Below are positions 1 through 64,000 of a DNA stretch of 64,000 nt, in pieces. Position 1 is the first letter of the stretch, and each line of letters starts with the position of its first letter. The position numbers were made by a program, and so were the translations under genes. The stretch comes from a virus (lineage: Duplodnaviria; Caudoviricetes): the IMG/VR virus record IMGVR_UViG_3300012952_003952, positions 177,979-241,978 of that record, one strand, 5' to 3'. The notes below the pieces were generated by a model. That model saw nothing but the letters and a program-made list of their open reading frames with translations, did not search any database and was not told the DNA's origin.

Positions 1-183
1 GTTTATACAATGATGGCTCAAAACTGTGGCAAGAAAGACGATTATTTTATGGAAATAGTCTACACGAAGAAACACGCTGATTGGTTTCTAGATGCTAACG
101 AATGTAAGACTCATAATCTAGCTAATCACTTAAGAGTCCCAAAGCTCAACATTAAAATTGATGTTGACATAGATTTTGAGTAG
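1..183 (+). CDS. C-terminal fragment of a ClpP-like protease subunit (5' truncated by window)
   Basis: Open frame 1 from base 1 to TAG at 181-183: ...NCGKKDDYFMEIVYTKKHADWFLDANECKTHNLANHLRVP, resembling the ClpP C-terminal D-x-F/W-L-x-A-x-E-A/C segment. Confidence 0.55.
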   Translation, partial: VYTMMAQNCGKKDDYFMEIVYTKKHADWFLDANECKTHNLANHLRVPKLNIKIDVDIDFE

Positions 184-192
184 GTTTCTAAA

Positions 193-1128
193 ATGGCTAT
201 CGATAAAGTCTTCTACAACAAGAGCTCTTCAGACTCTCTCGGTTGGGAACCAAACTGGTTTGGCGCTAAATATCACGACGAAGATTTAGTAAAAGCAATC
301 CGATCTTGGCAAAAAGCAAGAGGCCTAACAGCAGATGGCTTGTGTGGCCCCTCTACTTATAGGAGAATTTGGACAGAAAGAGATGCCGAAATAGGGAATC
401 ATGTTAAATATAACCACAACCACAGTGGCGACTCTTTCATAATTCATAACAGTAAACCAATTTTGATAGAATGGGATAAAGTAGTTTTGTGGTCAGATAG
501 TGGTGGGTTAAAAATGAAGCCTGGCACTTATTATGATTACGCAGGTAAAAAAGATAGAAAACCAACTCATTTCGTTAACCATTGGGACGTGTGTTTAAGT
601 TCTGAGTCATGTGTAAAAGTTTTAAACAGGAGAGGCGTCTCAGTTCATTTTTGCATCGACAATGACGGCACCATTTACCAAATTTTAGATACTCAGCATG
701 GCGCTTGGCACGCGGGGAATGTCTATGGTAATAAGCACGGCATTGGCGTTGAGATCAGCAATGCATATTACACAAAATACCAGGATTGGTACTCTAGAAA
801 CGGTTTTGGCGAGCGGCCAATTCAAGAAAACGGATACGTTCATGGCAGAACTTTAGACCCCTTTACTGATTTCTACCCTGTCCAAATAGAAGCTCTTAAA
901 GCTCTTTGGAAAGCTTGCCACGTTGGTATGGAAATACCGTTAGAATATCCAAAAAATTCTAGTGGGCATATTGAAACTGGGGTTCATAAAGATGTCGCAA
1001 AAGGTAGGTTTTCTGGATTTTGTAATCACTATAATTTCACGAGAAATAAAATAGATTGCGCTGGTTTAGATCTTCCAACCCTTTTGGAAGAAGTAAAAAA
1101 CACGCCAATGTACTGTTTGGATAAATAA
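193..1128 (+). CDS. Endolysin-like N-acetylmuramoyl-L-alanine amidase with N-terminal peptidoglycan-binding domain
   Basis: PG-binding motif WQKARGLTADGLCGPST; amidase_2 motifs HWD, SVHFCID, AWHAG, GVEISN, NHY, IDC. Confidence 0.85.
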   Translation: MAIDKVFYNKSSSDSLGWEPNWFGAKYHDEDLVKAIRSWQKARGLTADGLCGPSTYRRIWTERDAEIGNHVKYNHNHSGDSFIIHNSKPILIEWDKVVLWSDSGGLKMKPGTYYDYAGKKDRKPTHFVNHWDVCLSSESCVKVLNRRGVSVHFCIDNDGTIYQILDTQHGAWHAGNVYGNKHGIGVEISNAYYTKYQDWYSRNGFGERPIQENGYVHGRTLDPFTDFYPVQIEALKALWKACHVGMEIPLEYPKNSSGHIETGVHKDVAKGRFSGFCNHYNFTRNKIDCAGLDLPTLLEEVKNTPMYCLDK

Positions 1129-1153
1129 GATGATTAATAATCGCTGGAGAACC

Positions 1154-1594
1154 ATGAATTTAATATCTACCCACTTGTGTAAAACAAGCGACGTTGGATT
1201 TCATGGTAATTTGTTTGGCGGCCAACTTTTAGCTTGGCTAGATGAAGCCGGAGCTGCTCTTTCCGCAGAGTTTACCGAAACCGGAAAAGTAGTAACAAAA
1301 CATATTTCAGAAGTTAATTTTCAGAGTCCAGTTCGGCCAGGCCAACTTATTAAAGTTTATGGAAAAATAATGAAAGTTGGAAACACTTCTTTGACTATTG
1401 AAGTGGAAGCCAGAAGACATAGTATTTATAACGGAACTCAAAAGCCAGTTTGTAAGTGCCAGATGGTTTTTGTGAGAATTGACGGAGATGGAGAAGCTGT
1501 TCCTATTCCTCCACACATTCACAAAAAATTTAAAAGACCGATAGAGAGAAGCAAGGTTTCTAACCATGATAAATCTTCTAATTCAGAAAATTAA
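1154..1594 (+). CDS. Acyl-CoA thioesterase (hotdog fold, YciA-like)
   Basis: D-x-GFHGNLFGGQLLAWLDEAG, VNFQSPVRPG, VFVRIDGDGEAVPIP; start taken at second Met. Confidence 0.85.
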   Translation: MNLISTHLCKTSDVGFHGNLFGGQLLAWLDEAGAALSAEFTETGKVVTKHISEVNFQSPVRPGQLIKVYGKIMKVGNTSLTIEVEARRHSIYNGTQKPVCKCQMVFVRIDGDGEAVPIPPHIHKKFKRPIERSKVSNHDKSSNSEN

Positions 1595-1757
1595 AAAAAT
1601 TTTTAAAAAAAAATCTAATAACACCGAAAACCACCCACAGAGTAACTTAGACGGCATAGTTGATCTTGAGAGTTTTCTGAAGTACCGCTTAAAATTTAAC
1701 CCAGAAAGCAAAAAATACCAAAAAGTGTTAGAGTACTCCGAAGAAGATCTAAATTAG
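1566..1757 (+). CDS. Hypothetical protein
   Basis: ORF in gene-dense plus-strand run, overlapping previous gene. Confidence 0.45.
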   Translation: MINLLIQKIKKIFKKKSNNTENHPQSNLDGIVDLESFLKYRLKFNPESKKYQKVLEYSEEDLN

Positions 1758-1805
1758 GCTCCAATCTTTATATTTAAGAAATGTCAGTACTTCTTGGTTG
1801 GTTTA

Positions 1806-2042
1806 ATGAGCAGTGATTCTCCATGCAGCGTTCAAGATTCTATTTTAAAGCTTAGGTCTTTAAGAGAAAAGCTTTGTAAAAACGATGTTCAGTGGAAAAA
1901 AGCTTTTGAAGTAAGAGATCACGTAATAAGCAGCCTCGAAGCTCTTCAGTGTAAGCTTGAAGATAAAGATACGCCTAAAGCAGAATGCGCTATAGAGCTA
2001 AGAAGAATATTAAGATATTTTGAGGATAACAATAATGTCTAG
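1806..2042 (+). CDS. Hypothetical protein
   Basis: ORF; ATG at 1806 preferred to the TTG at 1794. Confidence 0.5.
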   Translation: MSSDSPCSVQDSILKLRSLREKLCKNDVQWKKAFEVRDHVISSLEALQCKLEDKDTPKAECAIELRRILRYFEDNNNV

Positions 2043-2355
2043 TGGTGCCGACTGGAATGAATATTCAAGGTTGGTTTTAAACCAACTAGAAACCTTGGCG
2101 AATAGTATCCAGTCTTTAAATTCTGAGATTCAGGAGCTTAAGCAAGAGATTGCTAGAATGAGAGAGCGGGAAGACCGGGTTGACGAGCTTCGAGCCTGGA
2201 AAGAGAAAGTAGACGAAGTCGCTTCCCCAACTCAGCTCGGCACAGCCTTGAAAGAAGTCGACGAACTTAAACAATTTAAGACAAAAGCGATTACCATATT
2301 TGCAGTAGTTCAATTTGCGATGGGCGCCATAGTTTTTGCGATGAGATTTATGTAA
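2035..2355 (+). CDS. Coiled-coil protein with C-terminal transmembrane helix
   Basis: Heptad-rich middle; hydrophobic end AITIFAVVQFAMGAIVFAM; GAGG RBS before ATG 2035. Confidence 0.6.
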   Translation: MSSGADWNEYSRLVLNQLETLANSIQSLNSEIQELKQEIARMREREDRVDELRAWKEKVDEVASPTQLGTALKEVDELKQFKTKAITIFAVVQFAMGAIVFAMRFM

Positions 2356-2384
2356 ATTAGCTTTTTTTGTGTTATATTTTTAAC

Positions 2385-2810
2385 ATGAAGAAATGGAATC
2401 CACCAAAATCACCATGGAATCTTGTGCAAGAGCCATATTTCGGTGATGAATGGAAAATTCTTATATGCTGTCTGTTATTGAATCTTACGACTCACAAGCA
2501 AGTTAGAAAAATTTTAGACGAGTTATTTGAGAAATACCCTAATCCAAAATCTATGTGTTTGGCTGAAGAAGAAGATTTAAAAGATTTGCTTAGTTCTCTT
2601 GGTTTAGTTAACAAGAGAGCAAAAACGCTTATTCGGTTCTCTCATGAATACCTTACCAAAGATTGGAAGACGGCTAAAGATTTGTACGGCTGCGGAAAAT
2701 ATGCTGATGATGCATGGCATATTTTTTGTGTCGGAGATTGGCAAAGCGTTGAGCCAAAAGATCACGCATTAAACTATTATCATGACTTTTTGAGGGAGAA
2801 TTATGCCTGA
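2385..2810 (+). CDS. MBD4-like HhH-GPD DNA glycosylase (T/U:G mismatch type)
   Basis: SPWNLVQE..W, KRAKTLIRFSHEYLTKDW, LYGCGKYADD, IFCVGDW..V.PKDH.LN.YH closely follow the MBD4 glycosylase domain. Confidence 0.85.
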   Translation: MKKWNPPKSPWNLVQEPYFGDEWKILICCLLLNLTTHKQVRKILDELFEKYPNPKSMCLAEEEDLKDLLSSLGLVNKRAKTLIRFSHEYLTKDWKTAKDLYGCGKYADDAWHIFCVGDWQSVEPKDHALNYYHDFLRENYA

Positions 2811-3609
2811 AGGCCCAGAATGCAGAAGAATTGCAGAGTCGCTTGCAAAAGAAGTTTCTAATAAGACCATCGTGGGTATAGACATCCTCGGAGGCAGGTA
2901 TACTAAGAAAGAACCATCAGGTTTATCAGATTTAATTTCTGATCTACCGATTGCCGTTGCTGGGGTAGGTGTTCATGGAAAGTTTATTTATTGGATTCTT
3001 TCTAAAGAACATTCGCTCTGGAACACTCTTGGAATGAGTGGACATTGGTCTGGTGAAGAGCAAAAACATTCTAGAATAAAAATCAGGTTTTCTGATAAAA
3101 CGCATGTTTACTTTAATGACACTAGAAATTTTGGAACAATTAAATTAGTAAAGGGAAAATCAGAGCTTATAAAAAAGCTTAAATCTCTTGGTCCAGATAT
3201 GCTCTCAGAAGACGTTGATAATATAACATTTTTGTCTGCGCTTAGAAAGAAAAATAAACACAATATATGCAAAGTTCTTATGGACCAAAGCGTCATCGCT
3301 GGCGTAGGAAATTATGTAAAAGCTGAAGCATTGTGGTTAGCTAAAATTAATCCAGCTTCTAACGTTCAAGATTTAGAAGACTACCAGTTAATAGATCTTA
3401 ATGAGTCTATTAAAAGTGTTTTAAGAGCTTCTTACGAAAGCGGAGGAGCTACTATTAAGTCATATAAAAACTTTGATGGTGAAATTGGGGATTACTCTTC
3501 TCGGTTTCTTGTTTATAATCAGAAAACAGACCCCCACGGAAACGAAGTGGTAAAGTTTCAAACCCCAGACGGTAGAACAACTCACTGGGTGCCAGAAGTT
3601 CAAATTTAG
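2803..3609 (+). CDS. Fpg/Nei family DNA glycosylase/AP lyase, zincless-finger type
   Basis: N-terminal MPEGPE, HGK, LGMSG, FNDTRNFG, LGPD, H2TH LMDQ..IAGVGNY; C-terminal DGRTTHWVPEVQ without Cys. Confidence 0.92.
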   Translation: MPEGPECRRIAESLAKEVSNKTIVGIDILGGRYTKKEPSGLSDLISDLPIAVAGVGVHGKFIYWILSKEHSLWNTLGMSGHWSGEEQKHSRIKIRFSDKTHVYFNDTRNFGTIKLVKGKSELIKKLKSLGPDMLSEDVDNITFLSALRKKNKHNICKVLMDQSVIAGVGNYVKAEALWLAKINPASNVQDLEDYQLIDLNESIKSVLRASYESGGATIKSYKNFDGEIGDYSSRFLVYNQKTDPHGNEVVKFQTPDGRTTHWVPEVQI

Positions 3610-3617
3610 GAGAAAAA

Positions 3618-3899
3618 ATGAGCGAAGAAACAACATACAAAATGACAGATCATTCTATTGCCCACGTGGCGAAATTAATTCAGGTTGCTATGCTAACTGG
3701 AACAGACATAGTAGATCATTTGCGCTCTGTAGAGTTTACACTCGATGAAAACGGAGGGCTAACCCCATCTTCAGCAACTCTTTCGTCTCTAGGTTCAGAA
3801 ATTGAATCTATGTTTACAGACCTTGAAAATGAGGCAAGTAATCAAAATGACATTAGCTTCGAAACTCCTAATCAGAAAACAACTATTTTTGAAGTATAG
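3618..3899 (+). CDS. Hypothetical protein
   Basis: ORF with GGAG RBS. Confidence 0.6.
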   Translation: MSEETTYKMTDHSIAHVAKLIQVAMLTGTDIVDHLRSVEFTLDENGGLTPSSATLSSLGSEIESMFTDLENEASNQNDISFETPNQKTTIFEV

Positions 3900-3937
3900 A
3901 GATTTTTCAGTGATACTTACTAACAAGGTATCGCTAA

Positions 3938-4753
3938 ATGAAAGCTACAAATATCAGAGAAAAAATAAAGCTCAACAAAAAATATACCGAGCTTAATTAT
4001 TGGAAGAGTATCTTTGAAGATACCCAAGAGCTTTTTCATGCGTACGACATAGAATTAGCAGACTTTGTAAACCAAGTATCTAATATAGTCAACGAAAATG
4101 AAGCTTCGAGTGTAGAAATTTGTGATGAAGAAAATTTGGTAAAGTTTGAAGAGCAAAAACAAGATAACCAACATCAAAATTCTTACGAAGAAACTCGAAG
4201 CGAAGAATCTTTAGAGCATGATTTAGAAAACAAAAAAGCTCCAGATTGGATGAAAAAAGCTTTTAAAGCTATTGCGCTAAAAACGCACCCTGATAAAGTT
4301 CTTTATAGAGATGATCTCTCTGAAAAAGAAAAAGAACACCTGGTAAAAACTTACTCTAGAGCTGCTGATGCAGTAGCTTCTTTAAGCGGAATTTCGCTTA
4401 TAGAAATAGCCCAATCTTTAGGAATAGAGCTAGACCTAAGCCCGAAACAGCAGATTTTAATGCTGGAAAACAAGATAGAAAAAATAAAAAAAGAAGTCCA
4501 AAACCATCAACAGATGATTTCTTGGTCTTGGGGTGAAAATGAGGGTAATATAGAAATTAGAGCTAATTTGTTTCTTCACGTTTTAAGCCATTTAAAAATA
4601 GAGCCCATCCCGATAGAAAAACTCAAAAGCATGATTGAAAAATTCGAAAAGGGCGATAATTTAGTTGAAAAAACTGACAGCCGAGATAAAATATTAAAAA
4701 GAAAGGTTGGTCAAAGACCAGCTCCTGGTATAGGCAGGATGAGGAAAAAATGA
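3938..4753 (+). CDS. Protein with internal J-domain-like segment
   Basis: KKAFKAIALKTHPDK (HPD motif) at about residue 105-120. Confidence 0.6.
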   Translation: MKATNIREKIKLNKKYTELNYWKSIFEDTQELFHAYDIELADFVNQVSNIVNENEASSVEICDEENLVKFEEQKQDNQHQNSYEETRSEESLEHDLENKKAPDWMKKAFKAIALKTHPDKVLYRDDLSEKEKEHLVKTYSRAADAVASLSGISLIEIAQSLGIELDLSPKQQILMLENKIEKIKKEVQNHQQMISWSWGENEGNIEIRANLFLHVLSHLKIEPIPIEKLKSMIEKFEKGDNLVEKTDSRDKILKRKVGQRPAPGIGRMRKK

Positions 4754-4986
4754 AAATCGGTTCTCTTATAGTGTTTGAAGAAGAAGCTCAAGGATATGAT
4801 CTAGTTCAAAAGCAGGGCAATCTTTTTAGAAATGATCTAATAAGAATAAACACTGGAACCTGTGGAATAGTTTGCAAGCTTTACGACTACCCATCTACTA
4901 ACATGACACTGGCAGAGATACTAATTGGAAACAAGCTTGTTTGTGACGTTAATTTAAATAAGCACGAATACAAGCTTATAAATTAA
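4750..4986 (+). CDS. Hypothetical protein (SH3-like beta pattern)
   Basis: MKIGSLIVF start, GIVCK; ATGA overlap with upstream gene. Confidence 0.5.
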   Translation: MKIGSLIVFEEEAQGYDLVQKQGNLFRNDLIRINTGTCGIVCKLYDYPSTNMTLAEILIGNKLVCDVNLNKHEYKLIN

Positions 4987-5717
4987 AAACATTCTCTTGC
5001 AATTGAAACAGATCCGCTTGGAGAAGCTTGAAAAGTTCTTATTTTGACATGCGGATAATAGTCTTTGCATAAATCTGCAACAGCGTCGATATTGCCAGAA
5101 TTGTCATCATAAAAATACACTTCATCTGGATCATATTGGTCTATGTAAGATTTCATTATGCTTGCTTTAGCGCTAGGGTTCCCTCCCATATCACCAGCAG
5201 TATGAATGTCTCCACTAGAAATGCTTAATCCTTGAGAATTTAGAAATTGAGAAATGTCTTCTCTGTTCGTAGCTTTTACAGAGTTTCCCCTAAGAGAATC
5301 TAGATCTTGGTTACCAGATCTTGCTGTTATGATTATCACTAAAGAGCTAGGGCTACTCTGCGCGCTTTTAGCTATATTCAATATATTTTCTATTGGAGAA
5401 GTAGAATCAATGTTTACGCCGGCAGTTTCTGAAAAATCGAAAACATCTTCTAGCTCATTAGAAGAAAGGTAATCTAAATCTTTTCTTGCTTTTTGCTCAT
5501 AGTGCGCAAAGTCTTCTGATGAAAACCAAACTATTTCATTTTCAGTGCCTTTATTCTCTACAGAGTTAAAATCTAGTGAATTGTCTAATATCCAATTCAT
5601 GAATTCTGGATCAGCTTTTCCGCTTGGTTTATTTCTCCTAACTCCGATCAGATTATCAGTTATAGCTAGCGTATCATCAAAATCAAACGCGAATATTTTT
5701 TTAATTTTTGAAGCCAT
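4983..5717 (-). CDS. HAD-superfamily phosphatase
   Basis: Motif I FDFDDTL, motif II IITARS, conserved K, motif IV FYDD; start at MASK. Confidence 0.8.
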   Translation of the reverse strand: MASKIKKIFAFDFDDTLAITDNLIGVRRNKPSGKADPEFMNWILDNSLDFNSVENKGTENEIVWFSSEDFAHYEQKARKDLDYLSSNELEDVFDFSETAGVNIDSTSPIENILNIAKSAQSSPSSLVIIITARSGNQDLDSLRGNSVKATNREDISQFLNSQGLSISSGDIHTAGDMGGNPSAKASIMKSYIDQYDPDEVYFYDDNSGNIDAVADLCKDYYPHVKIRTFQASPSGSVSIARECF

Positions 5718-5774
5718 GTACAATTTCCTTATGCAAAATATAAGTATTATAGTATTATCTAACAAGAGACTCTA

Positions 5775-6071
5775 ATGAATCCTTTAAGACTTTTTATAAG
5801 AGAAATTTTAAAAGAACAAGTAGTCGGGTATACACCGCCGCAAAAAGATTCTAGCGGAGATGACGACGCCGACTTTTTAGCTTATGGAGACATGTCAAGT
5901 CCAGCGCCTGCAAATCCTTCCGAAACCGAAGATCCAGAAGACGAAGAGCAGCTTCAGACGCAACTTCAGACTACTAATAAGCAACGCCAAAAAGATTTAG
6001 ATTCAGGTGATGCTACGGCTGCTAATTACGACGGTAGGGTACTTCAAAAACTTCAAAAAACTACAGGATAG
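5775..6071 (+). CDS. Acidic hypothetical protein with LRLFIREILKEQ leader (possible virion internal protein)
   Basis: Leader resembles those in the 51.6-54.5 kb array. Confidence 0.55.
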   Translation: MNPLRLFIREILKEQVVGYTPPQKDSSGDDDADFLAYGDMSSPAPANPSETEDPEDEEQLQTQLQTTNKQRQKDLDSGDATAANYDGRVLQKLQKTTG

Positions 6072-6072
6072 T

Positions 6073-6102
6073 TGTGAAAAACTAAGCTTACTTTGATATA
6101 AT
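6073..6102 (+). promoter_or_regulatory. Promoter TGTGAA-N18-TATAAT upstream of dnaE
   Basis: TGTGAA 6073-6078, TATAAT 6097-6102 preceded by TG-A; same spacing recurs at four other sites. Confidence 0.65.
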
Positions 6103-6122
6103 AAACTATCAAAGGTAGGTTT

Positions 6123-9100
6123 ATGAAAACACCCAGCAAGTTTTTTGGTTTACACGCGCATTCTGGCTTTTCTATTTTCGATGGGCTAGGTTATCCGCAA
6201 GAACATATTGATTTTTGTAGAGAGAATGGACTAGACGGATGGTCCATGACTGACCATGGTCACATGAACGGCTTTGGTCACGCTTATTTGCACACGGAAA
6301 AGCTAAATAAAGCAGGCGGTAATTTTAAGTTAATCCCCGGCTGCGAGATGTATGTTCATCCAGATTTAGACGTGTGGAAGCTAGATTACGAAATCAATAA
6401 AACAGCTAAAAAAGGAGACAAAGAAGCTTTAGCTATTTTAAAAAAGCAGAGAGAAGCAATTCAAACTCCTCTTCTCGCTTTTGTAGATGAGCATGACGAA
6501 ACTTTAAACGTTGGCCTAGAAGGCGCTTCTTTGACCGTTGAAAACGAAGAAGAAACTAAATCAGGAAAGTTTTATGATCCGATCAAGCGTCGTCACCATC
6601 TAGTGGTTTTACCAAAAACTTCCGAGGGATTGCAAAGGTTGTTCCACTTAGTTTCTCGAGGTTACACAGAGGGATTCTATAGATTTCCAAGAGTAGACTA
6701 TAAGATGCTTAAAGAAGCCGCTAAGGGTGGCCATCTAATGGTATCGACAGCTTGTATCGGTGGACCGTTAGCCTATGACGTGTTCCAACCGCTGCAAGAA
6801 ACCAATTTTGAAGATCTCATTCCTTCACTTTTTGATGACGAATCTTTAAGAAATAAAATTCTTTCTAAGTTTGAATATTCTTATGACCAGCTAGCGGATG
6901 CCGTTGGAGAAGAAAATGTAATGCTGGAATTGCAGTTTAATAAACTCCCAGCGCAGCACTTAGTAAACAAAGCTATATTAGAATTCGCTAGAACGCGATC
7001 TTTAACAGATCAACTTATTGTTACTTGCGATTCTCATTATGCTTCTCCTGACCACTGGAAAGAGAGAGAGCTTTATAAAAAGCTCGGGTGGCTAAACTAT
7101 CAAAGCTTTAATCCAGATAATTTGCCCAAATCTAAAGAAGACTTAAAGTGCGAACTGTACCCTAAGAATGCAAAACAGGTTTGGGAATCATATCTTGAAA
7201 CGACAGAAGGCCACGATTTTTATGAAGATTCAGAAATATTTGACGCTATAGAAAGAACACATGATGTTGCTCACGAGATGATTGGAGAAATTCACCCTGA
7301 TCGTAAAATGAAATTACCTTCTTATGTAGTTCCTAAAGGCCAAACAGCGAATAAAGCTCTTTTAGAAGCAGCTAAAGCTGGATTAATCAAGCGAGGACTA
7401 GCAAATCAACCAGAATATGTCGACAGGATGAAGACAGAGCTTAAAGTTATTTTTGATAAAAATTTCTCTGAGTATTTCTTAACCATGAAAGCAATTATTG
7501 ATCTTGCTCGCGAGAAAATGCTAGCTGGACCAGGCCGCGGATCTGGAGCAGGGTCTCTAGTGAATTACGCCCTTTATATTACTGACATAGATCCAGTGGA
7601 ATATGGGCTCTTATTTGAGCGGTTCATGTCTCCAGAGCGAACCGAAATGCCGGATATCGACACCGATATCGCAGACCGAGATGAACTCATTAAAATTCTT
7701 AGAGAGAATTTTGGTAACAAAAATGTGATTCCGATCTCAAATTACAATACTTTCAAGATCAAAAGTCTTCTTAAAGATGTTTCTAGATTTTATGGGATTG
7801 AATTCTCAGAAGTAAATAAGACTCTAGCTTCTCTAGAAAGAGATGTTGCTCAAGGAAGAAAAGCAGACGGCGTGGACGCAGCTTTTGATATTAGTTTTGA
7901 AGAAGCCAAGAAGTATTCTACTAAAGTTAGTGATTATCTAGAAAAATATCCTCAAATTGCAGACCCTATCAATGTGCTTTACAAGCAAAATAAAGCACTT
8001 GGCCGACACGCTGGTGGTGTCATTGTTTCTGAAAAAATAGAAGAAAGAATGCCTTTGATTGTGGCTCGTGGCGAAATGCAAACTCCTTGGGTCGAGGGAA
8101 TGAACTACAAGCACCTTGAAGAGTTTGGTTGGATTAAGTTTGATCTCCTCGGCCTAGAAACTCTTAGAATTATCGAAAGAACAATTTCTCTTGTTTTACA
8201 AAAATCAGGGGTGGAGAACCCAACGTTCGACCAGGTGGTAGATTGGTACAATGAAAATATTGCCCCAAACGTAATTGACTTCAACGATAGCAAAGTTTAC
8301 AAAAACGTATATCACTCTGGAAGGTGGGCTGGTATTTTTCAGTGCACTCAAAGAGGTGCGCAAGCTCTATTTAAAAGAGCTAAGCCAGAATCAGTAGTAG
8401 ATTTAGCTACTCTTACTTCTATTTATCGTCCTGGTCCACTTTCTGCAAAAGTAGATAAGCTTTACATTAAAGCCAAAAACAATCCGCAGAATGTTTTTTA
8501 TGGTCACCCTTTAATCGAACAAGTTCTAAATTCAACTTATGGAATGATTATCTTCCAAGAGCAAGTAATGGAACTTTGCCATGTCGTAGCCGGTTTTCCA
8601 AAAGCAGAATGTAATAAGCTTAGAAAGATGATGAAGCCGGTTGGGTCTGGTAACGAAAATGTAAAGAAGGCTGCAGCTCTAAAGAATAAATTCGTAGAAG
8701 GAGCTTCGCAAAATGGAGTAGATAAAAATATAGCTAGCGAGCTTTACGATAGAATCTTGTATTTCAGTGGCTATGGTTTCAATAAGTCTCACGCTGTTTC
8801 TTACGCAGTTAATTCTTACCACTGCGCTTGGCTTATGACTTACTACGAGCAAGAATGGATTCAAGCTTATTTAGAAGCTTGTTCTGGTAACCCTAAAAAG
8901 CTTTCTAAAGCCCTAAGCGAAGTAAAAGCTTTAGGATACAACATTGTTCCCATCGATATCAATAAAGCTGGTAAAGCTTGGAGTTGCGTAGACGACAATT
9001 CTTTGATGCCGTCTTTTCTCTCTTGTAAAGGCGTTGGCGAAGCTGCTGTAGAAGAAATCTTAGAGCAGAGACCTTACTCTTCTATTGAAGATTTGTTTTG

Positions 9101-9722
9101 GGATGAAGAAGGAAAGTGGAAGCATGCAAAATTCAATAAAAGAGCTATTGAATCTTTAATCAAGATTAGAGCTTTTGATTCTCTTGATTGTGTGGGTCCA
9201 GACAAAACTTTCCAAAGTTATTCTCACATGCACACTGTACTCATGGAAAACTTTAATGATATCAGGAAGAGAACCAAGAAAGATCCTTATCGCGGCAAGA
9301 ATAACTTTATTAAAGCTTTAGTAGAATCTCCTCGTTCTGAAGAGTGGTCTTTCGATGCGTTGATGAACTTTGAAGAAGAGTTGTTGGGAACTATTAACGT
9401 AGAAGCTCTTCTTCCGAAAAAATTCGTGAAGAAGATGACCGAAAAGAATATCCATTCTTTAGACGATCATAACGGAAGAGAGTTTTATTGGTTCGTTTTG
9501 ACTAAAGCTATACCTAAGCTTACAAAAAACAAGAAGCCATACCTTCTTTTAAATGGAATAGCTTCAACTGGAAGGGTCCATAGAATGTTTTGCTGGGGAG
9601 TTCCTAAAGATGCTGACCTTCCGCCGTTTACTTTTTGTATAGCCGAAGTAGACAAAAACGACTTTGGGATGTCTACTAAGTGGAACAGAATTAAAAAATT
9701 TAGCTTTAATGATTTAGCTTAA
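6123..9722 (+). CDS. dnaE: DNA polymerase III alpha subunit (family C)
   Basis: PHP domain (HAHS..S.FDG, TDHG, DSHY), GPGRGSGAGSLV, catalytic MPDIDTD, GRHAGG, KFDLLGL, YRPGP, YGFNKSHA. Confidence 0.97.
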   Translation: MKTPSKFFGLHAHSGFSIFDGLGYPQEHIDFCRENGLDGWSMTDHGHMNGFGHAYLHTEKLNKAGGNFKLIPGCEMYVHPDLDVWKLDYEINKTAKKGDKEALAILKKQREAIQTPLLAFVDEHDETLNVGLEGASLTVENEEETKSGKFYDPIKRRHHLVVLPKTSEGLQRLFHLVSRGYTEGFYRFPRVDYKMLKEAAKGGHLMVSTACIGGPLAYDVFQPLQETNFEDLIPSLFDDESLRNKILSKFEYSYDQLADAVGEENVMLELQFNKLPAQHLVNKAILEFARTRSLTDQLIVTCDSHYASPDHWKERELYKKLGWLNYQSFNPDNLPKSKEDLKCELYPKNAKQVWESYLETTEGHDFYEDSEIFDAIERTHDVAHEMIGEIHPDRKMKLPSYVVPKGQTANKALLEAAKAGLIKRGLANQPEYVDRMKTELKVIFDKNFSEYFLTMKAIIDLAREKMLAGPGRGSGAGSLVNYALYITDIDPVEYGLLFERFMSPERTEMPDIDTDIADRDELIKILRENFGNKNVIPISNYNTFKIKSLLKDVSRFYGIEFSEVNKTLASLERDVAQGRKADGVDAAFDISFEEAKKYSTKVSDYLEKYPQIADPINVLYKQNKALGRHAGGVIVSEKIEERMPLIVARGEMQTPWVEGMNYKHLEEFGWIKFDLLGLETLRIIERTISLVLQKSGVENPTFDQVVDWYNENIAPNVIDFNDSKVYKNVYHSGRWAGIFQCTQRGAQALFKRAKPESVVDLATLTSIYRPGPLSAKVDKLYIKAKNNPQNVFYGHPLIEQVLNSTYGMIIFQEQVMELCHVVAGFPKAECNKLRKMMKPVGSGNENVKKAAALKNKFVEGASQNGVDKNIASELYDRILYFSGYGFNKSHAVSYAVNSYHCAWLMTYYEQEWIQAYLEACSGNPKKLSKALSEVKALGYNIVPIDINKAGKAWSCVDDNSLMPSFLSCKGVGEAAVEEILEQRPYSSIEDLFWDEEGKWKHAKFNKRAIESLIKIRAFDSLDCVGPDKTFQSYSHMHTVLMENFNDIRKRTKKDPYRGKNNFIKALVESPRSEEWSFDALMNFEEELLGTINVEALLPKKFVKKMTEKNIHSLDDHNGREFYWFVLTKAIPKLTKNKKPYLLLNGIASTGRVHRMFCWGVPKDADLPPFTFCIAEVDKNDFGMSTKWNRIKKFSFNDLA

Positions 9723-9757
9723 TTTGTAAATCTAGCGAAAGAGGATATTATTACTAC

Positions 9758-10606
9758 ATGAATTCGAAATACAAAAATTTAAATCAAGCCTTTGTAGAAG
9801 AGTTAGTCGATTGCCACAAGAACGGCGTAGAAGTTGAATCTCGTGGCTTCGTACAAAAAGAAAAACTTTTCTCTTCTTTTATAATTCAAGATCCCACCGA
9901 TTTGCGAATTGATGTCCCAGCTAGAAAGTTCAATGAAGACTATGCAATTTTAGAATGGCTTTGGTACCTAAACTCTGACTCTAGAATAAAGACTATCGGT
10001 AAATTTGCAGATATTTGGAACAAGATTGCAGATTCGCAAGGGGTCGTTGAGTCTAACTATGGCTCTTATTTAAAGCCGTGCTGGTATGACTTAGTAGATG
10101 AGCTTATATCTGATAGAGATACCCGTAGAGCAACTTGCGTAATTAATCAGCCATACCATAGGTTCAAAAACCCAAAAGACTATCCTTGTACGCACTATAT
10201 TCACTTTTTTATCAGAGAAGAAGCTCTTCACATGGGCGTATATATGCGGTCTAATGATGCAGTTTTTGGTTTTTGTAACGACGTTTTCACCTTTGCGTTG
10301 TTTCAACAGCTTATGCTAAATGAACTAAACGCTCGCGGTGGTAAACTTTCATTAGGAACATACTACCACTCGGCTGGAAGCTTTCACGTATACGATAGAC
10401 ATTATTCTATGATGGAAAAGATAGCTGAAAATTATTTTGTGAAAGCTAGAAGAAATGGGTATCCAACCGACTTAAAGAAAATAGTGCTAGATCCCAATTT
10501 AACCTGGCCGAAAATGGAAAACTACACGTCTTTTTTCAATGAAGACTTAGACAAAGAAGAAGTTTTAAATACAATTAAAAAGACTAAGGAAATTATATTC
10601 AAATGA
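9758..10606 (+). CDS. Thymidylate synthase homologue of dCMP hydroxymethylase/methylase type
   Basis: DTRRA, catalytic YPCT, MRSNDAVFGFCND with Asp at the position of the TS Asn (T4 gp42-like), AGSFHVY. Confidence 0.85.
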   Translation: MNSKYKNLNQAFVEELVDCHKNGVEVESRGFVQKEKLFSSFIIQDPTDLRIDVPARKFNEDYAILEWLWYLNSDSRIKTIGKFADIWNKIADSQGVVESNYGSYLKPCWYDLVDELISDRDTRRATCVINQPYHRFKNPKDYPCTHYIHFFIREEALHMGVYMRSNDAVFGFCNDVFTFALFQQLMLNELNARGGKLSLGTYYHSAGSFHVYDRHYSMMEKIAENYFVKARRNGYPTDLKKIVLDPNLTWPKMENYTSFFNEDLDKEEVLNTIKKTKEIIFK

Positions 10607-10884
10607 ATATTCTAAAAAAAGCAAATGAGATAATCAATGAAAGATCTGAAGAAAAAGAGCGCCAATACGGCCCAATGGGTGAAGGCCTTGAAAGAGCTGC
10701 GATGATTGCTTCTGGAATAACGGGTAAAGATTTAACAGCAGACGATATTTTTGCATGCCTCATCGGCCTTAAATTTTCTAGACATTCGTATAACTACAAA
10801 GAAGATAATTTTCTAGATGCTGCTGCTTATTTGGGAGCGTGGAACAATTACCAACAGGAGAAATTAAAAAGTGAAGATAAGTAA
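10603..10884 (+). CDS. DUF6378-like small all-alpha protein (putative dNTP pyrophosphohydrolase)
   Basis: ILKKANEIINER..E..RQYG, IGLKFSR, DNFLDAAAYL. Confidence 0.65.
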   Translation: MNILKKANEIINERSEEKERQYGPMGEGLERAAMIASGITGKDLTADDIFACLIGLKFSRHSYNYKEDNFLDAAAYLGAWNNYQQEKLKSEDK

Positions 10885-11305
10885 AGTAAGGGCAGTTAAA
10901 ACACCGCAAAGGGGGACTCCAGAGTCAGCTGGAATTGATTTTTTCGTGCCAGAGGGAATGATAGCTAAATTATCGCCTGGAGACTCTTGCTTGATGCCAA
11001 GCGGAATCAAAGCCAATGTTCCATCTGGCCATGCATTAATAGCGTTTAATAAGAGTGGAGTAGCAGTTAAGAAATCTCTTCACGTTGGGGCATGCGTCGT
11101 AGACGAAGATTATCAGGGCGAAATTCACCTTAATTTAATCAATGTTGGCTCGAGCGTTGCAGAGATAAAATCTGGAGAAAAAATAGTCCAATTTATTTTA
11201 CTTCCTGTTTTTTATGACACAATTGAAGAAGTAGAATTGGAAAACCTTTACGAAGACGAAACTGTTCGAGGTGAAGGTGGTTTTGGTAGCACGGGAGTAG
11301 AATAG
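10871..11305 (+). CDS. dut: Trimeric dUTPase
   Basis: AGIDF, KSG, VVDEDYQGEI, QFILLP, RGEGGFGSTG. Confidence 0.95.
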   Translation: MKISKVRAVKTPQRGTPESAGIDFFVPEGMIAKLSPGDSCLMPSGIKANVPSGHALIAFNKSGVAVKKSLHVGACVVDEDYQGEIHLNLINVGSSVAEIKSGEKIVQFILLPVFYDTIEEVELENLYEDETVRGEGGFGSTGVE

Positions 11306-12375
11306 TGGATTATTTTGTAGATTATGAAATTCCTAAAAACTTTAAGATAGGGATCGACGGACTAGAGAGAAACATTCCGGCTAGAAAACACAGCCACAAT
11401 GCTGCCTGGGTTCATCTCTACAAAAATATGCTACAATCTGCTGGCTGGAGTGATGTACACGTCTTAGGCAATCATGACACTTACGAAGGTTATGATGCTA
11501 TGATATTTTATCCAGGAATTGCTTACGCTGGAACGATTAACTTCTTTTTTGGAGTTGACGACAATGTAGTTAGAAGGTTCTCCAGAATTCAAGATTTTGA
11601 AGGTCCGACTTTTATTTTAAATCATGAAATGCCGCTCATTGGAGCGACGATCAGCAAAAGACTGCACAATAAATCGACAAGCTCGAAAATTGGAAATCTT
11701 AAACTGAGCTTATTAGATGATATTTGCAAATCTACTCGCAGAATAGATTATGTTGAAAGATCAACAAAGCTTTGCTTTGGAGACAGTCATTGTTTTTCTG
11801 CTTATCTTCCAGGGTATTCTGTTTGCCGAAATGACGGGCTCACTCTTTTTTCTACGCTTCGCGATGGAGTAAAAGAGACCATTGAAGAAAAATATGGAGC
11901 TTCTGTTGAAAATTTGACTCATCTTACTTTTTATATGGGCAATATTGATATAAGGCACCACTTGATGCGCCAAGAAAATCCATATGAAAAAATCCACGCT
12001 ATGACTATCGAGCTTTCACACCAGCTTAAAAAACTTGATATACCAAACATTGAACTAGTTCACGCACTGCCTATCGAAAATATTTCTAGAAAACTTCCTA
12101 AAACTGGATATTATAAGAAGACTCCATATTTCGGAACTTGGGAAGAAAGAACAAAATTAGTCAATACATTCAATGCCGCTGTAGATAGAATTTGTATAGA
12201 AAACAAATGGAATTCTTTCCACTGGCCAGCTAAATTTTTAAATGATTCTGGTGAATTAGACTTTGAATATATGGAGCGCCCTAAAAGCGTACACTTAAGC
12301 CCGCTTTCTTATAGGTGGGACCTTTTTGAAAATCAATTAAATTTATTGCATAGTAATCAAAACAACGGAGAATAA
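11305..12375 (+). CDS. Putative DNA-modification protein: BGT-like N-terminal region plus SGNH-hydrolase-like C-terminal domain
   Basis: YDAMIF...TINFFFG resembles T4 beta-glucosyltransferase YDRLIV..SINFFGG; FGDSH, MGNID, SVHL resemble SGNH blocks I, III, V. Confidence 0.45.
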   Translation: MDYFVDYEIPKNFKIGIDGLERNIPARKHSHNAAWVHLYKNMLQSAGWSDVHVLGNHDTYEGYDAMIFYPGIAYAGTINFFFGVDDNVVRRFSRIQDFEGPTFILNHEMPLIGATISKRLHNKSTSSKIGNLKLSLLDDICKSTRRIDYVERSTKLCFGDSHCFSAYLPGYSVCRNDGLTLFSTLRDGVKETIEEKYGASVENLTHLTFYMGNIDIRHHLMRQENPYEKIHAMTIELSHQLKKLDIPNIELVHALPIENISRKLPKTGYYKKTPYFGTWEERTKLVNTFNAAVDRICIENKWNSFHWPAKFLNDSGELDFEYMERPKSVHLSPLSYRWDLFENQLNLLHSNQNNGE

Positions 12376-12376
12376 T

Positions 12377-13567
12377 ATGCCAAAAAACAAGTCAATTAGA
12401 GTTGCAATCGTCGGAGTCGGAAATTGTGCTAATTCCTTTTACCAGGGCTTAACGTATTATGCGGGGTACACCGCTGGACAAGAGCGCGATGGAGTGATGA
12501 AGAGCCGAATCGGAGGATATTCGGTAGCTGATCTCGAGGTTGTAGCAGCATTCGACGTTGATAAACGAAAAGTTGGAAAGTGTTTTAGAGAAGCTATGCT
12601 AGCCAAACCAAACTGTACTCCAAGCTATGAGGCAAATGTTCCTGACGGTCCCGTAGTTCAAATGGGCCCAATCATGGACGGTGTTCCAAATTTGATGGCT
12701 AATTATTCTGATGAAGAAGCGTTTAGAACTGCTGATTTAGAACCAGTAGATGTGGCTCAAGTGTTATTAGACCGCAAAGTGGATATTCTTATCAACTATC
12801 TTCCTGTTGGTTCTCAGAAGGCCACCGAGTGGTATGCAGAACAGTGCCTTAAGACTGGAGTTTCTCTTCTTAACTGTATTCCAGTTTTTATTGCTTCTAA
12901 TCCAGTTTGGGAGCAAAAGTTTATTGATGCTGGAATTCCACTCGTTGGCGATGACATGAAATCTCAATTTGGGGCCTCTATTATGTCTCAAATGCTTCAA
13001 GAACTAGCTTTTGCTCGAGGTCTAAATGTTAAAGCTCACATTCAGCGAAATGTCGGTGGCAATACTGATTTCTTGAACATGGTAGATCAATCTCGGCTGA
13101 AATACAAGAAAGTTTCAAAGGAGAATGTAATTCGATCTCAACACGTAATTCGTGGTGTAGACCCCGAAGAATCTTTCCTCCATGCTGGGCCGTCTGAATA
13201 TATTCGCTACTATGGAGATAACAAGGTCGCAAACTTCCGAATTGAAATGGAGGGATTCCTTGGTGCCCCAGTTATTTTAGACGCGCAGCTTTCTGTAATT
13301 GACTCTCCTAACTCTGGAGGCGTTGTAATCGACGCCGCTCGGTATCTAAAAGTCGCCAGAGAGATGGGCATTGTAGGGGCTCTCAGAGGTCCGTCTGCTT
13401 TTACTCAGAAGACTCCGCCTCAACAGCTTATGTTTAGTGAAACTCTTTATGAATGCGACGCTCTTTCTGATAGGAGGCTCACTCGATTTACTAAGCGCCA
13501 AACAGAAAAATACAGCGCTGAAGAGCTTTACCTATCGTGTCCAGCAGGAAACAAGGAAGTAGATTAA
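12377..13567 (+). CDS. ino1: Inositol-3-phosphate (myo-inositol-1-phosphate) synthase
   Basis: AIVGVGNCA, INYLPVGSQKA, GDDMKSQFGA, NVGGNTDFLNM, GPSEY, DSPNSGGVVIDAAR. Confidence 0.95.
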   Translation: MPKNKSIRVAIVGVGNCANSFYQGLTYYAGYTAGQERDGVMKSRIGGYSVADLEVVAAFDVDKRKVGKCFREAMLAKPNCTPSYEANVPDGPVVQMGPIMDGVPNLMANYSDEEAFRTADLEPVDVAQVLLDRKVDILINYLPVGSQKATEWYAEQCLKTGVSLLNCIPVFIASNPVWEQKFIDAGIPLVGDDMKSQFGASIMSQMLQELAFARGLNVKAHIQRNVGGNTDFLNMVDQSRLKYKKVSKENVIRSQHVIRGVDPEESFLHAGPSEYIRYYGDNKVANFRIEMEGFLGAPVILDAQLSVIDSPNSGGVVIDAARYLKVAREMGIVGALRGPSAFTQKTPPQQLMFSETLYECDALSDRRLTRFTKRQTEKYSAEELYLSCPAGNKEVD

Positions 13568-14283
13568 TGGCTAAATTGCATGAGCAAAAAGGAAAACTTT
13601 TTAATCCAGACTCTGAAGATTTTGAAGAGTGTGTAATAAAGTTTAACGGAAGGAATGGGTTTTGGTACAGACCAGGCACTTTTGATTTAAATTCTATAAG
13701 AGAGTGCAGAGACAATTATAGCGATATTGACACTTGCGGGAAAACAGTTTTAGATTTAGGAGCCAACATTGGAGGATTTTCAAGAATGGCTCTAGAAAAA
13801 GGAGCTAAAAAAGTAATAGCTTTAGAGCCATGCCCTCATAATTTTCAAATTTTAGAGATCAATGCCCCAAATGCAGAATGTCTAAATGCTGCAGTTTGCG
13901 AAAGCAAGGTAAAAGAAGTAGTTTTTCATTATGCTGGATCTAAAAGAAACTCAGTGTCGTCTTCTACTCTTAAAAGAAGAAATGCTTCTGGAGTATCTAT
14001 TGCAGTACCAGGATTATCATTTTCAAGTCTTTTAGAAAAATATAGGCCAGAAATATTAAAAATAGACATTGAAGGTAAAGAGTACGACATTTTAGATTCT
14101 ATTAAAGAAATTCCAGATTTCGTAGAAATAGTAGGGATTGAGTTTCACAATACTCGTAAGCCATACTCAGAATATCCAGTTAAATTTTTCCCAGAGTCCA
14201 CTTGGAAGAAAGTAGAACACCCTATTTTGATGTTCGGACAGAAAAAAGTTTTAGATTACACTTTTTATAGAAAGTATGCATAG
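13567..14283 (+). CDS. FkbM-family SAM-dependent methyltransferase
   Basis: VLDLGANIGGFS, VIALEP, LKIDIEGKE; TAATG overlap with ino1 stop. Confidence 0.85.
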   Translation: MAKLHEQKGKLFNPDSEDFEECVIKFNGRNGFWYRPGTFDLNSIRECRDNYSDIDTCGKTVLDLGANIGGFSRMALEKGAKKVIALEPCPHNFQILEINAPNAECLNAAVCESKVKEVVFHYAGSKRNSVSSSTLKRRNASGVSIAVPGLSFSSLLEKYRPEILKIDIEGKEYDILDSIKEIPDFVEIVGIEFHNTRKPYSEYPVKFFPESTWKKVEHPILMFGQKKVLDYTFYRKYA

Positions 14284-14292
14284 GAAATATTA

Positions 14293-14709
14293 ATGAAAGT
14301 AAATGGTTTTGATATTGATGGAGTTATCCATCTTGGAGACGGAGTCTGCGGCATTCGCCCGGGCCCTGGAGATGTTATCATCACAGGACGAAGCTTTGAA
14401 GAAGAAGCTGAGACTCTAGCTTTTCTTCGGCGCAATGGAATTAATAACCCAGTTTTTTTTAACCAGTGCCATTATGAGGAAAAATCTCGAACAGGGTCAG
14501 GAAATCATAAGGCGGAAACTATTAAGCTTCTCCACAGAGCTGGCTTAAGCGTTCAATATTTTTTTGAAGATGATGAAGTTCAAAAAGCTGAAATTGAAAG
14601 AGGCATCGAAGAAGTCTCAACTTGGGGAATCGGAACTAAAGTTATTCACGTCAACAATCCTCATGTTAAGAAAGAAAATAGACGTCATTTAGAGGATTTA
14701 AATGAGTAA
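14293..14709 (+). CDS. Capless HAD-family phosphatase
   Basis: FDIDGVI, ITGRS, HKAETI, FFEDD. Confidence 0.8.
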   Translation: MKVNGFDIDGVIHLGDGVCGIRPGPGDVIITGRSFEEEAETLAFLRRNGINNPVFFNQCHYEEKSRTGSGNHKAETIKLLHRAGLSVQYFFEDDEVQKAEIERGIEEVSTWGIGTKVIHVNNPHVKKENRRHLEDLNE

Positions 14710-16156
14710 TTCTGAACTTCTTAAAATGAGGGATGAAGAACTCTTTGCAGAGATACCCACTTACAAAAAGCAAGATTTTGTCGACTTTATAAAAGAGCTT
14801 AACAGAAGAGAGTACTTAGTAAGATTTGCAAAGTCGTGTACTTTTGACTCTTTTGAGCATTTGCCTGGAACTGGATTTAAATACGGGAACGGCTTTATAG
14901 TAGACGGCAAATCAGTACCTTACTTCCACCCCAATCGTAGTTTTCATGATGAGATAATTTGGTTAAACGAGAACCTATTCTATAATCCCCAAGCTACGTT
15001 TGAAGATAAACTTATTAATGCGGCGATAGTGAAATTCTATGGGCCTTCTAATACCCTTAAACTAATTGCTGAGGGCACCGGCAAGAAATTCGTGGACTAC
15101 AAGAGGTTCGTGGGAGATCCTAAATACTTGAGGCAGGTTTGCGTCAATTTAGAAACAGCAGTTAAGAATAAAGAAAAGATTTATGGAACAACTGAGCTTA
15201 GGACAAGCTTACAAACAGCTGGTAGAAATTATGCTAGAAGCGTTGGTTCTCCAATTGATAAAATAGAATTAATTCCAGTTTCTGAAAGGAAATCTCGTAC
15301 GTGCCGTCCCTCTGATATTCTTTTTTGGTTTACTAAAATCGGCCCTGATTTTGTTAAATTTTATAAAACAACACCCAACATGGAAGAGTCTTTTAAGTTT
15401 TTAAATTCATTTCGAGGAATTGGAAATTATTATGGATACCATTTTAGTTGTAACCTTGCTCGAATGCCAGAAGTAGGAAATTTAATTTTTAAGGGAACTC
15501 CTGGAAAAATTGACGAAGACGACGAGTATGTAGTTCCTGGGGTTGGAGCAATGCAAGCGATTAATTGGTTTTATGAACACAGGGGACACTCAATTAATAC
15601 AAAAGTTGGAAAGAAATTAATCAATGCTATTCGACGTCACCAAAATAGTTTCTTTGACTTAAATAATGCTGATAATTCTAAATTCTATATGGAAAAAGTT
15701 TCTGAACTGGGATATTTTACTAATTTTGGATGTGAAATATCTTGCTGCCAGTTTGGAGTTTATCGTCGACTAAGAGAAGATAAAAAATTAGCTCTAAGGA
15801 GAGCAGCAGCGCCAATATCAAGAGAGGAAGTAAAAATGATTCTTACGCCCAAAACACTAATGCAAAAACTCGGTCTTTTATCTGAAGAAGATTCTAATGT
15901 TGAAAATAAAAATCAAAGTATTGAAAAAGATTCTTCACTAGATTTTTCTTCGACTAGCAAAGAAGACTTGATCCTTAACATCATTGATGAAGCTGGAGGT
16001 TCTTGTTCACATTCTTCAGTTGCTAAATTAATCGAAGAAAAAGGATACACTCAGTATAAGCAAAATGGTTCTTGGAAAGAGAGCTGGATGATAATGAGGC
16101 AACTTGTTGAAAAGGGGGCCTTAGTAAAAGACGGAAAATTTTATCGGAGGTCATAG
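14702..16156 (+). CDS. aGPT-Pplase1 / 5-hmdU DNA kinase helical-domain-like protein with C-terminal winged-helix-like tail
   Basis: YFHPNRSFHDEIIW, RGIGNYYGYHFSCNL, DEDDEYVVPGVGA, CEISCCQFGVYRR follow the family pattern (F.N..R..D...W; G.G.F..Y....DL; D.....GPGA; E...CE..KY.R). Confidence 0.7.
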   Translation: MSNSELLKMRDEELFAEIPTYKKQDFVDFIKELNRREYLVRFAKSCTFDSFEHLPGTGFKYGNGFIVDGKSVPYFHPNRSFHDEIIWLNENLFYNPQATFEDKLINAAIVKFYGPSNTLKLIAEGTGKKFVDYKRFVGDPKYLRQVCVNLETAVKNKEKIYGTTELRTSLQTAGRNYARSVGSPIDKIELIPVSERKSRTCRPSDILFWFTKIGPDFVKFYKTTPNMEESFKFLNSFRGIGNYYGYHFSCNLARMPEVGNLIFKGTPGKIDEDDEYVVPGVGAMQAINWFYEHRGHSINTKVGKKLINAIRRHQNSFFDLNNADNSKFYMEKVSELGYFTNFGCEISCCQFGVYRRLREDKKLALRRAAAPISREEVKMILTPKTLMQKLGLLSEEDSNVENKNQSIEKDSSLDFSSTSKEDLILNIIDEAGGSCSHSSVAKLIEEKGYTQYKQNGSWKESWMIMRQLVEKGALVKDGKFYRRS

Positions 16157-17334
16157 TGTCAGATATTAAGTGGGGAACAATTATTCCTCTTATTGGCGGA
16201 AGCGCTATAGGGTGCTCACAAGCTACTAAAAATAAACCAGAGTTTCATCTTAGCTACTCTGCTTTCGGCGCTAACGAAAAATATCTAACTGACTACTGGA
16301 AAGATGTTCCGAGAATAGTTTTAGATGAAGGTGGAAAAATACCAAACGAAAAAATTGATTTTATCAATTCTGTTTGTCCGTGCGCAGGCCTAAGCCAGCT
16401 TAATACTTCTAGAAGTAAAGATATGCGTGAATCTAAAAACTATTGGATGTACGAATCTGCACAGAGAATCTTAAGCGAACTACGCCCTAGAGTTTATTGG
16501 GGAGAAAATGCGCCCGGCCTTTTTACTAATTCAGGCGCGTACGTGCGTGATAAGCTTAAAGTTTTTGCTAAAGAAAACGGCTACACTTTTTCTCTTTACA
16601 AGACCGATACGCAAAGGCACGGTATTCCGCAACGCAGAGTAAGAACTTTTTACTTTTTCTGGAGAGACACTAACCCTCCTCTCTTGAGCTATTTTAATAA
16701 CCCTCCCATTCCATTCGCCGAGTACATAAGACAGATACCGCAATCTGCAACCCTTCAAGATCAATTTAACATCGAAGGGAAAATCTCTGAAAATTTTGAT
16801 TCTTATGCTTTTGTGTTACAATATCTTGGGTTGGCGCATGAAGAGTTCGTGAAGTCTAATGATTCTGGCTCTATTCACTCTATTTTTTCTTATCTATCAG
16901 AAAATAATCTTTTAGCCGAGTGTATTGAGTGGATTGAAAAAAGAAATATTGAAGAAACTGCAGAACACAGACGACTCAAAGCTATTTACAAAAAAGTTCA
17001 AGCGGGTGGAAGATTTATGGATGCTTCTCCTGGATATTATTACAACCGCACTAATGCAATCGTAGGAAGAACCTTGACCCATTTAGTACACCCCACTGAA
17101 GACAGAGGGATGTCTATTAGAGAGCTTCTTCATATGATGGGACTGCCCCATGATTTTGAAATGGGCGATAGAAAATCTCTAAATGTAATCGCTCAAAATG
17201 TTCCAACTTGTACAGCTAGAGATATGGCAAGTCAAGTTATAGAATACTTAAGAGGTGATTTACAAATTGCAGAAAACAGCTTTTTAATGCAAAATAACCT
17301 AAAAGAGGAGATTACATTATGCGAGCCCTTGTAA
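16156..17334 (+). CDS. C5-cytosine methyltransferase-fold protein with atypical motif I
   Basis: Motif IV VCPCAGLS, VI WGENAP, VIII PQRRVRTFY, IX/X RELLHMMGLP..F, QNVP; motif I is PLIGG; GTG start. Confidence 0.8.
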   Translation: MSDIKWGTIIPLIGGSAIGCSQATKNKPEFHLSYSAFGANEKYLTDYWKDVPRIVLDEGGKIPNEKIDFINSVCPCAGLSQLNTSRSKDMRESKNYWMYESAQRILSELRPRVYWGENAPGLFTNSGAYVRDKLKVFAKENGYTFSLYKTDTQRHGIPQRRVRTFYFFWRDTNPPLLSYFNNPPIPFAEYIRQIPQSATLQDQFNIEGKISENFDSYAFVLQYLGLAHEEFVKSNDSGSIHSIFSYLSENNLLAECIEWIEKRNIEETAEHRRLKAIYKKVQAGGRFMDASPGYYYNRTNAIVGRTLTHLVHPTEDRGMSIRELLHMMGLPHDFEMGDRKSLNVIAQNVPTCTARDMASQVIEYLRGDLQIAENSFLMQNNLKEEITLCEPL

Positions 17335-18305
17335 CTGGCGGATGCGGTTTTATCGGATCTTGTTTAACTAAAAAATTGGTAGATTTAGGCTGGGACGTAG
17401 AAATAGTAGATGATATGTCTAATGGAGATTATTCTTTTTTAGAAGAGTATTCTTTTCGTAGCGTCCCTGTTCAAATGGGACATATTTTCGAAAATCAAAA
17501 TTTGAAAAAAGATGACGTTATTACTGTTTTGGTAGGAGATTTTGTTAGCCAAGAAGTTGTTAGAAGGATTGTTGAAAAAAAATATGACGTAATTTTTCAC
17601 CTTGCAGCTAACCCAAGAGTAGAATACTCGGTGCAAAATCCGCTAGAGACTACAGACGAAAACCTTACAAAGACCATAAGGCTTTTTACTCATGCTGTGG
17701 GTAATGTCAAGAGAGTTGTTTTTTCTTCTAGTTGCTCAGTGTATGGAGACCCTTGGAGTCTTCCAACTACAGAAAGCCATGGAAAAAACCCTAACAGTCC
17801 TTATGCTCTTCAAAAGCAATGTGTTGAAGAATACGCTAAACTCTACTCAAAAATATATGATTTAGATGTAGCTTGCTTGAGGTACTTTAACGTATATGGT
17901 CCATTTCAGCATGGCGACTCTCCTTACTCTACTGCCATAGTTTCTTGGTGTGATAAAGTATCTAAGGGTTTGCCTCTTCGGAGTGATGGAGATGGCACTC
18001 AATCTAGAGACATGGTTTTTGTAGAAGATGTAGCGCGAGCTAATATTTTAGCTGCTACTAGAGAAGAAAATTTCAATGGAAAGTCTATAAACATAGGAAG
18101 CGGCGCTTCTTATACCAATAATCAGATTTTAGATATTTTTAAAAATCAATTTGGAAATTTAGAAATCACACATGCTCCAGAACGGCCTGGAGACGTAAAG
18201 CACACGCAAGCAGATGTTAAAGAAGCTAGATCTAAATTAGGCTTTACTACTGAATACAGCTTAGAAGAAGGGTTGAAAAAGACCTTTGCTTGGTGGGACT
18301 TATAA
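17319..18305 (+). CDS. NAD-dependent nucleotide-sugar epimerase/dehydratase (extended SDR)
   Basis: VTGGCGFIGS, HLAA, SSCSVYG, YALQK, LRYFNVYGP, RDMVFVEDVA. Confidence 0.92.
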   Translation: MRALVTGGCGFIGSCLTKKLVDLGWDVEIVDDMSNGDYSFLEEYSFRSVPVQMGHIFENQNLKKDDVITVLVGDFVSQEVVRRIVEKKYDVIFHLAANPRVEYSVQNPLETTDENLTKTIRLFTHAVGNVKRVVFSSSCSVYGDPWSLPTTESHGKNPNSPYALQKQCVEEYAKLYSKIYDLDVACLRYFNVYGPFQHGDSPYSTAIVSWCDKVSKGLPLRSDGDGTQSRDMVFVEDVARANILAATREENFNGKSINIGSGASYTNNQILDIFKNQFGNLEITHAPERPGDVKHTQADVKEARSKLGFTTEYSLEEGLKKTFAWWDL

Positions 18306-18859
18306 TGACAAACCCTCAATTCATTATTTTTACTGGACCGATGTTTGGAGGCAAGACCACGAGGCTATTGTCTGCTTTAGATAGATACGTTCACCAAAAG
18401 AAAGATGTTTTAGCTTTCAAGCCAGATATCGACAAAAGGTACGGGAAAGAGTCTATTAACACTCACACTGGCGGAAAGATTGATGCCATCAGAGTTGCGA
18501 CTGGTGAAGATATAGCACAATGCGTTCTAGAAAAAGCAGAAAATAAGTTGGTAGAAATCATTGCAGTAGATGAAGCTTTCATGATACCCGGCTCTGCTAA
18601 CGTGCTAATAAATCTTTTCAACAAAGGATTCACTATCTTGATATCTACTTTACAGCTATGTTCTGACGGTACGTCTTATAAAGAAATTAGAGAAATGATG
18701 CCTTGGGCTACTAAAATAGAAATCTGCCCTGCGGTTTGTACAGTGTGTGGATCCGATGCGTATTACACTTTTAAAAAAGGCGGAAATAGCCACCAGCAAA
18801 TTGAAGTTGGAGGAGCTGATTTATACGAGCCCCGCTGTTTAACTCACTTTGAATTTTGA
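18305..18859 (+). CDS. tdk: Thymidine kinase
   Basis: GPMFGGKTT, FKPDIDKRY, VDEAF, C..C Zn site, IEVGGADLYEPRC. Confidence 0.93.
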   Translation: MTNPQFIIFTGPMFGGKTTRLLSALDRYVHQKKDVLAFKPDIDKRYGKESINTHTGGKIDAIRVATGEDIAQCVLEKAENKLVEIIAVDEAFMIPGSANVLINLFNKGFTILISTLQLCSDGTSYKEIREMMPWATKIEICPAVCTVCGSDAYYTFKKGGNSHQQIEVGGADLYEPRCLTHFEF

Positions 18860-18916
18860 ATAATTAATGAAATTATTCCCACTTTTTATTATAATATAGA
18901 TAGAGGACTATGAAAT

Positions 18917-19345
18917 ATGCCTGAATACAAAAGCTCTTGGAAATCAAAATCATCTAGTCATTTGACCCCATGGGGATCTGAGATCCGGTGGGCTGCTACT
19001 TCTGGCTGTGTAGGTAAATGTTTAAGCGTAAAAAAGGGAATGAGAACCAGTTTAAAGTACTATAAAATGAAAGATGAAGTGCTATTTTTGTATCGCGGCA
19101 AAATATTGGTTACTCACGGAGACGAGAAAACTATAGAAGATCCAACTCGCCACCCGTATGTTAAAAGCTATCTTGCTCCAGGAGAGATGGTGATAATTCA
19201 AAGCGGTTGTCCTTATAGAATAGAAGCTTTAGAAGATTCTGAAGTTATTGAGATAGGAACGAACCGCGGTGCTGGAATTGGTGACCGAGTTATGGTAGAA
19301 GATGATTTTGGTAGAGTAGAAAAACCAGAAAGTGGAGAAATATAA
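18917..19345 (+). CDS. Cupin-fold protein (mannose-6-phosphate isomerase type II-like)
   Basis: TPWGSE, TSLKYY..KDE, YRIEALEDSEVIEIG, RVMVEDDFGR. Confidence 0.7.
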   Translation: MPEYKSSWKSKSSSHLTPWGSEIRWAATSGCVGKCLSVKKGMRTSLKYYKMKDEVLFLYRGKILVTHGDEKTIEDPTRHPYVKSYLAPGEMVIIQSGCPYRIEALEDSEVIEIGTNRGAGIGDRVMVEDDFGRVEKPESGEI

Positions 19346-20245
19346 ATGATCGTAAGTGATCCATCTTCAGTAAACGTGGTAATTTATCACGCCGATTGTA
19401 CGGACGGTTTCGGCGCAGCATATTCAGCTTGGAAACTCCTCGGCAATCGCGCAGAGTACTACGCTTGTAAGCACGGAACGCCACCGCCTGAAGTAAAAGA
19501 CAAAAACGTTGTAATCTTAGATTTTTCTTTTGATAATGCGACGACTAAAAAAATGATAGAAGAAGCATCTGCTTTATTGGTTATTGATCACCATAAATCA
19601 GCAGTAGTAGAGCTTCACGATATCAGCAACACTATTTTTGATATGACAAAGTCTGGAGCTATGTTATCATGGGAATGGTTTCATCCAGGAAAAGAGCCGC
19701 CAAAATTTATAAAATACATTCAAGACAGAGATTTGTGGAAGTGGGAACTTGATTATTCTAAAGAGTTTAGCGCTGCGTTTGATATGGTGCCATTCGAGTT
19801 TGAAGAGTTTGAAAAATTTGAAGACGATTCAGTTTTTGATGATGCAGTAAAACGAGGTTCTTACATTTTAGCTTATAGTAAAACCGTCGTCAAGAAAGTA
19901 TGCGAAAAAGCCCAACCTAGAAAAATGGATGGGAAAGATGTTTTGGTGGTTAACGCTTCTCACTGGATGTCTGAGATTGGCTCAAGGCTAGCTCCTGATT
20001 GTGATTTCGCAATGATATGGTATTGGGATCATGATGCACAGCATACAAAAGTTTCTCTGAGAGCTTTTCATGACGCGGTTGATGTTTCTGAGATCTCGAA
20101 GAAGTTTGGCGGAGGTGGCCATAAAAAAGCAGGAGGGTTTCAACTTCCTAAGAATAAACACGTAGAAGATTTATTCGACAAACCAAAACCAGCAAGAAAG
20201 AAAAGAGCTTCAAAAACAAAGGTTAAACAAGATGAGTCGTCCTAG
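19346..20245 (+). CDS. DHH/DHHA1 phosphoesterase (NrnB/oligoribonuclease-like)
   Basis: YHADCTDGFGAA, ILDFS, IDHH, QDRDLW, GGGGHKKAGG. Confidence 0.88.
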   Translation: MIVSDPSSVNVVIYHADCTDGFGAAYSAWKLLGNRAEYYACKHGTPPPEVKDKNVVILDFSFDNATTKKMIEEASALLVIDHHKSAVVELHDISNTIFDMTKSGAMLSWEWFHPGKEPPKFIKYIQDRDLWKWELDYSKEFSAAFDMVPFEFEEFEKFEDDSVFDDAVKRGSYILAYSKTVVKKVCEKAQPRKMDGKDVLVVNASHWMSEIGSRLAPDCDFAMIWYWDHDAQHTKVSLRAFHDAVDVSEISKKFGGGGHKKAGGFQLPKNKHVEDLFDKPKPARKKRASKTKVKQDESS

Positions 20246-20636
20246 TTGGGATCAGATCTGGATGAATTTTGCAGAATCTATTTCTGAAAGATCTTATGAT
20301 CCAAGGTTTCAAGTTGGAGCAGTCGTTGTAACTGAAGACAACAGCCAGGTTTTAGCTGTTGGATACAATGGAAATTATGCCGGCGGACCCAATCAAGTAG
20401 AGTCAGAAACCCCTGGAGAGTCTGGTATGCTACATGCTGAAATTAATGCGCTCTTAAAAATGGATTATAATAACCCTAAAAAGAAAAAGCTTTATTTAAC
20501 TCTATCGCCTTGTAGAATGTGCGCAAAGGCTATAATTAATAGTGGAATTAAAGAAGTAGTCTACGCTGAAGCTTACAGGGATCTTTCGGGGATAAAACTT
20601 TTAAAAGAATGTGGCATATCAGTAAGACACTTTTGA
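20232..20636 (+). CDS. dCMP deaminase-family protein
   Basis: QVGAVVV, GYNG, HAEINAL, SPCRMCAK. Confidence 0.88.
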   Translation: MSRPSWDQIWMNFAESISERSYDPRFQVGAVVVTEDNSQVLAVGYNGNYAGGPNQVESETPGESGMLHAEINALLKMDYNNPKKKKLYLTLSPCRMCAKAIINSGIKEVVYAEAYRDLSGIKLLKECGISVRHF

Positions 20637-20685
20637 TTCAGAACTTAATATGTAGTAATGAATTGTAAGCAATGAGGTTGATATA

Positions 20686-22680
20686 ATGTCACAAATGAAC
20701 ATGAAAGAGAGATTTGATCTCTTTGCCAAATGCGGAGCTTTTGGTAATTTAGAAGATTTAATGCTTCAAGAATCTAATCTGTCTTTTCTTTTAGTAGAGC
20801 AATTAGAAAATCAAGATGTTGATAAACTAAGAGCTTCTATCGCTGCAACAATGGAAGTTCTTGATAGTATTAAGGGAAAAATCGGAAACTCTTTTCCTTC
20901 ACTTGCCGCATATCTTGATAAAAATAAGCTTGCTCTATCTAAAGCTGAAGAATTAGCCTCAAAAGTAGATTTAAAAGATCCCAAAGGGTTAAAGGGTTTA
21001 CTTGGCAGCATGTTTGGCGATAAAATGGATATCGGTCGAGCTCTCCAGGGAGTACTTGAAGTAGAAGCTAAAGCCAACCAGTCTTTAAACACTTTTAAAG
21101 CTGCCATTCCTTTAATAGCTAGAAACCTAAAAGGAAAACTCGAGCCTGAAACAAAACTTTCTCAAATTCCAGCAGACGTAGGAATTACTTCTGACCAACT
21201 CCGCGGAGGAGTAGAAAAAGCGTTTGGTTCTGCTGGTAAAAAAGGTATCTTCGCTAAAATGGCCGGTTTCTTTAAAAGTAAAGCTGCAAAAATACCTGGC
21301 GCCGAAGATCCTGGAGATTTTCCAACAGACGCATTTGCAGACGAATTATTAGAATTAACTTATGGTGATTTAGAAGATTTAGTTTCAGCTGTAGAAGCAG
21401 TAGATCTTCCGCAACCTCAGCAAGACGCCATAGAAGACGTAAACACGGCAGCTCAAGAAGCTGAGGGTTCTGATGATCCCTTAGCTGGCACGCCCGCAGC
21501 TGCTGCCGGTGCCGAGGAAGGTGGCGAAGAAGCCGAAGAAGCCGAAGAAGGAGAAACTGCAGCTAGTATAACTAGAGACAGTTTAATCCAAAAAGCTACC
21601 GACGCCGCAGGAGAACCAGGAGCTAAAATCTTTGCTAAGTTAATCGACATGGGCACTTTGAAAGATGCTGGTTTAGAAATAACTGAAGAATCTTTTAATC
21701 GAAGAAATTTGCTCGACTTACTTTTTGAGCAAGTTAAAGTTTCTCACGAAAAATACCAAGCCGCAGTTAACGCTGTTTCTGAAGAAGATGAAGAAGCGTT
21801 CAAAGACGTAGATTTAGATGACATTAGAGATAAACTTAGTGGAATCGACGAACTAGATATTGAAGCTAAAAAAATCAATCCAAAAGAACTAACGGATAAA
21901 GCTTATAGGCAGGGTAAATTTGCTGTAACGCTAAATGGAAATGAATTTATTGAAGGCCGTCCATCTGAAATCGTAGCCTACGTTGCAATGGAGCTCAGCA
22001 AAGACGAAGACTTACAGGTCGATTTTGTAGAAGACGCTGAAATAGAAGTCGATGGCGGCGGTGGTGAAAAAATTCCTTTCATAGAAATGGAAGACATGGT
22101 TTCTAGAATCAACAAAGACCTTGAAGCTGCGAAATATGGAGAAACAACATTTCGACTTGGAGCTTCTGAAGAAGCTGAAGAGCCAGCTGAAGATGCAGAA
22201 GAAATTGCAGCAGCACTAGAAAAAGCTGCCGCTGAAGTAACTGCCGAGCCAGAAGCTCCAGCAGTCGCGATTGGTCATGCTTTAGATGGTTGGTTCGACA
22301 CTTTGTCCACTTCGGCTAAGAGTGTTTTAAATGCTAAGGGAAGATTTGGTGGATTAAAAACAGCAGTTGATACGTCTTTAGGAAATGCTGCTAAAGCTAT
22401 AGCGGGCGAAGTACAAAAAGCAGTTGACGCCTGGTGGAAAGAGCATGAAGAGACACTGGTTAAGAGCAAAAAGTTTAGTAAAACTAATGGCGAAACTCTT
22501 AGAGCAGAAATTCCAAAAATTGCAGCAGCCATGCTACAACAGAAAGCTGAAAACAGCTTTCCAATAACCACTTCCACTATACGACGTGTGACAAACAGAT
22601 ATCTTAATAAAAAGTATCTTTCTGGAGAACTCCTCCAAGAGTCTTCTAGGTGGCAAACACTTGCGGGTATTAAAAAATGA
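20686..22680 (+). CDS. Large acidic protein, possible virion internal protein
   Basis: Ala/Glu-rich; LQE/LVE motifs; ends LLQESSRWQTLAGIKK. Confidence 0.6.
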   Translation: MSQMNMKERFDLFAKCGAFGNLEDLMLQESNLSFLLVEQLENQDVDKLRASIAATMEVLDSIKGKIGNSFPSLAAYLDKNKLALSKAEELASKVDLKDPKGLKGLLGSMFGDKMDIGRALQGVLEVEAKANQSLNTFKAAIPLIARNLKGKLEPETKLSQIPADVGITSDQLRGGVEKAFGSAGKKGIFAKMAGFFKSKAAKIPGAEDPGDFPTDAFADELLELTYGDLEDLVSAVEAVDLPQPQQDAIEDVNTAAQEAEGSDDPLAGTPAAAAGAEEGGEEAEEAEEGETAASITRDSLIQKATDAAGEPGAKIFAKLIDMGTLKDAGLEITEESFNRRNLLDLLFEQVKVSHEKYQAAVNAVSEEDEEAFKDVDLDDIRDKLSGIDELDIEAKKINPKELTDKAYRQGKFAVTLNGNEFIEGRPSEIVAYVAMELSKDEDLQVDFVEDAEIEVDGGGGEKIPFIEMEDMVSRINKDLEAAKYGETTFRLGASEEAEEPAEDAEEIAAALEKAAAEVTAEPEAPAVAIGHALDGWFDTLSTSAKSVLNAKGRFGGLKTAVDTSLGNAAKAIAGEVQKAVDAWWKEHEETLVKSKKFSKTNGETLRAEIPKIAAAMLQQKAENSFPITTSTIRRVTNRYLNKKYLSGELLQESSRWQTLAGIKK

Positions 22681-23045
22681 AAGTTGAAAAAATTGCGAAC
22701 GGCTTACTTTACGAAAGGTATAAAAGAAAACTTTTAGAAGCTCTTTCCGAAGTAGATGTTTTAGATGATCAGGGTAATATCATAATATCGAAAGATTTAA
22801 AAGTGAAACATAAAGATTCTGGTTTTGAATACACAGTAGATGATGTAGTAGATGATAATGGAAATGTCAGTATCTATCTTAGAGATCCCACTGCCCCGCG
22901 TATAGAAGATCCACCAGGAGACGAAACTTTATTAGGCGCTCCTCCAGCCGCAGATTTTCTTCATGAAGAAGACGACGAAGACGAAGAAGATACTGTATTT
23001 GTAATAGATCAAAGTGAATTTGAAAAGGAATACGAAATAAAATGA
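22677..23045 (+). CDS. Hypothetical acidic protein
   Basis: ATGA-coupled ORF. Confidence 0.6.
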   Translation: MKVEKIANGLLYERYKRKLLEALSEVDVLDDQGNIIISKDLKVKHKDSGFEYTVDDVVDDNGNVSIYLRDPTAPRIEDPPGDETLLGAPPAADFLHEEDDEDEEDTVFVIDQSEFEKEYEIK

Positions 23046-23728
23046 AAGATTTAGAAAAAAATTTAAAGGCACAAATACGCTCGGATCTTGGTATAGAAAA
23101 TGAAAAACTTTCTGAAGCTTATGTTACTAAAGCCAAAAAGTTCAATCTAAACACTGAGCTCCTTAGCACTAAAACAAAGAAAGTTCAGCAAGAAATGCTT
23201 AACGGCTATGTAGAAACACTTAACGATACTGCTGCTTCTTTAGACACGGCAAACAGAGACAATGCTAATTCCGATTCTTCTAAGTTTAGGTCTTTAAAAA
23301 TAGACGAGATTTATAATCTAAATGGAGCGTTTCTTTTTGGGTTGCACTTTGAAAATATTTCAGACCCGCAGTCTCAAGTTGCGATGGACTCTTTGTCATT
23401 TATGAGACTAGAAAGAGATTTTGGCACTTTTGATGAATGGCAAAAAGATTTCATTGCTTGCGCTCTTTCTTCTCGCTCTGGTTGGGTAGTCACTGTTTAC
23501 AATGGTTTTTTGAATCGATACATAAATTGCACAGTAGATTCTAATGACATTAGTATTCCAATCAATTCTTATCCAGTTTTAGTTTTAAGCATGCATCCTG
23601 AATCTTATGTTCGAGATTACTTAGAAGACAAAAAAGCTTATGTTTATGCAATGATGCAAGAGCTTAACTGGGGAGTAATAGAAGATAGATTCAAGAAGTC
23701 TGACAGAATTAGCAAGGTGCTTCGATGA
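23042..23728 (+). CDS. Fe/Mn superoxide dismutase-fold protein with degenerate metal ligands
   Basis: GYVETLN, FGTFDEWQKDF, SGWVV, PVLVL..., DY...KKAYV...LNW match the SOD scaffold; DxWEH replaced by SMHPES. Confidence 0.75.
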   Translation: MKDLEKNLKAQIRSDLGIENEKLSEAYVTKAKKFNLNTELLSTKTKKVQQEMLNGYVETLNDTAASLDTANRDNANSDSSKFRSLKIDEIYNLNGAFLFGLHFENISDPQSQVAMDSLSFMRLERDFGTFDEWQKDFIACALSSRSGWVVTVYNGFLNRYINCTVDSNDISIPINSYPVLVLSMHPESYVRDYLEDKKAYVYAMMQELNWGVIEDRFKKSDRISKVLR

Positions 23729-24387
23729 AAAGAGATGATTTAAAAAGATATTTTGTAAGGTATTTCTCTAATACCCTCCTCCAAGAGCAAGACGAGCTTT
23801 TTGGAGACGAAGAAGAGGATACTGCTGATGATGAAGCTGCTGATGAAGAGGGAGACACCGAGACAGAAGAAGGTGCTACCGAAGATGAAGAACCACCAGA
23901 AGAAGAAATAGAAATAGAAGCTGGCGATGAAGTAAGGTTAGGTAAGGGATTTGAAGCAGCGATAGATTCTATACTTAACGATTTTGAAATGGACGCTTTA
24001 AAAAGCGCGCAAATAAACATTGGCGATGAAGAAATAGCAGTAGAGTCTAGCTGGTGGAATAAACCACTTTCTAAAATGCTTCTAGAGCAAGAAGAAGCAA
24101 CTACAGAAGCAGAACTTGATATAGACATTTTTGCTGAAGATGTAGCTCGGTTTATAAACAATTACGATACTCTTTTGGACATGGAGTCGATAATATACAA
24201 TAAGGCTAAAGAGCTTTTAATCACTAAATACGGAGACGAAGTAGCTCTTGCTTTTGAAGAGATATTAAAAGCGCGCCACGGAATAGATTTGACATCTGCA
24301 GTAGATGGAAAAGCCGTATCGGACTCTGAAGAAATTCAGCCTCCACTAGCAGTTGGTTCATCGGGTGCAGCAGCTGGTGGGGCATGA
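23725..24387 (+). CDS. Acidic hypothetical protein (LLQEQ/LLEQ motifs)
   Basis: ATGA-coupled ORF with D/E-rich segment. Confidence 0.6.
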   Translation: MKRDDLKRYFVRYFSNTLLQEQDELFGDEEEDTADDEAADEEGDTETEEGATEDEEPPEEEIEIEAGDEVRLGKGFEAAIDSILNDFEMDALKSAQINIGDEEIAVESSWWNKPLSKMLLEQEEATTEAELDIDIFAEDVARFINNYDTLLDMESIIYNKAKELLITKYGDEVALAFEEILKARHGIDLTSAVDGKAVSDSEEIQPPLAVGSSGAAAGGA

Positions 24388-24665
24388 CCAGCCGTTTTCA
24401 AACTAGAAAATCGGTTCACGTTAATCTCAGCACCGGAGTGCATGCTGAATTTAGGATGGAGCTCTTTAAAAGAGGCTTATCTATGCAGGAAGTATTTGAG
24501 CATTTAGCATGTTCAATTACAAATGGTGACTCTTATTTAACTAATCTTTTAGATACTCTTGAATATAATAAAAAATATCGAGTAGATACAAAGAAATTTG
24601 TGGATGCTGATTCTGAAACATTGTTTGAGCAAATTAAAGCTAATAATACGCTTGGAGAAGATTAA
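24384..24665 (+). CDS. Possible ribbon-helix-helix DNA-binding protein
   Basis: RKSVHVNL followed by two helices (HAEFRMELFKRGLSMQEVFEHL). Confidence 0.45.
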   Translation: MTSRFQTRKSVHVNLSTGVHAEFRMELFKRGLSMQEVFEHLACSITNGDSYLTNLLDTLEYNKKYRVDTKKFVDADSETLFEQIKANNTLGED

Positions 24666-24965
24666 GTGTTTGATTTTTTATTTAAAGGTGGTAATCAAAA
24701 ACTTTTAGAAGAGAAAAATAGAAATCTCTCTAAAGATTTAGACGCGTTAACAAGAGAAGTCGCGGTTATTAAATCAGAGCTTGAAACACTCAAGCACTCT
24801 TTTGCTGAAACACAAATGAGTCTAAACATTTTAATTACAGCAACTCAAGGCGTGGCAGACGATTTAAGTATTGTCTATAATGCAGTAATGGGTCCAGAAA
24901 AAACAGCATCTAATGTTTTACCATTTTCGTTTGGCCAAGTTGAGGATGATGATTACGAAAATTAA
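24666..24965 (+). CDS. Coiled-coil hypothetical protein
   Basis: GGAG RBS, GTG start, heptads. Confidence 0.55.
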   Translation: MFDFLFKGGNQKLLEEKNRNLSKDLDALTREVAVIKSELETLKHSFAETQMSLNILITATQGVADDLSIVYNAVMGPEKTASNVLPFSFGQVEDDDYEN

Positions 24966-24988
24966 TACTTAAGTTCAGGAGGTGGATT

Positions 24989-25180
24989 ATGAATGTCCCG
25001 TTTCTTGACAGAGTAGTTAATAAGTTAATCTCCCGAAAGTTTTTAGTATTTTGTACTGCGACCGGTCTATTGACTTGGTCAGGATTAGATTCTGACACTT
25101 GGGGAATGATAGCTATAGTTTATATCGGAGGGCAGTCTGTAATTGATGCTGCCTTAGCTTGGAAGCATGGCAACAATTAA
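24989..25180 (+). CDS. Small two-helix membrane protein (holin-like)
   Basis: SRKFLVFCTATGLL and WGMIAIVYIGGQSVID hydrophobic segments; GGAGG RBS. Confidence 0.5.
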   Translation: MNVPFLDRVVNKLISRKFLVFCTATGLLTWSGLDSDTWGMIAIVYIGGQSVIDAALAWKHGNN

Positions 25181-25595
25181 GATGGCACTTTGGTGGATTT
25201 CTGCAAGTTCTTGGCTTAAGAAAGCTTGGGCTTGGTGTAAGAAAAATTGGAAGCTGTTCTTAGGGATGGCTATACCGATTATCGTAATGCTTATTTCGCG
25301 CAAAAGAGTCGATCTTAAAAAAGTTTTAGATAGGACTAGAGAAGATTACGAAAAAGAAATACAACTTATTGAAGACTCTAAAGCTGCAGAATTAGAAAAG
25401 AGAGACGCTTCTCGAAAAAAATATTTTTCTACAGTAGACGAAATTAAAGAAAGATACGAAAATAGAAGAAGCGAGTTAGAAGAATCTAAGGCTGAAGAAG
25501 TTGATAAGTTGTTAAAAGAATATGAAAGTGACCCAGCAGCTCTTACTGAAAAGATAAAAAGTTTAACAGGATTCAGCATATATAATAATGAATAA
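25167..25595 (+). CDS. Membrane-anchored coiled-coil protein
   Basis: N-terminal TM (WKLFLGMAIPIIVMLI) then charged heptads. Confidence 0.6.
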   Translation: MATIKMALWWISASSWLKKAWAWCKKNWKLFLGMAIPIIVMLISRKRVDLKKVLDRTREDYEKEIQLIEDSKAAELEKRDASRKKYFSTVDEIKERYENRRSELEESKAEEVDKLLKEYESDPAALTEKIKSLTGFSIYNNE

Positions 25596-25613
25596 ACAGC
25601 AGAAGGTATCTTA

Positions 25614-27188
25614 ATGTCATATTCTTTAAAAAAGGTTTACGGTTTTTCAGACAAAGACGACACTCGAGTTAAAAAAGTAACCGGAAAGTCTTTATCTAAT
25701 TTGCTAATGAGAGAAGCTTTGATCTTAGAGCAAGAAGCTCTGGCTCAGCAAGTTCAAGCGGCTGGCGCAAAACCAGTTACTCTAGTTGTTTTGTATGGGC
25801 CCCCAGCAGCTGGGAAGGGCGCGGCTAAAAAAGATATCGGAACTTTCATTGGAGGCGTAGAGCAAAATTTTGAAGATTGGCTCGATGACATCGGCGATGA
25901 AGGAAATAAACACTTTCAAGAAGAAGATGCTGCCATGGTTAACATCACCACAAAACAAATGGCTCCAGCAGTCTACAGCGAGATTTCGAAAAGAGTTTCT
26001 GGCGGAGAGAATTTTGAAGATGTAGTAGAAGATTATTTTCATGTTAATGAATCTGGCAAAAAGTTTTCCGTTTCAGATATTCTCAGTAAGTCTGCGTTTG
26101 AAAAACTAGAATCTGAAGGAGGAAGCGCTGCTTTTGCTGACTTCCCGCAAACTCAAGCTTTCTTTACACAAGCCAGAGGTTTTTCTCGTGCGCTAGATGG
26201 ATTAAGCGCTGAAGTAAACGACATGATGGGGCCTGATGATGGTTCTCCTACACTCGGTATCAGAGCTGCTGCTGCCGGCAGATATATGAACGATGTGAAA
26301 AAAGAGCTGCAGGGCATGTTAGCTACTGAAGAAATTGGCTCTACACCTTACGCTACAGTTTATTTAGCTGATCAAGCTGGAGAATCTACAGCTGACACAG
26401 CCAGAATTTCTGCTTTGGGCAAGATGAAAGAAGATCCTGAATTTGATGCTCTTAAAATTATTGGTGTTTATATTCACCAACCAGCCGAAAGAACTCGCAT
26501 AGCCAATCTCCACCGCGCCTCAACTGGCGGCCGGAGAGTTGCCCAAAAAGAAGTAGACCGTATTTTCGCTGCCGGACCTCAGATAAGCGCAGATGGAAAT
26601 ATCGAAGAGAAGGGTGCCGCATTAGAAGCTATGGAGTCTGCTGGATTCGATCAAATTCATCTTTATCATCCACCAGACCCTTTTGATCCTGAGGGCGTCG
26701 AAGTAGACGGTCAACCTATTGGAAACGCTATTTGCGAGCCTCTTGGATCCGGTAAAGGACACTTAGATATTGAAGGCTGTGAAGAAGAATCCGAAGGATC
26801 AGCAACAGGTGCAAAGTCTCTTAAAGGAATGGAAAAATATGCTGTCAAACAAGCTAATATTTCAGACGAAGAAGTAGAAGCTGCTGGCGGAGGTATACCA
26901 GAAGATCTAGAAGCAGAAGAAAAAGAGAAAATAATTGCTGCTTTTAACAAAATGGGATTTAGTGGAGTTTCGCCTGGGGATCTAGACAATTATCTTACTC
27001 GTCTAGCTCCTCCCGGTGTGCGTGGAGCTTCGAAACATGGTAAAGTTCCATGGTCAGGCGATTTGTTTGGAAAGGGGACTAACCCCACTGAAAAAATTAC
27101 TATTAAAGATGAAAGTGCTAGAACACAAAAATCTGAAGATGACCTTATTTTAGAACGCTGGCAAAGAATGGCAGGTTTACTTAAGTAA
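25614..27188 (+). CDS. P-loop kinase (zeta-toxin/AAA_33-like) with virion-type terminal motifs
   Basis: Walker A LYGPPAAGKG, YLADQAG, RIANLHR..GGRRV; ends LILERWQRMAGLLK. Confidence 0.65.
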   Translation: MSYSLKKVYGFSDKDDTRVKKVTGKSLSNLLMREALILEQEALAQQVQAAGAKPVTLVVLYGPPAAGKGAAKKDIGTFIGGVEQNFEDWLDDIGDEGNKHFQEEDAAMVNITTKQMAPAVYSEISKRVSGGENFEDVVEDYFHVNESGKKFSVSDILSKSAFEKLESEGGSAAFADFPQTQAFFTQARGFSRALDGLSAEVNDMMGPDDGSPTLGIRAAAAGRYMNDVKKELQGMLATEEIGSTPYATVYLADQAGESTADTARISALGKMKEDPEFDALKIIGVYIHQPAERTRIANLHRASTGGRRVAQKEVDRIFAAGPQISADGNIEEKGAALEAMESAGFDQIHLYHPPDPFDPEGVEVDGQPIGNAICEPLGSGKGHLDIEGCEEESEGSATGAKSLKGMEKYAVKQANISDEEVEAAGGGIPEDLEAEEKEKIIAAFNKMGFSGVSPGDLDNYLTRLAPPGVRGASKHGKVPWSGDLFGKGTNPTEKITIKDESARTQKSEDDLILERWQRMAGLLK

Positions 27189-27209
27189 GCAAAAGTTTAG
27201 TATTTTCAT

Positions 27210-27659
27210 ATGATTATGAAAAAAATCTTCGCCTGCTTGATTTCAATTCAGTTAATGTTTCTGCCAGTCGCAGCTCATGCTGATGAAGTTATAACAAATA
27301 TATCTGAAGGAGACCCCGCTCCATTTAGTGGAACTCTTTTTAATCCAGAGGCTAGCGCTAGGATTATAATACAATTAGATTATGCACAGGAATCTTGCGA
27401 TTTAAGGATTTCCGAATTGCAAGAGACGCTAACTGCAAGGCACACTTTCGAAATGGAAGTACTGCAATCTTCTCTAACTAGCTGCAATCAACTTTGCACA
27501 TCGAGATTAGACATTAGACAAAACCAAATAGACTTTCTCAACGAAGAATTAACTAAGAAAAGACCGCAAAATCAAGTGCTTTATTTTATAGTTGGGACAG
27601 TTCTTGGTGTGGGCCTAACGCTAGGCACGTCTTATGCGTATTCAAATATTGTAAATTAG
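27210..27659 (+). CDS. Exported coiled-coil protein with C-terminal TM
   Basis: Signal peptide ending AHA-D; C-terminal VLYFIVGTVLGVGLTLG. Confidence 0.6.
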   Translation: MIMKKIFACLISIQLMFLPVAAHADEVITNISEGDPAPFSGTLFNPEASARIIIQLDYAQESCDLRISELQETLTARHTFEMEVLQSSLTSCNQLCTSRLDIRQNQIDFLNEELTKKRPQNQVLYFIVGTVLGVGLTLGTSYAYSNIVN

Positions 27660-27697
27660 CTTTAATATGCATACTTAGTTATGTTCATGGAGTTACT

Positions 27698-28705
27698 ATG
27701 CCCAAGAGTAAAAGATCTAATTTGTTAAAAACACTAGACGACATTTTATTCGAAGACGTTTATCAAAAATACGGATCCGAATATATGTCGCACGGAATGT
27801 CAAAAGACGAAGAGCAGTTTACGGTTCCGCAATCTCTTCCAATTCAGGCGTTCGACCAAATGGCGACTCAGCTTACAGTAGAGAGACCGCCAGTTGAAGA
27901 TTCAGATTATATTCCAGATGGAGTAGAAGAATTAGCACGAGCAGCTTCCGCTGTAGCCCAGCAAGTTCCAAGAGATCAAGTTTCTTCTTTTTATGAAAAA
28001 ATAAAATCTGCTTTAGAAGCATCTATTGCAGATGAAAATGATCCAGAGACAGTTTCTCCAGCGCAAGAAAAAGAAGAAGCAGCAGAAGCTGCCATAGAAT
28101 CAGAAGTCGCACCTCCAGTAGTAGAAAGTAGGCTAAGGTCTTTTTTAAGAGAGCAATTAAGCGATTGGGGGACTCCCGATCCAAGGTACGATAAAAAGAA
28201 GAAAGAAGACTGGGAAGAGGAAGACGCTCCTGCGGGAAGGCCTGGGAAAGATACTATAAAGGGAAAATATATAGCTCCCTATTATGACAAAAAAGGTCCA
28301 AGCGGAGTAAACGTTTCTAGCGACAGACTAATGCAAAATTTTTTAGCTCCACTTTTTGAAGTTCCATCTGAAGATTTAAAAGACTCTATGGACTATGTGA
28401 AATATTTTTACAACGAACACGCTACAGGCGAAGAACCCCAAGGATCTCAGCAAGCTTTTGTAAGCTACGTCCTCAAAAAAGTGGTAAAGAAAGAATTGAA
28501 AAAAGGAAGTAATCTTACCCAAACTCTTTTACCAGCCGTTGTGCAGCACGTTAAAGAGATGCCAGATAAAGAATTTGCTCAGTTAATAGACAAGGCTTCT
28601 AAAGAATCTTCTAGCGAACTTCAAGCTAGAGGAGAGTTTGCAGATATGCTTCAAAAAGAAGACCCAGAACAGTTTAAACTTCTACAAGATTTAGGTCTTG
28701 CGTAA
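27698..28705 (+). CDS. Hypothetical acidic protein
   Basis: ORF with GGAG RBS; internal VESRLRSFLREQ motif. Confidence 0.6.
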   Translation: MPKSKRSNLLKTLDDILFEDVYQKYGSEYMSHGMSKDEEQFTVPQSLPIQAFDQMATQLTVERPPVEDSDYIPDGVEELARAASAVAQQVPRDQVSSFYEKIKSALEASIADENDPETVSPAQEKEEAAEAAIESEVAPPVVESRLRSFLREQLSDWGTPDPRYDKKKKEDWEEEDAPAGRPGKDTIKGKYIAPYYDKKGPSGVNVSSDRLMQNFLAPLFEVPSEDLKDSMDYVKYFYNEHATGEEPQGSQQAFVSYVLKKVVKKELKKGSNLTQTLLPAVVQHVKEMPDKEFAQLIDKASKESSSELQARGEFADMLQKEDPEQFKLLQDLGLA

Positions 28706-29088
28706 TGATGCTTCAAGAGCTGCTAAAAGAATATCTAGATTCAGAGAAAGAAGAAGAAATACCTTTTCTGCAAGAGGGAATTTATTTTAGTGTGCCCATA
28801 GTTCCCCAACAGAAAAATCATTGGGAGGTGATACCGTCGCCAAACAGGCTTTCTAGATCTTATGATTTTGAAAGTTCTGAAATTTTGAAAATTTTCTTAA
28901 ACGAAGCCCTAGATTACCAAGAATCAGTTCAACACCATGGAAAATTTATTGTAGAACATCAGAAAGTTACAATAGAAATCTACACACACGATTTAGACGA
29001 TGTAACAGAAGTAGACTTAGAATGGGCTAAGATGATGGATAACATATACAAGGACGTTCAGTTTTATGTCTCAAGAACCCAATTCTGA
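28705..29088 (+). CDS. Pterin-4-alpha-carbinolamine dehydratase-like protein
   Basis: W...NRLSRSYDF, QHH, VTIEIYTHDL..VTEVDLEWAKMMD. Confidence 0.75.
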   Translation: MMLQELLKEYLDSEKEEEIPFLQEGIYFSVPIVPQQKNHWEVIPSPNRLSRSYDFESSEILKIFLNEALDYQESVQHHGKFIVEHQKVTIEIYTHDLDDVTEVDLEWAKMMDNIYKDVQFYVSRTQF

Positions 29089-29491
29089 AAAAGAGCTGAT
29101 GAGAGTGCTTTCTAATCCGGACAATCTGATAATTAGTGAAGCTTTATTAGATAGGCTGCCTGGAGAAAGCCCTAAGTCGCAAACAGGGTGCCTCGTTAAG
29201 TTTGGACAAGCAGAGTATTCTGGCAGTTGTTTAAACGTCACCTTTAATGAAGAATCTCTGTTTATATCTTTAGTTTTGCATTCAGATGTTGATAAATTTG
29301 AATTTTTAGATTCTGGCATTCCTTGCACTAAAATTTTTAAATCTAAAATTACTGTTGTTTTATCTTCAAATAAAGAAAGTAAGATTTTTTCTGGAATACC
29401 CAAGCAAATTTCATATGATCAAACACCAACTTCTGAATGTACTATGAGCTTAGAGTTGTATAATTACTCGTTGGAGGATTCTCATGAGTAA
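29066..29491 (+). CDS. Hypothetical protein
   Basis: ORF in coupled run. Confidence 0.5.
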   Translation: MSQEPNSEKELMRVLSNPDNLIISEALLDRLPGESPKSQTGCLVKFGQAEYSGSCLNVTFNEESLFISLVLHSDVDKFEFLDSGIPCTKIFKSKITVVLSSNKESKIFSGIPKQISYDQTPTSECTMSLELYNYSLEDSHE

Positions 29492-29626
29492 CAAAGATTA
29501 CGATTTTTCTAAATTTATCGAAGATATTGAAAAAAGAGAAAATCAAGCTCGAGAAAAAAAAGAAAAATACCAAAACGATCATAGAGATCATCCTATGAGA
29601 AGAAGAAATGTTTTGTCTAGGGAGCT

Positions 29627-30286
29627 TTGGCAAAACAGAATATTCTGGAGAAGAAACAAATGAAGCTTTCTCTTCTAGATGAAATAACAGAAGCTTCAGT
29701 AAGAGATGCTTTTCTAGAAGTGTATTCTAATTTGCTCGAGCAAAAAGAGCAAACAAAACAAGATAAAGCATCTGAAGAAATTAAAGATTTAGATCTTCGC
29801 GCTAATAAAAAAGCTAGACCCACTGACGAAGAAGAAGTCGAAGAAGAAGAAATAGAGGTAAAGACGCAAGTCGAGCCAAAAGAAGAAAAACCCGAAGTAG
29901 TAATACCAGAAACCTTGCCCGATGTTTTAGAAGCCGAATCTATTATTAAGTCAATAAACGTGATTCGATCTGGAAATTCTTTAAAAGATCCAGGCGTGCA
30001 AGAGAGGTTTGGTATTTATTTTGATAAATTATCACCGCCTGAAAAAGTAGCCTTGAAAGGTTTCTTAGACGGGTTAGCTCAAGTCATTGCAGGAGACGTT
30101 CCCGGCGAAGAGGCTACTAGTCCAAAAAATCCGCCGTACAATGTTACTATGCAAGACAATCCAGATCAAAAATCCAGAGAAGTTAAACCTCCTCCTGGCA
30201 CTGGAGAGCCTGACGCTCCAATTATAGTTGGAGAAAGTGCTAATAAATCTTGGGTTAAAAATGTGTTTTCAAAAAACTTACTTTGA
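29627..30286 (+). CDS. Hypothetical acidic protein
   Basis: ORF; start uncertain (TTG 29627 or a downstream ATG). Confidence 0.6.
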   Translation: MAKQNILEKKQMKLSLLDEITEASVRDAFLEVYSNLLEQKEQTKQDKASEEIKDLDLRANKKARPTDEEEVEEEEIEVKTQVEPKEEKPEVVIPETLPDVLEAESIIKSINVIRSGNSLKDPGVQERFGIYFDKLSPPEKVALKGFLDGLAQVIAGDVPGEEATSPKNPPYNVTMQDNPDQKSREVKPPPGTGEPDAPIIVGESANKSWVKNVFSKNLL

Positions 30287-30293
30287 TTCTTTT

Positions 30294-30420
30294 GGCGGGC
30301 GGCTGTTCCTATCCACGGTCGACCATAGGTTAAGCGATCACTCACTACTTTTCACCGATGCCCCATGCGGTTAAACCGCTTCATTCCCCGGTGAATATGT
30401 ATCTTCGCCGGCCGTCCGCC
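30294..30420 (+). ncRNA. Unassigned structured RNA (three-way junction)
   Basis: GC-rich intergenic 127 nt; closing stem GGCGGGCGGCUG/CGGCCGUCCGCC with two G-U pairs on plus strand; inner stems CCUAU/AUAGG, UUCACCG/CGGUGAA, GCGGU/ACCGC. Confidence 0.55.
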
Positions 30421-30446
30421 TCTTGTTTGAAATATATTGAGCGATC

Positions 30447-30476
30447 TGTAAAAAAGCTTTGATTCTATGATATAAT
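30447..30476 (+). promoter_or_regulatory. Promoter TGTAAA-N18-TATAAT
   Basis: TGTAAA 30447-30452, TATAAT 30471-30476, AAGGAG RBS downstream. Confidence 0.65.
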
Positions 30477-30499
30477 ATATTATATAAAGGAGTTGAATT

Positions 30500-31783
30500 A
30501 TGGGAGGTATCGCTAAGCATCTAAGCCACGTCTGGGAAGACTTGGATATGACCTTTGGGGATTTGAAAGGAATACTTTCAGAAGCCAGTCAGGGAAATCT
30601 AGAGGCTGTAGAGAAATGGGATGGAGTTAATCTTCACTTCTGTGTAGATTCTTCTGGGATAGTACGTTTCGGCCGAAATGATACGCACCGCAGAAATGGC
30701 GGACTAACTCTTAGAGAGTTGAGAGACTTCTTTGAAGGCCACCCAGCTCAAGATACTTTCGTCCGCGGTGGAATTGCTATTTGCGAAATGGTCCAGGATT
30801 CATGGTGGCCACTTGGTTTCTCTAAGAGAAATTGGGTTAATTGTGATGTCATCGATACGAGTCGGCCGCAGTTGCTGAACTACGACAGAAACGCTGTAGC
30901 CCTTCATGAAGCTGTGTCTTATGACGCCAATGGATTCAAGCTCGCATCAACTAGCGAAAGTGTTAAAAATCAATTCAAGAAATTAGTTGAGTCATTGCCA
31001 TCGAGTGTGTCTTTCGATGGAGAAGAGTTTGATATAGTCGGTCCAAAACTTATTGAAGTGAATGAAATAGCTGGTACCGATGAATACTACCAGATACTAG
31101 AAGCGATAAACGAATGTCAAAAGTCGACGTCTCTAAGCGATGAAGATACACTCCGCGAATTTGCTTATCGCTCTGTCTACACTGGAGTAACTAGTCAGAT
31201 CAACATCTCTGAAAATAAAGCTAAAGATTTAGCCAATTTAATTGTCGGATATGAATCTCCTACATTGGTCCAGATTAAAAAAGGTATGCCTGTTGGGATC
31301 GCCAGCCGTATATCTTCAGTTGGTAAATCTACAGTCAGGGGAAAAGTGGTTGCTGAAGCGATGCTTCCAATAGAGACAGCGTTCACAACGCTTGGAGCTT
31401 ATATCTTAGATGGAGTATCTTCTACTTTAATCAACAACCCCGCAGCTGAATGTGAGCGAATTAAAACAGATTATATTTCTTCTCGTAGCGTATGCGAAAG
31501 TGTAGATGATGGCTTTCAAGCTCGTAGAATTGAAGCTATCGAAAAACACATTAGGAAAATAGAATTAAGTAATTACCACATAGAAGATTCCATATTCTCC
31601 GGCTTTGCAATTGAGGGCTTAGTGTTCGAGAAGAATGACAGGAAATATAAGCTCACAGGCAACTTTGCTCCTGTTAACCAAATTGTTGGAACGACTAGAT
31701 ACGGCAGAGGAAAGATACCTGCGGTATCGCCAAGCTCTCAAAACAAAGAATATTCTATCTTAGAGGGATTTTCAGTCGGCTAG
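30500..31783 (+). CDS. Phage protein with EKxDG ligase/nucleotidyltransferase-like motif
   Basis: EKWDGVNL, GRN, late IEGLVF and KYKLTGNF resemble ligase motifs I, IV, V. Confidence 0.45.
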   Translation: MGGIAKHLSHVWEDLDMTFGDLKGILSEASQGNLEAVEKWDGVNLHFCVDSSGIVRFGRNDTHRRNGGLTLRELRDFFEGHPAQDTFVRGGIAICEMVQDSWWPLGFSKRNWVNCDVIDTSRPQLLNYDRNAVALHEAVSYDANGFKLASTSESVKNQFKKLVESLPSSVSFDGEEFDIVGPKLIEVNEIAGTDEYYQILEAINECQKSTSLSDEDTLREFAYRSVYTGVTSQINISENKAKDLANLIVGYESPTLVQIKKGMPVGIASRISSVGKSTVRGKVVAEAMLPIETAFTTLGAYILDGVSSTLINNPAAECERIKTDYISSRSVCESVDDGFQARRIEAIEKHIRKIELSNYHIEDSIFSGFAIEGLVFEKNDRKYKLTGNFAPVNQIVGTTRYGRGKIPAVSPSSQNKEYSILEGFSVG

Positions 31784-32347
31784 CAAAATCTCTATGTTTT
31801 GATCTACAGTTTGCTTTGAGTAACCTCGATGCGAATGTTGTAGCACCATTTCATCGTCGATATAAAAGAATGTTGGCCAAGCTGAGATAGGCCACCCAAA
31901 AGGATCGGTAGGTTGAAGTAAATCCCTGTTTCCAGCCAGAACAGGTTCGGATATGCCATGAGTTTGAGCCCACCAATCTAAGTCTTCTGTAGTTGGATCT
32001 TGACCGCTTTTGTTTTCTATTAAGATAGTGATATAATTTATTTCAGGAAACTCATTTACAGTATCTTCTATGTCTACAGCAGCTATTTGACAGGGCCCAC
32101 ACCACATCGCAGAGAAATCTATAACAACGGGAGATCCATAAAAGTCATATAAATTAACTTCGCTCCCTTCTTGATTGACCAGCGTAAAATTACAAGGATG
32201 GTCTCCTATAGTAGATGCGCAAGATTCCCACGTAGCAAACGGGTAGGGCTCAGTATCTTCAATTTCTTCAGTTTCTAACTCAGCAGGATTGCATGCCCCG
32301 CAACCAAGAGCACCAATAGTTAACAGTGCAAAAAATATTTTTTTCAT
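31772..32347 (-). CDS. TlpA/thioredoxin-like lipoprotein
   Basis: Lipobox GALGC; NFTL.NQ.G..V.LYDF; SAMWCGPCQ; WPTFFYID. Confidence 0.85.
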   Translation of the reverse strand: MKKIFFALLTIGALGCGACNPAELETEEIEDTEPYPFATWESCASTIGDHPCNFTLVNQEGSEVNLYDFYGSPVVIDFSAMWCGPCQIAAVDIEDTVNEFPEINYITILIENKSGQDPTTEDLDWWAQTHGISEPVLAGNRDLLQPTDPFGWPISAWPTFFYIDDEMVLQHSHRGYSKQTVDQNIEILLAD

Positions 32348-32364
32348 GATTTCCTCTTTTGAAT

Positions 32365-33984
32365 TTATTGGCAAGACCAGATCGCGTAGTTTATTTCTAT
32401 ACTGCTACCGTCAGGTGGAGAAACTGTAAATATGACTGTATTAGAAGAAGCTTCGTAGCCCCAGTCCGACGAAACAACTCCGTCTACAGTTACCTCTATA
32501 GTGTCTTCAATTGGCGTATCTGATAAAGCAAATGCTACTTGCGCCAAAGAATCTCTAGCAAGTGTGTCCATTGTGCCACTCCAGTCAGAAGCGCATATCG
32601 ACATGAAAGTTCCGCCTAGATCATTTACTACGTCGTAATACCCCTCTCCAAACTGGGCTCCACCGTTTGCGCTGCACCCAGATGGATAGTCTCCTGCGAT
32701 TGCATGAGCAGCTACCAGAGATGATGAAGTCTTCAGAGATAAAAGCGATGCTGAATAATCTGAAGGTGCCATAGTGGAGGACCCTCCGCTTCCGTATGCG
32801 TGGTCTGAGAAATCAGGTTCATCAGAAACGTATACGACGACGAGCCTTGCTGCTGATCTTTGAAAGCCAGTTGCGCTACCAGGAGATGCATCACCAGTCG
32901 TTGTTGATTCATATGCATACCATAGCCCTTTTTCATGAGCGCTACCACGTGTGCCTATTGAATCAATTTGATCGTTAAACGCAGTTACAGGATCTGCTGT
33001 TGCGTTAGTGATGACGTCACCTACGAAACTTGAGCTGTCTGTTGTTATTAGAGCTATTTGATAAGAAACACCTGCTGCAGTGAAAGCATTCATAAATGTG
33101 TCAAAGTTATTCTTTATGTTTGTCTGGTTAGATCCCATAGACCCTGAATTGTCTATTACAAAAAGAATATCGACGTCTACTGTTCCATCTTGAATATGAG
33201 AATCATTTACCCAAGCTTCTATATCACCGAGCCCATCTTGATCAGCATAAGCTAGTGGAGTAGCTGGGTCGTTAGAAGCTATCTCTAAATACCCAGCATC
33301 ATCATGCAGGTCTAAAGGTAGGTAATCTATGTTAAGATCTATAGTATCTCCAGGGGGCACTGTGATTGGTAGAGCGCCCCATCCAGCTTCATAGTCTTGC
33401 ATAGAGAAATCTACAGGCAGGCTAGCAAAAAATTCAATGTCAGAAATTATAAGATTGGAATTACCAATGTTGCCAACTTCTATTGAAAGAGTATCATCAC
33501 AGCCTAAATAAACATCTCCAAAGTCGTGATAATCTGGAGTTATAGTAATGACTGGTGCATCACCAGATCCATCTAGCAAGACATTCACTATTGGTTCATC
33601 TTCGTCGTTAGATATAATACTAACTGTTTCGTGATTTGTCTCATATGTTCCAGGAGCATAAGTTACGATAAGCTCTACAGAATTTAGAGAGTCAACAATT
33701 CCTGTTGGGACTGTCGTGAGAGAGAAATTAGAGTTTCCATTGTTGAGGTAGATATTAGAAATGTTAAGTTCGCCATTTCCAATGTTTTCAATGTTTATAA
33801 CAACGTCTTGAGTTTCGCTACCAGCGCTTAGCGCTCCATAGCTGTGATAAGTTGGATCTACTTCTATTTCCGGAGCAGTAACCCCAGGTTCGACCTCTTC
33901 AGTTATCTTTGATATTTTATAATCTGAGCACCCAACTGAAAATAAAAAGAGGGTGCACAATAATGATTTAGTTAACGTATACAT
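32365..33984 (-). CDS. Lipoprotein with two Ig-like (choice-of-anchor D-like) domains and a vWA domain
   Basis: Lipobox FSVGC; two repeats of P..HDFG..., I.N.GN..L.IS, I.SND; MIDAS DILFVIDNSGSM; VSDEPD. Confidence 0.8.
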   Translation of the reverse strand: MYTLTKSLLCTLFLFSVGCSDYKISKITEEVEPGVTAPEIEVDPTYHSYGALSAGSETQDVVINIENIGNGELNISNIYLNNGNSNFSLTTVPTGIVDSLNSVELIVTYAPGTYETNHETVSIISNDEDEPIVNVLLDGSGDAPVITITPDYHDFGDVYLGCDDTLSIEVGNIGNSNLIISDIEFFASLPVDFSMQDYEAGWGALPITVPPGDTIDLNIDYLPLDLHDDAGYLEIASNDPATPLAYADQDGLGDIEAWVNDSHIQDGTVDVDILFVIDNSGSMGSNQTNIKNNFDTFMNAFTAAGVSYQIALITTDSSSFVGDVITNATADPVTAFNDQIDSIGTRGSAHEKGLWYAYESTTTGDASPGSATGFQRSAARLVVVYVSDEPDFSDHAYGSGGSSTMAPSDYSASLLSLKTSSSLVAAHAIAGDYPSGCSANGGAQFGEGYYDVVNDLGGTFMSICASDWSGTMDTLARDSLAQVAFALSDTPIEDTIEVTVDGVVSSDWGYEASSNTVIFTVSPPDGSSIEINYAIWSCQ

Positions 33985-34843
33985 TGTACCCTACCTCTAT
34001 TACTGATCCGTAATCTGGAACAAAGCCAAGCTGAATTCCATTAGTTTCTTCTACGTAAGACCAGTTGTATATTGCTTCTTGATTTACATAAACAACAAGA
34101 GACTCTAAGATAGGCTCAGGCTCGCTTAAAGCGATAAAGTCTTTTAATTGAGTTAAATAAGAAGAATCTGAAAGCCAAACTGACCAGTCTTCTTCGCATA
34201 TATCTATTGCGTCTTTTCCATACAAGTTTACTAATTCTTCGTACTTGTATCCGATATCATAAGTGTAGCCGCACTCGCTATCTTCTAGTTGCGTAATAGC
34301 GACAACATCATGATTTACGTCTTTAAATTCATCTTGCATCCAATCACGAAACAAATCTGCAGAAATAGCACTTTGTTCATCTTCGTCAGAAATCAAGAAT
34401 AATAGAAAATCCGCCTCTGGACGCCTGAAGGCTAATCCTTCCTCTGTGTCCAAAAAAGAGTATGTGGCTCCAAACCCCTCCTCATAAAAAGTAGAGCTTA
34501 GTAAGCTTGGTGCCATAAGCATATCAATTGCAGTAGAAGATGAATCATAAGGGCCTACGTATGAAAGATCTGTTGGGTCCATAGTAATATACCCAAACTT
34601 ATAGTCAAGGGTCAGAGACTCAATGTCGGTTCTTAGCATGTCCATTCCATCTGCCACATCTTCATAATTGTCCCTCATAGAACCAGAAGTATCTAAAGCT
34701 ACGAGAACGTCTAGTTCTTCTAGTTGTTTTGCTTGGACAAATGAATCTACAACAACTTTAACTTCTTTTCGATCTACAACTTGAAAATCTCCACCGCAGC
34801 CTGCGATCAAAAAAGATAAAAAGATGAACAATATTTTTTTCAT
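33968..34843 (-). CDS. vWA-domain lipoprotein
   Basis: Lipobox LIAGC; DVLVALDTSGSM; ISDEDEQS; C-terminal domain paralogous to that of the neighbouring gene. Confidence 0.8.
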   Translation of the reverse strand: MKKILFIFLSFLIAGCGGDFQVVDRKEVKVVVDSFVQAKQLEELDVLVALDTSGSMRDNYEDVADGMDMLRTDIESLTLDYKFGYITMDPTDLSYVGPYDSSSTAIDMLMAPSLLSSTFYEEGFGATYSFLDTEEGLAFRRPEADFLLFLISDEDEQSAISADLFRDWMQDEFKDVNHDVVAITQLEDSECGYTYDIGYKYEELVNLYGKDAIDICEEDWSVWLSDSSYLTQLKDFIALSEPEPILESLVVYVNQEAIYNWSYVEETNGIQLGFVPDYGSVIEVGYNVYVN

Positions 34844-35634
34844 AGACTTCTCAGAGTGTCTCTAATTTTTCCTACTTCTTCTTGCGACAAAGGGCAGACG
34901 TAAACAAGCGTTTCTAGAGCTTGAGGCCGGCCTGCAAAACTTTCTACTCCTAAAGCCCATACTAGACCAACTAGCCGTCCATTAGAGTCAAAAACACCCG
35001 CTCCACTCGACCCTGGCCAGACAAACCCTTGTATTAATACTGAATTATTATGATTAACTGCAGTCCCACTTACAAACCCAGTGGAAGTTAACCTACTGTA
35101 TGAGCTTGGATAGCCTGTATACACCACTTCACTTCCGATGACCCAATCTTCTAAATCTAACGCCCCTATTGAAACAGCTGTCAAGTCATTTATTTTAGGA
35201 ACAGAAAGTACTGCAATGTCGTAATCGTCAGAAACATAGACCGTGTGAGCAACTGTAGTAAAAGAGTTTTCGCTACTGATTAATAAAATTGATTGGTCGT
35301 CTATTACATGCTTTGCGGTAAGAATGTAATAAGATCCTCGAAACTTAAAATATGTTCCTGACCCATGTCCGTTAGTGTAGGCTCTGTCTTGTGTTGGAAG
35401 CTGAGATAATTGATGAACTTTTACTGAAGATTCCCGACTCATTCTGTGGTGGTAATCTAAAGATCTTAAAGCTGCTTGCTCTTGAATTAAAACCGGAGAT
35501 TCTACCAGTTGAGGAGATGGAATGGGCTCTTCATGTTCTTCTAAGAGCGCGCCGTTGTTTTTAGCAGTGATTCCAATCAAGAGTAAAAAAGTGAAAAAAG
35601 AGAGTAAAACTAACCTTTTAAAAAGTGTAGACAT
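34840..35634 (-). CDS. Membrane-anchored trypsin-like serine protease
   Basis: N-terminal TM; triad LTAKHV, DYDIAVL, PGSSGAG. Confidence 0.88.
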   Translation of the reverse strand: MSTLFKRLVLLSFFTFLLLIGITAKNNGALLEEHEEPIPSPQLVESPVLIQEQAALRSLDYHHRMSRESSVKVHQLSQLPTQDRAYTNGHGSGTYFKFRGSYYILTAKHVIDDQSILLISSENSFTTVAHTVYVSDDYDIAVLSVPKINDLTAVSIGALDLEDWVIGSEVVYTGYPSSYSRLTSTGFVSGTAVNHNNSVLIQGFVWPGSSGAGVFDSNGRLVGLVWALGVESFAGRPQALETLVYVCPLSQEEVGKIRDTLRSL

Positions 35635-35688
35635 TATGGGGACCTCTATTAAATAGTTATTATTAAAAAGACGTCTAAGGAACTAATT

Positions 35689-35718
35689 TGTAAATTTTTT
35701 TACGTACTCCGTTATAAT
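35689..35718 (+). promoter_or_regulatory. Promoter TGTAAA-N18-TATAAT
   Basis: TGTAAA 35689-35694, TATAAT 35713-35718. Confidence 0.6.
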
Positions 35719-35764
35719 TGTGTACAGAGATAGGCACAAGGGCTAACTTTTTAATAGTTAATAC

Positions 35765-37015
35765 ATGAAAAAAGGTTTAAAAATAATGAACGAACAAGCG
35801 ATCCGAAAGGTTATCCGACAAGAAATAAAGAAACAGAATTCGCTGCTTTTAGAGCAGGGTGGAACAATTTATTACAGCAAAGATGAGTTTTATGATGCTT
35901 TCATTGGTCCGTGGATCAACGTTTTAAAAGTGATAAAAAACGAGAGTCAAAAAACTTTAGCTAACGTTAAAACATCGTTTCAAGTTTTCTTTACGTTCAA
36001 CCAAAAGAAAGCGGAGCTGCTTCTGGCTAAAAATAGAGATAGAGTAGCAAAAATAAACGCCGACACCGATGCCATTCTAAAGACGATGCCAATCAATGGC
36101 GAATTTAAAGCAGCGGCCTTTATCATGAATCCTGGAGCTTATTTAGCTATTAATCACGGTCCAGATTTTGCAAGAGGTACTGTGGATTATTTAAAAGGAG
36201 CAGGTTTTGGAGACTTCTTACCAGACGAATCTAATTACGATGCTCAAAAAAGAAAAGACGACGACAAAGGTCCTATTGGAAAAGCTCTTTCTGCTCTAAA
36301 TCAGATTTTTCTTCTCGCAGGAGCTACTCACCCTGGCCAAATATTAACCGAGCAAGATGAAGAATCAGAAGCAGAGATAGAAGATGAATCGCAAATACCT
36401 CCAGACCTTATAATTCAAGCTTTTGAAGAAAGTGGAGACTTGCAAAAAATAGAAAAAGTCAAAAAAGATTTTCTAGATTCTATTTTTCTAGGAGAAGATT
36501 CTATAGAGTCTCTTGCAACTTTGGCCAATAGCCAGATGAAGTTTTTAGAAAATGTTGCTGGCGCTACGAATGTGGAAGAATTAAATAAGTCACTACAAGA
36601 ATTTAAAGTGGCTGCTCCAGAAGCTGACCTTGGTGGAGTAGAAAAATTACCTGAAACTTTAAAACAAGATGCAGAAAACATAGCAAACAATGAAAAAGCT
36701 ATGAAGAAAATTAAAGAAGAATTCTTAAAAGAAAAAGGTATGGACGCTGAAGAGGTCGATAATATCGATAAGCAAGAGTTGCGAGATTATGTAAATAATT
36801 TAGCATTTGGTCAAGCTATGTCAGGTGTCCAAAGTTCAGTAAAAGAAACAACGCAAAATTTAATAAGATTCACCGAAGACAGTATTGATGAACAAGTCCA
36901 GTCTCTATGGTCCGAAATGAATAAAGCGGTACCAGAAATAGACTTAGATCCAAACAACGATCCGGTCCTCCAGAGTTATATTAAGGCTGCTAAGCAAAAA
37001 ATTCAAGCTCCTTAA
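35765..37015 (+). CDS. Hypothetical protein with IRKVIRQEI/LLEQ/LTEQ motifs (possible virion protein)
   Basis: ORF; leader similar to the array proteins. Confidence 0.6.
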   Translation: MKKGLKIMNEQAIRKVIRQEIKKQNSLLLEQGGTIYYSKDEFYDAFIGPWINVLKVIKNESQKTLANVKTSFQVFFTFNQKKAELLLAKNRDRVAKINADTDAILKTMPINGEFKAAAFIMNPGAYLAINHGPDFARGTVDYLKGAGFGDFLPDESNYDAQKRKDDDKGPIGKALSALNQIFLLAGATHPGQILTEQDEESEAEIEDESQIPPDLIIQAFEESGDLQKIEKVKKDFLDSIFLGEDSIESLATLANSQMKFLENVAGATNVEELNKSLQEFKVAAPEADLGGVEKLPETLKQDAENIANNEKAMKKIKEEFLKEKGMDAEEVDNIDKQELRDYVNNLAFGQAMSGVQSSVKETTQNLIRFTEDSIDEQVQSLWSEMNKAVPEIDLDPNNDPVLQSYIKAAKQKIQAP

Positions 37016-37077
37016 ATCTATTCAGATTAACATTTTTCTTCTTTGTTTAAAATAGAAAAGTAATAAGAGAGTTCACA

Positions 37078-37443
37078 ATGTCGAAACAACCTTCCAATTC
37101 TCAGTGGATACCAGAAATAATGTATGAAGAAGATTCTCAAGGCTTATCTTCGCACATTCCCTTTATTCAAGTTCCAATTTCTGAAGATATGCCAGCGCTT
37201 CTATTTGTTTTTGAATCTAGAGAAACTGGAGAATTTGAACCAGGTCCAAATGGAGAAGAGCTTCCAGTTACTGAATTAGATTTACATCAATACGCTGACA
37301 TGCTAATTTTAAAAGAAGGGCTCTCAGCTTCAGAATACGATAAAGTTCGTGAAGCTTTAGGGTTAGAGCCGCTCATTTCGGCCGCTACAAAAGGTCGAGA
37401 ATTAACAAAAAATATTAGACAAAATCTTGAAAAATCCTCTTAA
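37078..37443 (+). CDS. Hypothetical acidic protein
   Basis: ORF. Confidence 0.6.
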   Translation: MSKQPSNSQWIPEIMYEEDSQGLSSHIPFIQVPISEDMPALLFVFESRETGEFEPGPNGEELPVTELDLHQYADMLILKEGLSASEYDKVREALGLEPLISAATKGRELTKNIRQNLEKSS

Positions 37444-37479
37444 ATATGGTATAATATCCATATAAGAGGAGTTTTATTT

Positions 37480-38136
37480 ATGAATCCCATCTCTGTTAGA
37501 ATGACTCAGGGTGCACTCGCAAGAATGTCTGAGTTTCACGAGGCCATTAAAAATCTTTATGCAGCTCAAGGCTTAGAGTTTTTCGAAGATTTAGGCCGTA
37601 GAAATATTCTTATGTCTCGCCCACAAGAAAAATTCTTTGCCGAAGAGCTTAAAGAGAAATATCCGCTAGCTCATGCTGATGGAAAAACAGGTCAGCCAGA
37701 CATAATCGTCCCAGAGATCAGCAAAGAAATAGAGTGTAAAATTACTTCGAAGGGAAAATCTGGGAGCTGGAGCTTGCAAACAGATTACAATACTTTGAAA
37801 ACTAAGGGCAAACTAGACTACCTATACGTTCTTTGTAGTCCAGAATTTGAGAAATTCTCTGTTTTATATTTTGAGGGTCTTGACGTTTCTGATTTTAGAA
37901 ATCCTTCTCCTGGCTCTCGTGGTAAATCTCAAATGGTTCTCTGGAAAGCTATGAAGAAGTGCACTGTGCTGTGGGGAGGAGTAGAAAATTTAAGCGACCA
38001 AAATAGAGCTAAAGTAGAAGCTCTTTTAGCAGACGCTAAAAATATCGATAAACATTCTTTGAAAAAATTGATAAAAAGAAAAAAGTTTTGGAACACAACT
38101 CCAGATCGTTTTAGATTTGTTTTGGAGGAAATTTAA
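37480..38136 (+). CDS. PD-(D/E)XK nuclease-fold protein
   Basis: QPDIIV...KEIECK; upstream TATAAT (37450) and GAGGAG RBS. Confidence 0.6.
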   Translation: MNPISVRMTQGALARMSEFHEAIKNLYAAQGLEFFEDLGRRNILMSRPQEKFFAEELKEKYPLAHADGKTGQPDIIVPEISKEIECKITSKGKSGSWSLQTDYNTLKTKGKLDYLYVLCSPEFEKFSVLYFEGLDVSDFRNPSPGSRGKSQMVLWKAMKKCTVLWGGVENLSDQNRAKVEALLADAKNIDKHSLKKLIKRKKFWNTTPDRFRFVLEEI

Positions 38137-38576
38137 TGCAAAGATATGAAGTTGGATCAGTTTTGTACTTAATCCCTACTGGAAATTTTGTAGCAGTACC
38201 TGCTCAAGTAGTAGAAGAAGTAATCAGAAAATCTATTTCAGGAGAAAACATAGACTACTACATTGCAATACCGGGAAAAGAAAAGACAATTCTTTTAGAA
38301 AGTTTTGATGGAGACATCTTTCAAGACATATCTGACATAAGAGCTTATCTTTTAGAAATAGCAACATCTAAAGTTAGAGAATTAGTAGACAACGCAGAAA
38401 AAGTTGCAAAAGCTAGTTTTGAATCTTTCGAGAAACCAGAACCAAAACCATCATCGAAAAAGCCGCGTCGTAAAAAAGCTACAAAAAAATCTAGTGATCA
38501 TGCTGAAGTAGATTTGGGGAATGGACAAAGCGCTAAAATAGTAGTGAATGACGAACTTAAGGAGTTGCTCTCATGA
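38136..38576 (+). CDS. Hypothetical protein
   Basis: TAATG-coupled ORF. Confidence 0.6.
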   Translation: MQRYEVGSVLYLIPTGNFVAVPAQVVEEVIRKSISGENIDYYIAIPGKEKTILLESFDGDIFQDISDIRAYLLEIATSKVRELVDNAEKVAKASFESFEKPEPKPSSKKPRRKKATKKSSDHAEVDLGNGQSAKIVVNDELKELLS

Positions 38577-39385
38577 TATTAGTTCTAGATGCTTATAATC
38601 TTATACACAGAGCGAGGTGGTCGCCTATGGGCAAAGCTTATTCTGGAAACGGGATGACTTTTTCTTTTTTTCGCTCTCTTAAAGCTCTTGTTGAAAAGTT
38701 TGATCCTGATAAAGTCTATCTAGTTTTAGAAGGACACCCAAAGCTGAGACACGAAGCCACTTCAGATTATAAAGGCACTAGAGGAAAAATAGAAGACGAA
38801 TCTTTTCACGAGCAAAAAGAAGATATAATCTCTTTATGCCGTAGCGCTCTTCCAATTACTATTATACGACACCCTGAATTCGAGTGTGACGACGTCATCG
38901 GGTTTCTAACCAGGCAGAGACATGTCAGTGAAAAGTGCACTATAGTATCTACCGATACAGACTTCATTCAACTTTTAACAAACCCCAACACCAGTCTCTA
39001 TAACCCAGTTAAAAAGAAATATATCAACCCAACGCCATTTAACTATGTTCAGTGGAAAGCCCTCCGCGGAGACTCCGCTGATAACATCCATGGATTCAAG
39101 GGAATCGGCGACAAGAGAGCTACTAAGCTTTTAGAAAACAGAGAATCTTTATATGAGTTTTTAGATTCTGCAGACAATAGAGAAAAATTTGCTAAAAACT
39201 GTTTTCTTATTAGTCTACATGATTACATTTTAACTACTAAGATAGAACTTCTTGAAGAAAGTAGTTCTGGTTTCGACTGGAAAGGCTGTAGAAAATTCTT
39301 CCAAGAAAGAGAATTTGGATCAATGCTTAACACAGTATACTCAACACAATTCAAGAAAGTCTTTTCAAACGTGGAGAATAAATGA
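38573..39385 (+). CDS. 5'-3' exonuclease / flap endonuclease (PolI 5' nuclease, T4 RNase H-like)
   Basis: VLDAYNLIHRA, YKGTR, ECDDVIG, STDTDFIQL, LRGDSADNIHGFKGIGDKRA. Confidence 0.92.
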   Translation: MILVLDAYNLIHRARWSPMGKAYSGNGMTFSFFRSLKALVEKFDPDKVYLVLEGHPKLRHEATSDYKGTRGKIEDESFHEQKEDIISLCRSALPITIIRHPEFECDDVIGFLTRQRHVSEKCTIVSTDTDFIQLLTNPNTSLYNPVKKKYINPTPFNYVQWKALRGDSADNIHGFKGIGDKRATKLLENRESLYEFLDSADNREKFAKNCFLISLHDYILTTKIELLEESSSGFDWKGCRKFFQEREFGSMLNTVYSTQFKKVFSNVENK

Positions 39386-39570
39386 AGAATTTAACTGAAG
39401 AAATTTTATCTGCTTTAAGAGAGAAAGGCTTTATTTCTGAGAATGAAATAGCCTATAAACAAGGTGATCTTTTAATAGCTGAAAACGTAATATCTAATCA
39501 AAAAAGAAAATTAGAGAATGTTCCGACGTCTTTGATTGAAGGTTCTGCACCAAGAATTCTAAAGGGTTAA
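39382..39570 (+). CDS. Hypothetical protein
   Basis: GGAG RBS, ATGA overlap. Confidence 0.55.
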   Translation: MKNLTEEILSALREKGFISENEIAYKQGDLLIAENVISNQKRKLENVPTSLIEGSAPRILKG

Positions 39571-39574
39571 ATCT

Positions 39575-41185
39575 ATGAGCATAAACAAGACTTTAATGTT
39601 TGATGGGGCTGCTCGTGGAGAAATACTTTCCGGAGTAGATATTATTGCTAATGCTGTAAAGAGCACGATGGGACCTAACGGGCAAACAGTAGTAATTGAA
39701 AGAGCTGGACTTCCTCCGATCTTAACTAAAGATGGAGTCACAGTAGCTCACGCAATCAACTTGAGAGACAAGTTTAAAAATCTTGGCGTTCAAATGGTCA
39801 AACAAGCTGCTGCTAGAACTGCAGAAGAAGCTGGAGATGGAACCACTACGTCTACAGTGCTTACTCATAAATTAACTTCGGAGGGAGTGAAACTAATTTC
39901 AGCAGGTTATAAAAGTTCTGAAGTCCGAGAAGGAATGCTTTGGGCTACTGAGAAAGTACTTAAAGATTTAGAAGACAGCGCACGCCCAGTCACTGAAGAC
40001 GAAGAAATAATCAACATTGGGACTATATCAGCTAATGGAGACAGGAAAATTGGCGATCTTTTGTTAGAGGCGATGAAATCTGTCGGACCAGACGGCGTAA
40101 TTTCTATAGAAGAAGCAAAAGGCTTTAGCACGAGCTTGGACACCGTGGACGGATTCCAGCTAGACAGAGGTTATATTTCTCCGTATTTTGTTACAAACCA
40201 CGATCGCTTAAGCGTTGAGTTTTCTAATCCTAGAATTTTGCTAGCTAACAAAACTATATCTAATGTTACAGAAATGCTGCCTCTTCTAGAGCAAGCTCAC
40301 AAAAATTCTATTCCTTTAGTTATAATCGCGAACGATGTCGATGGAGACGCTCTCAAAGCTTTAGTAGTCAATAATTCAAAGGGCGTAGTTAAAGTTTGCG
40401 TTATTCGAGCTCCAGAGTTCGGAGACGGGAGAGTAGATAGTATGAATGACCTTTCTCTTCTGTTCGACACAAGCGTAGTTTTCTCCGGAGAAGAATTGCC
40501 GCAAAATATAGAAGATCTTGGTACATGCGAAAGATTAGAAGTTTTTAGATCTCGTTCTGTCTTCGTCAATCCAGTGTGTACACAAGAGTCTTTAGAAGAT
40601 AGATGCCAAGCTATTCAAGAGATGTTAGTTTCTCCAGAAACTGAATTGAATCAAAAGATGCTGTTGGGTCGTAGGCTAAGTAGACTGCAGGGCGGAATTG
40701 CCGTGATAAGAGTTGGCGGTCACACTGAACTAGAACTTAAAGAAAGAAAAGATAGAGTAGAAGACGCTCTCCACGCTACCCAGGCAGCTGCAGCTAAGGG
40801 TATTTTACCAGGGGGAGGAATTGCTCTTATAAGATCTTCAAGAAATTTATTAGAAGACAAGAATTTAGAAAATCAAAGTAGAGATTTTATAGCTGGAGTT
40901 CAAGCAGTTTCTCTGTCTTGCGAAGCTCCACTCCGCCAAATTGTAGAGAATTCTGGCGGAGCTCCAGATGTAGTGTTTAATAGAGCAACTAACCCTGAAG
41001 AGCCTGACGAAGGATATGATGCACGAAAAAATGAGTTTGTGAATATGTATAAACAGGGAATTATTGATCCGTACAGCGTTGTGAGTGCCGCTCTGAAAAA
41101 TGCGTGCTCTGCTGCTACTTCGATAATCTCTATCGGTTGCGCGATGATAGAAGAAGATTCTGAAGGAATAGATAAATTAATTTAG
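39575..41185 (+). CDS. groEL: Chaperonin GroEL homologue
   Basis: TMGPNG, TKDGVTVA, AGDGTTT, SANGD, FDRG-like LDRGYISPYF, APEFGD, KDRVEDAL, GGGIAL, GIIDP; no GGM tail. Confidence 0.95.
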   Translation: MSINKTLMFDGAARGEILSGVDIIANAVKSTMGPNGQTVVIERAGLPPILTKDGVTVAHAINLRDKFKNLGVQMVKQAAARTAEEAGDGTTTSTVLTHKLTSEGVKLISAGYKSSEVREGMLWATEKVLKDLEDSARPVTEDEEIINIGTISANGDRKIGDLLLEAMKSVGPDGVISIEEAKGFSTSLDTVDGFQLDRGYISPYFVTNHDRLSVEFSNPRILLANKTISNVTEMLPLLEQAHKNSIPLVIIANDVDGDALKALVVNNSKGVVKVCVIRAPEFGDGRVDSMNDLSLLFDTSVVFSGEELPQNIEDLGTCERLEVFRSRSVFVNPVCTQESLEDRCQAIQEMLVSPETELNQKMLLGRRLSRLQGGIAVIRVGGHTELELKERKDRVEDALHATQAAAAKGILPGGGIALIRSSRNLLEDKNLENQSRDFIAGVQAVSLSCEAPLRQIVENSGGAPDVVFNRATNPEEPDEGYDARKNEFVNMYKQGIIDPYSVVSAALKNACSAATSIISIGCAMIEEDSEGIDKLI

Positions 41186-41190
41186 TTTTC

Positions 41191-41220
41191 TGTAAAATTG
41201 TGCCAGTTTTGTGGTATAAT
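41191..41220 (+). promoter_or_regulatory. Promoter TGTAAA-N18-TATAAT upstream of the sigma operon
   Basis: TGTAAA 41191-41196, TATAAT 41215-41220. Confidence 0.65.
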
Positions 41221-41246
41221 AGGAGTATAAGTTAAAGGAGTGGCTT

Positions 41247-41507
41247 GTGAAAAGACAAAGACAGCATAATTCTGAAAGAGACATTGCGTATCTTTCAGAG
41301 TACGAAGTGCAAAGACGATACGATTCTCTTGTGAGATTGATTCAGGGGCGAGGTTTTTCTAGAGATAAGAAGATAAAACTAGAAATAGATGCTTGTTATA
41401 TCTGGAGAGAGCTGGAGCATCGCAAAACTAGAAAGACAATGCACGCAGAGTATCTTAAAAAATTCAACAAAAACAGACGCTACCGTGGAGGGCGCAAAAA
41501 TGGCTGA
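41247..41507 (+). CDS. Hypothetical basic protein
   Basis: AAGGAG RBS, GTG start. Confidence 0.6.
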   Translation: MKRQRQHNSERDIAYLSEYEVQRRYDSLVRLIQGRGFSRDKKIKLEIDACYIWRELEHRKTRKTMHAEYLKKFNKNRRYRGGRKNG

Positions 41508-42258
41508 TTTGGCATCGTACTTCGAACAAGTAGGAAAAACCGCACTTTTAACAAAAGAGCAAGAAGTCCAACTTTCTCAAAGGATTGAACAAGGAGACAG
41601 GCAAGCTAGGGATCATATGATTCAAGCAAATCTTCGGCTTGCTATTTCTATTGCTAAAAAATATCAGAATTCTGGTTGCTCATTAGAAGACCTTATCCAG
41701 GAATCTAGCATGGGCCTTATTAAAGCAGTTGATCGATTCGACTGGCGAAAGGGTTTTAAGTTCTCCACTTATGCATGCTGGTGGATTAAGCAAGCTGTAA
41801 GAAAGCACGTTGCTTCTCATTCTGGTTCTATTAAACTTCCAACGCATGCAAAAAACCTGCTTTGGAAAGTGAAGGTGGTTTCTGATGAATATGAAGAAGA
41901 GTTTGGTTCTAGACCTTCAATAGAAGAATTGTCTGATTTGTTAAGCGTAAAGAAAGAAACTCTAGATTCTATTATGATGAGTTCTCGATGGACTCTTTCT
42001 CTTGACAAAGAAGTTGGAAATAGAGAAGAAGGTTCAGGTCGAACCTTGAAAGAAATCATTCCAGATGATAAAGAGTCGTTTGAACTCAGTCTAGATAAAT
42101 CTAAGATTTCAAAGATTATCCGCGATGCGTTTTGCCAACTAACACCTCGCGAAGAAAAAGTTTTGAGACTCAGGTTTGGAATTGACGAAGTTCCAGGTTC
42201 TCAAGAGCAGTTTTTTTTGTCTAATGAAGAATACAAAACTATTAAGAAGGGAGAATAA
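41500..42258 (+). CDS. RpoD-like sigma70-family factor lacking region 4.2
   Basis: Region 1.2 LASYFEQVG..ALLT.EQE; region 2 NLRLAISIAKKY..DLIQE..GLIKAVDRFD..GFKFSTYACWWIKQA; ends after LTPREEKVLRLRFGI. Confidence 0.92.
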   Translation: MADLASYFEQVGKTALLTKEQEVQLSQRIEQGDRQARDHMIQANLRLAISIAKKYQNSGCSLEDLIQESSMGLIKAVDRFDWRKGFKFSTYACWWIKQAVRKHVASHSGSIKLPTHAKNLLWKVKVVSDEYEEEFGSRPSIEELSDLLSVKKETLDSIMMSSRWTLSLDKEVGNREEGSGRTLKEIIPDDKESFELSLDKSKISKIIRDAFCQLTPREEKVLRLRFGIDEVPGSQEQFFLSNEEYKTIKKGE

Positions 42259-42261
42259 AAA

Positions 42262-42540
42262 ATGAGTATGCCGAAAGGATATCAAAGTGAGCTTGGTTAT
42301 GCCACCGTTTCAGGCGATGAAGGGTGCATGGGCTATAGAGAAATTGCTGAGAAGATGACAGGCGAGGGAGATAAAATGAATCACTCTACTGCCCGCAACG
42401 TTTTTCTTAGGGCTATGGAAAAACTAGCGAATCCAGTATGCCAGCTTTACGGAAAAAATGATTCTGTAGCAATGGCTAGAGACCCAAGATTTCAGTCTTG
42501 TATGCAAGAAATTATTGAAGATCTCGGGATTGATATTTAA
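42262..42540 (+). CDS. Stand-alone sigma region 4.2-like helix-turn-helix protein
   Basis: MGYREIAEKM....MNHSTARNVFLRAMEKL resembles T/S-L-x-EIG....TRERVRQI..KAL.KL; own GGAG RBS. Confidence 0.6.
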   Translation: MSMPKGYQSELGYATVSGDEGCMGYREIAEKMTGEGDKMNHSTARNVFLRAMEKLANPVCQLYGKNDSVAMARDPRFQSCMQEIIEDLGIDI

Positions 42541-42561
42541 TATAAGAAGCGTGGAGGAATC

Positions 42562-42972
42562 ATGGCTGTAAGTTGGGAATTTTTTTCTGGTCGTAGATCA
42601 GTTACTTTGAGAGAAATATTAGAAGCGGAAAACATCACTTGTTACGAAGAGCTTTTTTTAAAGCTTAAACACATGGGAGTAGAAGCTCCGCCAGAAAAAA
42701 CTTTGGCTTGGATGTTTAATGAAAAAGCTGATAAAATAAAAATTCCAAATGATCCCTCTGCATCGATGGACGATTTGGTAGAAGCAAAAAAAGAAATAGA
42801 TCAAATAATCGCAGATGGCGATCCAGACGCGCTAGTTCCAGATTTGCACTTGCCAGCTCAGCCCGGCATAAACAAAGCCGCCGTACCTGGATCTAAAGCA
42901 GCGCAATCTAAGACTGCTGCGCCAAGAAAGAGGAGGAGTGCAAGAAAGCCAAGTAAAGCAAAGGCAAAATAA
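42562..42972 (+). CDS. Hypothetical protein with basic tail
   Basis: GGAGG RBS. Confidence 0.6.
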   Translation: MAVSWEFFSGRRSVTLREILEAENITCYEELFLKLKHMGVEAPPEKTLAWMFNEKADKIKIPNDPSASMDDLVEAKKEIDQIIADGDPDALVPDLHLPAQPGINKAAVPGSKAAQSKTAAPRKRRSARKPSKAKAK

Positions 42973-43214
42973 TGGATTTATCCCTTCCGCACGGAGCTGT
43001 AATAGACGACCAAAATCAGCTTATAACTGTTAACTTAGGAAGAATACAACTGAGTTTTTCTTTTGAAGAGTGGGAAGAGTTTATAGGGATGATATCAGAT
43101 ATAGACACCGTTGTTCAATCGAATGTAACGGCTGAAGGATATACATGCCCTTCTTGTGGCACTCAAAAAGTTTTTTATGATTATCAACAACCAGATGAAG
43201 ACGAATATAATTGA
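42972..43214 (+). CDS. Hypothetical protein
   Basis: TAATG-coupled; single CPSC motif. Confidence 0.55.
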   Translation: MDLSLPHGAVIDDQNQLITVNLGRIQLSFSFEEWEEFIGMISDIDTVVQSNVTAEGYTCPSCGTQKVFYDYQQPDEDEYN

Positions 43215-43415
43215 AAATAGCGGAATGTTAGTTAAGCTCAAGCCGGGTAGATATGTCTTGAGTGGAGAGCATTCTGGAGATTCTGCGTTTGTAAATCTAA
43301 AAGAATCTAGAGAAGCTATAATACTAGAAGATCTCGGTGGCCGTGACTCGGCATATCTTTCTTTGTTAGACAGCAAAGTTATAATAGTTTGGCAAGACCA
43401 ATTTGAGAAATTATA

Positions 43416-43598
43416 GTGTCGCTAGAGAAATTAATTCCAGACATTGTACTTCAAATTGCAATAGGAGTTAATTACGCCCTTATTTTACTTGGTGCTTATT
43501 TGGGAGAGCCAGATTTAATCTTGCTACCCATTTTTTCTATAGGCTGTTGTGCCCTACCTCTTTGGATTAGAAAAAAACAAAAAGATGATAAAAAGTAG
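43416..43598 (+). CDS. Small membrane protein
   Basis: Two hydrophobic helices; GTG start. Confidence 0.5.
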   Translation: MSLEKLIPDIVLQIAIGVNYALILLGAYLGEPDLILLPIFSIGCCALPLWIRKKQKDDKK

Positions 43599-43634
43599 AT
43601 TTTTTTGATATAATCTACTTAAACAGGAGAATGT

Positions 43635-44309
43635 ATGGCTTATAGAAAAGTGCTTCAGTGGCCTGACGAAAGGCTTCAGAAAAAATCTGAAAATGTCGTG
43701 CAAGAAGACGATTCTATTATGTCTCTTATGAATGACATGATAGACACTCTTAAAATAGAAAGAGGGGCGGGGCTAGCAGCTCCACAAATTGGATTTAATC
43801 AAAATGTTGTTGTTTTAGATTTAGGAGAAATGGAATCTCCCTCTGGAATCACTCAGAAGCTTTCTGATGAATTAGTGGACGAAAGATATTGGTTCCTATT
43901 GAATCCAAAGTTGGATACTTCGAGGGAGACTCAGAGCTGGTCAGAGGGTTGTTTATCTGTTCCCTGGGTTAGTGAAGATGTAGAAAGACATTCTGCATGC
44001 ACAGTAAACTATATGACTTTAGATTTTAAAGCAAAATCGATTAGCCTTGGTTGGCCACTCTCAGGTGCAATTCAGCATGAGTGCGACCATCTAGACGGTG
44101 TTCTTTTTTTAGATAGATTAAGTCGCTTAAAATCTAGCAGGCTAAAAAAGTCTATTACTAAAAAGAGAAAAAAGATAGAATCATACAAAGAAAATCTCTT
44201 GAGCGATCCTGAAGAAAAGAAGATAGGAAAAAAGAAGAAGAATTCTCATATTGGAAAAAAAGAGCTTCAAAAAAGAAGAACTACAAGGCGTAGATCTGGA
44301 AGAAAATAG
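43635..44309 (+). CDS. def: Peptide deformylase with basic C-terminal extension
   Basis: GAGLAAPQIG, EGCLS, QHECDHLDG. Confidence 0.95.
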   Translation: MAYRKVLQWPDERLQKKSENVVQEDDSIMSLMNDMIDTLKIERGAGLAAPQIGFNQNVVVLDLGEMESPSGITQKLSDELVDERYWFLLNPKLDTSRETQSWSEGCLSVPWVSEDVERHSACTVNYMTLDFKAKSISLGWPLSGAIQHECDHLDGVLFLDRLSRLKSSRLKKSITKKRKKIESYKENLLSDPEEKKIGKKKKNSHIGKKELQKRRTTRRRSGRK

Positions 44310-44397
44310 GTCCATTTTAAAATTATTTTGATTTTTTTTGAAAAAAACTGAATAAAATGGGCCCTTCATACGGCTAATAGACAGCAGGAGGAAAAAA

Positions 44398-44685
44398 ATG
44401 ACTGCTTTAATTTTGGTAGGAACACTATTTTTGGGTGGAAACGAAGCCCATGCGCATAACGCGCGACACAACCATAGACCACCAGCCACACAAGTTCAAA
44501 TTAATTTTCACTGGGTTTGGGTAAATGGTCATTGGTCTCACGGAAGCTGGGTGAAGGGACATTGGTCTAGACGACCAGGGCATCATCCTCGTGCCCATCA
44601 GCATGATATGCGCTGGATTCCTGGACACTACGAGGGTAGAGGGCCACGTAGGCACTGGGTACCAGGCCACTGGAAGCGTAAGTAA
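44398..44685 (+). CDS. Secreted His/Trp-rich protein with W-x-x-G-H-W repeats (YXWGXW-like)
   Basis: Signal peptide; WVNGHW, WVKGHW, WIPGHY, WVPGHW. Confidence 0.7.
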   Translation: MTALILVGTLFLGGNEAHAHNARHNHRPPATQVQINFHWVWVNGHWSHGSWVKGHWSRRPGHHPRAHQHDMRWIPGHYEGRGPRRHWVPGHWKRK

Positions 44686-44713
44686 ACCAGTCGGCGTTAT
44701 ACTTAATTGCGTT

Positions 44714-44965
44714 ATGACTACGCAAGAAATTGAAACCAACAGATTTTTTCGATACTGTTTAAGACGGTATCAATCCTTCGGTCCTTCTCAGCTAGAAAAG
44801 GCAAAGCTAAGCCTTATTTCAAGAATGACAGATAATACGGGATGGGGATCAGAAATTTTTTGGGAATTGTTCGAAGATCTTGTGAAAAATAATGATTGGT
44901 CTGAAGCACAAGTATGCGCCTACTTTGAAGTTTGCAGTATTGGAGAGCTAGAAGTAGAGGTATAA
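44714..44965 (+). CDS. Hypothetical protein
   Basis: ATG 44714 (MTTQEIE) preferred over the upstream frame extension. Confidence 0.5.
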   Translation: MTTQEIETNRFFRYCLRRYQSFGPSQLEKAKLSLISRMTDNTGWGSEIFWELFEDLVKNNDWSEAQVCAYFEVCSIGELEVEV

Positions 44966-45127
44966 GAAATTATGAAAATGAGAATAAGAGACTATATTAT
45001 AATCTCGGTTTTTACTACTGGGATATTTGTTGGGTGCTTTAAGTTAACAATGTTTTTGGGAGATTTCCTTGGAACTTTTACTTACTGAGTGTATATTTAT
45101 CGACACGGCCAAGGGGTAAAGATTACA

Positions 45128-45322
45128 ATGAGTGAAGAATTAATAGAGTACGCAGTCTACAATCGCCAATATAGTAGAGAAGCTGCAGAAGAAATTTCAA
45201 ATTATGGAATTTGCGAACTTTTAAAATACGTAGATTACCCTACAGCATTAGTTATCTTAGAGAGAGCTCAGACCGGTCTTCAGCGCGCTCAGCACACTCT
45301 TAACATGTTTGGTAGAAAATAG
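45128..45322 (+). CDS. Hypothetical protein
   Basis: ORF from MSEELIEY. Confidence 0.45.
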   Translation: MSEELIEYAVYNRQYSREAAEEISNYGICELLKYVDYPTALVILERAQTGLQRAQHTLNMFGRK

Positions 45323-45371
45323 TTAGTACGATTTTATCCGACTGATTATAATCTTTCAGAGGTTATAGCTA

Positions 45372-45698
45372 ATGAAGTTTAAGTTGGATCATATTGCTCT
45401 AAACTGCAGATCGATTTCAAATTCAGTTGATTGGTACGTTGAGAATTTTGATGCTCAAATAATACATTTCGACGGCACTTGGGCGATGTTAGAAATCGGC
45501 GGCCAAAGAGTCGCTTTGACTGTACCGAACCAACATAAACCTCATATAGCATTCTGCGTAGATTCTTTTGACGATTTTCCTGAAGGTGTAGAGATTAAAA
45601 CCCATAGAGATGGCAGCATGTATCACTATATGGAAGACCCAGACGGTAATGTAATTGAATATATCTATTGGCCAAAACAAACACTGGCTGACGAATAA
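45372..45698 (+). CDS. VOC/glyoxalase-family protein
   Basis: LDHIAL, WYVENF, HIAF, YMEDPDGNVIE. Confidence 0.85.
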   Translation: MKFKLDHIALNCRSISNSVDWYVENFDAQIIHFDGTWAMLEIGGQRVALTVPNQHKPHIAFCVDSFDDFPEGVEIKTHRDGSMYHYMEDPDGNVIEYIYWPKQTLADE

Positions 45699-45722
45699 TT
45701 AATTGTAGTTGGGAGATTGTCC

Positions 45723-47711
45723 ATGGGAAGAAGTCGTAAAATTTTAGATTCTATTTTGTTAGAAGAGCTCCTCAAAGAAGCAGTTAGTTCCGGGCCGGCT
45801 AATATTCAGAGGATGGCCATTGGATATGCGATAGCTAGCTTAGGAAATTTTCAGTTTTCTCCTACTAGCAGCAATCCTTCTACAAGTTCTGGCATAAGAT
45901 TAAATCCCTCTGAGTCTAATAAAGATTTGGGAGCTACGGAGATAGAATCTCTTTTAAATTCCGATGCTAAAAAAATAGGCATCGACTTTGGAGACTCAAT
46001 CGGCCCTGATAAAAGTAAGGGTGAAGGATCTCTTTCGGGTAAATTTACTTCTTTTCCAGCTCTTGACGCGTCCGCATGGCTACAAACTCCTGAGGGTAAA
46101 AAGTGGATAATCAAGACGCTCGTTAATGCTAAAGGAATAGACGAACAAACTGCAGAGAAAGAAATCTCTAGTTGGAAAAAGGGAAAGGGAAAATATCTTA
46201 CAAATGTTCAAACAGTAGTAGTTAATGCTCGATCTCTCCAGAGTAGACTCTGGACCGGTCAAGGCCAGGGAGAATTAGCAGAGTACGCAGTGGCAGGTGC
46301 GATTAACGGTAACTCTGACGCGGAATTTAATAATGCTATAAAAGGTGCTATTCTCGCTCCCTCTTGGAAAAACGCTAATGGAGGCTCGGAAGATCCAGAT
46401 CCTCAAACTGATGCCGCAACAAAATTTAGAGCTAGCTTTGACAAAATGTTAGAAAAAGCTCAAGCTAATATGTCTTCAGCTTCTTCTGATCAAAATACTA
46501 CTGTTGCGGAATTATTCGGCTCTTCAGCTGCAGTGCAGGGTGGCGGTGGTGGAAGATATGACGTAGAGACAGACTCAGCTAGAATTCACGTTAAATTTGA
46601 CGAGCCCTCTAGACTTTCAGGGCTTCAACAGACAGGAATAAGTAAAAGACACGCCGTCACAGATGCTGATTCTTTGAATGCGAAGATAGCGCAATTAGAA
46701 TTTGGAAAAGCTGATGCATATTGGAAATATATGCGAGATGAATTTAAAAAGCGCGCAGGAATAACGAGCGCTAAAGATAAAGAGCCATTAATGAATCTTG
46801 GTTTTTATGAATGGTTGCTGGACGGCACAGTTACACCTAAACTCCAAGCTGGACTAGATCAAAATCCAGATTTCAAAAGTTGGATCTCAGGCCAGTCTCC
46901 TGACATAGCTTCTCACTTAAAGACTGATCTTAAGCAAGAGTTTATGGACATCCTCCCAGCTGGCGCTACTCCAGAAGGTGGAAATTATTTTTATTTTACT
47001 TTTTATCCTAAGGGCGATAATGAGTTTACTCTAAAAATAGAAGAGATTAATCCGGGAGAAGGCATAATTTCAGCAGTTCCCAATCTTCAAATCGCCATCA
47101 ACCCAAACTATAAAGGCGCAGGCGGAGGGTCTATTGGGACTCCCTATGTTGCTATAGATTCTGAAACCGGAGAAGAGTACATAGAGCTAGAGTTTAGAGC
47201 AAAAGCTTCAGCTAAACCAATCCAACTTCACAGAGGCGAGAGTTTCGGTTCTGCTTCAGACGAGAATAAAAAGTCTATGACTATAACTTTGGTAAACGAA
47301 ATTAGAAAAAGAATAAGAGAAATCATTCAAGAAGAAAAAGAAAGAGCCTCTGAGTCAAAACTATCAAGCGTAACCGAGTCTATTCTGCTAGAAGAGCTCA
47401 CAAGATCTGATAAAAAAGATATTGAAAAAATGATTAAAAAGAGAATCGAAGCTGATAGATCTGAACAGAAAAAGATAATTCAAAAAGAGCTTGCTGCTGA
47501 ACTTAAGAAAACTTTAGGAAGAGACTTCTTTGGAAATCCTGGAAAGCTTGGTAGAGCTATCCAAGAAATAGCTAATGAAGAATTAATGAAAGGCTTTTCT
47601 AGAGGTCAAGCTAGAGATGAAGTCGTAGAAATATCTAAAAAAGTTTTGAAGAAATTTTATAGAGAAATATCTTTTTCTTCCTCGCCTTTTATCGATAGAA
47701 TTAAACTATAG
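45723..47711 (+). CDS. Large hypothetical protein with LLEE/IREIIQEE motifs (possible virion protein)
   Basis: ILLEELLKEA near N-terminus; IREIIQEE and ILLEEL near C-terminus. Confidence 0.65.
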   Translation: MGRSRKILDSILLEELLKEAVSSGPANIQRMAIGYAIASLGNFQFSPTSSNPSTSSGIRLNPSESNKDLGATEIESLLNSDAKKIGIDFGDSIGPDKSKGEGSLSGKFTSFPALDASAWLQTPEGKKWIIKTLVNAKGIDEQTAEKEISSWKKGKGKYLTNVQTVVVNARSLQSRLWTGQGQGELAEYAVAGAINGNSDAEFNNAIKGAILAPSWKNANGGSEDPDPQTDAATKFRASFDKMLEKAQANMSSASSDQNTTVAELFGSSAAVQGGGGGRYDVETDSARIHVKFDEPSRLSGLQQTGISKRHAVTDADSLNAKIAQLEFGKADAYWKYMRDEFKKRAGITSAKDKEPLMNLGFYEWLLDGTVTPKLQAGLDQNPDFKSWISGQSPDIASHLKTDLKQEFMDILPAGATPEGGNYFYFTFYPKGDNEFTLKIEEINPGEGIISAVPNLQIAINPNYKGAGGGSIGTPYVAIDSETGEEYIELEFRAKASAKPIQLHRGESFGSASDENKKSMTITLVNEIRKRIREIIQEEKERASESKLSSVTESILLEELTRSDKKDIEKMIKKRIEADRSEQKKIIQKELAAELKKTLGRDFFGNPGKLGRAIQEIANEELMKGFSRGQARDEVVEISKKVLKKFYREISFSSSPFIDRIKL

Positions 47712-47752
47712 AAGCTTCGAATATATACTCTTTCTAAAGGCGAGTTTCTACA

Positions 47753-48514
47753 ATGATTCAAGAATTATCAATCCTTTTAGAGAGCTACGAAGACCGTGGA
47801 ATTAAGTCCCGAGAATATTATTTTTTAAGGGATATGGAATACAACCTTAAGAAAGAGAGAAATATCTCAGAGGGCCAGAGAAGTTGGCTAGAGCGTATCT
47901 TAGAAAGAGGCGCTCCAAAAGCTGTAGACAAAGATTCTTTAGCAAAAATAGAGTCTCTCATAGAGTTAGACAGTATTTCTTCTGCAAAAAAGAAAGTACT
48001 TTCAAATCTTCGAAGCCAAGCTTATAGTGGAAAAATTCTGAGTGAAAAACAAAAAAAGTTAATAGAACAAATTAGCTCTCAAGCAGCATCTCCTAAACGA
48101 TTTTTAAAAGATTCAAAAACTATAGAGCAAATAAGATTCATTCTGAAGCTTACGACATCTAGAAAACCTTCTTACTGGAGACTTAGACCCCAGCAGCTTC
48201 AAGCTATATCTGAATTAAACGAGTGGCTGGAGTGGAGCGATAGCGGGAGCATGTGCCAAGAGCCTCCCTTGGATGTCTATTCTTACGAAAGCTTGAAAAA
48301 AATATTTAAGAGACAACTTTCAGAATTAGAGAAATCACCGCACCCAGAAGGATCTATGAGACTGATAAAAATTTCAAGTGAATACATTCCAGCTTTAGTC
48401 ATTGGAAAACCTTATGTTTCTGATCTTGGATACGTTGTTCATCCAGTGTTAGTTAATGGTATAAACAGGGAAGTTAAGAAATTATTTATGCCCTCAGATG
48501 TTAAAACTAGCTAG
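47753..48514 (+). CDS. Hypothetical protein
   Basis: ORF with repeated S-x-x-Q helices. Confidence 0.6.
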   Translation: MIQELSILLESYEDRGIKSREYYFLRDMEYNLKKERNISEGQRSWLERILERGAPKAVDKDSLAKIESLIELDSISSAKKKVLSNLRSQAYSGKILSEKQKKLIEQISSQAASPKRFLKDSKTIEQIRFILKLTTSRKPSYWRLRPQQLQAISELNEWLEWSDSGSMCQEPPLDVYSYESLKKIFKRQLSELEKSPHPEGSMRLIKISSEYIPALVIGKPYVSDLGYVVHPVLVNGINREVKKLFMPSDVKTS

Positions 48515-48552
48515 ACGTTATACTTAATTTCCTATTTTTTCCGAGTGTTATC

Positions 48553-48819
48553 ATGTTAAAATTTAAAATTGTTGCCGCTTTAACAGCCAGCGCCATTCTT
48601 ATTTCTTCCTTTTCTTTTGCAGGAAGCTCTAATGACTATGTTTCGGGTGGATATGCATGCGAGCTTTCTCAGCAGAGAGTAAATTACGAAGTTGTAACTC
48701 GACCTGCCATTAGAGTCAATGGCTCAAATTTAGAGAAGATTTTAGAGAGAGAACAAACCGGACCATATACACTCACAGAAATTGAGAAGTACGCACAAGC
48801 TATAAACTCAGAAAGATAG
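48553..48819 (+). CDS. Exported hypothetical protein
   Basis: Signal peptide ending SFA. Confidence 0.55.
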   Translation: MLKFKIVAALTASAILISSFSFAGSSNDYVSGGYACELSQQRVNYEVVTRPAIRVNGSNLEKILEREQTGPYTLTEIEKYAQAINSER

Positions 48820-48902
48820 TTTATATTTTTAAATTTTGCTTTGCAATGAAAACTTCATAGACTTTTTATATAATAAAAGTAAATGGAGGGGCATCATGCC
48901 AA

Positions 48903-49259
48903 GTGTACTATCGAGCTAAAGAATTAGCCATCAATAATGGAAGAACATATCATATAGCAGCTATTTTAAAAAGAAATGGAAAAGTTGTTAGAATTGGTGA
49001 AAACACTAATAAAACTCACCCAAGGTTTAAAAGGCAATATGATGATGGGACTTGGGCTTCCCATATGCATGCAGAGATGAATGTCCTTCGATTCGCTAAG
49101 CCTGGCGACGAAGTTGAAGTTATGCGATTCTCAAAGTGTGGTCATCACGTGACAATGGCGAAGCCATGTCCTCTGTGCGAAGCAGAGTTACGTAGGTCTG
49201 GGATTAAGAAAGTAAGATATACAAATTGGGATGGAGCTTGGGAGGAGATGAGATTGTGA
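48903..49259 (+). CDS. Second cytidine/deoxycytidylate deaminase-fold protein
   Basis: HIAAIL, HMHAEMNVL, AKPCPLC; GTG start. Confidence 0.8.
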   Translation: MYYRAKELAINNGRTYHIAAILKRNGKVVRIGENTNKTHPRFKRQYDDGTWASHMHAEMNVLRFAKPGDEVEVMRFSKCGHHVTMAKPCPLCEAELRRSGIKKVRYTNWDGAWEEMRL

Positions 49260-49481
49260 GTGTTAAAAAAGGAGACTTAGTTCTTTTTAAAGATTCTAGA
49301 ATTTATGATTTCCTTGACTTAAATGAGGGAACTCCATTAATAGTAATCCGCGGACCCTATGAGGGAAGAAACACTTTTGAAAAAGGTTCTTTAACGTCTC
49401 TTTCGGTGGTGGTAGATTTAATGGCAGGCACTAGAATTGTAGAAAAAATAAAAGTACTAGACTTAGAGAGGGTTCGCTAAA

Positions 49482-50315
49482 ATGTCAAAAGATCCATTTA
49501 AAATACTCGGAATAAACAGAGGAGCTTCAGAAAAAGAAATTAAATCTGCTTATAGAAAGCTCGCGCTAAAGTACCACCCAGATAAAAATCCAGACGACCC
49601 AGCAGCTGCAAAAAAATTTAGTGAAATAACGCAGGCTTACGAGTTAGCTATGAACCCATCCAAACAGCAAGGGCACCAAAATCCATTTGAGGGTTTTGGT
49701 TTTGACATTAACGACCCCTTTGGTGCTTTTTTTGATAGTGCTTTTTTTGGATCTCACAGGTTTAGTGACATCCCTTTAGACACTGAAGTGAATTTAAAAA
49801 TTAGCTTTATGGACTCTGTGAAGGGCGCTAAACGAGTTATAAGGTACGATAGATATGTTATAGCTAATGAGGGGTATCAAGTAGAAGCTACTGAAATACA
49901 AGTTACTATTCCTCCAGGAATTAAGAGAGGTCAAACTCTAAGAGTTACAAGTGGAGGAAACGTTTCTAGAAGGGGTACAGGCGATTTATATGTCAATGTT
50001 TTCTGCCCTTCCGAAAATGGAGAATTTGTAAGGCGTGGCAGAGATATACTCTCGAAGATAGAAATAGACTATTTAGACGCAATGCTTGGTGCGCCAATAG
50101 AAATAAACACTATTCACGGTAAAAAAACAGTTGATGTTCCACCTTTTTGCAACGCGAATATTCCTTTAGTTTTAAAAAACCAGGGAATCCATGTTGGGGG
50201 ATATCGTGGAAATCATTTTGCCGAGTTCGTTATAACGATACCTCAAAATGTTAGTCCAGAAGAATTACAGTTGTTAAGAAACGCTAGAAAAATTAGGAAA
50301 ACAAAAAATGGTTAA
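49482..50315 (+). CDS. dnaJ: DnaJ (class II, no zinc finger)
   Basis: DPFKILG, IKSAYRKLALKYHPDKN, G/F-rich linker, IPPG, GDLYV, RRGRDI, TIHG. Confidence 0.92.
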   Translation: MSKDPFKILGINRGASEKEIKSAYRKLALKYHPDKNPDDPAAAKKFSEITQAYELAMNPSKQQGHQNPFEGFGFDINDPFGAFFDSAFFGSHRFSDIPLDTEVNLKISFMDSVKGAKRVIRYDRYVIANEGYQVEATEIQVTIPPGIKRGQTLRVTSGGNVSRRGTGDLYVNVFCPSENGEFVRRGRDILSKIEIDYLDAMLGAPIEINTIHGKKTVDVPPFCNANIPLVLKNQGIHVGGYRGNHFAEFVITIPQNVSPEELQLLRNARKIRKTKNG

Positions 50316-50661
50316 AGAGCTGATTTTTTCTTTCTTACTTTTTACTTGTTTGCACGCGTGTATCTGGTTCTCTACAAATACTCAGTTTATGGGAGAAGAA
50401 TTAAAAAACAAAAGTCTACAAATAGCTTTAGCGCTTTCAATCCCGATCAGCATGCTGGGATATTTTGCGGCTAAATATTCCTATGAAGCTTTAGGAGAAT
50501 CTCTTTGGGCAATTAGATTTATAGGCTTCGGAACGTCTTATTTGATATTTCCGATATTCACTTGGATATTTGTTGGAGAGTCTATGTTTACCCTCAAGAC
50601 AATGATATGTGTTCTTCTCTCTTTTGTAATTGTAAGTATTCAGGTATTCTGGCCATCTTAA
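50308..50661 (+). CDS. Four-helix membrane protein (DMT/SMR-like)
   Basis: Four hydrophobic segments. Confidence 0.55.
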   Translation: MVKELIFSFLLFTCLHACIWFSTNTQFMGEELKNKSLQIALALSIPISMLGYFAAKYSYEALGESLWAIRFIGFGTSYLIFPIFTWIFVGESMFTLKTMICVLLSFVIVSIQVFWPS

Positions 50662-50700
50662 TGTGATAATTAGTGTATACTATTCTTTTGAGAAGCTGAG

Positions 50701-51129
50701 ATGCCTAGTAAAAAACTCCCAAATCCAGACTTGACTTACGATCGAGGAAATAAGAAAAACCTTATTTTAGACAAACCCTCGAAGTCTCGTGGCTACATGA
50801 GCGGCAAAGATACTACCTGGACAGGAGAAGATGCAAATGACGCTATACACAACTATTTATCTTCTATGGGTATGGTAGAATCTCTAAGAGAGTTTATAAA
50901 AGAGGTGATGCAAAGCCACACTAACGAACCATTCGTGGGAGACAGAATAATAAATGTTAATCCCGAGTGCAAGCATTATCTCAGTAAGGGAATAGTTACT
51001 AAAGTAGACGCGTTGCCTGGAGACCAGGGAACAACTGCGACTTACATAGTTTTAAATGTCGGGCCGACCTATGCGGAAGGAGATATTTTAACTAAAACCT
51101 TAGATCAACTAGAATTAGATCTTAAATAA
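50701..51129 (+). CDS. Hypothetical protein
   Basis: ORF; internal VESLREFIKEVM motif. Confidence 0.6.
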   Translation: MPSKKLPNPDLTYDRGNKKNLILDKPSKSRGYMSGKDTTWTGEDANDAIHNYLSSMGMVESLREFIKEVMQSHTNEPFVGDRIINVNPECKHYLSKGIVTKVDALPGDQGTTATYIVLNVGPTYAEGDILTKTLDQLELDLK

Positions 51130-51143
51130 ATTAAAGGACTGTT

Positions 51144-51572
51144 ATGTTAGAAATTTTAAAATCGTGCTGGGGACTAATCGCTGGATTAGGAGAGGCTCTA
51201 TTAGATATTGTTTTAGTCGTGGGAGTTTGGGGATATGAAATTCTCCATCACTTGCATGTTAATGCTCCTCGCTTAGAAGGACTTTTAATAGGCGTTGCTC
51301 TTGCTTGGGTGCTCTTAAGAAGAGATAACCACCCCCTACTAAGAGTAATTAGCGCTCCCTTAAAGTTGGTTGTGGATATTTTAGATCTCGCATGGGACCA
51401 AGTCGTAGAAATATTCCAAGATCTCTGGGGAACTGTTACTGGCTGGGTCAATGGAGTCGTAGGATGGGTTAAAGGAAAAGTCATTAGTGGTTATAATTGG
51501 CTTATAAAATCATTGAAATCAGTTAAAGCCAGAATAGATAGCTGGGACAAAAAAGAAGAGGATAAAAAATGA
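51144..51572 (+). CDS. Membrane-associated hypothetical protein
   Basis: Trp-rich amphipathic helices. Confidence 0.6.
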   Translation: MLEILKSCWGLIAGLGEALLDIVLVVGVWGYEILHHLHVNAPRLEGLLIGVALAWVLLRRDNHPLLRVISAPLKLVVDILDLAWDQVVEIFQDLWGTVTGWVNGVVGWVKGKVISGYNWLIKSLKSVKARIDSWDKKEEDKK

Positions 51573-51631
51573 AAAACGAAAAATGCAAATGCTGTGAATG
51601 TTGTGCTTGCGAATGTGAAAACTGCTGCTAG
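51569..51631 (+). CDS. 20-aa Cys-rich metallothionein-like peptide MKNEKCKCCECCACECENCC
   Basis: ATGA overlap with upstream stop, GAGGA RBS, TAG at 51629-51631; 9 Cys. Confidence 0.6.
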   Translation: MKNEKCKCCECCACECENCC

Positions 51632-51639
51632 GTGACAAA

Positions 51640-51912
51640 ATGAAAATTACTAAAAGACAACTTAAGAGAATCATCAAAGAAGCAATCGACCCAGAGTATA
51701 TGAGGGAAGAGATCATGTCTTTCGCTGAAGAAACAGACGCCGAAGGATTAAGTGTTCTATTAGACATCATCGGTGGGCCTCCTCTAGCTAGTGGTAAAGA
51801 GGCAAACTTAGATGCTGCATTCGATATCATTGACAAGCACGTCACAGGATCTTATCCAGAAGACTTAGCATACATTCATCAAGAATTAACAAACGCGGGA
51901 TATTTCGGATGA
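51640..51912 (+). CDS. MKITKRQL-leader protein 1
   Basis: MKITKRQLKRIIKEA. Confidence 0.75.
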   Translation: MKITKRQLKRIIKEAIDPEYMREEIMSFAEETDAEGLSVLLDIIGGPPLASGKEANLDAAFDIIDKHVTGSYPEDLAYIHQELTNAGYFG

Positions 51913-52136
51913 AAATCACAAAAAGACAACTTAAGCAAATAATCCAAGAAGAAGTATATGGAGATCACCCTAGTTCTTACCGGCCTGGTGATTCACCGTT
52001 GACAGATCTTGCTGCTGGAATCGAAGACGCTATGCAAAACGCAGTCGGCAAGATAGACTTAGATTATAGTGATGATCCTCTAACTTATAAAGACATCCTT
52101 GATTTTGTCGTAAGAATGCTGCACGAGCAAAGATAG
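51909..52136 (+). CDS. MKITKRQL-leader protein 2
   Basis: MKITKRQLKQIIQEE. Confidence 0.75.
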   Translation: MKITKRQLKQIIQEEVYGDHPSSYRPGDSPLTDLAAGIEDAMQNAVGKIDLDYSDDPLTYKDILDFVVRMLHEQR

Positions 52137-52146
52137 ATATCAGAAA

Positions 52147-52554
52147 ATGAAAATCACCAAAAAACAACTAAGAACAATCATCAAAGAAGCAGCTGATTCT
52201 TATGACGCTGAAGCTGATGAGTGGTATGAATATAGGCATCAAGAAGACCAGATGGAAGCTGAAGACTATATGATGGACTCTTTGTATGATATAGTAGAAA
52301 AGAATCCTGGTTTATCTGGAGATGATCTGATTAAATCTGCAATGCAAGATGGAATATTTGGCGGAAAGACAAAAGAAGAAATCTTTGATATTGCCGATCA
52401 GATGGTCGATATGTCAACCCTTAAATTCGATTTAGAAGAAGACCAGTGGTGGATAGATCGTTCAGAAGATCTTTATAGCCCTTCCCACCAAGCTGATCTA
52501 GATCATGCCAATCAAGCTTATATTGATAAACATGGAGACCCTTATGAAGATTAG
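52147..52554 (+). CDS. MKITKRQL-leader protein 3
   Basis: MKITKKQLRTIIKEA. Confidence 0.75.
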   Translation: MKITKKQLRTIIKEAADSYDAEADEWYEYRHQEDQMEAEDYMMDSLYDIVEKNPGLSGDDLIKSAMQDGIFGGKTKEEIFDIADQMVDMSTLKFDLEEDQWWIDRSEDLYSPSHQADLDHANQAYIDKHGDPYED

Positions 52555-53083
52555 CAAGAGACAACTTAGAAATATCATCAAAGAAGCCATTGACGTTATC
52601 AACGCATCAACTGGTGAGATAAAGATCTTTGCTGATGAAGGTGATCCAGCATTGGGTGACTTTAAACCTGACGCTCCAGAGTTGGCGGCAAGAGATGTCA
52701 TAAAAAGATTAGGGTTAACTCCCCTTGAAAATATGGACGATAGTGACCGCGAGCCTGGTGTTGAGGAAATATATCTCGGTGCTGAAGACTGGGCCGAGAT
52801 GGACTATGAAATTGGTGGCAAGAGACATAAGCGTAAAGCAAAGAAAGAACTTGCCCGCCTGAACATTGATAATCTTATGACTCGCTTAGAAGACTGGGCC
52901 GTCAATGCTGGTGAAGAGTATGTCGCAGATAATCCAGGTACGGACTTGCAAGACATCGCTTGGGATTTAGCGCAAGGCGCAGAATTCTCTTTCGAGCCCG
53001 ATGAGTGGAATGCACTCTTGTATACTGGTCCTTTTGAGGGCGAAGATGATCTTCATACATACGTCGCAGATTTAATTGCATAG
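52544..53083 (+). CDS. MKITKRQL-leader protein 4
   Basis: MKISKRQLRNIIKEA; GGAG RBS before ATG 52544. Confidence 0.75.
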   Translation: MKISKRQLRNIIKEAIDVINASTGEIKIFADEGDPALGDFKPDAPELAARDVIKRLGLTPLENMDDSDREPGVEEIYLGAEDWAEMDYEIGGKRHKRKAKKELARLNIDNLMTRLEDWAVNAGEEYVADNPGTDLQDIAWDLAQGAEFSFEPDEWNALLYTGPFEGEDDLHTYVADLIA

Positions 53084-53091
53084 GAAACAAA

Positions 53092-53379
53092 ATGAAAATC
53101 ACAAAACGACAACTAAGAAGAATCATCAAAGAAGAGAAACAAAAACTCCTCAAAGAGTATTCCGATTATCCATCATGGCAAGACCTGTCTGACCAGATAG
53201 ACGATATTTCAGAAATGTTAGACATGGCCGCAGACAAGTATGTTACGAGTGCATGGTTGTTTAGCGGTGAAAATGAAGGTAACGCCATCGCTGATGGAGT
53301 AGCTGAAAAATTAGAACAACTCTATAGAGACGCCGAGGCATTGGGCGGGCTAATCAGGGGAAGCGGAGCATTAAGATGA
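53092..53379 (+). CDS. MKITKRQL-leader protein 5
   Basis: MKITKRQLRRIIKEE. Confidence 0.75.
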   Translation: MKITKRQLRRIIKEEKQKLLKEYSDYPSWQDLSDQIDDISEMLDMAADKYVTSAWLFSGENEGNAIADGVAEKLEQLYRDAEALGGLIRGSGALR

Positions 53380-53996
53380 AAATAACCAAGAAACAACTTG
53401 TAGAGATAATCCAAGAACAGATCGAACGTGTGGCCAAAGACGACATTGAAGATGCTGTGATGGATGTTCTTAGCGATGAAGGCGGAGCTGCCGGCATAGA
53501 GCCAATCGAAGACGCTCTTGAAGATCTTGAAGATGATGATGTAAGCTTACCTGAAGATCCAATTGAAGATGTCATAAGCAGCGTTACAGGTGTTAAGAGA
53601 CACGCTGACGGCGACTATGTAGATACTACAAAACTAGAAGGTAGAAAAATGAAAGTCACAAAGAGGCAGTTACGACAGATTATTAAAGAAGAAGTTTTAA
53701 AAGAATCGCTAGCTCAAAATGTTAGAGATTTGCTAGATCAAGATTACGAAATTGCAAATACAGATACTAAATATCCTTACGGTCGTAATAGAGGCGATGT
53801 TAGAAGTACAACGGTTTATTCTAGAAAAGACGGTCAACCTGTACCGCCAGAAGATTTAAAGCTGCTTCAGGATCGTGATCAAGATATATTAGACCGTGGC
53901 GGCCCAATGGCGGCGCTGGGAGGAATATACACCTCAACGCTTTCCCCAGATGGTAATTCATTAATAGTTAAATACTATAAGCATACTGCAGGCTAA
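53376..53996 (+). CDS. MKITKRQL-leader protein 6 (two leader copies)
   Basis: MKITKKQLVEIIQEQ and internal MKVTKRQLRQIIKEE at 53649. Confidence 0.75.
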   Translation: MKITKKQLVEIIQEQIERVAKDDIEDAVMDVLSDEGGAAGIEPIEDALEDLEDDDVSLPEDPIEDVISSVTGVKRHADGDYVDTTKLEGRKMKVTKRQLRQIIKEEVLKESLAQNVRDLLDQDYEIANTDTKYPYGRNRGDVRSTTVYSRKDGQPVPPEDLKLLQDRDQDILDRGGPMAALGGIYTSTLSPDGNSLIVKYYKHTAG

Positions 53997-53997
53997 A

Positions 53998-54300
53998 ATG
54001 AAAATCACTAAAAGACAACTTAGAAGAATTATTAACGAAGCTTGGGCTGATACAGGTGTAGATCTAGTCCAGTTTATAATCGACAACATTCAAGCAGAGT
54101 CAAACCCAACCGGCGCAGTCGATTGGGATACTGATGAACTCTATGAATTTTTAGAAAAACAGGGTTGGACAGAAGAAGAAATAGATTTCGCAGTAGAAGA
54201 CCCTCGCGTAGGTAAATACTTTGACAGGCTTGAAGGCCTTTACTCAGCTAAACAAGGGACGCTTGATGACTATAATCAGCACCCAGAATGGTTTAATTAA
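53998..54300 (+). CDS. MKITKRQL-leader protein 7
   Basis: MKITKRQLRRIINEA. Confidence 0.75.
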   Translation: MKITKRQLRRIINEAWADTGVDLVQFIIDNIQAESNPTGAVDWDTDELYEFLEKQGWTEEEIDFAVEDPRVGKYFDRLEGLYSAKQGTLDDYNQHPEWFN

Positions 54301-54302
54301 AA

Positions 54303-54542
54303 ATGAAAATTACAAAGAGACAACTAAGAAGAATTATCAAAGAGTATAAAGAAATGCTCAGCCCCGGCCACATAGACGGCCAGCCGTGGAGCGGTACCTT
54401 AGAAGATCTCGCCGTAGTCCAAAGTAAGACTTGGGGCCATGGAGAAGTCGTAGACAAGAAAGGCTACCGAGATATAGTCGGTCACGCTAGAGACTTAACG
54501 GCTGGAAAAGCTAAAAGCCCAGTAAAAAAATACGGAAAGTGA
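54303..54542 (+). CDS. MKITKRQL-leader protein 8
   Basis: MKITKRQLRRIIKEY. Confidence 0.75.
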   Translation: MKITKRQLRRIIKEYKEMLSPGHIDGQPWSGTLEDLAVVQSKTWGHGEVVDKKGYRDIVGHARDLTAGKAKSPVKKYGK

Positions 54543-54543
54543 T

Positions 54544-55359
54544 ATGCCAGAGAGCACTTATGAAAAATTTAAAGTGCTTGGATATGTACGGCCAGCTGAA
54601 GTGTTCCACACTCTTGACGAATGGGAACAAGTAGTTCTGGAGTTGATAGAACTCCAATCGGGCGGTTTAGATACTCGAGCTGGAGAAATTAGCTGTAAAC
54701 ATGCTTCTTTTTGTTCTACAGAAGATTTTGATAGGTTTGTAGAAATCATAAACACTTATTTTGGATATCAACTAAATATAGAAACTGAAAGATACGACCT
54801 CTTGACAAAAAAGAACGTCTTAGATTTTGTCGAAGATTTTGTGAATCATAGATTTTGGGGATTTGAACAAGAGTTTTCTTCTTATTTCCCCAATATAGGA
54901 CAGTTGAAGTTCGCTTACTTCTATTCGCGTGGAGATATGGAACCATATGTTATGCTTGACGAAGCATACACGACTCAAATCTATGGCCCTGAAACTATAG
55001 TCAGACCCGTTTGTCATTTTACTAGTCCTAAAGGTTTAGAAAGACTTAATTTTGCCATAGAGAATGGAGAAGCTTTTGACATTTCTACTTACACTACAGC
55101 AGAGCGTCCATTCTTCAGAAAAGAATCTACCCTTACGATAGAGTTGTTAGGCCATGTAAGAGCAGCTTTCAGAAGCGATATTAAATCTTTAGCTCTCGAC
55201 AATGGCCGCAGAGCTTGCAATATGTACAGGCTCCAATACCCTGGAAGAAACGTCAGTAACATTTGTTATGATTTGACGACATGCGACGATGAAGAAGTAA
55301 TTACAAACCTCTGGAACGAATATATTGCTACGCCTATTAGAATTATTGGCGTATCATAA
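54544..55359 (+). CDS. Hypothetical protein
   Basis: 271-aa ORF directly after the array. Confidence 0.65.
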   Translation: MPESTYEKFKVLGYVRPAEVFHTLDEWEQVVLELIELQSGGLDTRAGEISCKHASFCSTEDFDRFVEIINTYFGYQLNIETERYDLLTKKNVLDFVEDFVNHRFWGFEQEFSSYFPNIGQLKFAYFYSRGDMEPYVMLDEAYTTQIYGPETIVRPVCHFTSPKGLERLNFAIENGEAFDISTYTTAERPFFRKESTLTIELLGHVRAAFRSDIKSLALDNGRRACNMYRLQYPGRNVSNICYDLTTCDDEEVITNLWNEYIATPIRIIGVS

Positions 55360-55683
55360 AGTTGATAAATTGTGACGGAATATCTTCATAAAAGTTCCAT
55401 GTATTAGAATTTCGTAAACGTCGTAAGAAAACCATTTGGGGTCTTGAGATATTTGATTCGGCCTCCCAACAAACTTGCTCACCGTCGCTATGTCTCCATC
55501 TTGTACAAAAATTTTTCTTCCATAGAAATCATTGAAAGATGGAAAAGAAAATAAGTCTATCTCTTCATAAAGACAGATCTTGCCATCGATGTATTGAGAT
55601 CCATTAGAAAATCCATCTGGAGTGTAAACTAAGTTTCCGATTTTTATCGAAACAAGCTGACCTTTCTTTAGTTTATCGCTCAT
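55354..55683 (-). CDS. Hypothetical protein (SH3-like)
   Basis: LKKGQLV start, DIATV, YEILIHG; convergent with upstream gene. Confidence 0.55.
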   Translation of the reverse strand: MSDKLKKGQLVSIKIGNLVYTPDGFSNGSQYIDGKICLYEEIDLFSFPSFNDFYGRKIFVQDGDIATVSKFVGRPNQISQDPKWFSYDVYEILIHGTFMKIFRHNLSTL

Positions 55684-55771
55684 GGGTGGGGACCTTTAAT
55701 TAAATATCAAATTGTTTATAATCTTACTGCAGATACGTTAATATACCCAATTCAAACAACGGACAACAAAC

Positions 55772-55969
55772 ATGATAAAAATAGGTGATCGAGTTGCGAC
55801 ATTCGAAAATATGGGGCTGGAAGGCGTCGTAGTAAAAATGCGTCAAGAAAAAAGCAATCAGTGGATGGTTGGCGGAGCTATGTCAGCAATATTCATAGCT
55901 ACTGTTAGACTAGATAAAGATAATACTGAGTTTGAGATTAGGGCTGATAAATTGATGAGATTAGAATGA
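55772..55969 (+). CDS. Hypothetical protein (SH3-like)
   Basis: IKIGDRV..F....GVVV. Confidence 0.55.
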   Translation: MIKIGDRVATFENMGLEGVVVKMRQEKSNQWMVGGAMSAIFIATVRLDKDNTEFEIRADKLMRLE

Positions 55970-56262
55970 TTAATCAACTAGAATTTCTTTTTTCAAGTCT
56001 AAAATCTATTAGTAGAGATACCGCTATGCTAGAAATGTTTGATTGGAATGAAGAAAATCTAGAGAAATTTAATCAAGAAGTTGCTCATGCGTTGACCCTT
56101 CACGAAATGTCTAGTCCAAAAGCTTTAGTAGATTTTTTAATAGCTACAGCTGAACCATACACTATAGATTATATGAAAGAAGAACTAAAGAATGTAATGG
56201 AAGAATTAGTTGAACATTCTCTTATCGAAGTAAATAATTTACATGAAGGTGGAGATAACTAA
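55966..56262 (+). CDS. Hypothetical protein
   Basis: ATGA-coupled ORF. Confidence 0.55.
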   Translation: MINQLEFLFSSLKSISRDTAMLEMFDWNEENLEKFNQEVAHALTLHEMSSPKALVDFLIATAEPYTIDYMKEELKNVMEELVEHSLIEVNNLHEGGDN

Positions 56263-57110
56263 TGAAGAAAAATTTAGATGAAAGTGGTAAAAGAGTAGTA
56301 CTGCATAAGTTTGAAAAACTAAAAGAAACTACAAGAGAAAAATCTCCAGAAGATAAGCTGGCTATTGTGTTAGATTTGGAAACTACTGGGCTTTCTAAAG
56401 ATCACGACGAAATAATCGAAATTGCATTCCGGCCGTTTTATTTCTGTACGAAAACTTTTGAGCCTACAAAATTAGCTCGAAAATTTGTCTTATATAATGA
56501 ACCAACTTCTCCAATCAGAGAAGAGATAACTGGTTTCACCGGAATAACAGATGAAATGGTAAAAGGTCAATCGGTTGACTGGGCTTGGCTGAGAAACATG
56601 CTTAATTCCGCAGATTATATTATTTGCCATAACGCTGGATTTGATCGCGGCTTCTTAGAGACTGCTCTAGAAAAATCAGGCAATCCAGCTACCGATGATG
56701 TGATTTGGGCTTGTTCTATGAAACAAGTCGACTGGATTGAGTTCTGCCGTCCCTCTAAAGCTTTGGAAGTTTTGTGCGCGTGGTCTGGCTTCTTTTACGA
56801 TTCTCATCGAGCTCATGTCGATATCGATGCTCTTCTTCATCTTTTGAGAGAAGAATCTAAGATGGAAGAACTTATTTCAAATGCTTCTACTGCAGACTAT
56901 AGAGTTTTTGCGATGAACTCTCCAAGAGAAATGAACCATCTCTTAAAGAGGCGATGGTACAGATGGGACCCTAATGTCAACATGTGGTGGAAAAACACCA
57001 GCACCCAAGAAGAAGCAGAGCAAGAAACAGAGTGGTTAAAAGATAATTTAAAAGGAGTCGAACCACAAATATTTCCCATGGAGCCGAAATATCGTTTTGC
57101 ACCCGAATAA
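56262..57110 (+). CDS. DEDDh 3'-5' exonuclease (Pol III epsilon-like)
   Basis: ExoI VLDLETTG, IIEIA, ExoII HNAGFDR, ExoIII HRAHVD. Confidence 0.9.
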   Translation: MKKNLDESGKRVVLHKFEKLKETTREKSPEDKLAIVLDLETTGLSKDHDEIIEIAFRPFYFCTKTFEPTKLARKFVLYNEPTSPIREEITGFTGITDEMVKGQSVDWAWLRNMLNSADYIICHNAGFDRGFLETALEKSGNPATDDVIWACSMKQVDWIEFCRPSKALEVLCAWSGFFYDSHRAHVDIDALLHLLREESKMEELISNASTADYRVFAMNSPREMNHLLKRRWYRWDPNVNMWWKNTSTQEEAEQETEWLKDNLKGVEPQIFPMEPKYRFAPE

Positions 57111-57130
57111 TTACTGTAGAGGTGTAAAAA

Positions 57131-57580
57131 ATGTCATCCACAATTACCAAGGCTACTCTTAGTGTAGTAATAAACGAAAGTGTCAAATTAAATGAAAAAG
57201 AATATGGCGCAAGACAAGAAGTAAAAATCAAAAATATTAATGAAGTTAGTCAGCGAATAGTAAACGTTCCAACTTCTCAAGTTACCATACTTCAATTAAG
57301 CTCTTCTGTAGGGCCAGGAACTTATAAGACTTCTGACCTTCAATATCTGAGAATGACTAATTTAGATAATGAAAATTGGGTTAGGCTGTCTTTTTCGTCA
57401 GGCTCAGCGAACAGATTCGACGTAAAATTAGGAGCGCTGCAAAGCTATATAGTGACTAACGCTTCTATAAGCGGATCAGCAGCTGGAGATCAATTTGGCG
57501 CTTTCGTTAATTTTGATACTTTGAAAGCCGATGCTGACACAGCTGCTTGCGATATAGAATTATTTTTAGCTTCTAAATGA
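57131..57580 (+). CDS. Hypothetical beta-rich protein (possibly structural)
   Basis: GAGGT RBS; Ser/Thr/Val-rich. Confidence 0.6.
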   Translation: MSSTITKATLSVVINESVKLNEKEYGARQEVKIKNINEVSQRIVNVPTSQVTILQLSSSVGPGTYKTSDLQYLRMTNLDNENWVRLSFSSGSANRFDVKLGALQSYIVTNASISGSAAGDQFGAFVNFDTLKADADTAACDIELFLASK

Positions 57581-57918
57581 AAAAATCAAAAAATTTGTTT
57601 AAAATATATCATAAGGTTCAATCTTTCTCTTTGGTATTGGTCTCTCTGTTTTTAGCAACACTTTTTTGGTGGTGGGTAACAACGCAGGCAGAGCCTCAAA
57701 GAATTCACACTGAAGAACTTTGCGAATGCCCAGGCACTTGCTGGGAGTAGCACGTTGATTAGCGACATAAAATCAAAATTTAAAAAAACAAAAAACAAGT
57801 ATCAAGAAAAATTTGCGATGTTTGATGAGTGGATTTTAGGGATGTCGGTTAGTGCTTGCATAATTATGATTGTGCTGGGAAGAGCCGTTAAAGACACCAC
57901 TAGGAGAAAAGACAAAAA

Positions 57919-58527
57919 ATGAATATAGGATTAGTTCCAATTTCTGCAAAGCCCTACCATCAAGGGCACCATGCTTTAGTAGAATTAGCAGCAGCTCAAA
58001 ACGACAAAGTTCTCCTTTTTGTCTCTATCTCAGACAGAAATAGAAAGGGAGAATTTGCAATTAGCGGAGCCGACATGCAAAAGATTTGGTCTGATCATTT
58101 AGAAGCTATTATGCCTTCCAACGTAGAAATAGAATATGGCGGTTCTCCAGTAAGAAAAATTTATGAATTAATCGGTGTGGTCTGTGATGAGGGTTCTCCT
58201 GACGTTTTTACAGTATATTCAGACCCGTCTGACACCGCATCAAATTACCCGCAAGCTTACAGAGAGAAATATATGGAGCCAGCTTGTAGCCTCGGACAAG
58301 TTAAATTCGCAAGTGAAGAAAACCCAGATTCAGTCACACGAGGTGTGGGAACTCCGGATATTAGCGGGACAGAGATGAGAAGCTATCTAGAGTCGGAAGA
58401 CATAACTAAATTTGCAGAGAAGCTCCCTGCAGGTGTTGACGCAAAAGCTATTTTCGATCTTCTTTCTAAAAATAATCAGAATGAATCTATTTTAAAGAAT
58501 TACGTTAGCGCTATACTGAAAATGTAA
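57919..58527 (+). CDS. Cytidylyltransferase-like (HIGH) nucleotidyltransferase
   Basis: KPYHQGH, VLLFVS..DR, ISGTEMR (KMSKS-equivalent). Confidence 0.8.
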   Translation: MNIGLVPISAKPYHQGHHALVELAAAQNDKVLLFVSISDRNRKGEFAISGADMQKIWSDHLEAIMPSNVEIEYGGSPVRKIYELIGVVCDEGSPDVFTVYSDPSDTASNYPQAYREKYMEPACSLGQVKFASEENPDSVTRGVGTPDISGTEMRSYLESEDITKFAEKLPAGVDAKAIFDLLSKNNQNESILKNYVSAILKM

Positions 58528-58552
58528 AAAAAGCTTATTTCTATGGTATAAT
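58523..58552 (+). promoter_or_regulatory. Promoter TGTAAA-N18-TATAAT upstream of tilS operon
   Basis: TGTAAA 58523-58528, TATAAT 58547-58552. Confidence 0.65.
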
Positions 58553-58569
58553 ATAGATAAATCAAGGCA

Positions 58570-58848
58570 GTGAGTATGCTTAATTTATTCGTAAAAGATT
58601 TCTATCTTAAAAACGGTTTGATTCCAGTAGAGGGCTTTTCTCAAAGAGAAATTAAATCTTTTCATGATAGACTCGAATCTCTTTCCCCGTCAGAAAAAAG
58701 GAAAGCTAAGCGAAAGTTTCGTAAATTTGTGCGTAAAATGAATATAGAAACAGGCGAACCCACAAAGAAGACTAAAAGATCAAGACGCCGTTCAGTCCAC
58801 ATGGAGATTATGCGGGAAGTTAATCGTTTGCTTGAGGAAAATAAGTGA
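58570..58848 (+). CDS. Hypothetical basic protein
   Basis: ORF after promoter. Confidence 0.55.
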   Translation: MSMLNLFVKDFYLKNGLIPVEGFSQREIKSFHDRLESLSPSEKRKAKRKFRKFVRKMNIETGEPTKKTKRSRRRSVHMEIMREVNRLLEENK

Positions 58849-59465
58849 AACAAACTAATATTCGCCTCTTAAGAAAAATTCCAAATAAAGTTATTTTAGC
58901 TTGTTCTGGAGGTTGCGACTCGATGGCAGCTTTAGATTTCTTGTTGTCAGGAAGAAAAGAAGTTGTGGTTGCTTATTTTAATCACGGCACCGAACATGGA
59001 GAAAAAGCAGAAGAGTTTGTTAAATCTTATTGCGCTGAAAGAGGTCTAGAGCTTATCCTGGGATCTTGTAAGAATCCAAAGGATAACACTCAATCTCTTG
59101 AAGAGTATTGGAGAGAAGAGCGTCTCGGCTGGCTAGAATCTGCAGCTGGTGTGTTCCGCTTACCAGTCGTTACATGTCACCATTTAGATGATGCTGCAGA
59201 GTGGTGGGTTTTTTCTTCTCTTCACGGCAAGTCTAAACTTATACCAGACATTAGAGAACCATTTCTCCGACCATTTCTTCTTACTCGAAAAGAAACCCTT
59301 AAATCCTGGAATCAAAGAAAGGGTGTTCCTTGGATTGAAGATCCGTCTAATGAAAAAACAGAATTTATGAGAAATTATATTAGACACCAAATTATGCCGA
59401 AAGTCATGAAAGTGAATCCAGGAATTCATAAAGTGGTAGCAAGGCTGTATGAAAACTCGATATAA
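58845..59465 (+). CDS. tilS: Minimal tRNA(Ile)-lysidine synthetase (PP-loop domain only)
   Basis: ACSGGCDSMA, YFNHG, CHHLDDAAE, RPFL, WIEDPSN, RNYIRH. Confidence 0.88.
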   Translation: MKQTNIRLLRKIPNKVILACSGGCDSMAALDFLLSGRKEVVVAYFNHGTEHGEKAEEFVKSYCAERGLELILGSCKNPKDNTQSLEEYWREERLGWLESAAGVFRLPVVTCHHLDDAAEWWVFSSLHGKSKLIPDIREPFLRPFLLTRKETLKSWNQRKGVPWIEDPSNEKTEFMRNYIRHQIMPKVMKVNPGIHKVVARLYENSI

Positions 59466-59889
59466 AAAAGGTGACATCGTTCTAGCTAAGAGCGCCGCAG
59501 GAGACGGCATACTCCCAGTCCATCTCAAGCTCGTTGAGAGAATAGAAGTAAAACCATCAAAGGGCCGGACTATGGATTGGCCTGGATATAGTGGCTGGGA
59601 TTCTGTCTTGGTTTCAGCGGAAGAAATAAAATACCTGAAGCAAGAGTGGAACATTCCATACACTGAACCAGAAAAAGATTCGGTTTTTGTTTATGACTGG
59701 TGTATCTTAAAAAGAGTGAAAGAAGTTAAAGTATCTCAAAAAATTTTAAACAAATTAGCTTCTAGAAAAAAGATTAAAAGAGGAAGAAATGGCAAGAAGA
59801 AAAAAGAAAGTAGTCCGCCCGCAAAGAGAAAAAATTCTCGAATACGAAAATCTGAAAGCGGGAGAAAAAATGTGGGTCCTAACAAGTGA
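59449..59889 (+). CDS. Hypothetical protein
   Basis: YKKGDIV start; basic tail. Confidence 0.55.
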   Translation: MKTRYKKGDIVLAKSAAGDGILPVHLKLVERIEVKPSKGRTMDWPGYSGWDSVLVSAEEIKYLKQEWNIPYTEPEKDSVFVYDWCILKRVKEVKVSQKILNKLASRKKIKRGRNGKKKKESSPPAKRKNSRIRKSESGRKNVGPNK

Positions 59890-60058
59890 TATGCAAATCC
59901 TTCAAGCTGAGATAGTAGAGTTTCACCCTACTGATAATGTAGGACCAGCGGTATCGATCACGACAATTCCAGATGGAAAATATCGCACAGTCTTAGTAAA
60001 AAACTGTTTGGAAACTAAAAAAGAAGCTAAGCAGCTTAAAACAGAATTAAAAAATTAA
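59789..60058 (+). CDS. Hypothetical protein
   Basis: GAGG RBS; overlaps previous ORF. Confidence 0.5.
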   Translation: MARRKKKVVRPQREKILEYENLKAGEKMWVLTSDMQILQAEIVEFHPTDNVGPAVSITTIPDGKYRTVLVKNCLETKKEAKQLKTELKN

Positions 60059-60322
60059 TTTTAGATAGGAGAATCAATTGTATAAAGTATGCGATAGTTG
60101 TGGTGAATTATTCTTGCCGCAAGAAGAGCACAAGTATGTAGAAGGCTTTGGTTACGTTTGTTTTCTTTGTATTGAAGAAGGATTTCAATCACCAACTTCT
60201 GAAGACAGCAAAGAGGCGAAACGCTACGAAGCAAAAGAACAGATTCTTGGAAAATTTCCAAAAATTAATTTGAATTCTTGATGAAAAAAAGCTACTTTAG
60301 TATTATAATCTAAATAGGTTAA

Positions 60323-60399
60323 AGGCCCATAGCTCAATCGGTCAGAGCATTTGTCTCATAAACAAAGGGTTCCGGGTTCGAGCCCCGGTGGGCCTACCA
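60323..60399 (+). tRNA. tRNA with CAT anticodon (probably Ile2, else elongator Met)
   Basis: AGGCCCA/TGGGCCT acceptor, GCTC/GAGC D stem, TTTGT-CTCATAA-ACAAA, CCGGG-TTCGAGC-CCCGG, encoded CCA; TATAAT at 60304. Confidence 0.93.
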
Positions 60400-60418
60400 T
60401 TTTAAACAGGAGAAATAA

Positions 60419-61492
60419 ATGAACGATCCAGTCTCTCGAGCTGAGCCAATGCAACTTAGAGATATTTGGTCTAAAGAAGACGCAGACTTTACTCCATGGT
60501 TATCTTCTGATAGTGGAATGAACTGGCTTTGTCAAGACTTAGGTTTGGAGAGTCTAAAAACAGTGGGCACAGAAGTCTATACTGGAGCGTCTAAGAGAAT
60601 CGATATATTAGCAGAACTTCCCAATGGAGACCCGATTGTTATTGAAAATCAGTATTATGCTGCTGATGATAGCCACGGTTGGAGGACTATGCACTATGCT
60701 TTATGGGCTGGTGCTAAGACAGCGATTTGGATTTTTGAAAGTGTTCCCGTACACCAAGAAAGGCTTATTGAATTTATCAACAACAATACGGAAGGCTTAG
60801 ATATTATTGGAGTTTGCGCTAAGGTTCATGACGTTGGCGCATCAAAACCGACTCTTCAGTTTGAAGTTATACCTGCAAGCCAAGAAGCTCTTGAGCGCCT
60901 TCGAGGAGCAGGCGATGTAGAAGCCGAAGTAAAACCACCTTCGAATCTGCAGAATTTTTATGGAGAATATTTTCCTGGACTTCTATCAGAAACTAACTCT
61001 GTTTTGCGAAACGGAAAGCACAACAAAGGCCATGGGGGCTATGGCTGGCAGAGTTTTTGTGAGTGGAACTCCAAGCAAGGGGGGTGGATGAAGTGGCAAG
61101 CTGCTTTTAACCAGCAAAGAGGTCGGCGAGGAGAATACAGGGTGACCATTCTTTTTAATGGAGCTAACAAAGAAGCTAATCTCTCTAGGCTTGAATACTT
61201 GAAGCAAAACTCCAAAGCTCTTTTTAACGGAATCGAATTAGAATTTGACACAGACTGGAACTCTACTATTGGCAAACACGGCCAAAAAGTCCATTTTAAA
61301 TATCCTGAAGAGGTAAAATACGAAAACCTAACTTTAGAAGACTGCCAGGGTTTGGTGAATTGGACTTCTCACGTTCTAAAAAATCTAGTTAGGAACGCAA
61401 ATAAACTTGACATTAAGTCTTATCCTTCGTCAAGTTCTACTAATACTTACTCTACGAATGGAGTAAACAACCATATTTCTATTGCCCCTTAG
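60419..61492 (+). CDS. NucS/DUF91-like PD-(D/E)XK nuclease with DUF4268-like C-terminus
   Basis: LRDIW..EDADFTPWL, RIDILA, IVIENQ, AKTAIWI. Confidence 0.75.
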   Translation: MNDPVSRAEPMQLRDIWSKEDADFTPWLSSDSGMNWLCQDLGLESLKTVGTEVYTGASKRIDILAELPNGDPIVIENQYYAADDSHGWRTMHYALWAGAKTAIWIFESVPVHQERLIEFINNNTEGLDIIGVCAKVHDVGASKPTLQFEVIPASQEALERLRGAGDVEAEVKPPSNLQNFYGEYFPGLLSETNSVLRNGKHNKGHGGYGWQSFCEWNSKQGGWMKWQAAFNQQRGRRGEYRVTILFNGANKEANLSRLEYLKQNSKALFNGIELEFDTDWNSTIGKHGQKVHFKYPEEVKYENLTLEDCQGLVNWTSHVLKNLVRNANKLDIKSYPSSSSTNTYSTNGVNNHISIAP

Positions 61493-61559
61493 CTCAGTTG
61501 GTTAGAGCAGCTGACTGTTAATCAGCGGGTCCCCAGTTCGAGTCTGGGAGGGGCAGCCA
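61483..61559 (+). tRNA. tRNA-Asn (GTT)
   Basis: TGCCCCT/AGGGGCA acceptor, GCTGA-CTGTTAA-TCAGC, CCCAG-TTCGAGT-CTGGG, discriminator G, encoded CCA. Confidence 0.95.
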
Positions 61560-61573
61560 TTTTGGAGTATTCG

Positions 61574-63163
61574 ATGTGCGGATTTTTAACTTATTTTGGA
61601 AACAATATTGAAGAAAAAGATTTGGAGAACGCTTCTTTAAAAATTCAATATAGAGGTCCAGACAATACACAGCATGTAAGAGTTAATGAAAACTTGTTTA
61701 TGTCTTTTCATAGGTTGGCAATCATAGACACATCAGAAAATGGAGACCAACCTCTTCGGCATCCTGAAGACCCAAGCTTAGTTTTAGTTTGCAATGGAGA
61801 AATATATAACTACAAGCAGTTGATTGAAGACTATAATTTAAATGTGGACTCAGGATCTGATTGTGAAGTTATTCTGCATCTCTATAAAAAGTTTGGAATG
61901 AAAAAAACAGTCAGCATGCTGGACGGAGTATTCGCTTTTTGTTTATACGATACGAATAAAAACATCTTGTACGCAGCTCGAGATCCACATGGGGTTCGAC
62001 CATGCTTTCTTTTAGTAGAAGAAGATTTCTGCGCCCTCGCAAGTGAGGCTAAGTCCTTAAATCCAATTTCTACAAACGTAATCCCTTTTCAACCAGGGAC
62101 TTGGTGGTCTTCTGAGCACCCAAACGTTATGACTTCTTATTTTAATTTAGAGCATCATACAACAATAGATGTATCTGAAAAAGAAGCTTGCAGTGAAATC
62201 AAATCTCTTTTAACGAGCGCTGTCAGAAAAAGAATGATGGCTGACAGAGAGATTGGCTGTCTACTTTCAGGTGGTTTAGATTCGAGTCTAATTTCTTCTT
62301 TAGTCGCTTCTATGTGTAAAGATCCTAAGAAGCTCAAAACTTTTTCTATTGGAATGGAAGGAAGCCCTGATTTAGAATACGCTAAAAAAGTTGCAAAGCA
62401 TATTGGATCTGATCATCACAACGTTAAACTTACTCAGCAAGAATTTTTAGAAGCTATAGAAAAAGTTATCTACAACATCGAGTCTTATGACACTACAACT
62501 GTTCGTGCTTCTGTTGGGAATTATTTAGTTTCAAAATACATTAGCGAGAACACGAATGTAAAAGTAGTGTTCAATGGTGATGGAGCTGATGAAGTGTGCA
62601 TGGGCTACGTATATAATATAAATGCTCCAACTCTTGAAGATTTTCATCAAGAAAACCATCGGCTACTAAGAGAAATATATTTGTTTGATGTTTTGAGATC
62701 AGACAGGAGTATTAGCTCAAACGGCTTAGAAGCTCGAACTCCGTTTTTAGATAAGTCCTTTACTGAATACTACATGTCTATTCCGGCAAATATGAAAACT
62801 TTCGAAGGTGAAAAACCAGAAAAGTATTTGTTGAGAAAAGCCTTTGAGGGAGAAAATCTTCTGCCTGCAGAAGTTTTATGGAGAAACAAATGCGCCTTTT
62901 CAGACGGAGTTAGCAGTATTAAAAACTCTTGGCACAAAACTCTTCAAGAGTTTATAGACACCCAAGTAACTGATGAAGAGTTCGAAAAAGAAAAAAACAG
63001 ATTTGTTTCTTGCAAGCCTGTTCTGAAAGAAAGTTATTTTTATCGCAAGATATACGAAAAGCATTTCGGTAAAGAAATGAATTTAATTCCCCATTTCTGG
63101 ATGCCTAGATGGACTACAACTAACGACCCTTCAGCTAGAGAATTAGATAATTACAAAGAATAA
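61574..63163 (+). CDS. asnB: Asparagine synthetase (glutamine-hydrolysing)
   Basis: Ntn Cys (MCGF), RGPD, HRLAI, NGEIYN, LLSGGLDSS, GDGADE, LEARTPFLD, EKYLLR. Confidence 0.93.
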   Translation: MCGFLTYFGNNIEEKDLENASLKIQYRGPDNTQHVRVNENLFMSFHRLAIIDTSENGDQPLRHPEDPSLVLVCNGEIYNYKQLIEDYNLNVDSGSDCEVILHLYKKFGMKKTVSMLDGVFAFCLYDTNKNILYAARDPHGVRPCFLLVEEDFCALASEAKSLNPISTNVIPFQPGTWWSSEHPNVMTSYFNLEHHTTIDVSEKEACSEIKSLLTSAVRKRMMADREIGCLLSGGLDSSLISSLVASMCKDPKKLKTFSIGMEGSPDLEYAKKVAKHIGSDHHNVKLTQQEFLEAIEKVIYNIESYDTTTVRASVGNYLVSKYISENTNVKVVFNGDGADEVCMGYVYNINAPTLEDFHQENHRLLREIYLFDVLRSDRSISSNGLEARTPFLDKSFTEYYMSIPANMKTFEGEKPEKYLLRKAFEGENLLPAEVLWRNKCAFSDGVSSIKNSWHKTLQEFIDTQVTDEEFEKEKNRFVSCKPVLKESYFYRKIYEKHFGKEMNLIPHFWMPRWTTTNDPSARELDNYKE

Positions 63164-63221
63164 TTTATACACTTAGTGTGTTGTGGGTATATTTTGTAAA
63201 TCTACATTGAAGGAGAAGAAA

Positions 63222-63521
63222 ATGTTAGATAAAATTAAGTCAATTTTGACGAAATACAAAGTTCACGTAAGCGTTGTCGGCGGTGCTCTAGTTATTGCTA
63301 CTGTTTATGGACAATGCACGCTTGAGCCAAACGTAGAAGCGGTAGAAGAAGCGGTTGAAGAAGCTGCAACAGAAGCTGCAACAGAAGCTGCAACAGAAGC
63401 GTCTACTAATGAAGAAAAGAAGGCAGAAGTTGTAGAAGCTGATGCTGCTATCATGACTGAAGAAGCAACTAATGAAGATGCGACTACTTCTGAAGCCACT
63501 ACAGAGACCGAAGAAAATTAA
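63222..63521 (+). CDS. Membrane-anchored Ala/Glu/Thr-rich low-complexity protein
   Basis: AGGAG RBS; TM VSVVGGALVIATVYG; EAAT repeats. Confidence 0.65.
   Translation: MLDKIKSILTKYKVHVSVVGGALVIATVYGQCTLEPNVEAVEEAVEEAATEAATEAATEASTNEEKKAEVVEADAAIMTEEATNEDATTSEATTETEEN
63360..63400 (+). repeat. 12-bp tandem repeat GAAGCTGCAACA x3.4 (codes EAAT)
   Basis: Read directly from sequence. Confidence 0.9.
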
Positions 63522-63606
63522 AATAATTTTGTTTTGTGTTGAACAATAAGCGTTTTGAGTTTAAAATAAAACATAATTTACTAAACGTTCTTTAACATTG
63601 ATAATA

Positions 63607-64000
63607 AGACCCTGGTTCTCGGGTCTACAAACCTGGATGAGATTTACCGATCTCCAGGCATTAGCGAAAGCTATTGATAGAGAAAACCTCGTTTAGGAAA
63701 GGGGCGTTCTTACGTCTATCGTGCTGCCTGACTAAGAGAGGGGATGAGTTAAAGGGGGTGGTACCTCTGAATATCATCCAGTAATTCGATGCATGAGCTT
63801 TCATACCACTGAGAGAATACTGCTGAGAGTATCCACGGATTTCGTAGATTCATCGTGGAAACGGGATAAAGGCACACCAAGAAAAAGTCTTGGGAAGGAG
63901 TTTCATTAAGATCCTCTAGAATCTAACTGTCGGTGATAGAAGTCTCTCTGGCGGAATCGGAAACGAGACCGTCGTCCTGAAAGGGGTCTGGTGGACATCC
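63607..64000 (+). ncRNA. Large multi-hairpin non-coding RNA candidate, running off the window end
   Basis: No ORF called; GC higher than flanks; stems AGACCC/GGGTCT, CCTGGA/TCCAGG, TAGC-GAAA-GCTA, GATAGA/TCTATC, GGATGA/TCATCC, CCACG/CGTGG, CCAAGA/TCTTGG, GTCTC/GAGAC. Confidence 0.65.

Follow-up and report, generated by a model that had tools for sequence, protein, structure and literature searches.

A conserved 14-residue leader on unrelated, mostly acidic proteins of a T4-like jumbo phage is a candidate capsid-targeting propeptide

The internal proteins IPI, IPII and IPIII of phage T4, as well as Alt, carry a capsid-targeting sequence (CTS), which according to the reviews that summarize the original work is removed by gp21 (Mullaney & Black 1996, reviewed in PMC9026906, PMC3012670, PMC5694885). 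The length of the CTS ranges from 10 to 19 residues (PMC9026906), and processing of IPIII requires I8 and E10 of MKTYQEFIAE (PMC9026906), an N-terminus that was verified in the sequence. The T-even internal-protein loci are described as "highly diverse ... with only a conserved CTS" (PMC3012670), and in the accounts that refer to Repoila et al. 1994 (ref 23 in PMC3012670; PMC9026906) these hyperplastic loci are taken to reflect an arms race with host defences. Two further T4 proteins, gp67 and gp68, are components of the prohead core (PMC5694885). In the phiKZ-like giants 201phi2-1, phiKZ and SPN3US, many head-internal proteins are cut after Glu by a gp21-related protease (PMC9026906, PMC5694885).

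The DNA analysed here, hereafter the window, is a stretch of 64,000 nucleotides (positions 177,979 to 241,978 of IMG/VR record IMGVR_UViG_3300012952_003952) from the 242-kb genome of an uncultured marine T4-like jumbo phage. At window positions 51640-54542, eight tightly packed genes on the + strand encode proteins with an MKITKRQLRRIIKE-like N-terminus, and a ninth copy of this leader lies within gene 6. Neighbouring genes are separated by gaps of 0-10 bp or overlap, with the + strand used throughout. The nine leader starts listed by the first-pass annotation (51640, 51909, 52147, 52544, 53092, 53376, 53649, which is internal, 53998 and 54303) all proved real. Because all nine leaders fit the 14-residue consensus M-K-[IV]-[TS]-K-[KR]-Q-L-x-x-I-I-x-E, every one of them ends in I-x-E. 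A degenerate DNA pattern of the leader (up to three mismatches) gave 23 matches in the genome when read forward and none when read backwards, which excludes a chance origin of the repeats.

Gene 1 (51640..51912) encodes 90 residues, with the leader MKITKRQLKRIIKE and a body of pI 4.05 that has no further [LI]xE site. Its stop codon is overlapped by the start of gene 2 (51909..52136; 75 residues), whose leader ends in IQE and whose body (pI 4.2) belongs to a family of five in IMG/VR. Gene 3 (52147..52554; 135 residues, net charge of the body -27) is weakly similar to a gene at genome position 11571 in the other array of this phage (28% over 60 residues). This is the sole cross-match of a window gene, and the window bodies are mutually unrelated (BLASTP, E 0.01). 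Gene 4 (52544..53083; 179 residues, body net charge -25, no internal [LI]xE) was taken to start at the ATG at 52544, within an open reading frame that opens at 52505. It is followed by gene 5 (53092..53379; 95 residues) and by gene 6 (53376..53996; 206 residues), in which the leader and an acidic body precede a second full leader and a second body. The internal leader (53649..53690, + strand, MKVTKRQLRQIIKE) has GAAGGT about 9 nt upstream and may be a start in its own right or mark a fusion junction; the same two-module architecture recurs in a relative, G002, where the second body differs. Gene 7 (53998..54300; 100 residues, leader end INE) has close metagenomic homologues (79-90% identity), among them one that forms the rear part of a fusion with another leader protein. 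Gene 8 (54303..54542; 79 residues) carries the sole basic body in the array (pI 9.3). The payloads, previously described as unrelated and acidic, are thus indeed unrelated, and seven of the eight are acidic (body pI 4.05-5.0), gene 8 being the exception.

In total the genome holds about 25-30 leader copies, including those of a further array, larger than this one, at genome 8.3-18.4 kb, and relatives of 254-293 kb have 19-34 copies each. IMG/VR yielded 417 complete leader proteins, spread over 83 contigs. Conserved among these, besides M1, are Q7 (98%), L8 (99%), I12 (98%; 407 proteins) and E14 (99.5%; 415 proteins). Tandem arrays reach about 17 genes, multi-leader fusion proteins occur, and 438 bodies fall into 245 clusters, 166 of which are singletons and almost none of which has a Pfam domain. 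Neither blastn nor tblastn, run with the array or with one member, matched any of 50,697 phage records under a low-complexity filter that may mask the tag. Pfam and PHROGs searches with the eight window proteins and 96 diverse relatives yielded only one HNH and one RMF match, phrog_3323 merely touched the leader at an E value of about 0.75, and four spellings of the leader string were not found in the literature.

Turnover of payloads between relatives, which the first-pass annotation had put forward as a check, is evident at the array site, where eight leader genes stand here against two at the syntenic site of the relative G003, with one gene shared; the homologue of gene 8 at that site is 87% identical. 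Gene 4 has a 50% identical homologue in a different array of G003, and beside it, in reversed order, lies a 94% identical homologue of gene 5. Payload shuffling had been suggested earlier, and cassettes have indeed moved between arrays. As in the T-even internal-protein loci, bodies are replaced between related phages and the tag is kept. The T-even loci are, however, of far smaller scale, whereas the leader family comprises hundreds of body families on 83 contigs, arranged in arrays and multi-leader fusions.

The genome encodes a T4-type portal, gp23-type capsid proteins and an S77 (gp21-family) head protease. The protease gene (genome 134373-134984) matches PF03420 at 2.8e-24 and the PHROG head maturation protease at 6e-50, its product aligns the His and Ser residues with GELNHP and VSSRG of T4 gp21, and an S77 protease is present in all five large leader-bearing relatives. 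Both capsid proteins contain V-L-R-E/A at residues 58-62, aligned with F-L-T-E/A of T4 gp23 (the slash marks the site at which T4 gp23 is cut). The scaffold candidate is acidic (genome 137435-139084; 549 residues, pI 4.6). A complex prediction for the protease with the leader region, made without control runs, scored 0.01, a value that weighs neither in favour of the model nor against it. The N-terminus of a conserved head-module protein encoded at genome 135443-135865 aligns in register with the leader (hhalign E 0.02, probability 2%), a sequence likeness that is suggestive only.

Leader genes are repeatedly linked to head genes. Nine independent IMG/VR loci include the protease gene, and in seven of them the gene just upstream of it is a leader gene; the seven genes in this position carry seven unrelated bodies. 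The equivalent slot in T4 holds the core genes 67 and 68. G002 has a run of four leader genes right behind its capsid gene. Among named neighbours, TerL (16 loci), the T4-type portal (14) and the S77 protease (9) occur most often near leader genes, and the top neighbour clusters consist of TerL, portal, protease and unnamed head-module proteins. The window array itself is some 95 kb away from the protease gene rather than between portal and protease, amid replication or housekeeping-type genes (DnaJ, deformylase, exonuclease, polymerase). The late promoter TATAAATA was neither enriched nor positioned ahead of leader arrays, and a 7-mer enrichment for late promoters returned only generic AT-rich and -10-like words.

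Taken together with the T4 precedent, we consider it probable that the leader is a capsid-targeting propeptide of the T4 CTS type, removed after Glu14. The leader helix would attach its small protein to the acidic core (scaffold) of the prohead during late infection, and once the shell has closed, the S77 prohead protease would cut the tag after Glu14 of I-x-E. Any small gene that acquired the tag would become capsid cargo, present in the virion. If, as we propose, the tag alone suffices for loading, this would account for a single tag preceding hundreds of unrelated bodies and for their rapid exchange among arrays and relatives.

The resemblance to the T4 system is that of a short N-terminal tag with an L/I-x-E end on unrelated proteins, here recognized from sequence alone, in a genome that likewise encodes a gp21-family S77 protease and has the same motif at the capsid maturation site, where the cut is predicted. 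The cargo genes are scattered beyond the head module, as are T4 ipI-III. On the other hand, neither MKTYQEFIAE nor MKTFKEF... has significant similarity to the leader, with which only the M-K start and the I-x-E end are in common, in tags too short for a homology test; the charge of the leader is +5 compared with -1 for the T4 tag, and there are 19-34 cargo genes per genome compared with three to four in T4. The T4 proteins IPI-III are basic (pI 8.9-9.5) and have no [LI]xE beyond the CTS, whereas the leader bodies are mostly acidic and undepleted in the motif (1.65 per 100 residues). In the phiKZ-like phages, the propeptides are long, often more than 100 residues, with no shared conserved tag and a motif of the S/A/G-x-E type, and the capsid and portal are not T4-like, unlike those of the leader phage. 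The nearest cultured phage is Flavobacterium phage immuto (protease 45% identical); it is missing the tag, and this, like the lack of significant similarity to the T4 CTS, was counted against the capsid-targeting reading. Also counted against it were the acidic bodies, the undepleted cut motifs, the housekeeping-type surroundings of the array and the lack of a recognizable late promoter.

The fate of such cargo is a separate matter. The first-pass annotation had combined a capsid-loading tag with injected effectors. The protease, the I-x-E end, the capsid motif and the head-module linkage fit this proposal, but the acidic bodies and their undepleted motifs speak against its stable injected effectors. 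We lean slightly towards cargo that is retained and ejected with the DNA as fast-evolving host-directed proteins; by analogy with T4 gp67/gp22, cargo that is degraded and expelled would be nearly as likely. A bolder version, which we regard as possible though doubtful, is that 20-34 exchangeable acidic proteins per genome are loaded by one tag and injected before or with the DNA as a first strike of DNA mimics, decoys or defence inhibitors. Such an arsenal would far exceed every injected-effector repertoire known from phages, and the tag would be a universal address for effectors in metagenomes. Provided that the tag does direct loading into heads, 14 residues are enough to mark thousands of unannotatable "dark" ocean phage proteins as candidate cargo, and the T4 internal-protein idea, built on three basic proteins, would extend to dozens of acidic proteins in each genome. 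The cargo would also be swapped as cassettes. Both points are relevant to the ways in which large phages overcome host defence and to the use of such tags for packaging foreign proteins.

With the same tag and protease, the proteins might instead be disposable prohead-core components that are cut up and gone before or during packaging, and not injected effectors, an alternative that we judge unlikely. They would then fill or shape the very large prohead, as do the acidic T4 proteins gp67 and gp22, and the family would inform how very large T4-type heads are built. T4 gp67 and gp68 are small proteins whose genes stand between those of the portal and the protease; gp67 (80 residues) is very acidic (pI 4.05), is cut by gp21 and has its gene just upstream of the protease gene, the slot that leader genes occupy in seven of nine loci. 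The bodies of the leader proteins are acidic like gp67/gp22, not basic like the internal proteins: 79% have a pI below 5.5 compared with 44-48% in the rest of the proteome. Depletion of cut motifs as a signature of protease exposure was absent from the bodies relative to shuffles or control motifs, the [LI]xE density being 1.22 times that of shuffles, a ratio like that of control motifs. PHROGs and Pfam detected no homology of the leader bodies to gp67/gp68, and the window array is far from the head module. Hypervariable bodies in 245 unrelated clusters with 166 singletons, and eight compared with two genes between close relatives, are unexpected of structural filler. In addition, three of the eight window bodies (51640, 52544 and 54303) have no internal cut motif, and a domain was predicted with confidence in at least one body, namely an AF2 helical bundle at residues 100-179 of gene 4. 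In a fold search with a model of the 52544 family, the low-confidence half gave LAGLIDADG-like matches and the confident half assorted helical bundles including T7 Ocr (Z 4.7). The best Z was at most 6, and all matches lay within the noise level stated for helical models, so the search yields neither a functional call nor support for DNA mimicry.

Recognition of the leader by machinery other than the capsid, such as a modifying enzyme (RiPP-like), a phage DnaJ-type chaperone or an export or sorting system, is improbable. A DnaJ homologue is encoded at 49482-50315, 1.3 kb upstream of the array, and is syntenic in G003, but most leader arrays do not adjoin DnaJ. RiPP-like leader systems have a dedicated modifying enzyme, whereas no enzyme recurs among 830 non-leader neighbour proteins from 115 loci, and terminase, portal and head protease lead instead. 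The near-invariant I12 and E14 would also be left unexplained.

For the leader itself, AF2 gave a helix at residues 5-16 (pLDDT 41-52) that is unpacked against the body. With its net charge of +5 and a hydrophobic moment of 0.76 compared with 0.37 for shuffles, the leader is predicted to be a basic amphipathic helix, a module separate from the body. Such a helix fits membrane or nucleic-acid binding too, which was also counted against the capsid-targeting reading. These properties would suit a leader that is never removed and serves as a working helix, anchoring the protein to membrane or nucleic acid or pairing with the acidic body. This we hold to be highly improbable, as it explains neither the near-invariant I-x-E end and the head-gene link nor why the leader has so far turned up only in genomes with an S77 protease. 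In addition, a 14-residue helix bearing four hydrophobic side chains would hold poorly to a membrane.

At shared leader residues, codons differ in 44-46% of pairs, where genome codon usage predicts 55-56%; the longest stretch of DNA that two copies have in common has a median length of 10 nt, and amino-acid identity is at least equal to nucleotide identity. Synonymous codons are thus almost randomized, in agreement with the earlier claim that conservation is at the protein level, and selection on the leader acts at that level only. An alternative in which the repeat matters as nucleic acid, be it as a translation-initiation or regulatory RNA element or as a recombination site, and the peptide is incidental is hardly credible and largely refuted, because codons differ in 46% of pairs compared with 56% expected and identical runs are short. 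In its favour, the leader coding sequence opens A-rich (ATGAAAAT...), with weak Shine-Dalgarno-like sequences and TAAA-ATG junctions ahead of it, and cassettes do relocate among arrays.

Just upstream of internal leader copies, [LI]xE was found at 9 of 23 junctions compared with a background of 9%. The simplest account of the conserved E-G/S-K/R at these junctions is that a Shine-Dalgarno sequence (GGAG/GAAGG) from a former gene start has been left behind in frame; this confounds the signal, and a second cut motif before internal leaders was set aside. We read the junctions as gene fusions.

Looser versions of the leader had been noted at 5775, 35765, 45723 and 50701, but none of the four was recovered by the leader profile at E<=10. 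The candidates at 35765, 45723 and 50701, which showed no resemblance by eye either, were rejected as relatives. The 98-residue acidic reading frame at 5775..6071 (+ strand; N-terminus MNPLRLFIREILKE), which the profile missed, resembles the second half of the leader by eye and is, with low confidence, a possible degenerate relative.

Between 51640 and 54542, eight ORFs of 75-206 aa are packed closely on the plus strand, with spacings of 0-10 bp or overlaps (starts at 51640, 51909, 52147, 52544, 53092, 53376, 53998 and 54303). The N-terminus of each is a variant of MKITKRQLRRIIKE, a leader of 14 residues, and a ninth full copy lies at 53649 within the sixth ORF. All nine copies end in I-x-E, as the first-pass annotation had stated. 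Because a degenerate DNA pattern of the leader (three mismatches allowed) has 23 forward-strand matches in the 242-kb genome, and the reversed pattern none, the repeat is not a chance feature. The remainder of each protein, here called the body, had been described as a different acidic payload. The bodies indeed lack mutual BLASTP similarity at E 0.01 and seven of the eight are acidic (pI 4.05-5.0), but that of 54303 is basic (pI 9.3). The sole BLASTP cross-match of a window leader gene is that of 52147 to a gene in a second leader array of the same genome (28% over 60 aa), and neither the eight leader proteins nor the two flanking ORFs matched any Pfam or PHROG family. Many leader-gene junctions read stop-TAA-A-ATG (TAAAATG) preceded, 8-12 nt upstream, by just a weak GGA/GAG/AGG element, which suggests translational coupling along the array.

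Searching the genome with a profile built from the leaders gives about 30 copies; every one is on the plus strand, and they form just two clusters, at genome 8.3-18.4 kb and 229.6-232.5 kb, the latter being the window array. None of the looser versions proposed at 5775, 35765, 45723 and 50701 was found by the profile; among these four sites, only the 98-aa acidic ORF at 5775-6071, which starts MNPLRLFIREILKE, recalls by eye the second half of the leader. The genome is a single IMG/VR virus contig of 241,978 bp (38.8% GC), the window being its final 64 kb, with a CheckV completeness of 57%, and complete relatives measure 284-293 kb. Since both arrays lie near the contig ends, further copies may be missing.

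A scan of IMG/VR with a degenerate leader pattern gave at least 115 stretches on at least 83 different contigs (5-293 kb), in which the profile finds at least 481 copies, at least 417 of them heading complete ORFs (median 107 aa). In the 417 complete ORFs listed, the most conserved positions are M1, Q7 (408), L8 (414/417), I12 (407) and E14 (415), and conservation declines past residue 15. Among the matches listed, BLAST clustering of 438 bodies, those of the present genome among them, gives 245 clusters (166 singletons), and just two of 96 body-cluster representatives of at least 120 aa contain a Pfam domain. Across all loci the bodies are strongly depleted in Cys (0.2% versus 1.1% in the remaining proteome) and enriched in Asp and Glu. 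When 5.8 billion proteins were searched, all matches were metagenomic and without names, and the leader string was not found in a literature search. Five contigs that carry the leader measure 254-293 kb, and three of these are 96-100% complete; every one of the five encodes a single S77 protease and has 19-34 leader copies, almost all of which share a strand.

A T4-type head module is located about 35-48 kb before the window. It contains a large terminase, a portal (Portal_T4, 5.7e-77), a prohead protease (Peptidase_S77, PF03420, 2.8e-24; PHROG 'head maturation protease', 6.3e-50), a very acidic scaffold candidate of 549 aa (pI 4.6) and, at genome 139110-142965, a tandem pair of gp23-type capsid genes, nearly identical at their N-termini; G002, a large leader-bearing relative, has a single capsid gene. 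The protease retains the His and Ser aligning with GELNHP and VSSRG of T4 gp21, and V-L-R-E/A at residues 58-62 of both capsid proteins aligns, locally and globally, with the T4 gp23 maturation cut F-L-T-E/A (slash, cut site). On the basis of these alignments, the phage very probably uses the T4 rule of cutting after L/I-x-E.

In the 115 IMG/VR stretches listed, 830 non-leader proteins neighbouring leader genes were clustered, and the commonest named neighbours are terminase (16 stretches), T4-type portal (14) and S77 protease (9). The nine listed stretches with a protease gene come from nine different contigs, most of a T4-like lineage with a protease unlike that of the present genome, and in seven of them a leader gene stands immediately upstream of the protease gene. 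The order at these seven loci is terminase, portal, three small genes, leader gene, protease, and the seven bodies are mutually unrelated. In the T4 order, verified as 20-67-68-21-22-23, the slot before the protease is held by genes 67 and 68, which encode small prohead-core proteins. In G002, the capsid gene is directly followed by four leader genes. The most likely mechanism, which we consider reasonably probable, is that the leader acts as a tag for loading via the prohead core and that the S77 protease removes it after Glu14.

Beside the protease gene, genome 135443-135865 (locus L001:5644-6066) encodes a small conserved protein starting MAKISRNALKGLVKE, which aligns in register with the leader (hhalign E 0.02, without statistical weight). 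Its family of 132-148 aa (L135:12393-12839, L024:1469-1882, L090:4042-4437, L026:915-1337) starts M..K...K..LKPLVKECI.EVL.EEGLL, contains several L/I/V-x-E motifs and has no match in Pfam or PHROG. This protein may represent the core protein that gave rise to the tag or that the tag imitates.

In T4, the internal proteins and Alt carry an N-terminal capsid targeting sequence of 10-19 residues that binds the prohead core and is removed by gp21; in IPIII residues 1-10 are enough, positions 4 and 7 determining targeting and positions 8 and 10 processing (PMC9026906). The T4 sequences were verified: ipII and ipIII begin MKTYQEFIAE/A, ipI has ...ITE/A at 17-19, and all three are basic (pI 8.9-9.5) with no further [LI]xE motif. 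The leader family has its logic in common with these T4 proteins but has a tag of different sequence that is strongly basic, 19-34 genes per genome, and acidic bodies (pI below 5.5 in 79%, versus 44-48% of the remaining proteome) in which [LI]xE is as frequent as composition predicts (ratio 1.22, like control motifs). In charge and gene position, T4 gp67 (80 aa, pI 4.05) is closer to the family than the internal proteins are. gp22, gp67 and gp68, all core proteins, are cleaved to fragments, which exit the head (PMC5694885). Weighed against all readings together, it is tentatively possible that the cargo stays in the head and is injected, as effectors would be, which the hypervariability of the bodies favours; that it is degraded like a core protein, as body charge and the uncut-motif statistics would favour, is somewhat less probable. 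T4 gp67 (L140:6782-7024) also contains ...IDLIKEEKIA..., a very short stretch similar to the leader end and its commonest continuation (RIIKEEK...).

No modifying enzyme recurs among the 830 neighbours in the stretches listed, which speaks against the improbable reading that the leader serves another machinery. AlphaFold2 models of two window proteins with homologues place a helix at residues 5-16, at low confidence (pLDDT 41-52) and unpacked against the body. In helical form the leader is highly amphipathic (moment 0.76 versus 0.37 for shuffles) with a net charge of +5; such a helix would be suitable for binding an acidic scaffold, and other roles fit too, a permanent functional helix among them, at a decidedly low probability. 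The leader as a nucleic-acid element is the least credible reading, an explanation purely at the RNA or DNA level being unlikely because codons differ in 44-46% of same-amino-acid pairs (55-56% under free choice from genome codon usage), in agreement with the synonymous variation noted at first pass, because leaders are on average no more alike in nucleotides (72-77% identity) than in amino acids (72-80%), and because the longest identical DNA run between copies has a median of 10 nt. Residues 100-179 of the 52544 family are modelled as a confident helical bundle; a fold search gave no clear match, and DNA mimicry is neither supported nor excluded.

The flanks of the array occur in the same order in G003, a complete leader-bearing relative of 293 kb, at 54-88% protein identity (on one side the 253-aa ORF 47753-48514, DnaJ, the 117-aa ORF 50308-50661 and two 142-aa ORFs; on the opposite side a 271-aa ORF and others). 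The syntenic site holds two leader genes versus eight in the window, one with 87% identity to 54303 and a second that is new, so that the payload turnover between relatives anticipated earlier is evident. Homologues of 53092 (94%) and 52544 (50%) adjoin in another G003 array in reversed order. Cassettes thus do move, but the role given to the leader repeats in payload shuffling stands less firmly: that the 42-bp leader itself mediates the movement is held at plausible, because the identical DNA runs are so short.

Two or three leaders occur in 17 of 463 leader-bearing reading frames in the IMG/VR stretches listed. Multi-leader proteins include window 53376-53996, L136:6159-6836 and a 437-aa frame with three leaders in L098. 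The two-leader layout of 53376 also occurs in G002, where the second body differs, and metagenomic relatives include fusions joined inside or at a leader. In a wider count with the present genome added, the matches listed contain 23 distinct internal leader junctions; 10 of these have I, T, R, K or A in place of Met, residues unable to start translation, and are true fusions that retain both an intact leader and an in-frame Shine-Dalgarno-like remnant. The conserved E-G/S-K/R preceding internal leaders is most simply explained as what is left, in frame, of the Shine-Dalgarno-like GGAG/GAAGG that stands upstream of ordinary leader genes. The junctions are therefore read as gene fusions and are not taken to prove that a second cut site exists.

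The surroundings of the array include a DnaJ homologue with J domain and C-terminal domain (49482-50315), a peptide deformylase (43635-44309) and an RNase T-type exonuclease (56262-57110), which are unusual auxiliary genes in a phage, as well as a 1199-aa ORF (6123-9722) that appears polymerase-like by eye. Directly 5' of the array, 51144-51572 and 50308-50661 are small hydrophobic ORFs, syntenic in G003 (61% and 75% identity), and the 51144-like family recurs close to leader arrays in seven IMG/VR stretches among the matches listed.

Follow-up and report, generated by a model that had tools for sequence, protein, structure and literature searches.

An uncatalogued family of large non-coding RNAs with an intricate predicted fold in marine jumbo phages

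Introduction

The question examined here is whether a gene-free stretch of a phage genome encodes a structured RNA and, if so, whether that RNA belongs to a known class. We analyzed a window of 64,000 nt, which is the last 64 kb of a 241,978-bp IMG/VR viral record (CheckV completeness 57%). An earlier note, made from the sequence alone, had proposed that window positions 63607–64000 hold a large ornate non-coding RNA, either a member of GOLLD or ROOL or a new class. We show that the stretch is the 5′ part of a non-coding RNA of about 661 nt that belongs to an uncatalogued family carried by many marine jumbo phages. The RNA resembles GOLLD and ROOL in size class and setting but matches neither of their models, and its function is unknown.

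Results

Properties of the gene-free stretch

Positions 63607–64000 contained no ORF over 47 aa on either strand. The + strand folded better than dinucleotide shuffles (z −2.47; 0 of 100 shuffles as good), whereas the − strand did not (z −0.23). The G+C content rose to 47%, compared with 31–42% in the neighboring genes. A search of Rfam 15 detected only the two tRNAs at gathering thresholds and only chance-level hits at E ≤10 in the region, and blastn against 50,697 GenBank phage records gave no match. The window end is the end of the viral record, and the element is therefore cut by the contig end and not only by the window.

The hairpins and GNRA-type loops described in the earlier note are real and conserved; the GCGAAAGC tip lies at 63664–63671. 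However, three details of the note did not have the suggested meaning. The two CTGAGAG copies (63809 and 63823) were identical in only 5 of 74 family members and are the 3′ strands of two different helices. TGATAAT (63599–63605) was not conserved and lies inside the transcript that conservation implies. TGCCT (63725–63729) does not pair with either AGGCA; it is the 3′ strand of the local helix P5a, whose pairs covary with 63693–63697. The 5′ boundary is about 20–30 nt upstream of 63607, at an invariant GUUCUUU.

Completion of the element

The exact AsnB-like protein encoded just upstream of the stretch was also found on an ENA metagenome contig (L002), and the identical product matched Pfam Asn_synthase/GATase_7. 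L002 was 100% identical to the window over the 521 nt compared and ran 1.0 kb further. The complete element extends for about 661 nt from GUUCUUU to a hairpin plus U-run about 250 nt past the window end, and the window therefore holds the 5′ 414 nt (63%). In L002 the gene-free gap was 757 nt, lying between a small acidic membrane protein gene and an FKBP-type peptidyl-prolyl isomerase gene, with a tRNA-Gly(UCC) following (L002 12694–13207 for the last two). The complete stretch folded with z −3.78, held no ORF over 50 aa, and again matched no Rfam family. The features of the locus are as follows.

61574–63163 (+): asparagine synthetase (AsnB-like) gene, used as the anchor to find L002.
63222–63521 (+): upstream neighbor, a small protein with an N-terminal hydrophobic segment and an acidic repeat tail; not part of the RNA.
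63539–63567 (+): sigma70-like promoter TTGAAC-17-TAAAAT (L002 11954–11982), with an inferred start at about 63574–63576, roughly 12 nt before GUUCUUU.
63587–64000 (+): the 5′ 414 nt of the RNA; the rest is read in L002 12416–12662.
63587–63593 (+): GUUCUUU, with a near-invariant UCUUU core that is the proposed 5′ strand of the closing helix, pairing with GGAGA about 535 nt downstream, beyond the window.
63608–63625 (+): hairpin P2, whose loop UUCUC (63616–63620) pairs with GAGAA (63680–63684) as pseudoknot PK-A.
63632–63676 (+): hairpin P3 (63632–63658) and hairpin P4 with a GAAA tetraloop (63659–63676).
63687–63741 (+): P5 domain with H-type pseudoknot PK-B, in which loop UCUUA (63708–63712) pairs with UAAGA (63733–63737).
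63742–63830 (+): arms P6/P6a (63742–63779) and P7/P7a/P7b (63784–63830), whose tips kiss through GUGGUA (63758–63763) and UACCAC (63804–63809) as contact PK-C.
63832–63925 (+): hairpin P8 (63832–63859), whose loop (63845–63851) pairs with 63919–63925 as PK-F, with P9 (63869–63891) and P10 (63897–63917) between.
63926–63938 (+): 5′ strands of the long-range helices P11 and P11a, whose partners are about 150 nt downstream, beyond the window.
63949–64000 (+): P12 (GNRA loop, 63949–63974), P13 (GAAA loop, 63976–63985), and the 5′ strand of P14 (63986–63992), cut by the contig end.

The only difference seen in the neighboring small gene was the copy number of a tandem 12-nt unit (GAAGCTGCAACA; window 63350–63400), which has 3 copies in the window and 2 in the otherwise identical L002 (11649–11936), with a different count in a relative described below (L003). 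The exact 99-aa small protein was not on record.

A family of homologous RNAs

A search with the FKBP and AsnB proteins found no relatives in IMG/VR, but a syntenic relative (L003) was reached through a 78%-identical FKBP. L003 has the same 757-nt gap. Its RNA was about 89% identical to that of L002, whereas the upstream spacer and the flanking protein were less conserved, and the differences in the RNA look compensatory. We then scanned with blocks that are invariant between the two copies and obtained, step by step, 20 IMG/VR contigs and two phage-sized contigs binned into marine MAGs. Members are referred to below by their contig numbers. Two loci (L011 and L012) retrieved with the pattern GGAAACGGGATAAAGGCA had no nhmmer hit and are chance matches, as are four of the six hits in genome contigs. 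nhmmer confirmed 134 loci. Of these, 104, in IMG/VR and marine metagenome contigs, were full-length and fell into 74 clusters below 95% identity. The extracted stretches measured 648–712 nt, including about 15 nt of flank, and were 62–89% identical to the window's copy. The copy in L017 (3034–3712), a complete 204-kb phage genome, aligned full-length to the window's RNA (nhmmer E about 1e-190; HMM positions 3–662).

Most members were collected with patterns that fix AAGTCTCTCTG and AGTGTACAG, and the invariance of these two blocks is therefore partly ascertainment; in the 11 loci found with other patterns, they were also invariant apart from one mismatch in L017. A pattern taken only from the 5′ domain retrieved the same IMG/VR contigs, which indicates that the two halves travel together. 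Five phage records of 184–317 kb each held exactly one copy; two are complete with terminal repeats and one is 94% complete. The record names (TARA scaffolds, a TMED MAG) point to the ocean. The two MAG contigs, L145 (PBIO01000025.1; 101 kb) and L148 (NHDW01000006.1; 306 kb), are deposited as parts of Halobacteriovorax sp. SP2999 and Methylococcaceae TMED69, respectively. The first has the same length as an IMG/VR viral record. They are probably phage contigs binned with bacteria and are at best a weak host hint. Apart from these two, no copies were found in bacterial genomes or prophages.

Secondary and tertiary structure

RNAalifold predicted 163 pairs on 16 members, 88 of them with compensatory double changes, and 135 pairs on 74 members (alignment A5), 97 of them with double changes. 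An unbiased mutual-information scan over all column pairs recovered the helices and exposed further Watson-Crick long-range contacts, and several central pairings were replaced accordingly. The curated model has 182 pairs in 39 helices, including six pseudoknot or kissing-loop contacts. Counted on the 74 sequences, 97.5% of the cells were paired, compared with 40–47% in slid controls; 129 pairs showed double changes, compared with 41–49; and the covariation score was 0.441, compared with ≤0.107. None of 500 shuffles reached any observed measure, although the structure was derived from the same alignment on which it was counted. The window/L002 copy forms 179 of the 182 pairs; 100 of the curated pairs lie wholly in the window and 30 have their 3′ partner beyond its end. 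Substitutions showed no codon periodicity (0.206/0.203/0.202) and ORFs were not conserved, so a coding reading was rejected.

The six long-range contacts, in A5 columns, are as follows.

PK-A: P2 loop UUCUC (41–45) with GAGAA (120–124); 99.2% paired, 3 of 5 pairs with double changes, e.g. CUUUC/GAAAG and CUCUU/GAGAG.
PK-B: loop UCUUA (150–154) with UAAGA (180–184); 99.7% paired, 4 of 5 pairs with double changes. Variants in the wider 6-nt register include UUCUUG/CAAGAG, UUCUAA/UUAGAG, UUCAUA/UGUGAG, and UUUACA/UGUAAG.
PK-C: kissing loops GUGGUA (205–210) and UACCAC (251–256), 6 bp; pair 209–252 is UA 51 / AU 17.
PK-F: P8 loop (292–299) with the strand before P11 (391–397); 7 bp, 99.6% paired, with GC/AU/GU switches at three pairs.
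PK-D: terminal hairpin loop (739–742) with a loop of the 3′ domain (643–646); CG 40 / UA 34, UA 50 / GC 9, and UA 43 / CG 31.
PK-E (weaker): 355–358 with 631–634, linking the 3′ domain to the body; 90.9% paired.

An alternative pairing of the P2 loop with GAGA at columns 607–610 was rejected in favor of PK-A, which covaries. In regards to the local helices, all 8 P3 pairs and all 3 pairs at the base of P4 showed compensatory changes, and all stem pairs of the P6 and P7 arms except one in P7a showed double changes. For P11 and P11a, columns 398–404 with 556–562 and 407–410 with 546–549 were 99% paired, and 7 pairs showed double changes. The P12 loop was GAAA or GCAA in 73 of 74 members (GCAA 44, GAAA 29), and the P13 loop was GAAA in 71 of 74. 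The helix inferred to close the body (UCUUU with GGAGA; columns 4–8 with 606–610) was 99.2% paired but showed no compensatory change, and it is proposed rather than proven. These results indicate a compact architecture in which a roughly 600-nt body is followed by a roughly 110-nt 3′ domain and a terminal hairpin, with conserved GNRA tetraloops and long invariant purine-rich junctions. Nearly every hairpin loop of the 5′ half is locked by a Watson-Crick tertiary contact.

A screen for loops that stay self-complementary while changing sequence found none. Only one invariant palindromic loop emerged: a 3-bp hairpin (L002 12455–12465; columns 515–525) presents the loop GUACA, and the hexamer UGUACA, made of the last stem base plus this loop, is self-complementary. 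It is a candidate for a symmetric kissing contact but lies inside an ascertained block.

Transcription signals

A sigma70-like promoter was enriched just upstream of the RNA, with 45% of members scoring ≥9.5 compared with 9% of shuffles. The −10 hexamers are TATAAT, TATACT, or TATATT, ending mostly 8–25 nt before UCUUU. In the window the best-placed candidate (63539–63567) is kept in L013 (TTGAAC..TAAAAT) and L003 (ATGAAC..TAGAAT), although its use is inferred from sequence. The TGATAAT of the earlier note belongs to a second promoter-like match, which would start transcription inside the conserved hairpin P2 and skip GUUCUUU. In L017 there is no promoter, and the RNA begins 5 nt after tRNA-Lys-CCA. 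In L014, L015, L016, and L023 a tRNA-Ser lies about 55 nt upstream. Overall, 22 of 105 members have a same-strand tRNA within 100 nt upstream.

All members end in a covarying hairpin followed by a U-run. In L018, L019, and L022 this hairpin is a strong GC stem plus U7, and in L005, L007, L009, and L020 a second canonical terminator hairpin follows. In the window's own clade, however, the hairpin is weak (a 5-bp stem, then CCCCCUUUU) and the FKBP start codon follows about 30 nt later, so read-through into FKBP is possible there.

Genomic context

The neighbors of the RNA are tRNAs, AsnB, a TilS-like ATP-binding protein, RNase T, FKBP, and Hsp70. tRNAs lie within 2 kb in 12 of 26 loci with 2 kb of flank on both sides. 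A homologous small protein lies upstream of the RNA in L003, L013, L014, L015, and L016. FKBP directly follows the RNA in one clade (L002, L003, L013, L014, L015, and L016), lies 1.3 kb away in L009, and is not adjacent in the other members; no protein is an obligate partner. The window also encodes GroEL (39575–41185) and a 1,199-aa DNA polymerase (PHROG phrog_405). With FKBP and Hsp70 (L003, L009), these phages carry a whole chaperone set. A conserved 357-aa protein with no PHROG match or recorded Pfam hit (60419–61492) sits between tRNA-Met and tRNA-Asn, in the same place in L002 and L003. L017 carries a tmRNA (346–766; tag ANNNYYFEESRLAA, Rfam 120 bits) in the same tRNA island as the RNA, together with an unusually long, 95-nt "tRNA-Ile(UAU)" at 3952–4046.

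Comparison with known RNAs

The RNA matched no Rfam 15 family, including group I and group II introns, known ribozymes, RNase P, tmRNA, 6S, SRP, and OLE, at E ≤10 on the full-length L002 copy or at E ≤1 on eight divergent members; only tRNA and tmRNA hits outside the element and chance-level hits were obtained. The GOLLD model (RF02032, gathering score 150 bits; RF01998 is group-II-D1D4-1, a group II intron domain model) and the ROOL model (RF03087, gathering score 99.1 bits) also found nothing in the phage record. For ROOL the control genomes of the latter search hold no ROOL, and the evidence rests on the cmscan searches.

GOLLD is a large structured phage RNA of unknown function with a complex fold and kissing loops, often next to tRNAs or co-transcribed with them, and marine examples are known (PMC12286853). 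GOLLD is often over 800 nt and has a conserved 3′ region and a variable 5′ region (PMC12286853), whereas the present RNA is about 660 nt and both of its halves are conserved and always co-occur. ROOL averages 581 nt, has many multistem junctions, several pseudoknots, and intertwined 5′ and 3′ parts, is found in phages near tRNA islands, and has no known partner protein (PMC5737381, PMC12286853). The present RNA occurs in marine jumbo phages rather than rumen or Firmicute prophages, has far more highly conserved nucleotides than reported for ROOL, and has six rather than three covariation-supported long-range contacts. OLE is likewise an ornate RNA of about 600 nt with extensive conservation, but it is bacterial (Bacillota extremophiles) and works with dedicated proteins. 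The IMG/VR catalogue of candidate structured RNAs holds only motifs of 29–151 nt (PMC10690425), and full-text searches found no description of such a family, which does not prove that it is unpublished.

Discussion

We conclude with high confidence that window positions 63587–64000 are the 5′ part of a stand-alone, phage-encoded non-coding RNA gene of about 661 nt. Of the two alternatives in the earlier note, the second, a new class, is supported; the stretch is not an intron or IS end, and covariation is abundant. Transcription from its own sigma70-type promoter, or behind a tRNA in some phages, and termination at the terminal hairpin plus U-run, whose loop also docks onto the 3′ domain, are inferred. 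The biochemical function is not known. By analogy with GOLLD and ROOL, which form RNA-only cages through kissing loops and A-minor contacts (PMC12286853; PMC5737381), we tentatively favor a trans-acting folded RNA particle, RNA-only or bound to a few proteins and possibly homo-oligomeric, made during infection as part of the phage's tRNA, translation, and chaperone takeover region. The oligomer idea rests only on this analogy and on the UGUACA loop. A more speculative and rather doubtful possibility is a third, evolutionarily independent class of self-assembling phage RNA. In this case the compact monomer would oligomerize through its remaining free conserved loops (the palindromic GUACA loop, the GNRA tetraloops, and the UUAC loops), some of the tertiary Watson-Crick contacts would in fact be intermolecular, as turned out to be the case for ROOL, and the result would be an RNA-only cage or lattice made during infection by marine jumbo phages.

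Two other modes of action are less likely, and equally so. A ribozyme, for example one that processes the tRNA-island transcripts or performs another RNA reaction, would account for the large size, the many pseudoknots, and long invariant unpaired stretches such as AUAGAGAAAAC, GAAACGGGAUAAGGGC, and GGGAGAAAG, properties that are commonly argued to predict sophisticated biochemistry (PMC5737381). The RNA is also embedded among tRNAs and starts 5 nt after one in L017. However, no known ribozyme or intron model matches, no substrate or cleavage site is evident, and only about a fifth of members sit directly behind a tRNA. Alternatively, the RNA may be a scaffold or decoy that sequesters a host factor such as a ribosomal protein, RNase, or defense protein, for which OLE binding bS21 and 6S binding RNA polymerase are precedents. 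Several loops are conserved but free (three UUAC-type loops, CUCCCAAGG, and GUACA), and neighboring genes are translation- and chaperone-related, but no protein gene is universally adjacent and there is no resemblance to 6S, OLE, Y RNA, or SRP models.

A long cis-acting 5′ leader of FKBP is very unlikely. The FKBP start codon follows the RNA by about 30 nt with no strong terminator in L002, L003, and L013, and FKBP also follows in L014, L015, and L016. Against this, the downstream genes are unrelated in L017 and in the members with strong terminal or additional terminator hairpins, and the size and tertiary complexity far exceed those of known leaders. It is equally improbable that the RNA is a very divergent GOLLD or ROOL or a degenerate intron or mobile-element remnant, despite the size class, phage host, and tRNA neighborhood shared with GOLLD and ROOL (PMC12286853). 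No hit to RF02032, RF03087, or any intron model was obtained at permissive thresholds in nine members or in the phage record, both halves are equally conserved, unlike GOLLD, and the RNA is single-copy with no flanking exons and no intron-encoded protein.

Very few bacterial or phage RNAs are this large and this intricately folded. Those known either turned out to be ribozymes or RNP cores or, like GOLLD, ROOL, and OLE, remain functionally unexplained despite striking cryo-EM structures. A further abundant, independently evolved class in uncultured marine jumbo phages makes giant phage RNAs near tRNA genes a recurring solution rather than a curiosity. The deep covariation model, with 74 diverse sequences and six tertiary contacts, gives a well-defined target for structure determination, and the setting among tRNAs, tmRNA, and chaperone genes may help to work out what such RNAs do during infection.
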